From NCBI GenBank assembly GCA_951406725.2, contig OX597819.1:9920001-9984000 (forward strand): a stretch of 64,000 bases of DNA, given 5' to 3'. Positions within the stretch are counted from its first letter, which is position 1, and each line of letters starts with the position of its first letter. The notes beneath the pieces are model-generated. The model had not been told where the DNA came from and ran no database searches. It worked only from the letters and a program-made list of their open reading frames with translations. The position numbers and the translations under genes are program-made. This DNA comes from Octopus vulgaris (taxonomy: Eukaryota). This document shows, piece after piece, positions 1 to 64,000 of this stretch.

Positions 1-368
1 CTGGAGCACCGCCTTCAATCGAGCAACTCGACCCCGGGACTTATTCTTTTGTAAGCCCAGTACTTATTCTATCGGTCTCTTTTGCCGAACCGCTAAGTAA
101 CGGGGACATAAACACACCAGCATCGGTTGTCAAGCAATGCTAGGGGAACAAACACAGACACACAAACACACACACGCATACATATATATATATATACATA
201 TATACGACGGGCTTCTTCCAGTTTCCGTCTACCAAATCCACTCACAAGGCTTTGGTTGGCCCGAGGCTATAGTAGAAGACACTTACCTAAGGTGCCACGC
301 AGTGGGACTGAACCCGGAACCATGTGATTGGTAAGCAAGCTACTTACCACACAGCCACTCCTGCGCCT
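1..368 (-). mobile_element. tRNA-derived SINE family A (CORE-like body, central (AT)n/(GT)n, GTAAAAGA-repeat tail)
   Basis: Near-identical to about 10 other copies in the window; head GGCGCAGGAGTGGCTGTGTGGT with B-box-like GGTTCAGTCC. Confidence 0.85.
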
Positions 369-587
369 TAGTGTTTATTGTTCCTGCACATCGGCCACAG
401 ACAAAGCCTGCTTTCTCAGTTAATCTCCCTATGTTCCAATAAGTTGCATTGAGCATACCATATGGAATTTCTACCTACACCTTTTCTACATGTTCCTACA
501 TATCAAGCAGAGCCATTTTCTTACTAACTAGAATGTTGGTCTTTACTAAGTTAGTTTTAAGGTCCTTTGATTCCAGGTTTTGCCTCC

Positions 588-1730
588 TCATCATCATCAT
601 CATTTAACGTCTGTTTTCCATGCTAGCATGGGTTGGACGGTTCTACCGGGGTCTGGTAAGCGATGGAGGTTGCACCAGCCTCCAGTCTGATTTGGCAGTG
701 TTTCTACAGCTGGATGCCCTTCCTAATGCCAACCACTCCATGAGTGTAGTGGGTGTTTTTTACGTGCCACCAGCACAGGAGCCAGCGCAAGCTGGCAAAC
801 GGCCATGATCGGTTGGTGCTTTTACGTATCACCGACACAGATGCCAGTAACTGCTAGGCATGGACTGCGAAGGCTGAAGTTTGCTGCAATAATATTTGCT
901 TCAAGAATTATCAGAGAACATCAATTACAACTAACACACAAAATATAAAAATACTAGGAAATGTTTTTTCCTAATTCTAATGCAAATTCTGCTACACAAA
1001 TGAGGTCATCAGCATAGAGTGGTTCCTAAGGGTGGCCAGTCTTAAATTCCTCTGTTGTAACCTAGAGAACTATGATAAATCGAAGGTAACTGGTAACTAA
1101 ACATTACTGAATGTCTATCTGTACACCAAATTCATTGCTGTACTTGTTGCTAGTTCTCACCTTGCTAACAACACTCCTGTACTTGACTTGTACGACTATC
1201 ACAAGCCATGTGTCTACCCCTGGCATCCTCAGCAACCACCAGATCACAAAGTGAGGAACCCTTCAAAGGCTTTCTCCAGGTTAGAGAATACCAAGTACAA
1301 TGACTTACTTTTAGCTAAATCTTATAAGGAAGAAGACACCAGTAGTACTTCTCCTTGGCACAAAACTGAACTGTATCCCATCTGTCCTAATTCTCTTCAT
1401 AATTAATTGGACTATAACTTTCTGCAATAATCTAGTTCAGTAATTTGACACTTCTGTAATTATCTGTCTAAAACATCTCCTTTGACCTTGTAACAGTCGA
1501 CTGCAATATTGCTTCACTGGCTGTAAAACTCAATTAACTAGATATATGGCCGACTGGGCTATAAACTACCCTGCTAGATATTAGAAGCATCTTGGCAATG
1601 ATTCATGATGGCCCAGGGGCATTCCTTGCCTTCATGTCTTTGATTGCTTTATCTTTCATACTGTTGTTGACTAGGATGGCTGGTTCTTCTGTTGGGTCCA
1701 TGTTAAGAAAACCCCTCTTCTATGCATTCT
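588..1730 (-). mobile_element. RTE 3' end (588-850) and decayed RTE RT fragment (about 990-1730)
   Basis: Similar to 17980-18640; same 3' UTR family. Confidence 0.65.
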
Positions 1731-2501
1731 CCATATTTAATAACTTTTTATTGGAGCACTTCAACGCATCTTTCTTTTCAACATCAGTAAGTGTACCATT
1801 ATGTACCTGCTCACACTTATCACTGACAACAAAAGAGACAGAAGATATTAGAAACTTCATATAAAATACTAGTTACTTAAAGATGTGTATTAACAGACCA
1901 TTCAGTTTGTTAGCTTTTTTTAACTTAACATGATCAGAGATTTATCCCAGGGTATATCATATGTATTCTAGTAATGGGTAAATCTGCACTTTATGTAAAC
2001 ATACACACAACAAACCACATACAGCAGTCGAACAACACACAAATAAAGAAGGAAATGTATAAACACTAAGATGACTCATAAGGCCAACACAAAATAATGA
2101 ATTGTTGTCAGGCAAAGACTGGTATAGATGACTTGAATAGATTTGTTTGTAAACACCTGTATTCATGACCAACCTGCTGTGTTTTTTCACTCTGTATATC
2201 TAGGCCTTCAAATGTCTTTGTTTAATATTGTGCAATGTAATTTGAGTGAGATTTGGTGTTTATTTGAAACAAAGCTCCCGTAAATACCTGCAGATATGAG
2301 AAATTGAGGGATCAACACAGTTTATCTCCTCCCTTAAAAAAATATTAGTCAAAAGAAATCAGTAAAATTCTTCTTTTTTTTTTTCCTATTTACTTGGTTT
2401 ATTAACTTCATGTTTGGAAAAAGATTCTTGCATATAAGTATGTTTGGATTTTGACCAAATGAAACCTTGCATTAATCTTCATGTAAAAATGAGATTTCAG
2501 T

Positions 2502-2729
2502 TTAACCCTTTAGCATTCAGATTATTCTGTCAAATGTAAAGCTTATGAATTCACACCATGTAAAATTAATCCTGCATCATTTCATGGCTTTGAGATTTCA
2601 ATGATGTGATTGTTTATTTTTAAAATGACACAATAAGGTAGCTATGAATGACCATATCTGACTAGTTTGAACATAAAATAGGTAAAATATTTTGGCTGGG
2701 TATGGCCAGTTTAAACACTAAAGGGTTAA
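2502..2729. mobile_element. piggyBac-type MITE family 1 (TTAA-CCCTTTAG...CTAAAGGG-TTAA)
   Basis: TIRs plus TTAA on both sides; other copies at 18829-19057, 31273-31501, 42164-42390. Confidence 0.8.
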
Positions 2730-2924
2730 ATATAGAATTTTTTTTTTTGGTAATTTTGGGACCAGTGTTTCAGGTTTCTGGTATTGAACCCATTAAATAA
2801 ACACACACATACACACACTCTTATACCTTCTTTGTGTTATTGCTGAGATGAAAAGTAAGGTATAGGGTTGATTTCTTCCTTTAACCTCAGAGTCAAGCTT
2901 TAGAGAGTTAGGTGTGCAGAGACT

Positions 2925-3610
2925 TAAAAATTAGGTTGTTTGGAAAATAATGGCCACTTTTATAAATAAGTTTATATTTTGGAAAAACTGAATTTATACA
3001 AAGATTTTAATTATTCAAAATATGATCCCTGAATCGCTATGCATTTCTCCCATCGATTAACAAGGTCATTTATGTCTTTTCAATAAAAATCCAGGGGTTT
3101 TGATGCCAAGAAATCCTTGAATTCAGTTTCAACCTCGGTTTTGGAACAAGGTTTTTTGCCTTAAAAATGTGTCTAGATGCTTGTAAGAGTGGTAGTCAGT
3201 GGGAGGGTGTGGTAAAGTCTCATATTCCAAGTCTGTGAGTTTCTGCAGTGTCACCCTGGAAATGTGCGGTCAAGCGTTGTTGTGGAGCAGAATTGGACCT
3301 CATTGATTAACAAGTGCAGGTCTCATTTTACTCAAACGAACATGCATTTCTTCCAGTTTCTTACAGATACCAAGTATATGAAACATTTCTCTGACACTTT
3401 GTCATGGGTTTTGTTGACTTGTTTTCAAATGCTAATCATCAAGGGTAGATGGACATCCTCTACATCCTTGATCTTCAAGGCTCTCATCTCCACCATGGAA
3501 TCTCTCAAACCTCCAGTGTACTGTCTGATCACAAGTGGACCCTTCACCCCATGCTCTTGATATTGGTGACTGTTTGGGAAGCATTATGTCCAAGCTTGAA
3601 TTAATGCAAA
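2925..3610 (-). mobile_element. Decayed mariner-like transposase remnant
   Basis: Minus strand ends in RWEKCI...GSYFE*, a typical mariner C-terminus; many disruptions. Confidence 0.6.
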
Positions 3611-4570
3611 AAAAAGTAAATACATTTCTTCTTTTTTCATGTTTGAAATTAAGGATTTCTGCGCCTCAATATTCTAAAAGAAATCAATAAAAATTTATTA
3701 AAGTGTACGCATCAAGCATGTAAAATTTTGACTAAAATACTACAAAAATAACATCTTAAATCAAATTTGAAAAAAATGTTTTGATGTTTATTGATGAAGC
3801 CATGTAGGAATCAATATTCATCAATGAATTTTGACAAAGATCGTGAAGGCACATGACCTAGTGGTTAGGGTGTTGTATTCATGGTTGCCAGGTTATGGGT
3901 TTAATTCCCAGACTAGGCAGTATGTTGTTTTCTTGAGCAAGACTCTTCATTTCACATTACTCTAGTTCTGTGTGGGGACTAGCGTGTCTAAGAATGTTTC
4001 CTCTGCATTTCTTAAAAGGCAGCTAAAATATGTTGAGGTAGGATTTGCACTCTGACCTCTTAGAACCCTCACCAGCAATGACTACTCAAATAGGTCTATG
4101 GATTGGTGGTTCAAATTCCGCCGAGGTCGACTTTGCCTTTCATCCTTTCGGGGTCGATTAAATAAGTACCAGTTACTCACTGGGGTCGGTGTAATCGACT
4201 TAATACCTATGTCTGTCCTTGTTTGACCCCTCTATGTTTAGCCCCTTGTGGGTAATAAGGAAATAGGATTGGTGGTTTGTCGCCTGAGTGGTGCAAAGGT
4301 GTCATCCACTAGGTACAATGAGAAAATTTAATATTTAGGGAATTTAAGGCAGCAAGCTGGCAGAATCATTAGTATGCTGGGTGAAATGCTTAGCAGGATT
4401 TCTTCTGGCTTTTCATTCTGTGTTTAAATTCCACCAGAACCAATTTAACCCTGGCCTTGTGCCAAAATTTGAAACCAATATTTAGGGAATTTATTTAATG
4501 CGTATAAATTCAAATGTTCACTAATGAGTTTCTTTTGTGTCCTGGGATTTGGGATTTGTTGATAAACAGT

Positions 4571-4788
4571 TACTCTTTTTACTCTTTTACTTGTTTCAGT
4601 CATTTGACTGCGGCCATGCTGGAACACCGCCTTTAGTCGAGCAAATCGACCCCGGGACTTATTCTTTGTAAGCCCAGTACTTATTCTATCGGTCTCTTTT
4701 GCCAAACCGCTAAGTGACGGGGACATAAACACACCAGCATTGGTTGTCAAGCAATGCTCGGGGGACAAACACAGACACACAAACATAT

Positions 4789-4825
<37 letters not shown>

Positions 4826-4985
4826 CGACAGGCTTCTTTCAGTTTCCGTCAACCAAATCCACTCACAAGGCATTGGTTGGCCCGGGGCTATGGCAGAAGA
4901 CACTTGCCCAAGATGCCACGCAGTGGGACTGAACCCGGAACCATGTGGTTGGTTAGCAAGCTACTTACCACACAGCCACTCCTGC
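4571..4985 (-). mobile_element. SINE family A
   Basis: Full-length copy. Confidence 0.85.
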
Positions 4986-5202
4986 ATTATTCATTTTCTA
5001 AAAATTTATCCTGTTTGTCCTAAGTAATCTTCATTAGATTTCAAAACATAAATTTCCTGATGTACAAGTTATTCCTTATGGTAAAAATTCCTAACACTAT
5101 TAATCACCATAATTCTGTTGAAATATTCTACCTTTACTTCATTTTATGTTGAAAGCAATGAAGAATTTACTAAAATTACTTTATCATTATAAAACTGGTT
5201 GA

Positions 5203-5585
5203 TGGAAGCACTCCGTCGGTTACGACGACGAGGGTTCTGGTTGATCCGAATCAACGGAACAGCCTGCTCGTGAAATTAACGTGTAAGTGGCTGAGCACTC
5301 CACAGACACATGCACCCTTAACGTAGTTCTCGGGGATATTCAGCGTGACACAGAGAGTGACAAGGCCAGCCCCTTGAAATACAGGTACAACAGAAACAGG
5401 AAGTAAGAGTGAGAGAAAGTTGTGGTGAAAGAGTACAGCAGGGATCACCACCATCCCCTGCCAGAGCCTCGTGGAGCTTTAGGTGTTTTCGCTCAATAAA
5501 CACTCACAACGCCCGGTCTGGGAATCGAAACCGCGATCCAACGACCGCGAGTCCGCTGCCCTAACCACTGGGCCATTGCGCCTCC
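5203..5585 (-). mobile_element. tRNA-derived SINE family C (about 385 bp), inside a TTAA MITE remnant
   Basis: Head GGAGGCGCAATGGCCCAGTGGTTAGGGCAGCGGACTCGCGGTC...GGTTTCGATTCCC with A/B boxes; four near-identical copies. Confidence 0.85.
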
Positions 5586-7646
5586 ACCATTATAAAGCTA
5601 GTGTTTGAAACATGAATTAACATAACTTTTGATAGGTCTTAATTTAAATCATTTTAAAACAGGAATTTTATGTCATAGAATCAGGGATGCTCTCAGCTGG
5701 GTTGATATCAAAAGGGTTGATATTAATATAGATACTGCAATTATGGCATCCACATTTCTTGACTGTTAGAACTGTATTTTCAGTTGGTAATTTGGTACAA
5801 GTTAGTGAAATCTTTAAGAATTTTGATTGTGTTTTAATAATTTTTATTATATTCCAAGTGTCTTTTTCGTCCTCCGGTCTTTACTCATCATCATCATCAT
5901 CGTCGTTTAACGTTCGTTTTCCGTGCTAGCACGGGTTGGACAGTTCGACCGGGGTCTGGGAAGCCAGGGGCTGCACCAGGCTCCAGTCTGATCTGGCAGT
6001 GTTTCTACAGCTGGATGCCCTTCCTAACGCCAACCACTCCGCGAGTGTAGTGGATGCTTTTTACGTGCCACCTGCACAGGTGCCAGGGGAGTCTGGCATC
6101 GGCCACGATCGGTTGGTGCAGTGTAAATAAACAAAAATTAAGAACTGATGACTGACATATCTTCAGTCCTTTGCAATTGCTGAATATCTGTCACTTTGGC
6201 ACACTCTGTTTCAGTATTAACTAATGTTGTCTTTCCAAATATTTTCTTAAACTTTTTAATTTGACCGAGACCTTTGGAAGTATGCTGTGTGCGAGAAGAC
6301 CCGGCAGAACAAGTGAGGCCATAACCCATGGCCCCTACCTGGGACGTAGTCAGTCCACCTGTGCATATCTTCCTTCTTGGGACACATAACTCCACTTGTG
6401 AAGACCTGTTGAGGCAAGTGAAAATCAAAAATCAAAGAATCAAATCAAAATGATGAACATCAATGGAATTTGTAGTTTTGTGGTACCAGTGCCGGTGGCA
6501 CATAAGAAAACCATCCAAACGTGGCCGTAGCCAGTGCCGCATCGACTGCCAATATTAGAAATCAGTTTCTTGGCTAGGCACTGAAAATAATTTTGTCTCC
6601 TACTCTTCCGTGTTCCTTTTTATTTTTCTTGATATTCCTCATTATCAATGTTCCCATTTTATTGTAACAGTCCTACAAGATGTTATGTCTTTTTTGTGGA
6701 AAGATCTCTCTTCCATTCTTGAACTTCAATAAATCGAGAAATAGGCAAAAGAAAAAAAAAACCTTAATATTTATTTATTTATTGCTCACAAGGGGCTAAA
6801 CTTTGAGGGGACAAACAAAGACAGACAAAGGGATTAAGTCAATTACATCGACCCCAGTGCATAACTGGTACTTATTTAATTGACCCCCAAAAGGGTGAAA
6901 GCAAAGTTGACCTTGGTGAAATTTGAGCTCAGAACGTAATGGCAGATGAAATACCACTAAGCATTTCACCCAGTGTGCTAACGATTCTGCCAGCTCGCTG
7001 CCCTTAAAAACCCCAATATCGAAATAGTCTAGGAGACAATCTGGCAGAGACATTAGCACACCTGGCAAACTACTTAATAATATTTTGTCTATCCTTACAT
7101 TCTGAGTTTAAATTTCGCTGAGATTGACTTTGCCTTTCATCTTTCGGGGTCTATAAAAACAGTATCAGCTGAGCACCGGGGTCAACGTAATCAACTTGAC
7201 CCCTTCTCTGAACTTGCTGGCATTGTACCAAAATTTGAAATTATTGTTAAGACACTCATACGTTAGTTTTTTCTTAGTCGCATTTCTAACAAGAATATAT
7301 CATTACACTGATTTTGAAAATAATAAATTTAGAAAGGTCTGACAAAAAATAAAAGATGATGTTTCTCACCATTTCGCCAGTGGTTGGTCTATTTATCAAT
7401 CATTGCTGCTGGGTATTGAACTGCAAAAATTGAATTTTACACTGTTAATCTCATCTTTTCTATTTTGTAGTACATTATTTCAGCTGTTTAAGTATTGTTA
7501 ACGTATATAATTTATGAAGATACTTAAAAACAGAATATGATGGCTAATAGTATTATTATTATTATTTAAGGTGGTGATCTGGCAGAATTGTTAGAGCATC
7601 AGAAATATATCTTATTTGTTCTGACATTCTAAATGGTCTCTCTTCC

Positions 7647-7875
7647 AGCGAGCTGGCAGAAACGTTAGCACGCCGGGCGAAATGCTTTGCGGTATTTCGC
7701 CTGCCGTTACGTTCTGAGTTCAAATTCCGCCGAGGTCAACTTTGCCTTTCATCCTTTCGGGGTCGATAAATTAAAGTACCAGTTATGCACTGGGGTCGAT
7801 GTAATCGACTTAATACCTATGTCTGTCATTGTTTGTCCCCTCTATGTTTAGCCCCTTGTGGGTAATAAAGAAATA
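7647..7875 (+). mobile_element. SINE family B (about 230 bp, Meta-domain-like GCCTTTCATCCTTTCGGGGTCGATAAA..AGTACCAG)
   Basis: Other copies at about 4108-4266(+), 6780-7003(-), 26463-26695(+), 36639-36851(-), 37932-38163(+), 42902-43116(-), 54181-54381(-), plus older diverged ones. Confidence 0.8.
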
Positions 7876-8859
7876 GGTCTCTCTTCCAGTTCTTTATGTT
7901 CTGAGTTCAGATCCCCTGAGATCAATTTTGCCTTCCATAAAATAAAATACCAGTCAAGTACTAGGGTTGATGGTATCATCTAATTTCCTCCCCTCAAACT
8001 TACTGGCCTTGTACCTAAATCAGAAATAATCATTTAATATTCAACAAGTATGGGAGAATGCTGCAGGCATGCTTTGAACTTATCCCTCCATCAGTGAAAC
8101 ATAGCCTTCAACATTCTTGCCTTAATAGTGATGCTCTATATTGTTTTTCATAGAGAGGTATCTCTGAATTATTTATTCTCTTAAGGCTATTTCCTGCTCA
8201 ACTAATAATAATAATAAAAGCACCATCCGATCGTGGCTGTTTGCCAGCCTCGTCTGGCACGTAAAAAGCACCCACTACACTCATGGAGTGGTTGGCGTTA
8301 GGAAGGGCATCCAGCTGTAGAAACTTTGCCAGATCAGACTGGGCCTGGTGCAGCCTTCTGGCTTCCCAGATCCAGTTGAACCGTCCAACCCATGCCAGCA
8401 TGGAAAGCGGACGCTAAACGATGATGATGATGATCTCTAGTCATCTTGACTTTGTTCTGCCACTGGAATCAGGAAGGGACAAAAGAGTGAGGCAGAACAT
8501 GATGGTCAACCTTCCTTACTTAAATCCATGTCACATACAAGTCAAAAAGACATCACACCATCCCAGGCTCAACTAATATACAAGATTGTATACAGTAATT
8601 CTCTCATTACTGCTGCAGCAGTAAGTTGGTGACTACATTACACTGGTGGTGTTAAAATGAAACCAAAACTTGTTTAGAATTGTTTCCCATAATTGCTATA
8701 AAAAATAAAAACAATATTGGTCATTAACTACTATTGTTTCCATAAACGTACAAATATTTCCAGTCAATATATTTAATACACAAAGTCTTAAAAAAAATAA
8801 TAATAAAGAAACTGTACTGTATCATAGATATAGCATGCCCAGCTGACAACAAGGTATGC

Positions 8860-9190
8860 AATAAGGAAGAAAGAAAAGTCGATAGATATGTCAGGTTAGC
8901 TTGGGGGGTTTAAGCAGTTGTGGTTGATGAAAAAAGGTGGTAGTAGTATCAATAATTGTCAGAGCCCTGGGAACTGATTAAAAATCTCAAGAAGTACATG
9001 GAACAAATAGGGGCTGCAATAAGGGTGGAGCACTTGCAGAAAACAGCACTGCTTAGAACTGCTTGAATATTCTGGAAGGTGCTCGAAAAATAAGAGGTAT
9101 TACCTTAGTTCACTGGTAGTGAACAGCTGACACCATAGCAGATCTCCAGCATTAGAAGCTGTGCAAAGACAATGATAATAATAATAATAC
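8860..9190 (+). mobile_element. 3' end of a LINE, possibly with restriction-like endonuclease (R4/NeSL-like)
   Basis: Degenerate ALGT..LQKTALLRTA..KVL reading, followed by (ATA)n tail. Confidence 0.45.
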
Positions 9191-9368
9191 AAATTTAATT
9201 TTACTGTTTTTCATGCTGCTGTCACCCATGAGTAATGTTTCTAAAAAATGATGTGATCTTTTCTGTCATAAGGTGATAAAGTTACCATGTTTGTGTACAT
9301 GTCCACTAACTGGACTTGAACTCACACACTTCTTACACAGTACTCCCTTATTCTCTAAGTCATGATCT

Positions 9369-9597
9369 TTAACCCTTTCGTTACCAACCCGGCAAAAACT
9401 GGCTCTGGCTCTGTAGTACAAATGTCTTGTTTTCATTAGTTTTTCATTAAAATCTTCCCCCAAACCTTAGTCACAATTTATGTTCCTAACGCTAGCTTAA
9501 TGATAACTAAGTTATTTTACTAAATTCATTGTTATATTTAAAATAATTGAAAGAAATTTTGAGCATCTCAAAATAAATACAGTAACAAAAGGGTTAA
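9369..9597. mobile_element. piggyBac-type MITE family 2 (TTAA-CCCTTTYGTTAC...GTAACRAAAGGG-TTAA)
   Basis: TIRs plus TTAA; other copies at 12217-12571 (with internal duplications) and 43667-43886. Confidence 0.8.
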
Positions 9598-10086
9598 AGA
9601 TAATGTATCTCAATTTGACAGTTACTTTGTTTTAGCACTGATCAGTTTTGATTGAACAGACCTATGATGAAAGATGTTCCAGTCCTGACCAGTTCATTTT
9701 GTTGCGGTCATATATCTAGGAGTATTTTATCCTATGTTCTTCCTTTTTTAAGATGTTAGGGGGTGGACTGAGGGAGATTTGGTTGATAATTCTAACAGAT
9801 CTATCAAGTCTCCTTCATTGACTGATTGTTTTTTAATAGCTGCTGAATTGAACTGATCAGGTTATTAGCTTTATATATTTATTTTTTGTATTTTCCATAC
9901 TCTAAAATTGTTTACAATTGAAAGTTTATCCTATAATGATATACGACTCTCATGGTCACACCATATTTTGTCATTCATTACAATTTGTCATTTATTAATG
10001 TTGCTAAATTCTTACAAGCCAAAAACTTTCACTAATTTTATGAACATGTTTTTTTCTCTATGGACAGTTTCTCATCATCTAAAACC

Positions 10087-10176
10087 ATGAGGACCTACAA
10101 TGAAGAACTCAAATATCTGGAGAAGGTTACTCCTCGCAGCTGGAGAATCAAGAAAGGTTTTGTTTCCAATATGAAT
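10087..10176 (+). CDS. RTCB: RtcB coding exon 1 ([30 protein letters not shown])
   Basis: ACCATG start, donor gtaagt at 10177. A likely acceptor ending at 10067 implies an unlocated upstream non-coding exon. Confidence 0.93.
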
Positions 10177-13100
10177 GTAAGTGCATAAAAGTTGGCTTTC
10201 AAATATTATTTAAATTTTAACAAAGAAAACTAAAATAGCTGAGATACTCAAGTACAAGTACTGGAATGTTTACAACAAAGTCATAAGTTCAAACTCTGCT
10301 TTAACCTTTTAGTATTTCAACTGGCCACATGTGCCGCCCCTCACACCTACCCTACAATGTCATTTCAAAAATAAACAATCATAGGCGCAGGAGTGGCTGT
10401 ATGGTAAGTAGCTTGTTTACCAACCACATGGTTCCGGGTTCAGTTCCACTGCGTGGCATCTTGGGCAACTGTCTTCTACTATAGCCTTGGGCCGACCAAA
10501 GCCTTGTGAGTGGATTTGGTAGACGGAAACTGAAAGAAGCCCGTCGTATATATGTATGTATATGCGTGTGTGTGTTTGTCCCCCTAGCATTGCTTGACAA
10601 CCGATGCTGGTGTGTTTATGTCCCCGTTACTTAGCGGTTCGGCAAAAGAGACCGATAGAATAAGTACTAGGCTTACAAAAGAATAAGTTCCGGGAGTCGA
10701 GTTGCTCGATTAAAGGTGGTGCTCCAGCATGGCCACAGTCAAATGACTGAAACGAGTAAAAGAATCACATCATTGAAATCTTGAAACTGCAAGATTAATG
10801 CCTGATTAATGTAAATAAATACACATTATATTTGATGATAATCTGAATGCTAAAAGATTAAGGGCAAAATATGTTTGTCTTATTTTGCCTTTAAAATAGA
10901 TTTCACTTCAACTCCATAGGCAGAATAACAACCAACCAGAATAAGAATCATCATCATCATCATTTAGCGTCCGCTTTCCATGCTAGCATGGGTTCGTTCA
11001 ACTGGAGTCTGTGAAGCCAGAAGGCTGCATCAGGCCCAGTCTGATCTGGCAGTGTTTCTACAGCTGGATGCCCTTCCTAACGCCAATGTTCTCATAAATA
11101 GTTTAATGTGTGATGGCTTTGAAATATTTTTATGCATCTTTTTTATTTTTCTAAACAATGGGAAGCATTTGCTATGTAACCCCAATCAGCTCTGAGCAGA
11201 TTTATGGCCTAGATGTAGATGTCTTCTTTCAAATATGCCGTCATCTACTTAAAAACCATTCTGCATATTCCTACACTGAGTGGTTAATCATCTGAGGTGC
11301 AATGTGTCAGACTGGGTGAATACATTCTCTATAGTTTAATCTATTTTTGCATCTTTGTATTCTTCTGGTGAACCCTGTGGACCCATAACATACTGCAATG
11401 CTGGATTGGGTTTTGTGAGGCTTCATTATGCTTCATGGATGTTGGACATCATCAAATCCACAATTTATTAAAATTTTTCACTCTGTTCCTATTAAGTTTG
11501 ATTTTTAAGTGAGACCATAACCTGTGGCCTTCTACATGGGATGTAGCCAGCCCACTTATGCATACCTTCCCTTCTTGGGACACAAAGCTCTACTTGTGAA
11601 GACCTGTTGAGGCAAGTGAAAATCAGAATCGAAATCAATCAATGGAAATTGCAGCTGAGCTACCAGTGCCGGTGGCACGTAAGAGAACCATCCGAACGTG
11701 GCCGTTGCCAGCGCCGCCCCGACTGGCCTCATGCCGGTGGCACATAAAAAGCCCCATCCGATCGTGGCCGTTTGCCAGACTCGCCTGGCCCCCGTGCCGG
11801 CGGCACGTAAAAAGCACCCACTACACTCATGGAGTGGTTGGCGTTAGGAAGGGCATCCAGCCGTAGAAACATTGCCAGATCAAACTGAGCCTGGTGCAGC
11901 CTTCTGGCTTCCCGGACCCCAGTTGAACCGTAAGCAGACGCTAAACGATGATGATGATATCCTAAATGATGTCAAGTGGGCTTTGTTCATTGTAACTGTA
12001 AAAGTAGATGTGTAATGAAATGATTCTGTTGTGGAGTACCAAACTAACTCTTAACAACCAATGATGTCCATGGCAATTTTCACTGATCTACAAAAAATTC
12101 ATCTGTCACATATTAGAATGCAATTAAACGTTATGATTTGTCAGTGTGTGTTCCTACATTTACCTATGTTGTTTTCCATTAGGTTGCATTATTTTATATT
12201 TAATTGAATTTCTTGTTTAACCCTTTTGTTACCAACCCGGCTGAAACCGGCTCTGGCTCTGAGTACAAATGTCTTCCTTTCATAAATTTTGAATTAAAAT
12301 CTCCCACCAAACCTTAGTCACAATTTATGTTCCTAACACCAGTTGAATGATGACTAAGTTATTTTACTAAACTCTTTGTTATATTTAAAGTAATTGAAAG
12401 AAATACAGAGCATCTCAACAGAAATATGATAACAAAAATATATAATAGAGAAACAATTCTTAACCCTTTCGATATATAATAGAGAAACAATTCTTAACCC
12501 TTTCGATATATTTAAAGTAATTGAAAGAAATACAGAGCATCTCAAAATAAATACAGTAACGAAAGGGTTAAGTTCATATATTTTATGCTCAAATGGCCCC
12601 CAAAATACTCAAGAAAAGTAGTTGAGAGGCCCTGGCTTGGGTCAAATTTTCTCAGGAGAATGACTTACATTTATCATTTACATATTTTATTTTTTCGTTT
12701 TTTAGAAATACCAATTGATAGAAGCATTATTATCTATATATTATTTTTTTTAGTGAATCATTGGATTTCTGTAATATTCTACTTGCAGGTGGAGGGATTA
12801 TTTTATGTAAATGATCACTTGGAGAAACTGATGTTTGATGAATTAAAACAGTCTTGTAACAACCGTGGATTTGGAGGCTTTTTACCTGCTATGAAACAGA
12901 TTGGCAATGTTGCTGCACTTCCTGGTATTGTACAGGTAAAAAGTAAAAGTCTTTTGATTTCACTGGGAATGGTGGAGCAGTGGACTTTATACTATTTAGT
13001 TGTTGGAATAGGATCTGTTTGCATACAGAGAATTGATGCCATTGAATTTGCTAAACTCCTGAAAATATTTGGATTTGTGCCAGAACGTGGCCGTTGCCAA

Positions 13101-16100
13101 CGCCGCCTCGACTGGCTTCTGTGCCGGTAGCACATAAAAAGCACCATCCGAATGTGGCCGATGCCAGCGCTGCCCCAACTGGCTTCTGTGCCGGTGGCAC
13201 ATAAAAAGTACCATCCGAACGTGGCTGGCTTCCGTGCCGGTGGCACGTTAAAAGCTTCAACCGATCATGGCCGATGCCAGACCCCCTTGCACCTGTGCAG
13301 GTGGCACGTAAAAAGCACCCACTACACTCGCGGAGTGGTTGGCGTTAGGAAGGGCATCCAGCTGTAGAAACTCTGCCAGATCAGACTGGAGCCTGGTGCA
13401 GCCCCTGGCTTCCCAGACTCCGTCCAACCCGTGCTAGTGCGGAAAACGGACGTTAAACGATGATGATGATGATTCAAAGTAAAATTACTGTAAGATAATG
13501 AAGATATGGTAATTTTTGCGTTTCCTGCTAGAAACTGATGGCCAAGCTGCTCGTGAAAAATGTATGCAGCATTTGCATCTCTTCTTTGTACAATAAGCTT
13601 CTTAGATTTGTAATTAGCCTTTCAGGAAAAGAACCATATTACACTGAGTTTCAGTAGTAATCAATCTGAAAGAGTTATTTTTCATCATTTTCATATTGAT
13701 TAGTATAGGTGCTGTCTTTTTAGCACAACTGTTCAAGTGAGTCCAGCCCACTTATGCATGCCTTTCCTCCCTTGGACACACAAAGACCTGTTGAGGCAAA
13801 CGAAGTCGATATCAAACCTCATCCGACGACAGGCACCCATGCCAACCCCCCTTTGCTTGCGAAGACCTGTTGGGGCAAGTGAAATCGAAATCGAAATTGA
13901 ACCAATCCTATGACTGGCACCCGGCAGATGCCAGGACCCCTGGACTGGTAGTACGTAAAAAGCACTATCCGAATCGTGGCCGATGCCAGCACCGCCTCGA
14001 CTGGCTTCCGAGCCGGTGGCACGTAAAAAGTACCATCCGAATCGTGGCCGATGCCAGTGCCGCCTCGACTGGCTTCCGTGCCGGTGGCACGTAAAATGCA
14101 CCAATCCGACCGTGGCCGTTGCCAGCCTCGCCTGGAACCTGTGCGGGTGGCACGTAAAAAGCACCATCCGACTGTGGCCGTTGCCAGCCTCGCCTGGCAC
14201 CTGTGCGGGTGGCACGTAAAAAGCACCCACTACACTCACGGAGTGGTTGGCGTTAGGAAGGGCATCCAGCTGTAGAAACATTGCCAGATAAGACTGGAGC
14301 CTGGTACAGCCTTCTGGCTTCCCAGATCCCTGGTCGAACCGTCCAACCCATGCTAGCATGGAGAACGGACGTTAAACGTTGATGAAGGCTTAGAGCTAAT
14401 CAGATTTCTTCATCACTCAAAAAGAGTACCAACATTATCTGAGGGCAATCGTTTTCAACTAGTCAGTAGCACAACTTAGAGTAAATTGTTTCAAAAGAAC
14501 TTGACAAAACCCTTGACTGCAGCAAATTGATGATTGTTGTTGTTGTCTTGGAGTTCCAACCAATTCCATTTGCATAGATCTAAGCACTTGATTAGTATTT
14601 TAGTTATGAACATTTTGTCTTTATTGTAGACCCTGTTGGCCCATAATTTAGAATTTTTAAAACTTGTAATCTTATTTATGAATTTGAAAACTGAAATTCA
14701 GCTGCTGTTGCTGCTGTGAAGTGTTCAAGTAGCTAAAGAGAAATTCTCTTTGTTGGCAAAGTATTTGTTTGAGTATTGATTCAAAAAATGTAAGTGTTAG
14801 AGGTAGCAGAGACAATGCAACAAAATATTGTTTAGAGTTTGCTGGTTCTGTGTTCAAATCCACTGGTGATGAATTATTTTACAAACAATGGAGACAGGAT
14901 AGACTAAGTGTTTTAGACTACTTGCCAAATACTTTTCCATTGTTGCAAACGTGTTATGCCTTGTCAGGATCAGTTGTATGTCGTAGTACTTTACACTGAA
15001 ACAATAAATGGATGAACATTAAATTGATTATAATATAGAGAGTAGCAATAGTTCTATATATATATATATATATATAGGCGTAGGAGTGGTTGTGTGGTAA
15101 GTAGCTTGCTAACCAACCACATGGTTCCGAGTTCAGTCCCACTGTGTGGCATCTTGGGCAAGTGTCTTCTGCTATAGTCCCGGGCCGACCAATGCCTTGT
15201 GAGTGGATTTGGTAGACGGAAACTGAAAGAAGCCTGTCGTATATATGTATATATATATATGTATGTATTTGTGTGTCTGTGTTTGTCCCCCTAGCATTGC
15301 CTGACAACCGATGCTGGTGTGTTTACGTTCCCGTCACTTAGCGGTTCGGCAAAAGAGACCGATAGAATAAGTACTGGGCTTACAAAGAATAAGTCCCGGG
15401 GTCGATTTGCTCAACTAAAGGCGGTGCTCCAGCATGGCCGCAGTCAAATGACTGAAACAAGTAAAAGAGTAAAGAGTATATATATATACACACATACACA
15501 CACACACAAATATTTAAAGAGAATCCTTTAGTCTTGTCAAGAAAATGACAACCTCTTTAGTACTGATGCCATGATAAAATACACAAAGTACATTCTGTGA
15601 AACGGTTGGTGGTAGGAAAGACATCTAGCTGTAGAAACCAAGCTGAAGATGAAACCTAAGGGCAGATGAATCTAGGAGGGCTGTTGTAACTCAGAATAAG
15701 AACTCATTTAACCATGACAACTTATCCATTCCGTAATAGTATGGAAAGCAAATGTAATGGGAGAATGATGATAGTGTGGATGGTGTAATTTTTGTTGCAA
15801 AAGCATATTGAACAAGGGTTTAAAAGATCTTGACTTAAAATTGTTTTCTTAATTCTAGAAATCCATTGGATTACCAGATGTCCATTCAGGCTATGGGTTT
15901 GCTATAGGTAAGATGATACTTGAATGTTATTTTGTTGGCCTTTGATCTGCAATATACTGATTTCAAATAAAAAAAACTCTTTTTACAAAATAGTTCTTTT
16001 ATTTTTGGTATTTTGCCATTGAGTTTTTTTTTATCCAGAAGTTCAACAGTTGCTGACTTTGTATCAGTTTCTTTGTTGGTCACTTCTTGACCATTGTGTG

Positions 16101-19100
16101 TGTGTTTAAGCCTGAAGAAAAGAAAAAGTAATAGAGGCTCAGTATTTTATTTCATTTCATTTGCTATTAGATGCTCTTGCCATATTTTCTCAAAGAAATT
16201 TTTTTTAGCATTACCCTTAGAAGTTGATGGTGAAAGCTTTCACTGGCTGAAAAATGATTTCTTTGACTTTGTATTGAATTCAAAGCACACTCAAGTAATC
16301 TCCTCCCCAACAGAAAGTAACAATGCTTTGTGTCTGCTCTTCACCAATGCTCCTGAAATTGTTATCTGTATTATTATCTGGGAATATTCAGGCAATGCCA
16401 ATAATGTTATGATCATTACCAATCTGACTCTTACGGACAGAAAGAAAAACCACCACCTTTAAATGGCTCACATTGGCTGGAACAAAGCTAACTGGAGCTC
16501 ATTCTAATGAGTTACAATAGCCAAACTAGCTTACATTTTGTGATTCTGAAGATGTAAATACCATCCTTCAGCACACCCTTAATTCAATCTTGTCAAGAGA
16601 CTCATTTTCTTCTGTTCTTTATTTTATTTTTTTTTCTTTATATCATCAGGTAATATGGCTGCATTTGATATGAGTGACCCAAAAGCTGTGGTATCCCCTG
16701 GTGGTGTCGGGTTTGATATTAACTGTGGTGTACGTTTGTTGCGAACCAATTTGGATGAAAAAGATGTCGATCCTATTAAGGAACAGCTGTGCCAATGCAT
16801 GTTTAACCATATTCCAGTTGGTGTTGGTTCAAAAGGAATAATCCCTATGAATGCTCAGTAAGTTAATTTACCATTATTCATTTAAGAAACTGCTATTTAG
16901 ACATCAGGCTATGATCTCATGTTAGAAATTTAGTGGCTGTGTTTTAGGCAATTATCATGTTTTGAAATCTTGCCTCAAAATTTTGTGTATAGACAATAAA
17001 CGATTTTAAATATCAATGTGTAAATGCTCTTTTGACGATAAGAATTTTATGCATTCATGTTAAACAAAAAAAGATTTTATTTTCTATTTGAAAAATAGGG
17101 AGGGTTTTCCTTGCATTCAGAATGTGTTTATGTTGTTTCCCTGTTTTCATGCCTTTTACAGGAACTTATTTTAATGTATTTTTTCATGTTCAAACTAGTA
17201 TATGCATTCAGGAATCCTTAAGTTGAGGACACAGGCATAACCACTTGACTGAGATGTTTGCTTTATAATCCTGAAGTCCCAAATTTGATTCCATTGCATG
17301 GCATCTACCATATACTCAGGTTGATCCAAGCCTTTTGCCTAGAAACCCACTGGATGAATTCATCATCATCATCGTCATTATATGAAAGATTTCCATGCCG
17401 ACATGGGTTGGATGTTTTGACAGGAGCTGGGGAGCTGCCCAGGTTCCAATTGTCTATTTTGACTGGACACCCTTCCTAATGCCAACCACTTCAGAAAGTG
17501 TCCTGGGTACTTTTTATGTGGCACCAGCATGGGCATTTTTACATGACACCAGCACGGGCATTTTTATGTCATTCCAGCACATGCAAGCCCTCATGAGAAG
17601 GACGTCTTGGCCGAGAGAGAGAGATGTAGAGGATATATGTATGGACAGTCATAGTTTTACTTAGCTTGACTTGTCTTCTCAAGCACAACCACAAGTCTCA
17701 GTTCTTTGTCATCTTCAGTGTCTTTATGTGAGGCCCAGTGTCTTTAGATCCTTTCTCACTACTTTGTCCCACATCTTCCTCGGTCTACCCCTTCCACAGG
17801 TTCCCTCCACAGTTAGAAATTGGCACTTCTTTATACAGCTGTCCTCATCCAAACACATCACATGACCACACCAGCAAAGTCTTCCCTTTTGCACACTACA
17901 ATTGATGCCTCTTCTACCCAATTTTTCTCTTAAATTATATCTAAATTAACTCTAAGGTCCTTAGATTCCAGACCTGAAATTTCCTCTCTCGTTCTGGTAG
18001 TGATTTGGCTATAAGAACAAGGTCATCAGTCTTAAATTCCCCTGTTTGTCGTGGCCTGGAGGACTATAATAAACAAGGTGGGGCTGAAAACTGACCCTTG
18101 AGGAACTCCTATTTGTACACTAAATCCATTGCTGTAGTCCTTGCCAACCTTCACCTCACTGACAGTATCTTTGTACATTGCTTGTACTGCTCTCACCAAC
18201 CATTCATCTATCCCTAGCTGCTGCGTTGACCACCAGATGGGGGAGCTGGAGACTGTCAAAAGCTTTCTTCAGGTCTATAAAAGCCAAGTACAGAGGTTTA
18301 TTTTTGGCTAAATTCTTCTGCAATTGCCTTACCAGTAGTGTTTCTCCCTGGCACAAACCCAAACTGCATCTCATCTAGGTTAACTCTCTTCCTACTTAAT
18401 TGAGCTATGACCCTCTCTTTAATTTTCATGACCTGGTCCAGCAATTTGATATCATTGTAAATATTTCTGTTTAAGGTGTCACCTTTACCTTGATTATAAT
18501 GCTGTAAAATCAGCCATGGGAAATGACCCCCACCTGATTAACTATATAGGTGACTAGGCCATATCCCACTCCACCGGATATTTTAAGCATCTCAGTGGTG
18601 ATTCCTGAAGGGTTGGGGGTCTTCCCTGTTTTCATATCCTATAATTCAAAGACCCATTTTGTCACATAATGTGTCATGCTTATTCAGTCTGAGAATTACA
18701 TTAAGATTACGTGTACTTGAAATATTTGACAATATACTCGTTAATTTAACAACATCACTGAAACGAAGATCATCAAATTAAAAGACTGTATTTTTTTTTT
18801 ATCAGTAGCAGTAGTAGATAATTAATGCTTAACCCTTTAGTGTTTAAATCAGCCAAATCCGGCCCAATATATTCTACATATTTTATATTCAAACTGGCGA
18901 TATCTAGCCTCTCACTCCTAACCTACAGTGCCATTCTGAAAATAAACAATCACGTCATTGAAACCTCAAAGCTATAAGATAATGCATGATTAATTCAAAA
19001 CAATTTGAGTGAAAAAGTATTACATTTAACAGAGTAATCTGAACACTAAAGGGTTAAAGTCTTGTGCTTTCTCTATATTAATCTCTCTAAGCTGTTAGAA

Positions 19101-22100
19101 ACTAGAGATTTTTACAAAATGCATATAGTTCAGTTTTTAGTTAATATTGATTTAATTTTTGTTTAATTTTAGAGCTTTGGAAGAAGCTTTAGAAATGGGT
19201 ATGGATTGGTCATTGAGAGAGGGTGAGTTATTTTATACTTTTATTTATTTGTGTGTGTGTATTTTTCAGCTGTTTTGCTATCTTGACAATGTTTTTAGAT
19301 GAATCTGGAAATTTAATCATGATTTAAATAATAGCTATTTTAATCGCCTTCTTTGGGTATTTCTTTATAGATATAAAATTTTCACTTTACTTTGGATTAT
19401 TTTTTTAAACTATTATTTGCATTTTCATCCAAATTGTATTAAATAAATTGACGCACATAGCAATCTTATTTTATTATACCGATATAACTATACTATCAGA
19501 ACACAGATAACTATTTCATTTCTATCTTTTAGGTAACTTTACCTTTTATTTATAAAATGTCATCTTTCTCTGGGTTTGAACTGTTTAATTTGTACTTTCT
19601 TTCTTTCATGTTTTTATTTTTATTATCCTTTTTCTCATAGCATTGACATTTTGAGTGACTTTCCCTTAAAATGTCAGTGAGAGAAAAAAAACTTGTCATG
19701 TAAACTTACTTGAAAAACAAACTTAGTTGTTGATTAACACCATACTTGATGAGAGAATTATCTCCCTCCTGCATCCCAATCTCATCATCATCATCATCAT
19801 CATCATCGTTTAGCGTCCGCTTTCCATGCTAGCATGGGTTGGACGGTTTGACTAGGGTCTGAGAAGCCCGAAGGCTGCACCAGGCTCAGTCAGATCTGGC
19901 AGTGTTTCTACAGCTGGATGCCCTTCCTGACGCCAACCACTCCGTGAGTGTAGTGGGTGTTTTTTACATGCCACCGACACAGATGCCAGACGAGGCTGGG
20001 CGAACGGCCACACTCGGATGGTGTTTTTTATATGCCACCGACACAGGTGCCAGACGGAGCTGGCAAACGGCCACGCTCGGATGGTGTTTTTTACATGCCA
20101 CCGGCACAGAGACCAGGCGAGGCTGGCACGGCCACGATCGGATGGTGTTTGTTACGTGCGACGGACACAGGTGCCAGACGAGGTTGGCGAACAGCCACGC
20201 TTGGCAGGTGTTTTTTACGTGCCACCGGCACGGAGGCCAGGCGGGGCTGGCATGGCCACGATCGGATGGTGTTTGTTACTTGCTATAATATAAAAGTGAT
20301 ATGCTAGAATTTATATCAAAAATTTTACCCACACCAATGAAAACCTATCAATGTCAAAAACTTTCAACTTACAACTTGTATATTTTCTGGAATGATTTGT
20401 ACTAATTTCTTTTCCATTTTGTTTGCACACATTAGGCTATTCTTGGGCTGAAGACAAAGAGCATTGTGAAGAGTATGGGCGTATGTTACAGGCAGATCCC
20501 TCTAAAGTTAGTAGCCGAGCCAAAAAAAGGGGACTTCCTCAGGTAAAACATCTTTGAACCAAGCTACAAAAACATTATCAGCGCTTTAATATGTCTGTAT
20601 GATACATTATACACTGCTTTATTTTTGTTGTTATCCATCTTCATCTTCTCTCCCTCTTGCTTTTATCTTCCTTATCAATTCATTGTTTTTCCTTCTTTCT
20701 TTCTTTAATCCTCCACTTTTATTTTTCTAGCTTTTTCTGCCTCAGATTCATATTCTTATCTGCCATCTCCTCCAACATCATCATCATGTTGTCAAACATT
20801 CCAACAAGGTGTCTGTAAAAGTCTTCTGCTGTCTACTAAAATCTGTCTTTCCACATATTCTGTCTTCCCACATATTCTGTAGCCTTCTAGAATCTTTCTT
20901 TCCACTTATTGCCTTTCCTTTTGTAATATTCAATATCAGTTATGAAAACAGCCATTTGTCAATTTTTTTGTCCTTTTTAACTAAACAACCAGTCAGTAGT
21001 TGCTTAATATTTTTCCTAGGAGGCGCAATGGCCCAGTGGTTAGGGCAGCGGACTCGTGGTCATAGGATCGCGGTTTCGATTCCCAGACCAGGCGTTGTGA
21101 GTGTTTATTGAGCGAAAACACCTAAAAGCTCCACGAGGCTCCGGCAGGGGATGGTGGTGATCCCTGCTGTACTCTTTCACCACAACTTTCTCTCACTCTT
21201 ACTTCCTGTTTCTGTTGTACCTGTATTTCAAAGGGCCGGCCTTGTCACTCTCTGTGTCACGCTGAATATCCCCCGAGAACTACGTTAAGGGTACACGTGT
21301 CTGTGGAGTGCTCAGCCACTTACACGTTAATTTCACGAGCAGGCTGTTCCGTTGATTCGGATCAACCGGAACCCTCGTCGTTGTAACCGACGGTGTGCTT
21401 CCATCCACTGTAGTAGTAGAGTGCAATAGTTTATTCTGACTGATCCAATGGCTTTTTACTCTGGAGTTTCCTTGATTAGTTCATTCTTCAGACAGCAATA
21501 GACTAGATGGTGAATAATAGCACATCACTGTGACAATTGGTAAGGTGGGTGACATGCTTGGCTGAACTCAGTCTTTTCTTGTCTGAGGAACCAATAACAC
21601 ATTGAGTAAGCTGGAGAGAAAGATCAGTCAAATTATATTTTAATCTATCTCTTTTACTCTTTTACTTGTTTCAGTCATTTGACTGCGGCCATGCTGGAGC
21701 ACCGCCTTTAGTCGAGCAAATCGACCCCGGGACTTATTCTTTGTAAGCCCAGTACTTATTCTATCGGTCTCTTTTGCCAAACCGCTAAGTGACAGGGACG
21801 TAAACACACCAGCATCGGTTGTCAAGCAATGCTAGGGGGACAAACACAGACACACAAATACACACACATACATATACATATATACGACAGGCTTCTTTCA
21901 GTTTCCGTCTACCAAATCCACTCACAAGGCATTGGTCGGCCCGGGGCTATAGCAGAAGATACTTGCCCAAGATGCCACGCAGTGGGACTGAACCCAGAAC
22001 CATATGGTTGGTTAGCAAGCTACTTACCACACAGCCAATAATTTAAAATACAGAAATTTACTAAGTAGCTATGTCCTTTATTTAATAAATGAAACAGAGT

Positions 22101-22842
22101 TTATTATTTTTATTTTTTTTAATTTTTGGCACTAGTTAGGAACCCTTGGTGCAGGCAATCACTATGCTGAAGTCCAGGTTGTTGACGAGATTTTTGATGA
22201 CTATGCTGCCCGAAAGATGGGGATTGATCACACTGGGCAGGTGTGTGTCATGATTCACAGCGGTAGTCGTGGAATGGGTCATCAAGTTGCTACAGGTAAG
22301 TTCAATGGGTTTTACTTTGTTTTATTAAGCTAATGAATTATATCATTAATCTTCATTGATAAATTACTTCTAATTTTCTGCAATAATACAGATTGCTTTT
22401 AGCTAATGTTGGACATTTATCTGTTGTTAGAGAAAGTTTTCTCAGCTATGCTTCCTACAGCCTACCAGAACTCATCTTCGGACTAAGTTCAGAGACTATT
22501 CATCAGTCATGTAATGTTACATGGTTTCACAGCAGGGAAGAACAACTGAAATTAGGTTTAAAGCTCGTGTGTGTTATATATCTATATATGTGTGTTAGGA
22601 CCATGTAAAAAGCACCTGTGCTGGTTCAATATATAAGGTACCCGTGCTGGTGCTATATATAAAGCACCTGTGTTAGCACTGTGTAAAAAGCACCCAGCAC
22701 ACTCTGTGGAGTGGTTGATGTTAGGAAGAGCATCCAGCTGTAGAAACCATGCCAAAACAGACAATTAGAAGCTGGGCAGCTCTTACCAAATTGTCCAATC
22801 CATGCCAGCATGGGAAACAGACGTTAAAGGATGATGATTGTA

Positions 22843-22900
<58 letters not shown>

Positions 22901-25900
22901 CACAGGGTGCATAAGGTATTTGAGGACAGTTATACACTTACACAAAAATGACTTTTAGAAATTGACAATATTGCCTTTTTACTGAAAAAGGTTTTCATGA
23001 TGAGAATAAACATATTGATTCGTCATTTTATTCAATAAAGTCTCTTTCAGCTTCAATAACGGCTTCTATGCGAGGTCTGAATCGTTTACATACTAGGATC
23101 AAGTGGTCTGTGTTCATATTGGACATTACTCTGACTATGGAGTCTTTTAGGGGTTCTTTGGTATTATGATGGTGCTCATTAACCTCTTTCTCAACTACGC
23201 TCCGTACATAATAGTCCATTGGATTGAGATCTGGGAAGCTAGGAGGCCAAATGTTGGGGGTTACATGGTCATGAAAATGTTCCGCCATCCATTCCTGTGT
23301 TGTTGTAGCCTTGTGTGATGGTACCGAGTCTTGTTGAAACACGTAAGCTCTTCCGTTGCGTACATTATCGAGCCATGGTTTAACCACTGTATTCAGAACA
23401 TCTATATAGGCTGTAGAGTTTACTCAAAGACATTGTGGAAAGAAGTGAGGAGGCATCACTTGTCCTTCATTGCTGACAACCTCCAAAACCATGTCAGTTG
23501 CAGGAAATATTGTATGCATTACTCTTGGAACTTCCAAAGGGTCTGTACATAGCCATCTGTCATTTCTTCTGTTTACTTTCTGATCTTGATCAAAGTTTTT
23601 CTCGTCTGAGAAGAATCAAATGACATCTTTCTCTGCTGGATTTTTTATCCTCATTGTGATGTCCACTTTTCCATGCATGCATAAGCCAGTTGGCATTCTT
23701 TGATTTCTTTGATGTAAATAAGCGCAGGAGTGGCTGTGTGGTAAGTAGCTTGCTTACCAACCACATGGTTCCGGGTTCAGTCCCACTGCGTGGCATCTTG
23801 GGCAAGTGTTTTCTGCTATAGCCCTGGGCCATCCAATGCCTTGTGAGTGTCTTTTATCTTCTAAAGTTAAGAAGACCAGATTTTATGAACCGTGTAAGCA
23901 GATTATTGTTTGTGTAATTATTTACATATTTGCTTTTTTCTCTTTTGTTCTTTGTAAATTTGTAGATGCTTTAGTTGCCATGGAGAAAGCAATGAAGCGG
24001 GACAAAATTGAAGTGAATGACCGTCAACTTGCCTGTGCACAAATCAGCTCTCAAGAAGGCCAAGATTACCTGAAAAGCATGGCTGCAGCTGCAAACTATG
24101 CTTGGGTCAACCGGACTAGCATGACATTCCTTTCCAGACAGGTAGATTCTTTCTGTACCATCCTATTGCTTTAATGCTGTTATTAGAAATACAACATTAT
24201 TAGAAATGAAAAGCTCTTCACAGTAGATCGTCAGAAATAATCAGCAGCCATAAATATTAGTTTCAGATTCTATCACAAGGCTGGCAAGTTCAGTGGAGAG
24301 GATAGGTTGATTACATCAACTCCAGTGCTCAACTGGTATTTATTTCATCGAATCTGAAAGGATGAAAGGCAAAGTCAACCTCGGCAGAATTTGAACTCAG
24401 AACATAAAAGCAGGTGAAATGCCGCAAAGCATTTTGCCCGTTGTGTTGATAATTCTGCCAGCTTGCCACCTTAGCCATAAATGTTAACACCTTAAAGACG
24501 AGGCCTTTCTCATTTATAGATTCCTTTTAAAATAGTTACAAACAAAGCACGTTATTTTAATTGTAAACGAATATCTAACCATAGATAAGTGAATACTGCT
24601 CTGTTAATAAAAATAAACTGTTAATAAAAATAACTAATAGGCACAGGAGTGGCTGTGTGGTAAATAGCTTGCTAACCAACCACATGGTTCTGGCTTCAGT
24701 CCCACTGCGTGGCATCTTGGGCAAATGTCTTCTGCTATATCCCCGGGCCGACCAATGCCTTGTGAGTGGATTTGGTAGATGGAAACTGAAAGAAGCCTGT
24801 CGTATATATATATATATGTGTGTATGTTTGTGTGTCTGTGTTTGTCCCCCTAGCATTGCTTGACAACCGGTGCTGGTGTGTTTACTTCCCCGTCACTTAG
24901 CGGTTCGGCAAAAGAGACCGATAGAATAAGTACTGGGCTTACAAAGAATAAGTCCCGGGATCGATTTGCTCGACTAAAAGCGGTGCTCCAGCATGGCCGC
25001 AGTCAAATGACTGAAACGAGTAAAAGAGTAATACTGAAGAGCCATTCATTTGTGCAAATATCAATTTTTAGAACCTCTCTTTACATACTAGAAGACTTAT
25101 GTGTATCAGAGAAAGTCTGTCTATATGCATACAGACAGCAAATTAGCAGTCAGGTGTGGTTAAGAAGCTTGCTTCCCAGCAACATGGTTTCGGGTTCATC
25201 TCACTTTGTGGCACCTTGAGCAAGTGTTTTCTAACCAAAGCAGTGTGAGTGAATTTTGGTAAACAGAAACTGAAAGAAGCCCTTCATATATATATATGTG
25301 TGTGTGTGTGCTTATGTCTTCTTTTGTTTTGATATTGTGTAATTGTTGTAAATGAATGTCATTCATTTCCAACATTCTGCAAAAATGTTTAACCATGGGG
25401 AAATATTACCTTGCCTGGAAACAAGTGAGTGTTGGCCACAGAAAGAGCATCCAGCTGTAGAAAATCTGCCTCAATAAATTCTGGCCAACTCATGCAAACA
25501 TGGCAAAATGGATGTTCAGTGATGAGGATTAGAACATTGGATAGAATATCTTTGGGTATTTCCTCTGACTTTCTAAGTTCTAATATCACTAAGATCAGCT
25601 TTGTCTGTCGTCTTTTCAGAGTTGAAAAACAAAAAAAAAAAACAAATAGGCGCAGGAGTGGCTGTGTGGTAAGTAGCTTGCTAACCAACCACATGGTTCC
25701 GGGTTCAGTCCCACTGCGTGGCATCTTGGGCAAGTGTCTTCTGCTATAGCCCCGGGCTGACCAATGCCTTGTGAGTGGATTTGGTAGATGGAAACTGAAA
25801 GAAGCCTGTCGTATATATGTATATATATATATATGTATGTGTGTGTGTTTGTTCCCCTAGCATTGCTTGACAACCGATTCTGGTGTGTTTACGTCCCCGT

Positions 25901-28900
25901 CACTTAGCAGTTCGGCAAAAAGAGACCGATAGAATAAGTACTGGGCTTACAAAAAGAATAAGACCCGGGATCGAGTTACTCGACTAAAGGCGGTGCTCCA
26001 GCATGGCTGCAGTCAAATGACTGAAACAAGTAAAAGAGTAAAAGAGTCTAGTGCTGTGGATTAAGCAAACTGTAAGAATGTTGGGCTGGGTGTGTCATGA
26101 TATGTGTTCTGTGTTCTAAGTTCAAATCTCAGCAAGACCTTCTTTGGTGATAGACATAATCCATCACCCAATTTAACACTTTAGCAGAGTCAATTCTGTT
26201 GCAAACATTCAGACCAAGTCTCTGGTTTGAGGGTATCTTCCTTCCGCCCTTTTCACTTAGCTGAGAAGCTTTGAAAAACATCATTTGCACTTGCTTTCGT
26301 TTGACTAAAAGATGAAAAAAAAAAGTATGTTTATATATAATGTGTGTGTGCATACTACTATTTACAAACACATTATACACACACACACACACACTCCTTG
26401 ATGGTTTAGAAACTATGCTTCACACATGCATTCCATTTCCGGCATGGTTTCTATGGTTTGTAAGGCAGCGAGCTGGCAGAAACGTTGGCACACCAGGTGA
26501 AATGCCTAGCGGTATTTTGTCTGCCGTTACGTTCTGAGTTCAAATTCCTCCGAGGTCGACTTTGCCTTTCATCCTTTCGCGGTCGATCAAATAAGTACCA
26601 GTTACACACTGGGGTTGATATAATCGACTTAATCTGTCTGTCTGTCCTTGTTTGTTCTCTCTGTGTTTAGCCCCTTGTGGGTAATAAAGAAATAGGTTTC
26701 TATGGTTGGATGTCCTTAGCACCACCATTGTACAGAGGGTACATGGATGCCATTAACTCCAAATAAGAACTGACTCATGTAGTAGTATACCACCAAAATA
26801 GTTAAACGAAAAAAGAAACTATTAAATGATGGTGATTGTGTGTGTGTATATGTTGTATATTTTATTTGAATATAATTTTAAAACCTTTTTAATTTTTGGC
26901 CAGGCTTTCGCCAAAATCTTCAACAGCACTCCTGACGACCTGGATATGCATGTGATTTACGATGTCTCACACAACATTGCTAAAGTAGAAGAGCACTTTA
27001 TTGACGGCAAGCAGACAACCCTATTGGTACATCGGAAGGGCTCAACACGAGCATTTCCTCCACACCATCCTCTCATTCCTGTAGACTACCAGGTATGTTT
27101 TGCTTTTGAAGATTTTATCAATAATGTTTTTTTTTTCAAGTTAGAAGAATTTTTAATGTTCTCATTCTAGCTCAATTTTAGACCTTACTAGCAGTATCGC
27201 CCAGCGTTGCTCGGGTTTGTAAGGGAAATAACTATATAAGCATTTTTAGAGATGTTAAGTATAATAGCCATCTCAATATGGCTAACCACAAAGGGGGGGG
27301 GTGTTACTGTAGCTTTTTACGTTCTGAGATTTAATAATACATTTTTAGAGAGTTACTTCCCTTATATATGCCAAAAAGGCATTAAAAATGGGGAAAATTG
27401 ATGGTAAATTTTTTTTAAAAATCGTCTGGCACCTGTGTCGGTGGCACATAAAATCACCCACTACACTCTCGGAGTGGTTGGCGTTAGGAAGGGCATCCAG
27501 CTGTAGAAACACTGCCAGATCAGACTGGCCTGGTGCAGCCTTCGGGCTCCCCAGACCCCAGTTGAACTGTCCAATCCATGCTAGCATGGAAAGCGGACGC
27601 TAAATGATGATGATGAGACTCATCGTAGACGCGCGCTAATACCCAGAAGGGCTCAATATGAATCACGACTATAAGATACCCGGTTTTGGTTAAACTGCAC
27701 CGCAAAATGTGGGAGTAGTTAGGAATCTAAATCGTAGGAGACAGACACACAACTTCACTTTTATATATAAAGATATGCTTCAGAGAATCTGCATAGGTGA
27801 GTGCAACTATCCAAGAGATTGACAGTTCACATCCTGCCAGGGGTACCGTATTGTGTCTGTGACCAAGACACCTAACTTTGAAATGGCTTATTTCTACTTT
27901 TTACAGAGTAGAAACAACTCGGTGCTATAAGCAGTAATACTAAATTGATGAGTGTATCGTTAACTAGCAGTGCTGAGTTCAAGTTTAGCCTGTGTCATTT
28001 TAAATATGACAAACTAGTACCTAATACAATGGTACATTACTAATTAAAGTTAAGCATTCAACCTGTGTCATTGTTTATATTTTAAGATTAAATACATATG
28101 GATACAGCAATTGCAGCGTGGAAGGTGTTTGTAAGCCATTTAAGAAACGCACAAAAGCCGTTCAATTCACTTCAACATTTAAGTTTAATTTGCCAAAATA
28201 TTTTCGTCGCTAAAATCCGTGAACTGTTCACTGACAAAAATCCGTGCTGCATCTCAGTGAACAGGTCGCAGATTTTATCGACGAAAATATTTTGGCAAAT
28301 TAAACTTAAATTCACCCACTACCAGAATGCATGACAATGACCCATAGACTACTCAAAGTGCATCCAAGAAATTGACTTTATCAGATTTATCAAAATTTAT
28401 CACTGACATAATGAAATTAAAACATATTTCAGTCACACACGTCTCGCATTTCTTTTGTGGTTCAGTGTATAATTTTCAATACTAGCATGGGTATAGCAGT
28501 TATTTACTCAAAAATATGAGTGTTCAATCACTTTAAATCTTAAGAAGAAATTACTGACTGGAATGTTAGATATAAATCTGGGAAAGTATAGTGCTTTAGC
28601 TTCAGTATCCAAAATAGTTGGGTTAAAACAGAAAACGGTAATAACAGTGTTGTGGATGTTATAATCATTTTTACCAAGAATATATTGGCTAGGTGGGTCT
28701 AGGATACAATTCTTCTGTATATCTAGATTGCTCAAACTGTTTTTCATAATCTCATACTAAGGGATTTTTTATACTCACATGTTCTTGTCACTAATTGTTG
28801 CAACAGAACATATAATGAATATTCTGTTGTGTCTGGAGAGAGTCATTCTCTTTTAGTGCCTTATTATTTAACACACTCACTGGTAAAATTTCCACTGAAG

Positions 28901-31900
28901 CACCATCCGATCGTGGCCGTTGCCAGCCTCGCCTGGCCCCCGTGCCGGTGGCACGTAAAGAGCACCATCCGTCCATGGCCGTTTGCCAGCTCCGTCTGGC
29001 TCCTGTGCGGGTGGCACGTAAAAAGCACCCACTACACTCACGGAGTGGTTGGCGTTAGGAAGGGCATCCAGCTGTAGAAACACTGCCAGATCTGACTGGC
29101 CTGGTGCAGCCTTCGGGCTTCCCAGACCCCAGTTGAACCGTCCAACCCATGCTAGCATGGAAAGTGGACGTTAAACGATGATGATGATTATGATGATATT
29201 GGCTAGGTGGGTCTAGGATACAATTCTTCTGCATATCTAGATTGCTCAAACTGTTATAATCTCATACTAAGGGATTTTTTATACTCACATGTTCTTGTCA
29301 CTAATTGTTGCAACAGAACATATAATGAATATTCTGTTGTATCTGGAGAGAGTCATTCTCTTTTAGTGCCTTATTATTTAACACACTCACTGGTAAAATT
29401 TCCACTTATTTCTTATTTTTATTTTCTAAAATTTTCATTGCGTCTTGCAACCTTTTCAATAGTCTTTTGAAAAGGTTGCATGATGCAACGAAAATTTTAG
29501 AAAATAAAAATAAGAAATAAGTGGAAATTTTACCAGTGAGTGTGTTAAATAATAAGGCACTAAAAGAGAATGACTCTCCCCAGACGCAACAGAATATGCT
29601 TCAATACACGAACTCATATAAAGAATCTTGCAAACCAAATCCAAAAACGAAATATAATGAATACTTATCTGGTTAATTAATCTTGCTTGTCTTTAAGAGC
29701 AAAGATGACCTTATATATTTTTATCTTTTCTTTAATACAGTTAACTGGTCAACCTGTTTTGATTGGTGGAACAATGGGAACTTGTAGCTATGTACTGACT
29801 GGTACTGATCAGGGAATGGAAGATACATTTGGAACAACATGTCATGGAGCTGTGAGTGTCCCTTTTTTTTTCTTTTTTTCTTTTTTGACACAAAAATTGA
29901 TATTACATTGTATTTATGGTCGGAGATTGGGATTAATTATATAGGAAGTTCATTTATTCTTTCTTTTATTCTTTTACTTGTTTTAGTCATTTGACTGTGG
30001 CCATGCTAGAGCACAGACTTTAGTTGAGCAAGTCGACCCCAGGATTTATTCTTTGTAAGCCTAGTACTTGTTCTATCAGTTTCTTTTGCCGAACCGCTAA
30101 GTTACAGGGGACGTATATACCCAAGTAATGCTGGGGGGACAAACACAGACACACAAACATATATATACGATGGGCTTCTTTCAGTTTCTGTCTACCAAAT
30201 CCACTCACAAGGCTTTGGTCAGCCTGAGGCTATAGTTGAAGACACTTACCCAAAGTGCCACGCAGTGGGACTGAACCCAGAACCATGTGGTTGTTAAGCA
30301 GGCTACTTACCACACAGCCACTCCTACGCCTTAGATATATATATATAGGTAGCGGGGCTCCGAAAGGGATCTTGGGGAATATCATCCCCGCCTTCCTGAT
30401 CTAGTTTTCTACTGCATTTCTTAAAAATCGTTGTAGGGGCCTTGGTTTTGGGACCACTGAGGTTGAGCAAGGGCATACTCCCCATAAAAAATCCAATGGG
30501 CACCAGCCAGCCCAAAGGTTGGGTTGGGCTGCACCTGCCTACCTCAGTTGCTATGGCATTGAGGTATATCAGGCCACCCCCGTTAACGGGGACAAAACCC
30601 AGTTTTAAAACACTGGATGATGATGATATACAACAGGCTTCTTTCAGTTTACCAAATCCACTCACAAGGTTTTGATCAGCTCGAGGCTATGATAGAAGAC
30701 ACTTGCCCAAAGTGCCACACAGTGGGACTGAACCTGGAACCATGTGGTTGGGAAGCAAGCTACTTACAACACAGCCACTCCTGCGCCTGATTGTTATTCA
30801 CGGTTTGTAAGGTATTTGAGGACATAGCTTTTCTGGGTCATTGCTGCATTTTTTGCTGATGCTGTATAATCTTTGATTTAGAAAATAATAATGACAGACT
30901 CTTGGATTACTCAAGAAATGAAGAGGCATGTTGCCATTGTGGTTGTAAAGGCTGAGCATAGCAATTTAGAAATATCTTGATTTTTAAAGTTCCCAGATCT
31001 CTTATCTACAAAGTTTGTAAGGACCTAGAGACTGAAGATGGAAACATCACCAGTATCAAAGCATAAAAAGCATTCTAAACGCTCTAAAATCAACAGAACA
31101 CCTGAATTTATCCAGCAAGTTCAACACGACGTCAATTGCAAAAGATCTCCATGTGTCTAAAGGAACAGTCAGAATGTTGTTTACGAAGACAGATATAAGT
31201 CTTATATGATGAGGAAAGGTCAATTTGTCAGGAAAAGCAAAAGAAAATCAGTACATCGGATCTAAAAGACTCTTAACCCTTTAGTGTTCGCATTATTCTG
31301 CCAAAATTAATCCTTTTTTATCTACACTACCTTGAACTAATCAGGCATTATCTTGGAGTTATGAGATTTCGATGAGGTAGCTGTTGATTTTTAAAACAAT
31401 ATTGTAGGGCTGGTGTGAGAGACCAGATCTGGCCAGTTTGAACATAAAACAGGTAGAATACTTTTAGCCGGATATGGCCGGTTTAAATGCTAAAGGGTTA
31501 AACAAACTGAAAAATCCAACAGAAGATTTGATTTTGTTCTTCTGAAACAAGAAAAACTTCGACCATGATCAAAAGGTTAACAGAAGAAATGACAAATGGC
31601 TATGTGAAGACCCTTCTGAAGTTCCAAGTGTTATGCATACAAAATTTCCTACAACTGTCATGGTTTTAGGGATTGCCAGCAATGAAGACATGTGATGCCG
31701 CCTTCTTTCCACAAATCCTGAGAGTTAACTATAATTGTTAATGGAAATAATTAAGCCCTGGATAGACAGTGCATGCAATGGAAGGTCATATGTGTTTCAG
31801 TAAGACCCTATGGCTTTAGTAACACAGGAATGAATGGCTGAAAATTTTCATGACCACATAACCCTTAACATTTGGCCCCCTAATTCCACAGTGCATGTCG

Positions 31901-32185
31901 ATCATTGTTGAGAGAGAGGTCGATGAACACACCCATAACATCAAAGATTCTTTGGAAGCTACCATAGTAAGAGTAATGTCCAAAATGAACCAGAACCACT
32001 TGATTCGAGCATGTACATGATTTAGATCTCATATAGAAGCAGTTGTTGAAGATGATGGTGGCTTTATTGAATGATATTATAGATAAGGTTTATTTTCATC
32101 CTCATAGCATTTTTTGATAAAGTTACTGTTATTATATAGCTGTTTTTTATAAACGAAAATCTGTCCTCAAATATCATACGCACCC

Positions 32186-32221
<36 letters not shown>

Positions 32222-34593
32222 ATGTATAATCATATCAAAAGGGAAATGGAATTTAATTAAATTTAAAATATTCAATCAAAATTTACATTTCCAGTGGTCT
32301 AATGTGTAAAAAATTAGTCAAGAAGACTATATATTAGTTATACGATATAGTGCATATATATACACATAAGGAATCCACACTTAGGGTGAAATTCAACATA
32401 TAGAACCACAAAAATAACGGATAAGATTCGACAGGAACAAAATTTGGAAATGAAAAACATTTACCATTTACCATGTTTTCCTTTCCAAATTTTGTTCCTG
32501 TCGAATCTTATCCGTTATTTTTGTGGTTCTATATGTTGAATTCCACCCTAAGTGTGGATTCCTTATGTGTATAAATATACACTATCGTGTATATATATAT
32601 ATATATATATGAAACGTATTGTTCAATGTAAAATTATTTTTTTGCTTGTTTTGTTTTTCCTGTTAGTAAATATATGAAACCTCTCTTGTTTAAATTAGGG
32701 CCGAGCACTTTCCCGTGCCAAATCTCGTCGTAATCTTGATTACATGGACGTTTTAGAGGCCTTAAATGCTCAAGGAATCAGTATACGAGTAGCTTCCCCA
32801 AAACTTGTTATGGAAGAGGTAGGTTGATTGTTTTTTTTCCTTCTACCTGCAACAGTATTCTTATTTTGTTGTGTCTGAGGAGAGTCATTCTGTTTTAATG
32901 CTTTATTAATTAATTAATACATTCGCCGGTTCAATTTCCACTCATTTACTTATTTATTATCTTTTCTTTTCTAGAATTTTCATTACTTCTTGCAACGTCT
33001 TCATTAGTCGTTGACTGTCTCTTATCAGAGTGGAGTTCTTGTTTGTTTGTTTGTTTCTGCACACGGCTAGCCTCGTGCCGGTGGCACGTAAAAAGCACCA
33101 TCCGTTCGTGGCCGTTGCCAGCGCCGCCCCCGACTGGCCTCGTGCCGGTGGCACGTAAAAAGCACCATCCGTTTGTGGCCATTGCCAGCCTCGCCTGGCC
33201 TCCATGCCGGTGGCACATAAAAAGCACCATCCGTTCATGGCCATTTGCCAGACTCGTCTGGCACCTGTGCAGGTGGCACATAAAAAGCACCCACTACACT
33301 CACGGAGTGGTTGGCGTTAGGAAGGGCATCCAGCCGTAGAAACACTGCCAGATCTGACTGGGCCTGATGAAGCCTTCCAGCTTCACAGACCCCAGTTGAA
33401 CCGTCCAACCCATGCTAGCATGGAAAGCGGATGCTAAACGATGATGATGATGTATATGCATCAGTGTGCATGTGTATACATGTATGTATAATATTATTAT
33501 CGTTATTCACTAGCTGGACCCGTGAAAACTTCACGGAAAACATAAAAAATGTAAGCATCTGTAAATCGTGTACTGGAACAGTGAGAAATGTTTCTATATT
33601 GTGACACTTAGAAAATATAGAAAGAAGTTAGGGTTAGAAATGTTAAGGGGAAAAAAATGTTAAGGTCATTTCTGACCACTGCTTGAAAGTGAGCCAACGT
33701 TGAAGACAATAAATTTCAAACAGCTTACATTGCTTTAGTTATCAGAAAAGTAGCAATTTACCTTTGCTACTTTACTGCTCATGGAATCCTTTGTATGTTA
33801 TTCCTTGAAGCTGATTTTATTTAGAAGCGAAAAATATACTTCTTTCCACTTCGAAAAGAAAAACAAAAATCGCATACAAACATGGTTTATACACATGTAT
33901 GTATATTTCTTTTAAAAAAATTTTTTAAATAACTAAAACCAACTTAAAAGGGGTTCCTATTCAAACACAATAACTATATAATCCAACTAAAATATCTCAG
34001 TTATGCAGACACAAACGGAGTTACTATTATCCTTAGAATACATTGTACGAAATCAAAGAAACTTCTTCGTTTAGAGGTACAGAATGTTCTTCTGGTAGTC
34101 TTTTATTCTTTGACTCATTTCGGTCATTTAACGGTGGCCATACTGGAGCATCGCCATTTCGTCGAAGAAATCAAACCCTGGACTTATTCCCCGTGAGCCT
34201 GGTGCTTATTCTGACAGTCTCTGCCAAACCACTAAGTTACGGGGATGCAAACAAACCTGCATCGGATGTCAAGCATTGGTAGTGGGGGGAACAAAGAGAG
34301 ACGAACACAAACATATATATCATCATCATCATCGGACGTTAAACGATGATGATGATGTATATATGTTTGTGTTCGTCTCTCTCTTTGTTCCCCCCACTAC
34401 CAATGCTTGACATCCGATGCAGGTTTGTTTGCATCCCCGTAACTTAGTGGTTTGGCAGAGACTGTCAGAATAAGCACCAGGCTCATGGGAATAAGTCCAA
34501 TATCCCTATATACATATACATGCGTATATACACATATGTAAACACACATATATATCTACACATATATACACACACATGTATATACATATATGC

Positions 34594-34632
<39 letters not shown>

Positions 34633-37600
34633 CTAGCAGCTAAACCCGGTTTCACCCGGCCGGTTTGGATGATGTGGCTGTAAAACCTGCTCTGTGTAAG
34701 CATTCGACTTGTTTGGGTACGCTTACGTTAAAAAAACAATTTTAGAATGACTCTTTTCTGTCAAAAAACGCTAAAAAATAACTGACCAACAAAAAAACAA
34801 CCAAGATTCAACCAAATCAAAAAATAAACCCAAATACTAAGTGAACAAAGATGAACCATCCCACTTCCATTGCACACAGACACACACGTTCACATACCCC
34901 TCCTTTTACATACACACACATATATTCACACAAAGTTGAAACACTGTTTGATTTATTTTTTTCAGCGTACAATTTTCATCATCTCACAACCAAGTTTGAC
35001 ATCAACCCTTCCTTCCTTCCTTATTCATCTCTTACCCCTTCCTTTCTCATTCATAAACAGAGTATTATTATAGTAGATTATCTTGATAACCATGGGAGGC
35101 ATGAAAAAAATACAAAGCCCAGCAACACCACCGGATCATTCAACACATCTGTGTAATTTTTCATGCAATTCCACCCAGCTGTTTGACCATGAATCGCAAG
35201 ATGAGAAAGAATCACCCATGTCAAATTTATATATATATTAAAAAGAAAATGAGAGCAAAAAGCACTTGTTTTTTCACAATGAAAAATTGTTTCCTAGTAG
35301 CCAGAATTTCATGACAAAATGTATGTTTATTAAGCACAACAGCCTGCAGTGCATGCCGCTGGGCATTAAAAGCCAATCGCACAAACCTAGAGGGGCTCTA
35401 AAAATCACTCTTTTTGCCATAGCAACCACATCTTTATAGCTTGCAAATTTTAACCATTGCGGGTCTCATCCTCATCCCGCATTTAGTATCCCTGCCAATT
35501 TTCAGCTCGATCCTAGCCTCAGTTTGGCCGCCATTAACCGTCAAAGCAAAATGTGCATACAATTTTCGTCCAAGGACTGTTTTATCTATATATATATATA
35601 TATATTTATATATCTCTCACTCAGAGTAAAAGGTAGACTGTATGACGCATGTGTACAAATAGCCATGCTACATGGCAGTGAAACATGGGCTGTGATGGCT
35701 GAATGAAACCAGTATGCTCTGATGGATGGGTAATGTCAGTGTGCATACTTGACTGAGTGTGAATACCTTGAGAGAAAAGTCGAAGCATCAGATGTGGTGT
35801 GCAAGAGAGACGACTGCACTGGTATGGTCATGTGGCGAGAATGGATGAGGATAGCTGTGTGAAAAGGTGCCACACCCTAGCAGTTGATGGAACCTGTGGA
35901 AGAGGTAGACCCAGGAAGACCTGGGATGAAGTGGTGAAGCATGACCTTCGAACATTAAGCCTCACTGAGGCAATGACTAACGACCGAGACCTTTGGAAAT
36001 ATGCTGTTCTTGAGAAGACCCGGCAAGCTAAATGAGACTATAACCTCATGGCCTATGCCAGGGGTGTAACCAGGCCACTTATGCATACCTTTTTTTCATT
36101 GGACACTAAACTCTACTTGCGAAGACCTGTTGAGGCAAGTGAAATCGAAATCAAATTCGATGACTGGCATCCCTGCTAGTGAAGCATTAAGAGCACCATC
36201 CGAGCATGATCGATGCCAGAGTGGCTATCTGGCTTCCATGCGGGTGGCACGTAAAAGCACTCACTACACTCTCAAAGTGGTTGGTGTTAGGAAGGGCATC
36301 CAGCTGTAGAAACTCTGCCAGATCAGATTGGAGGTCTGGTGCAGCCATCTGGTTCGCCAGTCCTCAGTCAAATCGTCCAACCCATGCCAGCATGGAAAGC
36401 GGACGTTAAATGATGATGATGATGATAGTTTGTTTACTTAGAAAATACAGTTCTTTACTATAGATCAGTTTGTGTCTACATATTTTGTAAAATGAACACT
36501 AGAAAGCTCATAAAAAATAATTATGCAGTGAAGAAAAGCTTAATTACTGATATTAATTGCATCAGTTTGGTAAATATTGGGGGGGGGGGGGATCTGGACG
36601 TGTTTTGGTCTCAATATCCTTCTTCAGTGATGTATATATATTTCTTTACTACCCACAAGGGGCTAAACATAGAGGGGACAAACAAGGACAGACAAAGGGA
36701 TTAAGTCAATTACATCGACCCCAGTGCGTAACTGGTACTTAATTTATCGACCCCGAAAGGATGAAAGGCAAATTTGAACTCGGAACGTAACGACAGACGA
36801 AATACTGCTACGAATTTCGCCCGGCATGCTAACGTTTCTACCAGCTCGCTGCTTCAGTGATGTATATAACTTAACCATACTTCTTGCTGATGTAGTAATG
36901 TGAGTCACTTAGTAGATGTACAATGATGAAAATGTGTAGATATGAAAAATGAGCATATTCAAAAATATACTTAATTTACTTCAAATTCACAAAAGCTATC
37001 AGAACTCAGGAGCAGATCCTCTGGGGCTGCTATTTTTACTACCTAGGTTTATAGTTTATTACAAAAGACTTACCCTTAATCTCCCTCCTCATCGTCCCTT
37101 GGTGTTAATTGTAAAAATTGAAGCGCTGATCTCTAATTATGGAGGAAATCTGTGGATGGGGTAGATCCAAGAAAATGTGGGATGAAGTGATGAGAAGAAG
37201 ACACATCAAGTTAAGTGAAATTGTGGCCACCTACACATATATGCATGCATGTCCCTTTCGGCCATGCCCCCCTCCTTCAAGTCTATAAACCTCTGTCAAA
37301 ACTCCATCTTCCCAACACTTACTGCAGGCTCCTCCACTCACGTCCCTAACCACCTAACCACACACTCTCCATGCCCTCACATATCTTCCTTATCCCCCAC
37401 CCATTCCAGCCACTCAAATTTCCCTCACCATCACTTCCTACAGTCATGTCTTCCCCATCTCTAAACATATCCTCTCATACTTTTATGGAGCATTCCCTTC
37501 CATACTACTTATGCGCCCCGCTCCAGTTTCTTGTAGGTGAACCCCAGTACATCTCCAAATTATCAATTTCTCTCTTTCACTCAGATTTTCTCTCTATCTT

Positions 37601-40600
37601 TCTAACTCTCACTTTCTGGGATAGCCAAGTATCTCCCCTGTAGCAAGACAAATTATCTTTGTCCCTCTATCATACACTAACCTCTCAACTCAGAGGTTCT
37701 TATTTTGCAAGTTATTTGGCAACCCCACTGGTGTAGTGTCACATAGAAGGTACCCAGTACATTCTGTAAAGTGAGTGAGACTAGGAAGGGCAGCATCCAG
37801 CCCTATAAACCATGCCAAAACAGACAACTGGACCCTGATGCAGCTCTCCAGCTTGCTAGCTCCTGTCAAACCATCCAACCGATGCTAGCATGGAAAACAG
37901 GACATTATGAATGTAAACATAATCTATTTCAAGGCGGCGAGCTGGCAGAGACATTAGCATGCCGGGCGAAATGCGTAGCCGTATTTCGCCTGCCGTTACG
38001 TTCTGAGTTCAAATTCCGCCGAGGTCAACTTTGCCTTTCATCCTTTCGGGGTCGATAAATTAAGTACCAGTTACGCACTGGGGTCAATGTAATCGACTTT
38101 ATCCGTTTGTCTGTCCTTGTTTGTCCCCTCTGTGTGTAGCCCCATGTGGGTAGTAAAGAAATATATTTCATGGCACCTCTTTGCTTGCATTATCCACTCC
38201 TAATATGCCCATACCCTCAGTCTGCTTCATTACAAGTAAATATTGCATATCCACAAAACTCTCTGTAATATCAGCAAACTATGTATGAATTGTTTCTCCT
38301 TATTTATGACCTCAACATTGACTTGGTAATATACTAAACCGATTGTAGACAATGTCCTTGTTGTCCATCAGACAGACAAGCCTTTATCTACCATTCACAC
38401 CCCTCTCTTTTGTTAACCATTTACTATATCCATCGTGGAGGCGCAATGGCCCAGTGGTTAGGGCAGCGGACTCACGGTCATAGGATCGCGGTTTCGATTC
38501 CCAGACCGGGCGTTGTGAGTGTTTATTGAGCGAAAACACCTAAAAAGCTCCACGAGGCTCCGGCAAGGGGATGGTGGTGATCCCTGCTGTACTCTTTCAC
38601 CACAACTTTCTCTCACTCTTACTTCCTGTTTCTGTTGTACCTGTACTTCAAAGGGCCGGCCTTGTCACTCTCTGTGTCACGCTGAATATCCCCGAGAACT
38701 ACGTTAAGGGTGCACGTGTCTGTGGAGTGCTCAGCCACTTACACGTTAATTTCATGAGCAGGCTGTTCCGTTGATTCGGATTAACCGGAACCCTCATCGT
38801 CGTAACCGACAGAGTGCTTCCACTATATCCATCCCTACACACTACTGACTTCCATTTGTCTCCCCACACACACTCCTTTATTTTCCCATTTATCTACAGG
38901 TTTATTATGCTGCTGTTCTCCACCCTTTCTGTACTGCCTCTCTCCCAAATTTATATGTACTATTGACCCTGTGTCCACCCTTAACTGCACTCCCCTCTAT
39001 CCATCTGTCTCCCTTCTATATTTATCCATTCACTCTTCTCAATCCTCTCTTTGCCTTCTTGTACCTTGAGAGTATGCCCTCACGCCTTATTGCCATCTCT
39101 TTCTCCAGCTACTCACACCTGTCCTCTACAGTAAATCACCTGTTCTTGTCTCCATTTCATATTTTAACCTATAGACACTCAGCATAAAGCCAACTCCCTC
39201 TTACTACTCCCCAACTTAATCAAGAGGAATTTTCTTGCAAGTTTCTTGGTAACCTCACCAGCACCATCTCAGGAAGAAAAAAAAACACCCAGTACTCTCT
39301 GTAAAATAGTTGGTATCAGGAAGGGCGTCCAGTCATAGAAATTATACCAAAGAACACATTCAGATCCTATTGACCCTTTCCACCCATGCCATCATGGAAG
39401 GCAGATGTTAGAAGATTTTGATGATAGACATTATCATCATTCTCCTCTTCCAACCTAATATGTCAAGTGACAAAGAAATTTTGTAATTTAACATCTTTAA
39501 GTAATAAGTTAAGAAGCTTTTTTAATTAATTATTTTGTTATTAATGTTGTATTGTTATAACAGTGTCAATTATTAACTCGTTTCAGGCACCAAAATCTTA
39601 CAAAGATGTCACAGATGTTGTAAACACTTGTAAGTATATTTCTTTCCCTTAAACCAGTGGTTCCCAACTGATTTTTGGCCATGCCCCACCAAATCATTCC
39701 TAAAATCCTGATGCCCCCTTGTGATATTCAATTTTTGTTATTCAAAATTTGGTTAATGTTTACAATATTACCCGGAAATGAAATTTTAAAAAAAACTGCA
39801 ACAGATGTAAAAAAAAAAATTTGTAGGCCCTGTGCATACCTTCCTTCTTGTGACACTTGTGAAGACCTGTTGAGGCAAGTGAAAATCAAATCAAATCAAA
39901 ACAAATCAAAATAGATGAACATCAATGGAATTTGTATCTTTGTGGACCAGTGCCGGTGGCACACAAGAAAATCATCCGAACGTGGCCGTAGCCAGTACCG
40001 CATAGACTGGCCTCCGTGCTTTGGGGACGTAACAAACACCATCCGATCGTGGCCGTCTGCCAGCCTCATCTGGCACCTGTGTCGGTGGCACATAAAAACA
40101 CCATCCGAGCGTGGCCGTCTGCCAGCCTCGTCTGGCACCTGTGTCGGTGGCACATAAAAACACCATCCGAGCGTGGCCGTTCGCCAGCCTCGTCTGGCAC
40201 CTGTGTCGATGGCACATAAAATCACCCACTACACTCTCGGAGTGGTTGGCGTTAGGAAGGGCATCCAGCTGTAGAAACACTGCCAGATCTGACTGGCCTG
40301 GTGCAGCCTTCGGGCTCCCCAGACCCCAGTTGAACCGTCCAACCCATGCTAGCATGGAAAACGGACGCTAAATGATGATGATGATGATGATGTAAAAAGC
40401 ACCATCCGTTCGTGGCCGTTTGCCAGCCTCCCCTGGCACCTGTGCCGGTGGCATGTAAAAAGCACCCACTACACTCATGGAGTGGTTGGTGTTAGGAAGG
40501 GCATCCAGCCGTAGAAACACTGCCAGATCAGACTGGGCCTGGTGCAGCCTTCTGGCTTCCCAGACCCCAGTTGCACCGTCCAACCCATGCCAGCATGGAA

Positions 40601-42518
40601 AACGGACGCTAAACGATGATGATGATGTATATGAAAAAAAAATGAAAAAATGTGCCGAAAGCAACCGGGGGGGCACTTTGGAATATTCACAAGCTCTGAA
40701 TTTTTCCCTCATAACTTTTAGGAAAATGTTTTGTTTTGTTTTTTTCATAAATGAAATTTTATATAAATACCTTTCAACCAGCATAGGCTACGAATCATAA
40801 AGAAATTTGTGGGAAAATCTTTTCCAGTGGGGTGAGGAGAGGACTTTGGAAAATTCACAAAATCTGAGTTTTTCGCCCATAACTTGGTGACAGTTTATTG
40901 TGGATAGCAGATATAAATCCAAATTTTAAATATTTCTCTGACGAACTTCTTTTTACTTGCACTTCTCATTTTATGTATTTTTGAATCAAACACAAAGAGA
41001 TTTCAGTTGAAGCAAATTTTTTCAACAATTATTTCAAAAAGATTTCAGTATAAACTTTCAGAAAATATGCTCAAAAAGCATCAAAAAATATTCCATGAAT
41101 CTTCTCAGCTGCAAAAACCTTTGTATCAATGATGGAAATTTTTTCTTACCTTTTTGCTGAATTCACCAAGCTGACTGGTGAGAATAAAATGACCTGTTAA
41201 TTTTCATCTTTGTTCATATATGTAGGAGTGGCTGTGTGGTTCCGGGTTCAGTCTCACTGCGTGGCACCTTGGGCAAGTGTCTTCTACTATAGCCTCGGGC
41301 CGACCAAAGCCTTGTGAGTGGATTTGGTAGACGGAAACTGAAAGAAGCCCGTCATATATATGTATATATATATATATATATATGTATTTCTTTACTACCC
41401 ACAAGGGGCTAAACACAGAGGGGACAGACAAACGGATTAAGTCGATTACATCGACCCCAGTGCGTAACTGGTACTTAATTTATCGACCCCGAAAGGATGA
41501 AAGGCAAAGTCGACCTCGGCGGAATTTGAACTCAGAACGTAACGGCGGGCGAAATGCGTAGCCGTATTTCGTCTGTGTGTTTGTGTGTCTGTGTTTGTCC
41601 CCCTAGCATTGCTTGACAACCGATGCTAGTGTGTTTATGTCCCCGTTACTTAGTGGTTCGGCAAAAGAGACTGATAGAATAAGTACTGGGCTTACAAAAG
41701 AATAAGTCCCGGGGTCGAGTTGCTCGATTAAAAAAGGCGGTGCTCCAGCATGGCCGCAGTCAAATGACTGAAATAAGTAAAAGAGTATGTGTGTGTATAT
41801 GTGTATGTTACCAATACCATAAATCTCTGTCTGTCTGTCTGTCTGTTCCTTTCTCTTTCACATAAGCGTTTGTAATTACCTTACACATTTTCACATACCA
41901 CAAATAATCTATTCCCTCTTTAGTGACATCAGAGCTTATGAATATGATGAAAACAACCTGTTGCCTCTAAAGTGTCCAAAATTTGATAAAATTGTCCACA
42001 GACGGGATGTAAAGAATTTTTTTTTTTTTCTAATACCTCATTCTCAAATTACCCCCTTTCTCTATTGGTATACTAAACATTGTGTACAACAGGTTTAAAT
42101 TCAACATAACCCTATGCATGCCTCACCAAAATACTACCATGCCCCATCTTGGGAAACACGGCCTTAACCCTTTAGTCTTTAAACCGGCCACGTCCGGCCC
42201 AATATATTCTACATGTTTTATATTCAAACGGGCGATATCCAGCCTCTCACACTTAACCTACAATGCCATTCTAAAAATAAACATTCACATCATTGAAACC
42301 TCAAAGCTATAAGATAATGCATGATTAATTCAAAACAATTTGAGTGAAAAAGTATTACATTTAACAGTAATCTGAACACTAAAGGGTTAAACATTAATCA
42401 GTTTTGTAATTGGTTCTAGTTTGTTTTATATTCAATATTGATATCTATTTCAGGTCATGAGGCTGGAATCAGTAAAAAAGCTATCAAACTTCGTCCTATT
42501 GGAGTCATTAAAGGATAA
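10087..42518 (+). CDS. RTCB: RNA-splicing ligase RtcB homolog (tRNA ligase complex catalytic subunit); 13 coding exons, 1515 nt, 504 aa
   Basis: Exons 10087-10176, 12789-12935, 15859-15907, 16650-16857, 19173-19222, 20436-20542, 22136-22295, 23966-24141, 26904-27092, 29741-29851, 32699-32818, 39587-39629, 42454-42518 all have GT-AG borders and compatible phases. Translation is colinear with metazoan RTCB and keeps the motifs [54 protein letters not shown] and RPIGVIKG*. Confidence 0.97.
10383..10763 (+). mobile_element. SINE family A nested in a TTAA MITE (about 10301-10861)
   Basis: Full-length copy; MITE sequence resumes after it. Confidence 0.85.
11510..11958 (+). mobile_element. RTE LINE 3' UTR fragment with internal array
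   Basis: GGCACRTAAAAAGCACC units, (GAT)n tail. Shorter copies at 5885-6120, 6262-6548, 8216-8433, 10948-11087. Confidence 0.8.
12789..12935 (+). CDS. RTCB: RtcB coding exon 2 (VEGLFYVND...AALPGIVQ)
   Basis: ttgcag acceptor, gtaaaa donor, 147 nt. Confidence 0.95.
13083..14385 (+). mobile_element. Two RTE LINE 3' UTR fragments (13083-13473, 13735-14385) with internal about 60-bp arrays
   Basis: Repeated units and AAACGATGATG-type ends. Confidence 0.8.
15077..15478 (+). mobile_element. SINE family A
   Basis: Full-length copy in a microsatellite. Confidence 0.85.
15859..15907 (+). CDS. RTCB: RtcB coding exon 3 ([17 protein letters not shown])
   Basis: ttctag acceptor, gtaaga donor; conserved motif. 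Confidence 0.95.
16650..16857 (+). CDS. RTCB: RtcB coding exon 4 (contains GFDINCGVR metal-ligand motif)
   Basis: catcag acceptor, gtaagt donor; overlaps ORF 16655..16861. Confidence 0.96.
17360..18640 (-). mobile_element. Degenerate RTE LINE (RT region plus 3' UTR)
   Basis: [13 protein letters not shown] and WCGHV...[11 protein letters not shown] fragments; (CAT)n tail. Confidence 0.8.
18829..19057. mobile_element. piggyBac-type MITE family 1
   Basis: TIRs plus TTAA; very similar to 42164-42390. Confidence 0.8.
19173..19222 (+). CDS. RTCB: RtcB coding exon 5 ([16 protein letters not shown])
   Basis: ttttag acceptor, gtgagt donor. Confidence 0.93.
19782..20280 (-). mobile_element. RTE LINE 3' UTR fragment with expanded array
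   Basis: (CAT)n tail followed by about 5 units. Confidence 0.8.
20436..20542 (+). CDS. RTCB: RtcB coding exon 6 ([21 protein letters not shown]...GLPQ)
   Basis: attag acceptor, gtaaaa donor. Confidence 0.95.
21019..21402 (+). mobile_element. SINE family C
   Basis: Full-length copy. Confidence 0.85.
21650..22037 (-). mobile_element. SINE family A
   Basis: Near full-length copy. Confidence 0.85.
22136..22295 (+). CDS. RTCB: RtcB coding exon 7 ([12 protein letters not shown]...[15 protein letters not shown])
   Basis: actag acceptor, gtaagt donor. Confidence 0.95.
22900..23570 (-). mobile_element. Tc1/mariner DD37D (maT-like) transposase remnant with one TIR
   Basis: FQQD-x37-D ([12 protein letters not shown]); TIR CAGGGTGCATAAGGTATTTGAGGACAG next to a (TA)n tract. 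Confidence 0.8.
23966..24141 (+). CDS. RTCB: RtcB coding exon 8 ([10 protein letters not shown]...FLSRQ)
   Basis: tgtag acceptor, gtagat donor; inside ORF 23806..24174. Confidence 0.95.
24639..25030 (+). mobile_element. SINE family A
   Basis: Full-length copy. Confidence 0.85.
25649..26047 (+). mobile_element. SINE family A
   Basis: Full-length copy. Confidence 0.85.
26463..26695 (+). mobile_element. SINE family B
   Basis: Full-length copy. Confidence 0.8.
26904..27092 (+). CDS. RTCB: RtcB coding exon 9 (AFAKIF...[21 protein letters not shown])
   Basis: ggccag acceptor, gtatgt donor. Confidence 0.95.
27188..27773 (-). mobile_element. Non-autonomous Helitron with nested RTE tail (27424-27615)
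   Basis: Minus strand reads A|TC ... hairpin CCCGAGCAACGCTGGG ... CTAG|T; its 3' part is repeated at 61468-61612. Confidence 0.75.
28189..28297. ncRNA. Pair of inverted minimal hammerhead-like motifs (G3-C8 core variant), Penelope-type
   Basis: Minus: tttgtca-GTGAACA-g-stemII-GAA-AATATT-T-tggcaaa. Plus: tca-GTGAACA-g-gtcg..cgac-GAA-AATATT-T-tgg. Confidence 0.6.
28897..29195 (+). mobile_element. RTE LINE 3' UTR fragment flanked by about 210-bp direct duplication
   Basis: 28682-28896 is nearly identical to 29196-29406. Confidence 0.85.
29426..29500. ncRNA. Pair of inverted minimal hammerhead-like motifs (U3-A8 core variant), Penelope-type
   Basis: Minus: cta-TTGAAAA-g-gttgc-aagac-gcaat-GAA-AATT-T-tag. 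The plus arm has a perfect stem II gttgca/tgcaac. Related copy at 32971-33007. Confidence 0.5.
29741..29851 (+). CDS. RTCB: RtcB coding exon 10 ([14 protein letters not shown]...TCHGA; guanylylated His)
   Basis: atacag acceptor, gtgagt donor. Confidence 0.95.
29958..30788 (-). mobile_element. Cluster: SINE family A (29958-30330), short (GAT)n-tailed retroposon fragment, second SINE A head (about 30630-30788)
   Basis: Matches to other copies; the middle fragment resembles 42780-42850 in opposite orientation. Confidence 0.7.
30798..32189 (+). mobile_element. Decayed maT-like element with both TIRs, interrupted by a TTAA MITE (31273-31501)
   Basis: GTAAGGTATTTGAGGACA at left and TGTCCTCAAATATCATACGCACCCTG at right; homologous to 22900-23570. 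Confidence 0.75.
32347..32585. repeat. Long inverted repeat (about 113-bp arms, 12-nt loop)
   Basis: Arms are reverse complements with few mismatches. Confidence 0.9.
32699..32818 (+). CDS. RTCB: RtcB coding exon 11 ([11 protein letters not shown]...PKLVMEE)
   Basis: aattag acceptor, gtaggt donor. Confidence 0.95.
33068..33452 (+). mobile_element. RTE LINE 3' UTR fragment with array
   Basis: Same family. Confidence 0.8.
34179..34499. repeat. Long inverted repeat (about 155-bp arms, about 9-nt loop) built from an old SINE A fragment
   Basis: Arms are reverse complements with very few differences. Confidence 0.92.
34633..35238 (-). mobile_element. Probable non-autonomous Helitron, second family
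   Basis: CTAG|T end with subterminal CCGG..CCGG hairpin; other end approximate. Confidence 0.5.
35610..36426 (+). mobile_element. 5'-truncated RTE-clade LINE: RT C-terminus plus 3' UTR plus (GAT)n tail
   Basis: MLHGSETW and [10 protein letters not shown]...RGRPRKTW motifs, followed by the 3' UTR shared with about 20 short copies. Confidence 0.85.
37932..38163 (+). mobile_element. SINE family B
   Basis: Full-length copy beginning GGCGGCGAGCTGGCAGA. Confidence 0.8.
38437..38822 (+). mobile_element. SINE family C with TSD ACTATATCCATC
   Basis: Direct repeat on both flanks. Confidence 0.88.
39587..39629 (+). CDS. RTCB: RtcB coding exon 12 ([14 protein letters not shown])
   Basis: tttcag acceptor, gtaagt donor. 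Confidence 0.93.
39830..40627 (+). mobile_element. Two tandem RTE LINE 3' UTR fragments
   Basis: Two (GAT)n tails at about 40390 and 40627. Confidence 0.8.
41222..41786 (+). mobile_element. SINE family A with antisense SINE family B (41385-41575) inside its central microsatellite
   Basis: Both halves of SINE A flank the insert. Confidence 0.8.
42164..42390. mobile_element. piggyBac-type MITE family 1
   Basis: TIRs plus TTAA. Confidence 0.8.
42454..42518 (+). CDS. RTCB: RtcB last coding exon ([21 protein letters not shown])
   Basis: tttcag acceptor, TAA at 42516-42518. Confidence 0.95.
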
Positions 42519-42636
42519 AGAAGAAAAGGAAGAAAATAACTGTTCATTGACTGCCTAAAAAGGATCAATCTATTTATGATATGAACTGTTAATTGCCATC
42601 CTGGTTTCTGTTATATTACATTCAATCCTTTTTAGC

Positions 42637-42642
42637 AATAAA
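42637..42642 (+). terminator. Probable RtcB polyadenylation signal
   Basis: AATAAA about 120 nt after the stop, followed by T/GT-rich sequence. Confidence 0.6.
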
Positions 42643-43998
42643 CTACATTTTTTTAAAATTTGTTTGCAAAATTTGTTTTCTCGTAAATTTTCTTTTATAC
42701 TAAACATGTAAACAAATACAATATAAAGTTATTGTAACAAATTTATTATAACCCTCGTGCAACTGGGTGGGGTCACTAGTTTCATCATCATCGACCATTG
42801 TCTTAAATCTGGGTTTTGTCCCTGTTAATGAGAGTGGCCAGATCTACCTCACTGCCCTCACAGCATCTCGCCCGGTAATGGGCGTCCTTCTTTTTCAAAC
42901 CTATTTCTTTATTACCCACAAGGGGCTAAACACAGAGGGGACAAACAAGGACAGACATAGGTATTAAGTCGATTACATCGACCCCAGTGCGTAACTGGTA
43001 CTTAATTTATCGACCCCTGAAAGGATGAAAGGCAAAGTCGACCTCAGCGGAATTTGAACTCACAACGTAACGCAGACGAAATACCACTAAGCATATCGCC
43101 TGGCATGCTCGCCGCCTTCTTTTTCAAACCAACCCTCCCAATCTCCTCCACCTTTTCCTTGGTCTACCTTGCTTTTGCGCTCCATTTACCTCAAATGCAA
43201 TCACCCTCCTCACAACATGCTCTTCATCTCTCCTCAACACATGTCCATACCACCTAACTTCATTTGCCCTTGCCAACCATTCCACCAGCCCCAGTATTCC
43301 CAGCAAATCTTCAGTCCTGCTCTTATTTAAAACAGCTTCACCCCATAGATTGCTCTCTCAGTCCTTCTCAAAATTATCATCTCTCTCCCTCAGACCCTAT
43401 GTCTCACTCTCCCATACAGCATTGCAGCTCTCACACAACCCTTAAAGACCCTCCCTTTCATCTTTAATGAATGGACTGTACTGTCATTAAATTGTATGGC
43501 TTGTGTAACAGTCTGGATATAGTGTCCAAGGTGCCATGTAGAGGGACTGAACTTGAAACCATATGGTTTTGAAATAAACTTCTTTACAAACAGTCATGTC
43601 TATGCCATTGCCAAAATATTAACACTCAGAGTGATATTACTTTAATCAGAAATAGAATCTTGAAACTTAACCCTTTTGTTACCAAACCGGCTCTGGCTCT
43701 GTTGTACAAATGTCTTGTTTTCTTAAGGTTTCAATTAAAATCTTGCACCAAACCTTAGTCACAATTTATGTTCCTAATACAAGCTGAATGATAACTAAGT
43801 TATTTTACTAAATTCTTTGTTATATTTAAAATTAATTGAAAGAAACACAGAACACCTCAAAATAAATATAGTAACGAAAGGGTTAAAGGCAATGTTGTAT
43901 TCTGAGCAAAGTTTATATAAATTATCAATTAACGATGAAAAATCTATAAACGTAAATAAATGTAAGAACATAACTACATTCAATATCCATTAAAAAAA

Positions 43999-44004
43999 TT
44001 TATT
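43999..44004 (-). terminator. Probable MRPL2 polyadenylation signal
   Basis: AATAAA on minus strand 6 nt after the stop codon. Confidence 0.55.
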
Positions 44005-44010
44005 GCTGTT

Positions 44011-44423
44011 TTAAAAAGAAAACTTGTGTATAGCTGGTTTCGCTGGTTTAGACTTTGAGTAGGTTTTTAAAGGAGGAATTGGTCTAATTTTCCGACCATT
44101 ATAACCGGTCTTACGATGCCAGAGTCCACTCTGTGGTCGAATTCCCAGCCACCGTGATCTTTGTGCTGAACCTATGTGCTGCTTGTTGTGTTCAACATTA
44201 GAAACTCGTCCAACTGTGGCCATACAATGTTTAGATACACTGATTTCTCGTTTTGATGGAAGTCGCACAACACACTGATTTCCAACTTTACGAACCAGTT
44301 GAGCACAAGTTCCTGCAGCTCGTGCCATTTTACCATAGTTATCAGCGTAAATTTCAACATTGTGAACCAAAGTGCCAATGGGTAGAGCCCCAAGAGGATA
44401 GGAATCACCTTCGTTTGCCTTCA
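44011..44423 (-). CDS. MRPL2: MRPL2 last exon (uL2 C-terminal domain)
   Basis: ORF 44011..44424; tttcag acceptor; TAA stop. Confidence 0.96.
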
Positions 44424-45854
44424 CTGAAACAGAAGAAAATATGAAACAATTTGTGATTCAACAGAGATATATTGATCTACGTGATCTTATATGTGTATTT
44501 ATATCCTAATATATACCTATATATATATATATCAAACTAAAGTTATTGAACAAACAAATGCAAGGTCATCCGCATAGCATTTCATAATTCGAACATTTAA
44601 TCATAGAATATGCATATAAACATCCTGCAAGATGGAACATAATTCATCTGTACAAGCATATAAGCATATAATAATAAGGTGCGAGAAAAAAATTTTTTCA
44701 TCATAGTTTAGAGTTAATACTTTAGCGATTCAGAAAAATACATTTTTTTTTTTTTAAAAACCTAGAAAGTAAAAATATAAAAACATATATATATACATAT
44801 AGGAGCATATAAAAAATATATAATATATATCATGTAAATAAAATAAAAGTTCATCGTTTAGAAATCTTATGAAATTATTATTCAAGTAAAAGAAGCCTTA
44901 TAGTTAAAAAGGGAACCATATTTACTTATCCCTGTGGCCATTTCAGGGGTGTATTATGTTTAAAGCACTAGGGTGCATCCAGATAATACCTCCTTCGTCA
45001 GGGGAAAAAAATATATATACATAAAGATAGACATCATCGCGTAAATTATATATATATATAATTTTATTTTATGTATACGTTTGTTACACATATTCCATCA
45101 CCTATCTCTCTCTCTTTTTCTTTCCTTACGCAAAGTATTCTTTCTCTCCCTATTCGTTACTTTGATAAGCGTCCTTAAACTATGCATTCCTCTTCTCCCT
45201 CTCCCCTTACTGCCCTCTTTCTTTCGCTAGCTGTTACATTTAGGGTTCTTCTTCTTTTCTTTCCCCCTCCCTATGTTTAAGATATACTTCCTATCTCTCT
45301 TGTCTGTTATAACTGACTTCTATATATATATATATATACACACCAAGAGATTTTTGTGTGCGCTTGTATGGTTGTGTGCATATATGTATGTGTATTTGTG
45401 CATATATTTGTCTTACATATTTATGCCTGTATATGTAACTATGTGCATGCAGCTATGTATTTTGAAGTATATTATAGCTGGTCTAGTATGAGTATATACT
45501 GTTGTAAAATATTTATGTAATACAGCAGGAAAATTTTAATTTTAATGTACTAATTGACTTATATTTCGTATATAATTATTTACAATATGTATTTTGAATC
45601 TACTTTTCAATTTAAGGCTTTCTTCGATTTTACAATAGGATGAATTTATATTGAATTCATTTATTTTGTTCATTGCATGCTTAAAACCTTTAACTGAAAG
45701 GACCAATGAAACAAATCCATTTTTAAAGGTGTTTCCTTTAACTAGTTTTGATTATATCATTATTTTTGTTCCATTTTAACAAAACTGTCCGACAAACAGA
45801 AACGTGAAACTCTGAGTAACAGCTTTTGTTATATTTCTGCTGCTTTTAAATAAA

Positions 45855-45895
<41 letters not shown>

Positions 45896-48800
45896 CAGTG
45901 ACTAATCAGTTACTGATGTTGCAAAAATCTGGTAGGCTTGGTAAAAATTAGTTATTAGTGGTGGAAGGAGTATTAGTATTGAATAGCAATCTTTATATCT
46001 CACTTAATGTGGATATATATACAAAGAGAGTGATGTCAGAGCTTCAATCATAGATCTGTTTCATCAACATTGAATTGGAGTTAATGAGCTGCATAACCTC
46101 AATTCCAATGCCATTCCTTGCTTTTGGCCTGGACTACGTCCTCGTTTGACATGAAACAATCTCACTGCCATATTACCACTTATGAACCTCAACTTACTGC
46201 CATCTCGTAGAAAACAAAATTCAATAAAAGGATAACTTCACACACACATAAAAGAGCAGTTTTGTGCCCACTTCTGGACTTTATGCATACAACTACCAGT
46301 TAAAGATGACGGTCACTTGCTTTGTGTGAAGCAGCAGCTGAACCTCCCTCAAATCATGCTCTAGTCTCCAAAAGAAAAAAGAAAAGAAAAGGCAGGACAC
46401 ATCAGAAAGTGTAGTCCTAGATATGCAAAAGAGGAAATGGTTACAAAAGAAATGCCTTTGTTGGATGAGAGCTGGTCTACAACAAAGACTGTTAACTATT
46501 TAAACAATGAACTTTGTTAATGCTGAATATTTTCCCTCATATGAAACCATTCAACAGCTATGATGGTAAGAGCGTGGAGGCACAATGGCCCAGTGGTTAG
46601 GGCAGCGGACTCGCGGTCATAGGATCGCGGTTTCGATTCCCTGACCGGGCGTTGTGAGTGTTTATTGAGCGAAAACACCTAAAAGCTCCACGAGGCTCTG
46701 GCAGGGGATGGTGGTGATCCCTGCTGTACTCTTTCACCACAACTTTCTCTCACTCTTACTTCCTGTTTCTGTTGTACCTGTATTTCAAAGGGCCGGCCTT
46801 GTCACTCTCTGTGTCACGCTGAATATCCCCGAGAACTACGTTAAGGGTTACACGTGTCTGTGGAGTGCTCAGCCACTTACACGTTAATTTCACGAGCAAG
46901 CTGTTCCGTTGATTCGGATCAACCGGAACCCTCGTCGTCGTAACCGATGGAGTGCTTCCATCCATGATGGTAAGGTATGCATGATAGATCACACGGCTAA
47001 GAGTTAAAACCTTACGACAGCAATTGACTTGTACTTCCTGACAAGACACAACCCATATCAACATGAAAAATGGACAATAGGAACACAAAAAATTATCATC
47101 AGGTAATAATATTAAAAAAAGAAAAAACTTAATAAGCAGCCTTACCTGCCATGCGAGGGATATGCCTCGATGTTTTAATCAGATCTCCTGCTTTCATGTT
47201 TTGACTGGCTAAGATGTAGCGCCTACTTACACCGGTGGCTACCACTGCTATGTCAGCAGTGCGACACGGATCATAGCGTACACACTTGACTACTTCCACT
47301 AGAGGTGGACCTTCCCTTGGTCCGTCTTTTTTGAAGTCAACCATCCTGTAGTTCTGTTTGTGTCCGCCTCCAATACCATGAGTCTGAATGCGACCTAAAA
47401 TTAGATATTCATGCATGTGTGCATCAATAATAATAATAACGGTTTCAAATTTTGGCACAAGGCCAGCAACTTTGGAGCAGAGAATAAGTCTAATTGCATT
47501 GACCCCAGTACTCAACTGGTACTTATTTTATCAACCTCAAAAAGGATGAAAGGCAAGTTGACCTCAGTGGAATTTGAACTTAAAACAAAGACAGACAAAA
47601 TGCTGCTAAGCATCTTGCCCAGTGCCCTAACAATTCTGCCAACTTACCACAATCATCATCATCATCGTTTAACGTCCGTTCTCTATGCTAGCATGGGTTG
47701 GACGGTTCGACCGGGGATCTGGGAAGCCAGAAGGCTGCACCAGGCTCCAGTCCTATCTGGCAATGTTTCTACACCTTGATGCCCTTCCTAATGCCAACCA
47801 CTCCGTGAGTGTAGTGGGTGCTTTTTACGTGCCACCTGCACTGGTGCCAGGTGAGGCTGGCATCGGCCACGGTCGGATTGGTGCATTTTACATGCCACCA
47901 TTTTCCACAATAATAATAACAACAAAATTGGTCATGATATGATGAAACAAAGGCAATTCAAGTGAGATTTGAACATAGAATGTGGAGGAATAAAATGAAT
48001 ATGACCTGTTGAATGAACAATATTAATATATGAGAAAGGTTGGACTAAAATGAACTATGAAAGCAAATGGAAAGCTAAGAGAGTGATTAATGTATGCATG
48101 AGAAGCAACACTGGTGTGAGCATATAATTCAAATGGAGATGTGTTCTGAATGAAATATGCTTGTGAGATAATGATGGAGAATACTCTTGATACAGGTAGA
48201 CTTAAGAAATGACATATAATAATAATGAAATTATTGTATACAGTGCTCAGGTGCACCACAACTTGTCAGAGTATATGCAGTAATGTACAAATGTCTGGAA
48301 AGCAAACATTGTATGAGTCAGATACATGCTTGTGTGTGTGTATGGAGGGGAGGAAATCAGGTGTAGTGTTGGCGAGTCTCAGAAAGCATGGAAGTTTTGA
48401 GAAAATCAGGTGTAGTGTTGGCGAATCTCAGAAAGCATGGAAGTTTTGAGAAAATCAGGTGTAGTGTTGGCGAGTCTCAGAAAGCATGGAAGTTTTGAGA
48501 AAATCAGGTGTAGTGTTGGCGAGTCTCAGAAAGCATGGAAGTTTTGAGAAAATCAGGTGTAGTGTTGGCGAGTCTCAGAAAGCATGGAAGTTTTGAGAAA
48601 ATCAGGTGTAGTGTTGGCGAGTCTCAGAAAGCATGGAAGTTTTGAGAAAATCAGGTGTAGTGTTGGCGAGTCTCAGAAAGCATGGAAGTTTTGAGAAAAT
48701 CAGGTGTAGTGTTGGCGAGTCTCAGAAAGCATGGAAGTTTTGAGAAAATCAGGTGTAGTGTTGGCGAGTCTCAGAAAGCATGGAAGTTTTGAGAAAATCA

Positions 48801-49941
48801 GGTGTAGTGTTGGCGAGTCTCAGAAAGCATAGAAGTTTTGAGAAAATCAGGTGTAGTGTTGGCGAGTCTCAGAAAGCATGGAAGTTTTGAGAAAATCAGG
48901 TGTAGTGTTGGCGAATCTCAGAAAGCATGGAAGTTTTGAAGGATGCAGTGCTCCGACAACTAACAACTGATGCCGGCAGTTTGTTCCATGCTTCAGCAAC
49001 TCTCAGCATGAAAAAATGTTTCCTGAAGTCATGGGAGCTGTGCTGTTTTCTGACTTTGTAAATATGTCCACGGGTGTTAGATGGGTGGAGTTTGAAGTTT
49101 GAGTTTGAATATGATCATGATGTATGGAGACAAAGTAAACTACAGATCTGTGCAACTCATGTCAGCAAGAAAAAACCAAAAACAAATGAGAGTAATGATG
49201 ACCAGAAATAGTTACCATCATGTCCTCTACCACCAGACTTTTGGAGTGGAAGTGGTTTCATGGTATATTTGGTGACGTCAATGCCAGCATTAATGAATTT
49301 CTGGACACCAAAAGCCGTCTGGTTGCTATGGAAGTCATTTCTACAAAGACAAAAATGGAAAAAAAAAAGAAAAAAAAAGTTAAAACCAAAATTTCAGTTT
49401 AACGATCTTGGTTCAATATGTTGGATGGCTAAATTGCATATATTTCCCTATACAGCAATGTAAAAGATAATTAGTGTGGTTGCTTTTCTCATTAATATTA
49501 TTGGTTAAACTAAGGTGACAAGCTGGCAGAATTTCTTATAAAGAAATAATCTTCTTCAGGGGTTTAATGTATGGAAGCCATTGAAATAAAGCACTTTACA
49601 TGAAAACAAACAATGACTGACAGTGATTGATGTAGAATAATGCCTCAAGCAGTCTCATCAAACCTATGTGCACAATGAAAGAGCAGACACATAAAACGAT
49701 GATGATGTACACATAAAACGATGATGATGATGTACTTTTAACTAAATGAAATCAAGCGGGAAAAAAACTGACATTTAAAGCCTAACTCAATTTTCTATAC
49801 TTGAATGAGATTTGCAAGTTTAAATGAAATCAAGTATTCTGCAACTCACTTTTGAAAGAGGAAACACTGAGCAGATTTGGCAAGATTCAACAATGGTCTT
49901 TCAAAATGTAAGGACCGGCGAAGCAGTGCTGAAACAACCAT
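44011..49941 (-). CDS. MRPL2: 39S mitochondrial ribosomal protein L2 (uL2m); 4 coding exons, 879 nt, 292 aa
   Basis: Minus-strand exons 49941-49850, 49340-49216, 47394-47146, 44423-44011 have GT-AG borders and matching phases. N-terminus [13 protein letters not shown] resembles a mitochondrial presequence; uL2 motifs [38 protein letters not shown] and RWLGIRP are present. Confidence 0.95.
44929..45005 (-). ncRNA. Type I hammerhead-like motif with canonical CUGACGA/GAAA core, probably inactive (U16.1->C)
   Basis: tccc-CTGACGA-aggaggtattat...ataatacacccct-GAAA-TGGCCA-CA-ggga, in (AT)n-flanked Penelope-like remnant. Confidence 0.6.
46576..46960 (+). mobile_element. SINE family C with TSD ATGATGGTAAG
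   Basis: Direct repeat on both flanks. Confidence 0.88.
47146..47394 (-). CDS. MRPL2: MRPL2 coding exon 3 ([13 protein letters not shown]...IPRMA)
   Basis: ttttag acceptor and gtaagg donor on minus strand. Confidence 0.95.
48215..49095 (-). mobile_element. CR1-like LINE 3' end containing a tandem amplification
   Basis: Homologous to 54955-55380; (TAT)n tail. Confidence 0.75.
48354..48939. repeat. Minisatellite, 12 x 49 bp (AAATCAGGTGTAGTGTTGGCGAGTCTCAGAAAGCATGGAAGTTTTGAGA)
   Basis: Unit starts at 48354, 48403, 48452 ... 48893; I see three substitutions. Confidence 0.95.
49216..49340 (-). CDS. MRPL2: MRPL2 coding exon 2 ([10 protein letters not shown]...[18 protein letters not shown])
   Basis: Long polypyrimidine tract plus tgtag acceptor, gtaact donor. 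Confidence 0.9.
49850..49941 (-). CDS. MRPL2: MRPL2 coding exon 1 ([30 protein letters not shown])
   Basis: Acceptor ttttcag 7 nt before AAAATGG; gtgagt donor; phase 2 matches the next exon. Confidence 0.85.
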
Positions 49942-50057
49942 TTTCAAACTGAAAACAGAAAATGAAACAAAACCAAAAGAGTATTACAAAAACTGGTTTA
50001 AAAACAGTAAATTTCTAGGTTTAGTTAGATATCAAAGAATAAAAAGAAAAGAAATGC

Positions 50058-50432
50058 ACAAAAAGCACCATCCGAACGTGGCCGATGCCAGCGCCGCCTC
50101 AACTGGCTTCTATGCCGGTGACACATAAAAAGCAGCATCCGAACGTGGCCGATGCCAGCGCCGCCTTGACTGGCTTCCATGCCGATGGCACATTTAAAGC
50201 ACCAACCGATCGTGGCCGATGCCAGACCCCCCTGGCACCTGTGCAGGTGGCACGTAAAAAGCACCCACTACACTCGCAGAGTGGTTGGCATTAGGAAGGG
50301 CATCCAGCCGTAGAAACACTGCCAGATCAGATTGGAGCCTGGTGCAGCCTCCTGGCTTCCCAGACCCCGGTCGAACCGTCCAACCCGTGCTAGCATGGAA
50401 AGCGGACGTTAAACAATGACGATGATGATGAC
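50058..50432 (+). mobile_element. RTE LINE 3' UTR fragment with array
   Basis: Same family; other copies at 47652-47900(-) and 59950-60186(-). Confidence 0.8.
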
Positions 50433-50939
50433 TGTTTGGTTGATCATACACAGGACAACTAGATTATCAGTACATCTTTGTAAAACTACCTGACCCAGGT
50501 AATATTTGTCAGGCTGCTAGCTAACCAGTTTGCAGTTCATATCCCAACATGGTGCACAGTAAATAACACACTTTTTTGGCTTCACTCACTTAACTATAAT
50601 CAGGCTGTTGATTAGTTTTGGGTCAGTCTTAATTAAATCTTTCATATGATCACAGGCATTCTAGTTATGACCACATCAACATATTTTCAAGCAGTCTGCA
50701 TCAGACTACATTTTCTAATGTGCCTTTTTTAAAGGAAATAGGATCTTGCTGTTTCCTAGCAGGTTGAGAATCTATTAGAGAGGATTTACACAGGTTCATT
50801 ATAATCAAGATAGTGTTGTTGTTTATCCCAGGTGAACCCTGATTGAGCAAACCTATGACCAAAGCTATTTTTAACATGACTATCCTGTCTTTTAAGGGGT
50901 AATTAGGATTAGATTGCCAAGATATCTTTTCACTTCCCA

Positions 50940-51930
50940 AGATGGAAGCTCTCTCAATTGGCTTGCTCTAATGAAGTTCTAAAAGATTCGTACAGCCCTC
51001 AGCTGTAGGGAGATAAAGCCAATGGCATAGTTAAAGTTGTACCAAATGGTACAGTTTTGCTATATCTGCAACACTAAATCAAGAAGAAAGATCAGTTGCA
51101 TTCCATTCTTGCACACAAGGTAGCGAACAGTACCATTCCTCTGTTGAAAAGGAAGCCTGAGTAATTGTTGAATCAATTCATCGTTGGAAACACTTTCTTC
51201 TTAGTAGACATTTCATATTAATTACTGATCAATGTTCTGTTGCATTCATGTATAATTATAAAGTGACAAACAAAATTAAAAATGATAAAACCATGACATG
51301 GTGCATTGAGTTATCCCCATACGCATATGATATTCACTATCGCCCAGGATCCTGTAACATCACACCAGATACATTCACTGGGGTACGCTGTTCAGCAATC
51401 AGTTCACATTCACTTTATGAGTTTCATGCAGTGCTGTGCCATCCTGGTGTAATATGCCTTCATCATTTCATCCATGCTAGCAATCTTCCATATTAGTTGG
51501 AGAACATGAAACAAATTTGTAGGAATTGTTCTATACGCCAAGAAGTGAAGCCACAATATTATAAACCAAACTTAGTTAATTAAGGCCATGCAACCTTTTG
51601 AGTAAATTTCAATCGATTTCAAAAGCCCGATTCCTTCCACAAAGCATCTTATCTTCAAACAGCGTTGACAAATACTCTCGGTTTCCAGTGTCTGACACAT
51701 CAGCTCAAACTGTTATGAGATGTTTTACAGACTTGTTTTTAGTTTTTGGTATGCCCAGTTATGTACATTCCAATCGTAGAACTGCCTTTATTGAGAGAAT
51801 GGCTCCTTAGTAAGGGCATTGCAACAAGTAGGACAACACCGTATAATCCCACTGGAAACACTCAAATAGAAAGCTATAACGGTACTATTTGGAAATCAGT
51901 ACTACTCTCTTTGAAAACTCAGAAAGAGAG
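50940..51930 (+). mobile_element. Decayed Gypsy-like pol fragment (RNase H plus integrase)
   Basis: VEKEA.., F.LITDQ, YDIHYRPG, LCHPG, FGMPSYVHS, TSRTTPYNPTGN.QIESYN; stops and frameshifts. Confidence 0.8.
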
Positions 51931-53427
51931 AGTGGCCATTTTGAATAACGCACGTTTAATCGAGAATAATCGAGAATATTGTGGATAGCACTATATGACA
52001 GTTTACTGTTTTGGACTATGATTGGAAATTAGTTTCTTTGAACCAGGAATTACTGGTCATTCATAAAACTTAGGCAAGAGCCTTGCAAGCAAAGTATGAA
52101 GACAAAAACTGTATGGGAGCCCATCATGTGTGTGTGTGTGTGTGTGGTAAGAAGCTTGTTTCCCAACCACATAGCTCAGCTCCAGGTTCAGTTCCATTGT
52201 GGCAGCTTGGGCAAGTGTGTCTTCTACTATAGTCTTGGACCAACCAAAGCTTTGTGAGTGGATTTGGTAGAAGGAAACTGAATGAAGCTCATTGTGCATA
52301 TGTGTGTCTGTATACAGTAACCTCCTGGTTAAGTACTTGTCCCAGAAAAAGTATGTGCAGAATCTTGAAGAAACCCCAGTTCAGGTTTATGTCCTGCAGA
52401 GTCAACTGACTCCGATTTTTATGTTTATTTGCACTTCCCTGCCAATGTCACTTGCCTTTGCTTCTTCTGAAAGCAATTGAAGTAGTTTTTCAGGTCATTG
52501 TAACCAGCCCATGCTGCAGCCTTTGAAGCTGACGGTAAATTATGGCAGTATACCATGATGCCATTCACACAAAATGAGAAGAATATCTCCTCCTCATTTT
52601 ATAACTCTCCCGTCTTTTTCTTACCATTTCACCATCGTCACATCAACAGAGACATTAGGGCTGCACAGTAGCAGTCGACAAGGCATGTATAACGATTAAA
52701 TAAAAAAAAATTTGTCTATATCTTCGATCACTGTCATTATTCCATTGAGTCAACCTCATTATTTTCTACATAGCAGACCGTTACATAAACAGGCAAAGGT
52801 AATCTTTCGTTTTAACTCGAAATAATGTAAACACTGAATCGGCCATACATACATACATACACACACACACACATATAGATACATACATACATACATACAT
52901 ATACACATACACGGAGTAAAAAATTTCAGTTATCTCTTTCTTTCACACATTACTCTCTCTGTCTCTTCGCACACACTAACAGAAGTACTTCACTTACACA
53001 ACATACTGTCTGTCTCCCACACCCCATCAAACACACACACACACACATGTACATCAATGCTTCCCATGCACGGTAACTTCAAAAGAACTTCCCTCGTCAT
53101 ACAATCGCTTTCTCTTAGTCTCTTTCGCTCTCATTTACTTCAAAAGTTCCCGCAAGCCCATACGTAAAAAAAAAAAATGTTTTTTTACGGAAATCGACGG
53201 AAAGGTCGACTAGAGACGAAAGATCGCCGAGGAGGTATCGCCGAGGATGTGCCCCAAAACACAGAATAAATTTGTATAATGACACATAAAAGTTTTAGAA
53301 ATATTTATATATGAATCAATGAACTATATGTTTGGTTAACATTAACCATATATGTTCTATTATTGAATTAAAAACATACAGAATGTGCCATCATTTAAAA
53401 TGGTAAATAAATAAATAGAAAGTTTAC

Positions 53428-53520
53428 CTGAAAGATTACATCTGCCCTCAAAGACAAATTAAAGTCACTTGTAGTAACGGTGTAAATAATAAACTGTATG
53501 CCATTATAGAATTTCCGGAT
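53428..53520 (-). promoter_or_regulatory. Candidate MRPL2 promoter / non-coding first exon
   Basis: Non-repetitive stretch with ETS-type CCGGAAAT (53518-53511), YY1-like TAATGGC, and CAG|gtaaac donor at 53428/53427. The ATG exon has its own acceptor, so an upstream exon is expected. Confidence 0.45.
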
Positions 53521-54954
53521 TGAATGCTATTCTTGCGATATATTACCTCCCTTTACGTTAAAATCCTGCCGAGGTTGACTTTGCCTTTCATCTTTAGGCG
53601 GTTCACAAACCAAATACCAGCCAAGTACTGAAAGCAATAAAATTTACTATTCTTTTCCCGCAAACGTTTGTGACTGTATGTCTATGTTAGAAACTATTAT
53701 CATTTATAATGTACGTTTTCAAGCTTGTTTCTTCATAGTCGTTTTATATAAACCTCCACACCATTTTTCCACTTTGTCCTCGTAACGGCCTTTCATTCAG
53801 TGCCCTCGGGGCACATAAAAACGATTATTATTATTATGACAGTGAACTGGCTGAATTGTCAGTGCATTGGCAAAATTCTTTGCAGTGTTTTCTCTGCGTT
53901 CAAATTCTTCTAAGGTTCTCTTTGTTCTCATCCTTCGGGAGTTGATAAAAGAAGTACCATTCAAGGTTAATATAACTGACTTAGCCACTCCCTCTCAAAA
54001 TTGCTGGCCTTGTGCCAAAATTACGAAAAATTATTTGTATTGTTATGGCCATGGTTGAGGCAGCAGACTGGCACACCCGGCAAAATGCTTTGCAGTATTT
54101 TGTCCATCCTTGCATTTTAACCTAAAATTCCACTGAGGTCGACTTTGCTTTCATCTTTTCAAGGTCAATGAAATAATTACCTATTTCTTTATTACCCACA
54201 AGGGGCTAAACACAGAGGGGAGAAACAAGGACAGACATAGGTATTAAGTCGATTACATCGACCCCAGTGCGTAACTGGTACTTAATTTATCGACCCCGAA
54301 AGAATGAAAGGCAAAGTTGACCTCGGCGGAATTTGAACTCACAACGTAACGGCAGACGAAATACCACTAAGCATTTCGCCGGCTTAGCGGTATTTCGTCT
54401 GCCATTACGTTGCGAGTTCAAATTCCGCCAAGGTCGACTTTGCCTTTTGGGGGAGGGGCTGGTTGATTACATTGACCCTAGTTACGCACTAAGGTCAATG
54501 TAATCAACCAGCCCCCTCCCCCAAAATTTCAGGCCTTGTGCATAGTAGAAAGGATTATTATGGCTGTGGTGAATAAACTTTCTATTTTCTTCCTCCAAAA
54601 AATATAGCTGTTCTGAGCAGGGAGTCTAAATGTACGTTGTCTTAGGTCAGCTTTAAAACAAAGTCACTTGCTCAATGATGTCAGGTTGCTAAACATAGAT
54701 GTGGTTACTCTGGAGCGCAAGCACTCATGCCCATTTTTGATGACAACGAGATACTTTCATCGCTTAATCTGTTAAGATCAGGCGGTGGGATAGCAAGTTG
54801 TCTTTCTGAATCTGGATTGTAAGACGGTGGCCATGGACATGAACTGCAGCAAGGGTGATATCTTCAGAATAGTGGCCATCTATACTCACACAGAAAAAGG
54901 ACAGCCCAATTTCCCCATATATCAAGGAGCTTTTATGAAGATGTTCTGATCTCA

Positions 54955-55385
54955 ACTATTAATAATAATATAATAATGAAATTATTGTATACGGTGCTCA
55001 GGTGCACCACAACCTGTCAGAAAGTGCATATAAAGTACATGCAGTAATGTAAAAATGTCTAAGTTTTGAAGGATGCAGTGCTCCGACAGTTAGTTCCATG
55101 CTTCAGCAACTCTCAGAGTGAAAAAATGTTTCCTGAAGTCATGGGAGCTGTGCTGTTTTCTTACTTTGTAAATATGTCCACGGGTGTTAGACGGGTGGAG
55201 TTTGAAAAGGTGCTCAGAGTTATTGTTTGTAAGATGGTTAATAATTTTATGGGTGTCTACCAAGTCAGCTGCCAGACGTCGGAGTTTCAATGTGTCCATG
55301 CCCAGGGAAGTAAGGCGTTCAGGATATGGCAAATGCCTGATGAAGGACTGGAACTGTATTTTAAATATACAACAGGACTCATGGG
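54955..55385 (-). mobile_element. CR1-like LINE 3' end
   Basis: ORF 55090..55389: [37 protein letters not shown]. Confidence 0.8.
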
Positions 55386-55514
55386 TCAAGCATATAATAG
55401 GATGGGGTGCAAAAGCCTCAAAAATCTGCCCAGAAGTTTCCAGGTGGCTGACAGATACTGATTAGATTTCCCAGATGTGCCAGTGTGGACATGGAGCAAC
55501 ATCAGTCAGTTATC

Positions 55515-55988
55515 CAGATTGTATCTTGAGTGTTAGCCATATGAAAGATGGCAGAATCCCCAAAGACATACTCTACGGAGAGCTTGCTAGGGGCACTAGG
55601 TCTGTGGGAAGACCGTTCTTACGTTACAAGGATGTTTGCAAAAGGGACATGAAGGCCTGCAACATCAATATTAGCGGTTGGGAGGCAGTTGCCGGCAACC
55701 GTGGAGATTGGCAACGTATTGTAAAAGAGGGAATACAAAGGAGTGACAGAGAGAGAGAGGAGAAATGGAAAGACAAGAAAAGACATCAACAAGAAACTAT
55801 GGCATTACAACCAGCCAGGAACAGTCTTCGCTACATTTGCAGTACCTGCCAGAGGGGGTGTTTGTCCAGGATAGGACTACACAGCCACAGCAGGAAATGT
55901 ATCAGGACATGAAATGTAAAAGCCGGACTAGACTACTTTATGCGCTACTCCATTGTCTCCCGAGACAAAAAGGATGCCAACAACAATC
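55515..55988 (+). mobile_element. RTE/BovB-like LINE 3' end
   Basis: MKDGRIPKDILYGEL..GRPFLRYKDVCKRDMK, C-terminal CxxC..HxxxC, (CAA)n tail. Confidence 0.8.
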
Positions 55989-55989
55989 T

Positions 55990-57267
55990 AGAGTGTTGTT
56001 TGGCCAGTGAATAAGGATAGTGAAAGATACCCACAGTTTAATTGTCAAAGTAAATGGTCACCCCCTGGAATTATTCATATCACACACTCAGTCCAACAGG
56101 GCTTTCCCTTCTCACTTTTTCTGTACATACTGGCATTTGGACCACTACTACAGAAGATGAAACATTTGAAGGACATCGCTTTCAACAAAGATCCAGGAGG
56201 GTTATGGTAACATTGCAGAAGACATCATTATCATTGTGTTAGATGCTATTGAAATGCAAGTGGCTGGCACCATTCTAAATGAATATGGCAGTAGCAAAGG
56301 TTACGATCAACCCAGCCAAGTTGGTGGGTTTGCAACTCAGCAATTAAAGAGGCAAGCCCACGCTGTCAAGCAGCATCATGGGATGCTGGACTAACAGACT
56401 GGTTAAACTGCTTGGGGTCTAGTTCAGTTCCAATCTCCAGATGGAATTGAACTAAGACAAGGTAACAAGCAGTCTCACTCAGTAATAAGCCAGAGGAAAT
56501 TGATCCTGAAAGGTCAATCACAGGTGGAGAATGTCAGCCTTGTCCCCAGTATTGTTTATCACCTGACCATTGTGCTTTGCCTCAGTTGCTACTAAATTAG
56601 ACTGGGGTGACTGTTACTCAGCTTCTTGTGGAAAGAAAAGGTTCTACTGATCAGGCAGCCTATCTGCTGCCAGCCCATCTCCCTAAAGCAGGCTGCTGAA
56701 CATCTAGTCACCCTTCATGAGATACATCTTCATAGAGCTGCAGTCCTCAGTGAAGCAAAAACTGAGACTGGCTACCTGGAATCTAAAATGTCGTTAAATG
56801 CCCACCACCCTCCACCACTCAGGCAATGGATTTGGTGAATGTTAACACTCAAGCAATTTACAGTGGATTAGTGGCAGGGAAATGTGACAATGTTCTCAGG
56901 GAAACTCTTGATATTGGTGTAAGCTAACTGGTGAGGCTGTTCCAGAGAAGCTTCAGATCAGAGACCATCTTAGGTAATCTCCAGAAATCTTTAACCAGAC
57001 AGTGCTTACCAAGGAGTTGAATCAGTTCGAGATAAACTGTACTGGCACAGAAGTGCCATTAGATTGATCTGTCCCACAAAATGTGTAGAGAGTGACAAAA
57101 CAATAGGCGTAGGAGTGGCTGTGTGGTAAGTAGCTTGTTTACCAACCACATAGTTCCGGGTTCAGTCCCACTGCGTGGCATCTTGGGCAAGTGTCTTCTG
57201 CTATAGCCCCGGGCCGACCAATGCCTTGTGAGTGGATTTGGTAGACAGAAACTGAAAGAAGCCTGTC

Positions 57268-57318
<51 letters not shown>

Positions 57319-57985
57319 TAATACTAAGCAATTAAGGGTTTAGCAACGAATTGCCTCACCACACACCGAATTTAGAAATAGCAGTCAAAGAGTTATAGCT
57401 ATTCTTTCTACTAAAAGGGAGATCTGTTTGTGTGTCTGTGTTTGTCTCCCTAGCATTGCTTGACAACCGATGCTGGTGTGTTTACGTCCCCGTCACTTAG
57501 CGGTTCGGCAAAAGAGACCGATAGAATAAGTACTGGGCTTACAAAGAATAAGTCCCGGGGTCGATTTGCTCGACTAAAGGCGGTGCTCCAGCATGGCCGC
57601 AGTCAAATGACTGAAACAAGTAAAAGAGTAAAAAGAAAGTAAAACTGTTTTGCATTCACTTGTTCAATGCTGATTTGTGGGGATACATGAAACAGGTGCT
57701 GTTACTCGCAGGAGAGATTTGGTTATCAACCAAGTCCATTGTGGTTATTACTGTGCCACATTCCCTTAAGTGGGCAGAGAAGGCAGTTTTCTTCTGTTTA
57801 GTGGCTATAGCAAAATATATTGTGTAGTGGACAAGTTTGAAAAGTATGAGTATAGAGACTTTCCCATTTGGTAGGGGTCTCATCTACTTCTTCAAGTTTC
57901 TCTGAAAAATGGATGAGAGTGGTAAAAATGGTAAGAGTGGATGGAACTGCTCAAAATATAAACCTGTAAGCTGGAGAATGATAGT

Positions 57986-58017
<32 letters not shown>

Positions 58018-58260
58018 ATTTGCCTTTGGTGTTCAAGGTAATTTTGGTTCTTTGTGGCTCCGTCATTGGCCTAAAATGGGGTGGGGTGGGGTGGGGTGGG
58101 TCCTGTTCCAGGAGGACTGCATCAGCTCTTATTTGTATACCATGTGAACTTGTATTTCATATTTTTTTCTCTCAGTCGATTTTTTTCTATGTAAGTTTAT
58201 ATTTCTGTAATTATCAGCCTCTTCTATAGTGACAAATATGTTATTATAATTACTAGTGAC
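55990..58260 (+). mobile_element. Highly decayed L1/Tx1-like LINE ORF2 remnant
   Basis: SVQQGFPFSLFLYILAFGPLLQK resembles the L1/Tx1 RT motif QGCPLSPLL; ends with AATAAA and an AT-rich tail; boundaries approximate. Confidence 0.45.
57105..57638 (+). mobile_element. SINE family A with about 110-bp foreign insert after its (AT)n tract
   Basis: Both halves recognisable. Confidence 0.8.
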
Positions 58261-58727
58261 AAATAAATTAATTATTATAATTACTATTTAAATTTTTATT
58301 AGTATGAAAGGGTTTTCTTTGGAAGCATCAAGCAGGTTTCTACTGCACCACCTGGTACAGCTCCATCTTCCTGAGTGTTCTTCCTATTTCTATTTTTGTG
58401 TGGATTGGAGGAGTGTAAAGTTCTGTTTTTTATTGAATGTTTAACTATTTTCTGTTGAGATGTTATCTGAATTTATTGTTTCTGTTTTGTATGTTATAGC
58501 TTCCTTGTGTGTAGAGAACAGTCTTTAGGGTAGAATCAAGCATTAGCCTGGTTCGTTTGTTTAGTGTTGTGCTGCATGTATGTGTATGGGACAAACAATG
58601 TGCAGACAAAGTTATGTGTAACAAATTTTATATCATCATCTTTTATAAAGGTGCGTGTGAAATAATATAGAAGGTGTCCAAACTGTTTGTTCAATCATTA
58701 GTGAATTTAGTTAGTTGGTGTGGCTAG

Positions 58728-59148
58728 TGTAGTGATGCTACTGTGCAGGGTTCAGCGCGCATGCGCAGAATGGGACTACTTCCGGGTGGCCACCGGAAGT
58801 CTTCCCCATGCGCATGTGCGGGAAACGTTCCCTTACCCGCCAAACTCAAATCTTTCTCTCCGGTTCCACAGCTCATCGCAATCGGACGTACATTCAACAG
58901 GCTCTGACAACCACTCGTGCTACAACATAGCCGCCAACGACCACCAACAAACTTCAACAAACTAACAAGAAGCTGCACATCAGAGGTTGTCCTTCTCCCA
59001 TCAGACACGTACGACATCGCAATAAATAAACGAACTGCTGTCTTTTTACCTACAACCTGACTTTGTCTGTATTGTCTTATAAAATTGTATGTGACTAGAT
59101 CGGATATCGACACCCTTTCAGTGAATCGATAACAGATCCTTCGTTACA
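58728..59148 (+). mobile_element. Solo LTR, 421 bp, 4-bp TSD CTAG
   Basis: Begins TGTAGTG, ends CGTTACA; CTAG at 58724-58727 and 59149-59152; AATAAA at 59021; CpG-rich interior. Confidence 0.75.
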
Positions 59149-59459
59149 CTAGTAATTAAGCCAGTAGTCGCTGGGGATTAAAGGTTCATGCTGAAAGAAT
59201 AGATAATGAGCACTGCTCTAGCTACATAGCATGGTAGTTGTCATGGCCAGGAGTATAAGAAAGCTAGCAGTCCTAGCTGTGTAGGCAGTTGACAAGCTGC
59301 TTGCCCAGAAGGGGAAACAGAAAAAAGAGAGACTGGATGTCCAACTAGGGTTTTTATACCTCCCTAGCAGAAGTGCCATTGAAGCACCACCTACCGACGA
59401 CAGAATGAGGGAACATAACTCTGCCCTGTTTCCTTTAGCCTTTATGGCCCTTGCTACAC

Positions 59460-61856
59460 TACTCCCCCTGCAACTGTAAGCCGAAAGAGAGGTATGTTGT
59501 AGCAAAAGGCCAACCTAGGGAACAAATCAGAGGAAGTGAAAAGATCAGGAAAAGGCATGCAAGGTAAGGAAGAAAAAGAAGAGAAAAAAAAAACAGTGCA
59601 AAGAAAAAATAAAATATGCTAAAATTAACACAATAGTTCCAAAAGTTTGAAGAAATGGCATGTGCAACATAAGAAAAATGCCAAAAGCATGCAAAGAAAG
59701 TGCTTGGAAAAAGTCAGGGCAGAACATGTACAGTGTTACACAATTACTTAGGCCAGAGTACACGATGCCCAGCACGAGTAGTTGTGACATGTGGCAGTGG
59801 AGCGGGAAATGCACACTTGTGTTTGCATGAGTGCAGTGTCTGTAGATGTCAGAGATGGAAAGTGGATAGAGATATTTGGTTCTGGAGTTAGAACTTCAGA
59901 AAAAGCTTGCTTTACCCTATCAATTGAAACAGTCTGTTTAGATCCATTAATCATCATCCTCATCATCATGATCGTTTAGCGTCCGCTTTCCATGCTAGCA
60001 TGGGTTGGACGGTTCAACTGGGGTCTGTGAAGCCAGAAGACTGCACCAGGCCCAGTCTGATCTGGCAGTGTTTCTACGGCTGGATGCCCTTCCTAACGCC
60101 AACCACTCCGTGAGTGTAGTGGGTGCTTTTTACGTGCCACCTGCACAGGTACCAGACGGAGCTGGAAAACGGACACGAACGGATGGAATGTCTATGGAAA
60201 ATGTTTTTGACATTTTCCCCGGGACATGATAAAGCCCCTTATTGGATTGAATAAGTGAGCCTCTCACAGAATCATCCCTGAGGAAAACACGAGTCCATTT
60301 ATCAATATCCACTGGAACAGTAGCAAGCTCAGTCTGGTGTCTAGAAGACATCGGTGGAAGACCTGAAAAATAAGTCTGTTGTCTATGTACATAAGATGAA
60401 GGATCTTGAGTCAATAAGTCCACAGGTGCCAACATCTGGCCTGGTAGGGATAATGGTGAACTGTAGAGAAGTTCAGCAGAAGAGTATCCAAGATCCTCTT
60501 TCACTGATAAGCAACAACCCAAAAGAACAGCAGACAGATATTCACACCAGTGATGAGAATCTGGACAGGTACATAACAACACCTTTAATTGACAGTGGAA
60601 CCATTCCACCATGCCATTTGAAGCTGGATGATAACTAGTCATCTGGATATGGCAAACTCCTAAGATTCTTAAAAGTTGTTGGAAAAGCTGGGATTCAAGT
60701 TGCCTCCTGCAATCAGTAGTAATCCGTAATCATCATCATCATTGTGCCACCCACACAGTTGCCAGACGGGGCTGGCAAATGGCCACGGACGGATGGTGCT
60801 TTCTATGTGCCACCGGCACGGGGGCCAGGCAAGGCTGGCAACGGCCACGATCAGATGGAACACCAAAACGTGAAATCAAACCTGATATGAAGGCTTGTGT
60901 TACTGATTCTGCGCTGATATCGACCAGAAGGATGGCTTCAGGCAAACACGAAAAGTGGTCAATACATGTAAGTATATAAGTGAATCAGCGACTAACTGGC
61001 CAAAGACCAACCAAGTCAATAGGGATGTGTTAAAAACGTGCATCCAGATTTTCAAAGGTGCCAAGAGTTGCACAAACATGTCTGTGTACTTTTGAGTACT
61101 GGCATTGCAGACAAGAACGCAACCATGCTGTAATATTCCATCGCATATTTGGCCAGAAAAAAGGAGCTATAATAAGCTTTACCGAAGTTGCTACGCCAGG
61201 ATGTGATGAGGTATGCAGGGCATATATTGAGCTAATCTCTCCAAAGCCATCTTTGCCTTTCATTCATCTGGAGTTGATAAAATGAAGTACCAATCAAGTA
61301 TTGGGATAATTTAATTGTATTATCATTTTTTAAAAAAATACTATGTGGTTTTATTAATTTCTATAGTCTTGTGTGACCTACTTTTCTGGTTATAGAACCA
61401 AGCACACTGAATGAGAAAAATTTTAGAATTACCACTTTTAATGTAAAACATTTTAAATTATATGAAACTAGCAGTATCGCCCGGCGTTGCTCGGGTTTGT
61501 AAGGGAAATAACTATATAGGCATTTTTAGAGATGTAAAGTATAATAGCCATCTCAATATGGCTAACCACAAAGGGGGGGGGTACTGTAGCTTTTTACGTT
61601 CTGAGATTTTAATTTAATTCGATTCTATGTCTTTATGCAGCAGAGGCTTGCTCTGCATTTAAATTGATGTAATGATTGCATTGTTCATTTAAATGGAGTT
61701 GCATGAAATGATCGTACTGCATTACCTGTGGATATCCTTGTTGCTGATTTTGATTCTAATCACCTTATTTTGAAATCGTATGGATAATACCATACTAAAT
61801 TCTGGTGCCTCAACTTATGTACCAGATTCATCTGAATCTAAATTTTTGCTGAACTC

Positions 61857-61889
<33 letters not shown>

Positions 61890-61911
61890 TGTATGTATGT
61901 ATGTATGTATG

Positions 61912-61954
<43 letters not shown>

Positions 61955-63960
61955 TAAAGAAAGCAAAATATATAAAAAAATAAATAAATAAAAAATGATA
62001 AAAGCAAAAGGATAAATGGATGTATATGTGTAAAATAATTCAGTTCTCAGTATTTTGGCTACAATGGTTAAAGGTTAAAAGTTCAATTATCTTTGATAGT
62101 GGTTTTGGTTGAGGTCGTATTTATGTGTATGATTGTATGTATATGTATTTTTATTTTGTGGGGAATTGTATATATACGCACACAAGTGCATGTGTATGTA
62201 TGTGGATAGTGGGAGTGAGAAAGATGGGGCAGGTGAGATAAAATTTCTTGTCTCTTGTTCAAAAGAGAAAAATCTCTTTGCAATGGCACCCTTTCAGGTT
62301 TTGGACAAGCACAAACACACAGGGCTATAGTAGGAGACATTTAGTGTCACACACTGGTGCTAAATCCAGAAACATAGTTAAGGAACAAAGGTTGAGTCAA
62401 GGGAAGTAACTTGTCTGCACATTTATGTATGAATCTCCTGTAAAAGTTGACAATTCCCAAGAGATGATGCAATTCGCATAGAGAACTGGGAGGTGTGATG
62501 CATTGAATTGCTTCGACTTTGGAGGAGAGAGGTCAGATATCATTAGAATTGATATAATGACCTCAGAATTCCAGAGAGGTCTGTCCCAAAACACAATTAT
62601 TATTGGGTTGATTCCCACATTGTAGGTGTGAAGATGCTGAAAAAGTTGAGATAAGTGTTGGAGGTGATTTTCACACATGTCATTAGCTATGAGCAAATCA
62701 TCAACATAAGCAAACACAAAGTCAAGTCCACAGACAACTTTGTCGATAAACCTCTGGAATGTGCTTGTTGCATCCACAAACTGAAGTTCATAAACAGGAA
62801 CTCCAAACTTCCAAAGAGGATGGTAATGGCAGTTTTGGGAATGTTGTCAGGTTCATTGGAATTTGATGATAAGCTCAGATGACGTCAACCTTGGAAAAAA
62901 ATAGTACAACCATGCAAGTTTGATGAAAGATCTTGGAGATTCCTTATAGGATAGCGATCAGGAACAGTGATTGCATTCAAATGTTTGTAATCCCCCACTG
63001 GGCGAAAATCTGAATCTCCTTTCTGTGCCAAATGTAGAGGAGATGTCCAAGGGCTGGTGGAGGGGTGAATAAGGCTGAGTTGAAGTATATGCTCAAACTC
63101 AGATTGAGCCTTCTTGAGGCAGTCAGCGGCGAGTTGCTGTGGACATAAAAAAACGGGTGGCCCAGAATTAGTGATATAATGGCAAGTCAAGTATGTGACT
63201 TTGACTGATTTGAAAGACAGATCCACCAGTTCTGGGAAAGAAGCCAAAAGGGAGTGGAAGTGGTCATCAGCAGGGGCAACAAAAAATGACGGGCTGAAAA
63301 CAGCATTAGTAGTAACCCGAGCAGGCGTAAACAAAGATGTAGAATTGCCCACAAGTCTCTGTCGCTTGACATCTACTAATGAGTGAAAGTGGTTTAAGAA
63401 GTCTGCACCCAGAATGCGGTATGGTAGATCTGCTATAACAAAATCCCACCTAAAATCCCTTTGAATGTTGAGATCTAGGTGTAAGGAAACTTGACCATAA
63501 GTTTTTATCAGGGTTAGATTCACTGCATGCAGGTTAATGGCAGATTGCTTCGGCTTGTCTGAAGTAAGACACAAAGGCCAAATAGAACAGCTGGAACGAT
63601 TTGTTAGACACACGATCCTTAACAAAGAATGCACGATGAGATGAAAAATTGCAGGAAGAATCTGATGTGCTCGAATCTTCCGTAACTAATTTCCTGACAA
63701 CTTGAACAAACAGGGCTGGATGAAACGATGGACTTGTGTCCCATTCTCGGTGTCCATCTTCATGGCAGCGCATGGCTTGTGATATCTCCATTCACATGAG
63801 GTACATTACCTCTGGAGAATAACATGTGTGGTCAGAGTGGGTTAGAGTCCGCTGTAGCTGCCTACTTCGTAGTGTCTCTCAGTGTAAGCAAGCTAGAGAA
63901 GACTAAGAGAGTTTGAATATCTTTTGCACCTGCTTCAGTAGTCATTGTCGAGGAGAGCCT
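59460..63960 (-). mobile_element. Decayed Ty3/Gypsy LTR retrotransposon (protease-RT-integrase) interrupted by RTE tails, SINE and Helitron pieces
   Basis: ILGADFL, SPWTSPLHL, DYKHLN..PDRYP, FQRFID..YVDDLLIA, SHPG..CLQCQ, TSYHPASNGMVE, TVSIDRVK. Purine tract AGGGGGAGTAG then TGTAGC at 59458 marks a probable 3' LTR start. Confidence 0.88.
61860..61954. repeat. Compound microsatellite (ATGT)n(ATCT)n
   Basis: Directly visible. Confidence 0.9.
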
Positions 63961-64000
63961 TGTTGTGGTGCCATGCATGGCAAACAGTTGTACACGAGAT

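Follow-up and report, generated by a model that had tools for sequence, protein, structure and literature searches.

An inverted repeat in intron 9 of the octopus RtcB gene carries, in each arm, letters close to those of a minimal hammerhead ribozyme whose tertiary 3-8 pair reads G-C instead of C-G. The question raised by this locus is whether the repeat belongs to a ribozyme-bearing retroelement, and whether the copy found here matters to its host gene. A sequence-only reading of the window (the whole 64-kb stretch of DNA analysed) had placed the arms at 28177-28234 and 28254-28311, and these were recovered exactly, with 58 nt in each and a complementarity of 93%. A 20-nt motif from the repeat has two matches in the window, on opposite strands, where 0.03 would be expected. 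The layout described for the arms (GUGAACA, an extra G, stem II, GAA, AAUAUU, U and stem I') can be read in both, and the minus-strand copy does have the 7-bp stem I ascribed to it, one of its pairs being G-U. The intron was also correctly named: RtcB is on the plus strand, and the repeat is flanked by the 9th and 10th of its 13 coding exons, which were placed by short motifs, with PF01139 matches (n = 5). The inverted repeat is thus real, but the element extends beyond it: since the left arm starts at 28108 and the right one stops at 28311, only the centre of a larger insertion (28108-28311) had been seen, and neither arm is intact. The left arm is a short arm, running from the usual 5' end of the family to the nearer of two 3' end points, and by the pattern of the family the plus arm would have been a long one. 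The right end of the insertion is lost, and no target-site duplication was found at the locus. In an Rfam scan up to E 10, the 28 listed matches comprised hairpin-like miRNAs only, all under their gathering scores, and included no hammerhead family. The features are collected in Table 1.

Table 1. Features of the insertion and of its surroundings in RtcB (positions in the window)
Feature	Position	Strand	Details
RtcB coding exon 9	26905..27093 (approximate bounds)	+	host context, outside the element
Short arm of Penelope-like end repeat (pLTR)	28108..28255	-	BLAST match to a natural copy, 96.6% over 148 nt
Decayed minimal hammerhead, minus arm	28189..28238	-	stem I 7 bp; G3-C8 at 28231-28225; stem II broken; predicted cut between 28196 and 28195
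Second arm, sense to RtcB	28254..28311	+	5'-truncated within stem I; ends at 28311
Decayed minimal hammerhead, plus arm	28254..28299	+	stem I 3 bp only; stem II 4 bp; G3 28257, C8 28262, extra G 28264, palindrome 28286-28291, U17 28292
RtcB coding exon 10	29741..29853 (approximate bounds)	+	host context, outside the element

Other repeats lie nearby. A second palindromic stub occupies 29256-29597 of the window, in the same RtcB intron, with a motif on the minus strand at ~29427-29462; it belongs to a sister family with a U3-A8 core and a 4-nt palindrome, copies of which are found downstream of a homologous ORF. A diverged relative (76%) of the U3-A8 end repeat is present at 32862-33008, in the next-but-one RtcB intron. 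There is also a direct duplication of ~210 bp (28682-28896 and 29196-29406, 98-99% identity), which takes in the outer part of the second stub and has a SINE-like repeat between its copies.

The proposal that the arms come from a Penelope family with a variant hammerhead, recognizable by a conserved core, covarying stems and linkage to a reverse transcriptase (RT)/GIY-YIG frame, is borne out by all of these at the level of the family, but not by the window copy, which is decayed. The genome searched (2.8 Gb) is probably that of Octopus vulgaris, since NCBI gives this species name to the best homologue of the element's protein, which matches the genome at 100%. It contains 89 exact 67-mers and 2,806 exact 40-mers of the repeat, and none of the reversed controls of either length; the search yielded 1,766 family candidates, of which 40 were scored. 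The family is an abundant octopus Penelope-like retroelement, with thousands of arms. Position 8 is a C in 5,635 of 5,945 genome-wide pattern matches and another letter in 310; among the first 100 of these exceptions listed, counted by eye, there are 37 G8, 46 U8 and 17 A8, and no C3. G3/G8 mismatches are more than twice as frequent as G3/A8 among these listed exceptions (37 vs 17 of 100), mostly in the form with a 9-nt loop. Given the 37 G8, copies mismatched as G3/G8 may represent a lineage that has spread, or an intermediate. From 80 anchored arms, 65 were long and similar enough to be scored for the core: the full 3-9 core is kept in 63, GAA in 60, U17 in all 65 and the AAUAUU palindrome in 63, while loop II, of which several subfamily forms exist, is the part that varies between subfamilies. 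Stems I and II of 7 and 5 bp were found in 102 identical descriptor matches across the examined loci, which overlap and were in some cases picked for that same string. In place of the canonical C3-G8 letters the family has G3-C8, and so retains a Watson-Crick 3-8 pair. In four sequencing runs, carrying three other organism labels, no listed variant reaching at least 3% falls in the 3-9 core or in stem II, whereas stem I has 2 such sites, loop II has 3 and the downstream part has 22 (about three being private to the reference copy); with a read depth that is lower across the core, this is only a weak hint.

A subset of the downstream-anchored arms shares long upstream sequence, and one of its members (L153) contains RT and endonuclease frames. 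Nineteen of 20 stretches taken around the best RT matches have an RT piece, and 15 of these 19 have an end repeat on the same strand ~1.6 kb downstream. The 5' junction is seen in L243 and L244, where the end repeat continues straight into the frame, the ATG of which is within the end repeat, downstream of the hammerhead motif; the L244 frame has one stop in the 202 codons translated. L153 and L231 are inverted copies. The latter has ~1,000 open codons, encoding a protein of ~1,000 residues without a stop (P0002), the first ~26 residues of which derive from the inversion junction. Its C-terminus matches GIY-YIG (PF01541, residues 915-1005, E 1.8e-5, 25.4 bits for a cut-off of 22.6), with a CCHH in the endonuclease and a short linker motif, CX2-5CxxC, at residue 896. 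Pfam made no RVT_1 call in P0002; its assignment as a predicted RT comes from the motifs DKS, SMDV, GGAIG and YVDD, from a BLASTP match to a PF00078-positive RT (E 6e-9) and from the database name of a homologue. Between RT motifs A and B P0002 has ~130 residues (468-601), and this spacing is roughly halved, to ~64, in the other, Neptune-like Penelope family of the genome. A search for the GIY-YIG family returned mostly another family, of 781 residues, and a piece of our repeat in one of 30 loci (L090); that piece is nested in an unrelated repeat. The 781-residue family (L068-L091) is an unrelated Penelope-like one with a long Neptune-like linker, and past the end of its frame there is also a U3-A8 hammerhead, whose palindrome is ACAUGU.

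Homologous families in the same genome have the same motif in other letters. The family of a 57%-identical homologue has many intact frames of 1,310-1,312 codons at 99% identity, and is very young. In one of its loci (L273, G000:C17:6331579-6336951) repeat, ORF and repeat follow one another, the only case in which a pLTR was seen at both ends within one stretch. The L273 motif, at the same place of the end repeat, has C3-G8 and compensatory changes in stems I and II; its position 9 is a C and its palindrome is imperfect. In L273 and its relatives there are splice-site-like words on either side of the motif. Other motifs, each downstream of a homologous ORF piece of 46-48% identity, carry C3-G8 (L337/L387) or U3-A8 (L317 and L394). 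A degenerate pattern found 8,572 motifs and none in controls; with G3 excluded, a second pattern gave 4,650 motifs, partly redundant, and 5 in controls. A canonical CUGAAGA form and an abundant U3-A8 form are among these motifs. A3-U8 was considered as a fourth state and is not established, with 36 partly redundant matches for 19 in controls. Covariation was scored on nine rows, seven family representatives and the two window arms; these rows are few, related and hand-picked, four coming from one family, and the shuffles ignore relatedness. With that proviso, 7 of the 15 named pairs have both members changed, a number reached by none of 500 shuffles, and slid controls gave 0-3 pairs. The 3-8 pair is G-C in four rows, C-G in three, U-A in one and unpaired in one (L328), and U4, G5, A6, G12, A13, A14 and A15.1 are invariant in all nine. 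Conservation of the core across the clade is not strict, as shown by the C9 of the L273 family and the unpaired 3-8 positions of L328. Nevertheless, homologous sisters with C3-G8 or U3-A8 and compensatory changes in their stems support the hammerhead reading for the family, and with it the earlier interpretation of GUGAACA as the compensatory G3-C8 form.

The ends of the insertions indicate what kind of RNA was copied. The predicted cut site is passed by more than 3 nt in the 5' direction by 75 of the 80 anchored arms, whereas two end within 3 nt of it and three end downstream; most copies thus appear to derive from uncut RNA. Arms frequently end near one point ~22 nt upstream of G3 (33/80); 16 others were classed as longer, among them a few microsatellite artefacts. 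The letter at this point is G in 19 of 28 short copies and C or T in all 27 long ones (loci picked by junction-bearing queries were dropped from this count, in which two pairs are duplicates). A G at the usual 5' end would fit a capped start site; other possible explanations are microhomology and a short first exon. An acceptor-like stretch precedes this end, and no spliced joint was listed there in four runs guessed to be RNA; the start-site reading fits equally well. None of the public runs containing the sequence is recorded as RNA, and the contigs of these four list no ends at the predicted cut, a feature that contigs would not reveal in any case. Arm 3' ends fall into two classes ~59 nt apart. 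In the short palindromes, a long arm is joined to a short one in 49 of 51 rows (one locus being counted twice), the other two rows have a long arm with a further-shortened one, and long+long or short+short combinations are absent from the 51 rows. Duplications of ~11-13 bp in AT-rich targets were seen by eye at five loci (L017, L019, L020, L025 and L029).

These properties bear on two explanations that would remove either the retroelement or its harmlessness to RtcB. A DNA foldback element or MITE with a chance similarity to a hammerhead would account for most short copies being palindromic and devoid of a coding frame, but in such an element one would not look for arms that are unequal in a fixed way, nor for the single-arm and variably 5'-truncated copies that occur here. 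This reading is contradicted by the RT and GIY-YIG carried by the long copies, and none of 20,000 dinucleotide shuffles of an intact end repeat matches a relaxed descriptor that requires 7 and 5 bp in its stems (81 of 20,000 match when 3 and 4 bp suffice); we give this explanation the least credence of all. Hardly more probable is that the window copy has been adopted by the host as a ribozyme cutting the RtcB pre-mRNA in intron 9. The plus arm is indeed sense to RtcB, as had been pointed out, and retains all core letters; the relevance that this orientation hinted at is lost with the decay and predicted sequestration of the copy. The stems of the plus arm are shortened, two stem II pairs (one of them G10.1-C11.1) are gone from the minus arm, and neither window arm keeps stems I and II together with G10.1-C11.1. 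When forced, the hammerhead stems of the plus arm are worth -0.8 kcal/mol, against a predicted -71.9 kcal/mol for the arm-to-arm hairpin, and the first stem II pair of this arm has a predicted probability of ~5e-13 in the pre-mRNA context. Dimerization through a palindromic stem III, also put forward by the sequence-only reading, agrees with the conservation of AAUAUU in the family, but the arms here are on opposite strands, which makes a tandem dimer between them impossible, and the window offers no same-strand partner (the two motif matches are on opposite strands). Furthermore, this copy is one among thousands and its damage is private. With both arms damaged and predicted to be locked in their mutual hairpin, a role in RtcB is unlikely; the window copy is predicted to be inactive in its host gene, and the locus is an ordinary decayed intronic repeat.

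A more serious competitor, although we still hold it to be improbable, is that the hammerhead is vestigial in the whole family, its fold being kept as a structural handle or by descent, with a drifted G3-C8 pair and no useful cutting rate. The scarcity of arms ending at the predicted cut (2/80), the frequency of mismatched G3/G8 copies among the exceptions and the C9 of the recently active sister family are all in its favour, as is the report that hammerhead mutants were without effect on insertion in vitro (PMC11167929). It does not readily explain why changes at position 3 are matched at position 8 among homologous families, giving three Watson-Crick states, or why seven core positions are invariant in nine rows out of nine; moreover positions 3 and 8 make a tertiary contact in the catalytic fold, and in a mutational scan their swap is the sole rescuing double change in the motif (PMC9901934). 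Intact copies form 7 perfect pairs in stem I and 5 in stem II, and both stems are present in the lowest-energy fold of an intact natural copy (-15.2 kcal/mol). The duplex formed by AAUAUU is weak by itself (-0.2 kcal/mol), and the double-hammerhead form was not obtained by unconstrained co-folding of two monomers. In conclusion, we consider it likely that the insertion in RtcB is a decayed palindromic stub of a Penelope-like element, in whose intact copies a natural G3-C8 hammerhead cuts slowly, probably as a dimer, the window copy being predicted to be inert.

A mechanism compatible with such a slow, natural G3-C8 hammerhead can be proposed. Transcription would start ~22 nt upstream of the hammerhead core, and the protein of the element would nick both strands of an AT-rich target. 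Reverse transcription would then be primed at two internal sites, one for each target strand, and both cDNAs would pass the uncut hammerhead towards the 5' end of the RNA, before being joined at their far ends by microhomology, giving an asymmetric palindrome. Such two-site priming predicts the long+short composition of 49 of the 51 palindromes. Processing by the hammerhead would be limited to some transcripts, releasing them from read-through RNA or forming circles, and would be dispensable for each single insertion.

If this reading is true, G3-C8 is a third natural state of the hammerhead tertiary 3-8 pair, and descriptor searches should therefore allow any Watson-Crick pair at these positions. 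We see about even chances for a bolder version, in which the lineage runs on the first described active natural G3-C8 hammerhead and a single octopus clade has walked its 3-8 pair through C-G, U-A and G-C, so that surveys based on CUGANGA would miss thousands of ribozymes per genome, and in which the insertions record two target strands always primed from different RT start sites. Some Penelope families reported to be without a hammerhead could then merit a recheck. Three core states within a clade of a single genome would make a comparative set for the function of Penelope hammerheads, and the strict pairing of long and short arms a genomic constraint on the mechanism of Penelope insertion. 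Head-to-tail arrays of G3-C8 end repeats, with (TA)n between the units, were observed in L061 (G000:C30:8688500-8697500), L258 and L259; they are natural same-strand tandems in which dimer cleavage could be looked for.

Much of this architecture is already described for Penelope hammerheads. Minimal type I hammerheads were reported in the pLTRs of metazoan Penelope-like elements, with a low activity in vitro (Cervera and de la Pena 2014, PMC4209133). The octopus motifs share with them the pLTR location, the extra base between positions 9 and 10.1, G10.1-C11.1, the palindromic stem III and a frequent U17, as well as the occurrence of opposite-strand pairs 100-700 bp apart. The extra base is G in the octopus family, whereas it is H in the consensus of that work. 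The single natural 3-8 covariation given there is U3-A8, a form that was also reported in PMC3088659 and that the octopus clade has too; the G3-C8 core of the octopus family does not appear in the accessible part of PMC4209133, and five passages of its supplement contain no octopus entry and no G3 core. G3-C8 is treated as a laboratory mutant in the parts of PMC9901934, PMC8495972 and PMC3884650 drawn upon here, and the swap was only partly active in the laboratory (PMC8495972, PMC11167929); PMC6765202 provided context. Thus U3-A8, the extra base and the opposite-strand pairs are already published and natural G3-C8 apparently is not: neither it nor an octopus Penelope hammerhead was found in the literature searched, the coverage of which leaves out Lunse et al. 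2017, Hammann et al. 2012 and Seehafer et al. 2011, where entries could exist.

The nearest functional comparison is with the Poseidon element PAc of Anolis (PMC11167929). In PAc too the ORF starts inside the pLTR, the tail is set by two internal sites at which the RT starts, and the RNA copied is mainly uncut; RNA ends at the hammerhead cut site were not seen in the experiments described in the available text. The C3G/G8C exchange, which partly restores cleavage of the PAc hammerhead as a laboratory mutation, is the wild-type state of the octopus family. The two elements also differ by the position of the ATG, ~57 nt downstream of the cut in the octopus family and upstream of it in PAc, by the length of the tail (~59 nt vs 30-40 nt), and by the strict long+short pairing of the octopus element, which the text available for PAc does not mention; in vitro, PAc shows no difference between top and bottom start sites. 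As judged by eye, the octopus endonuclease resembles the Nematis rows of Fig. S2 in PMC8557442, with a C-terminal GIY-YIG, CCHH and a short CX3CxxC linker. This likeness is one of endonuclease features. The wide spacing between RT motifs A and B sets P0002 apart from the Neptune-like family. The octopus element and Nematis also share (TA)n-rich targets and inverted, 5'-truncated copies (PMC8557442).
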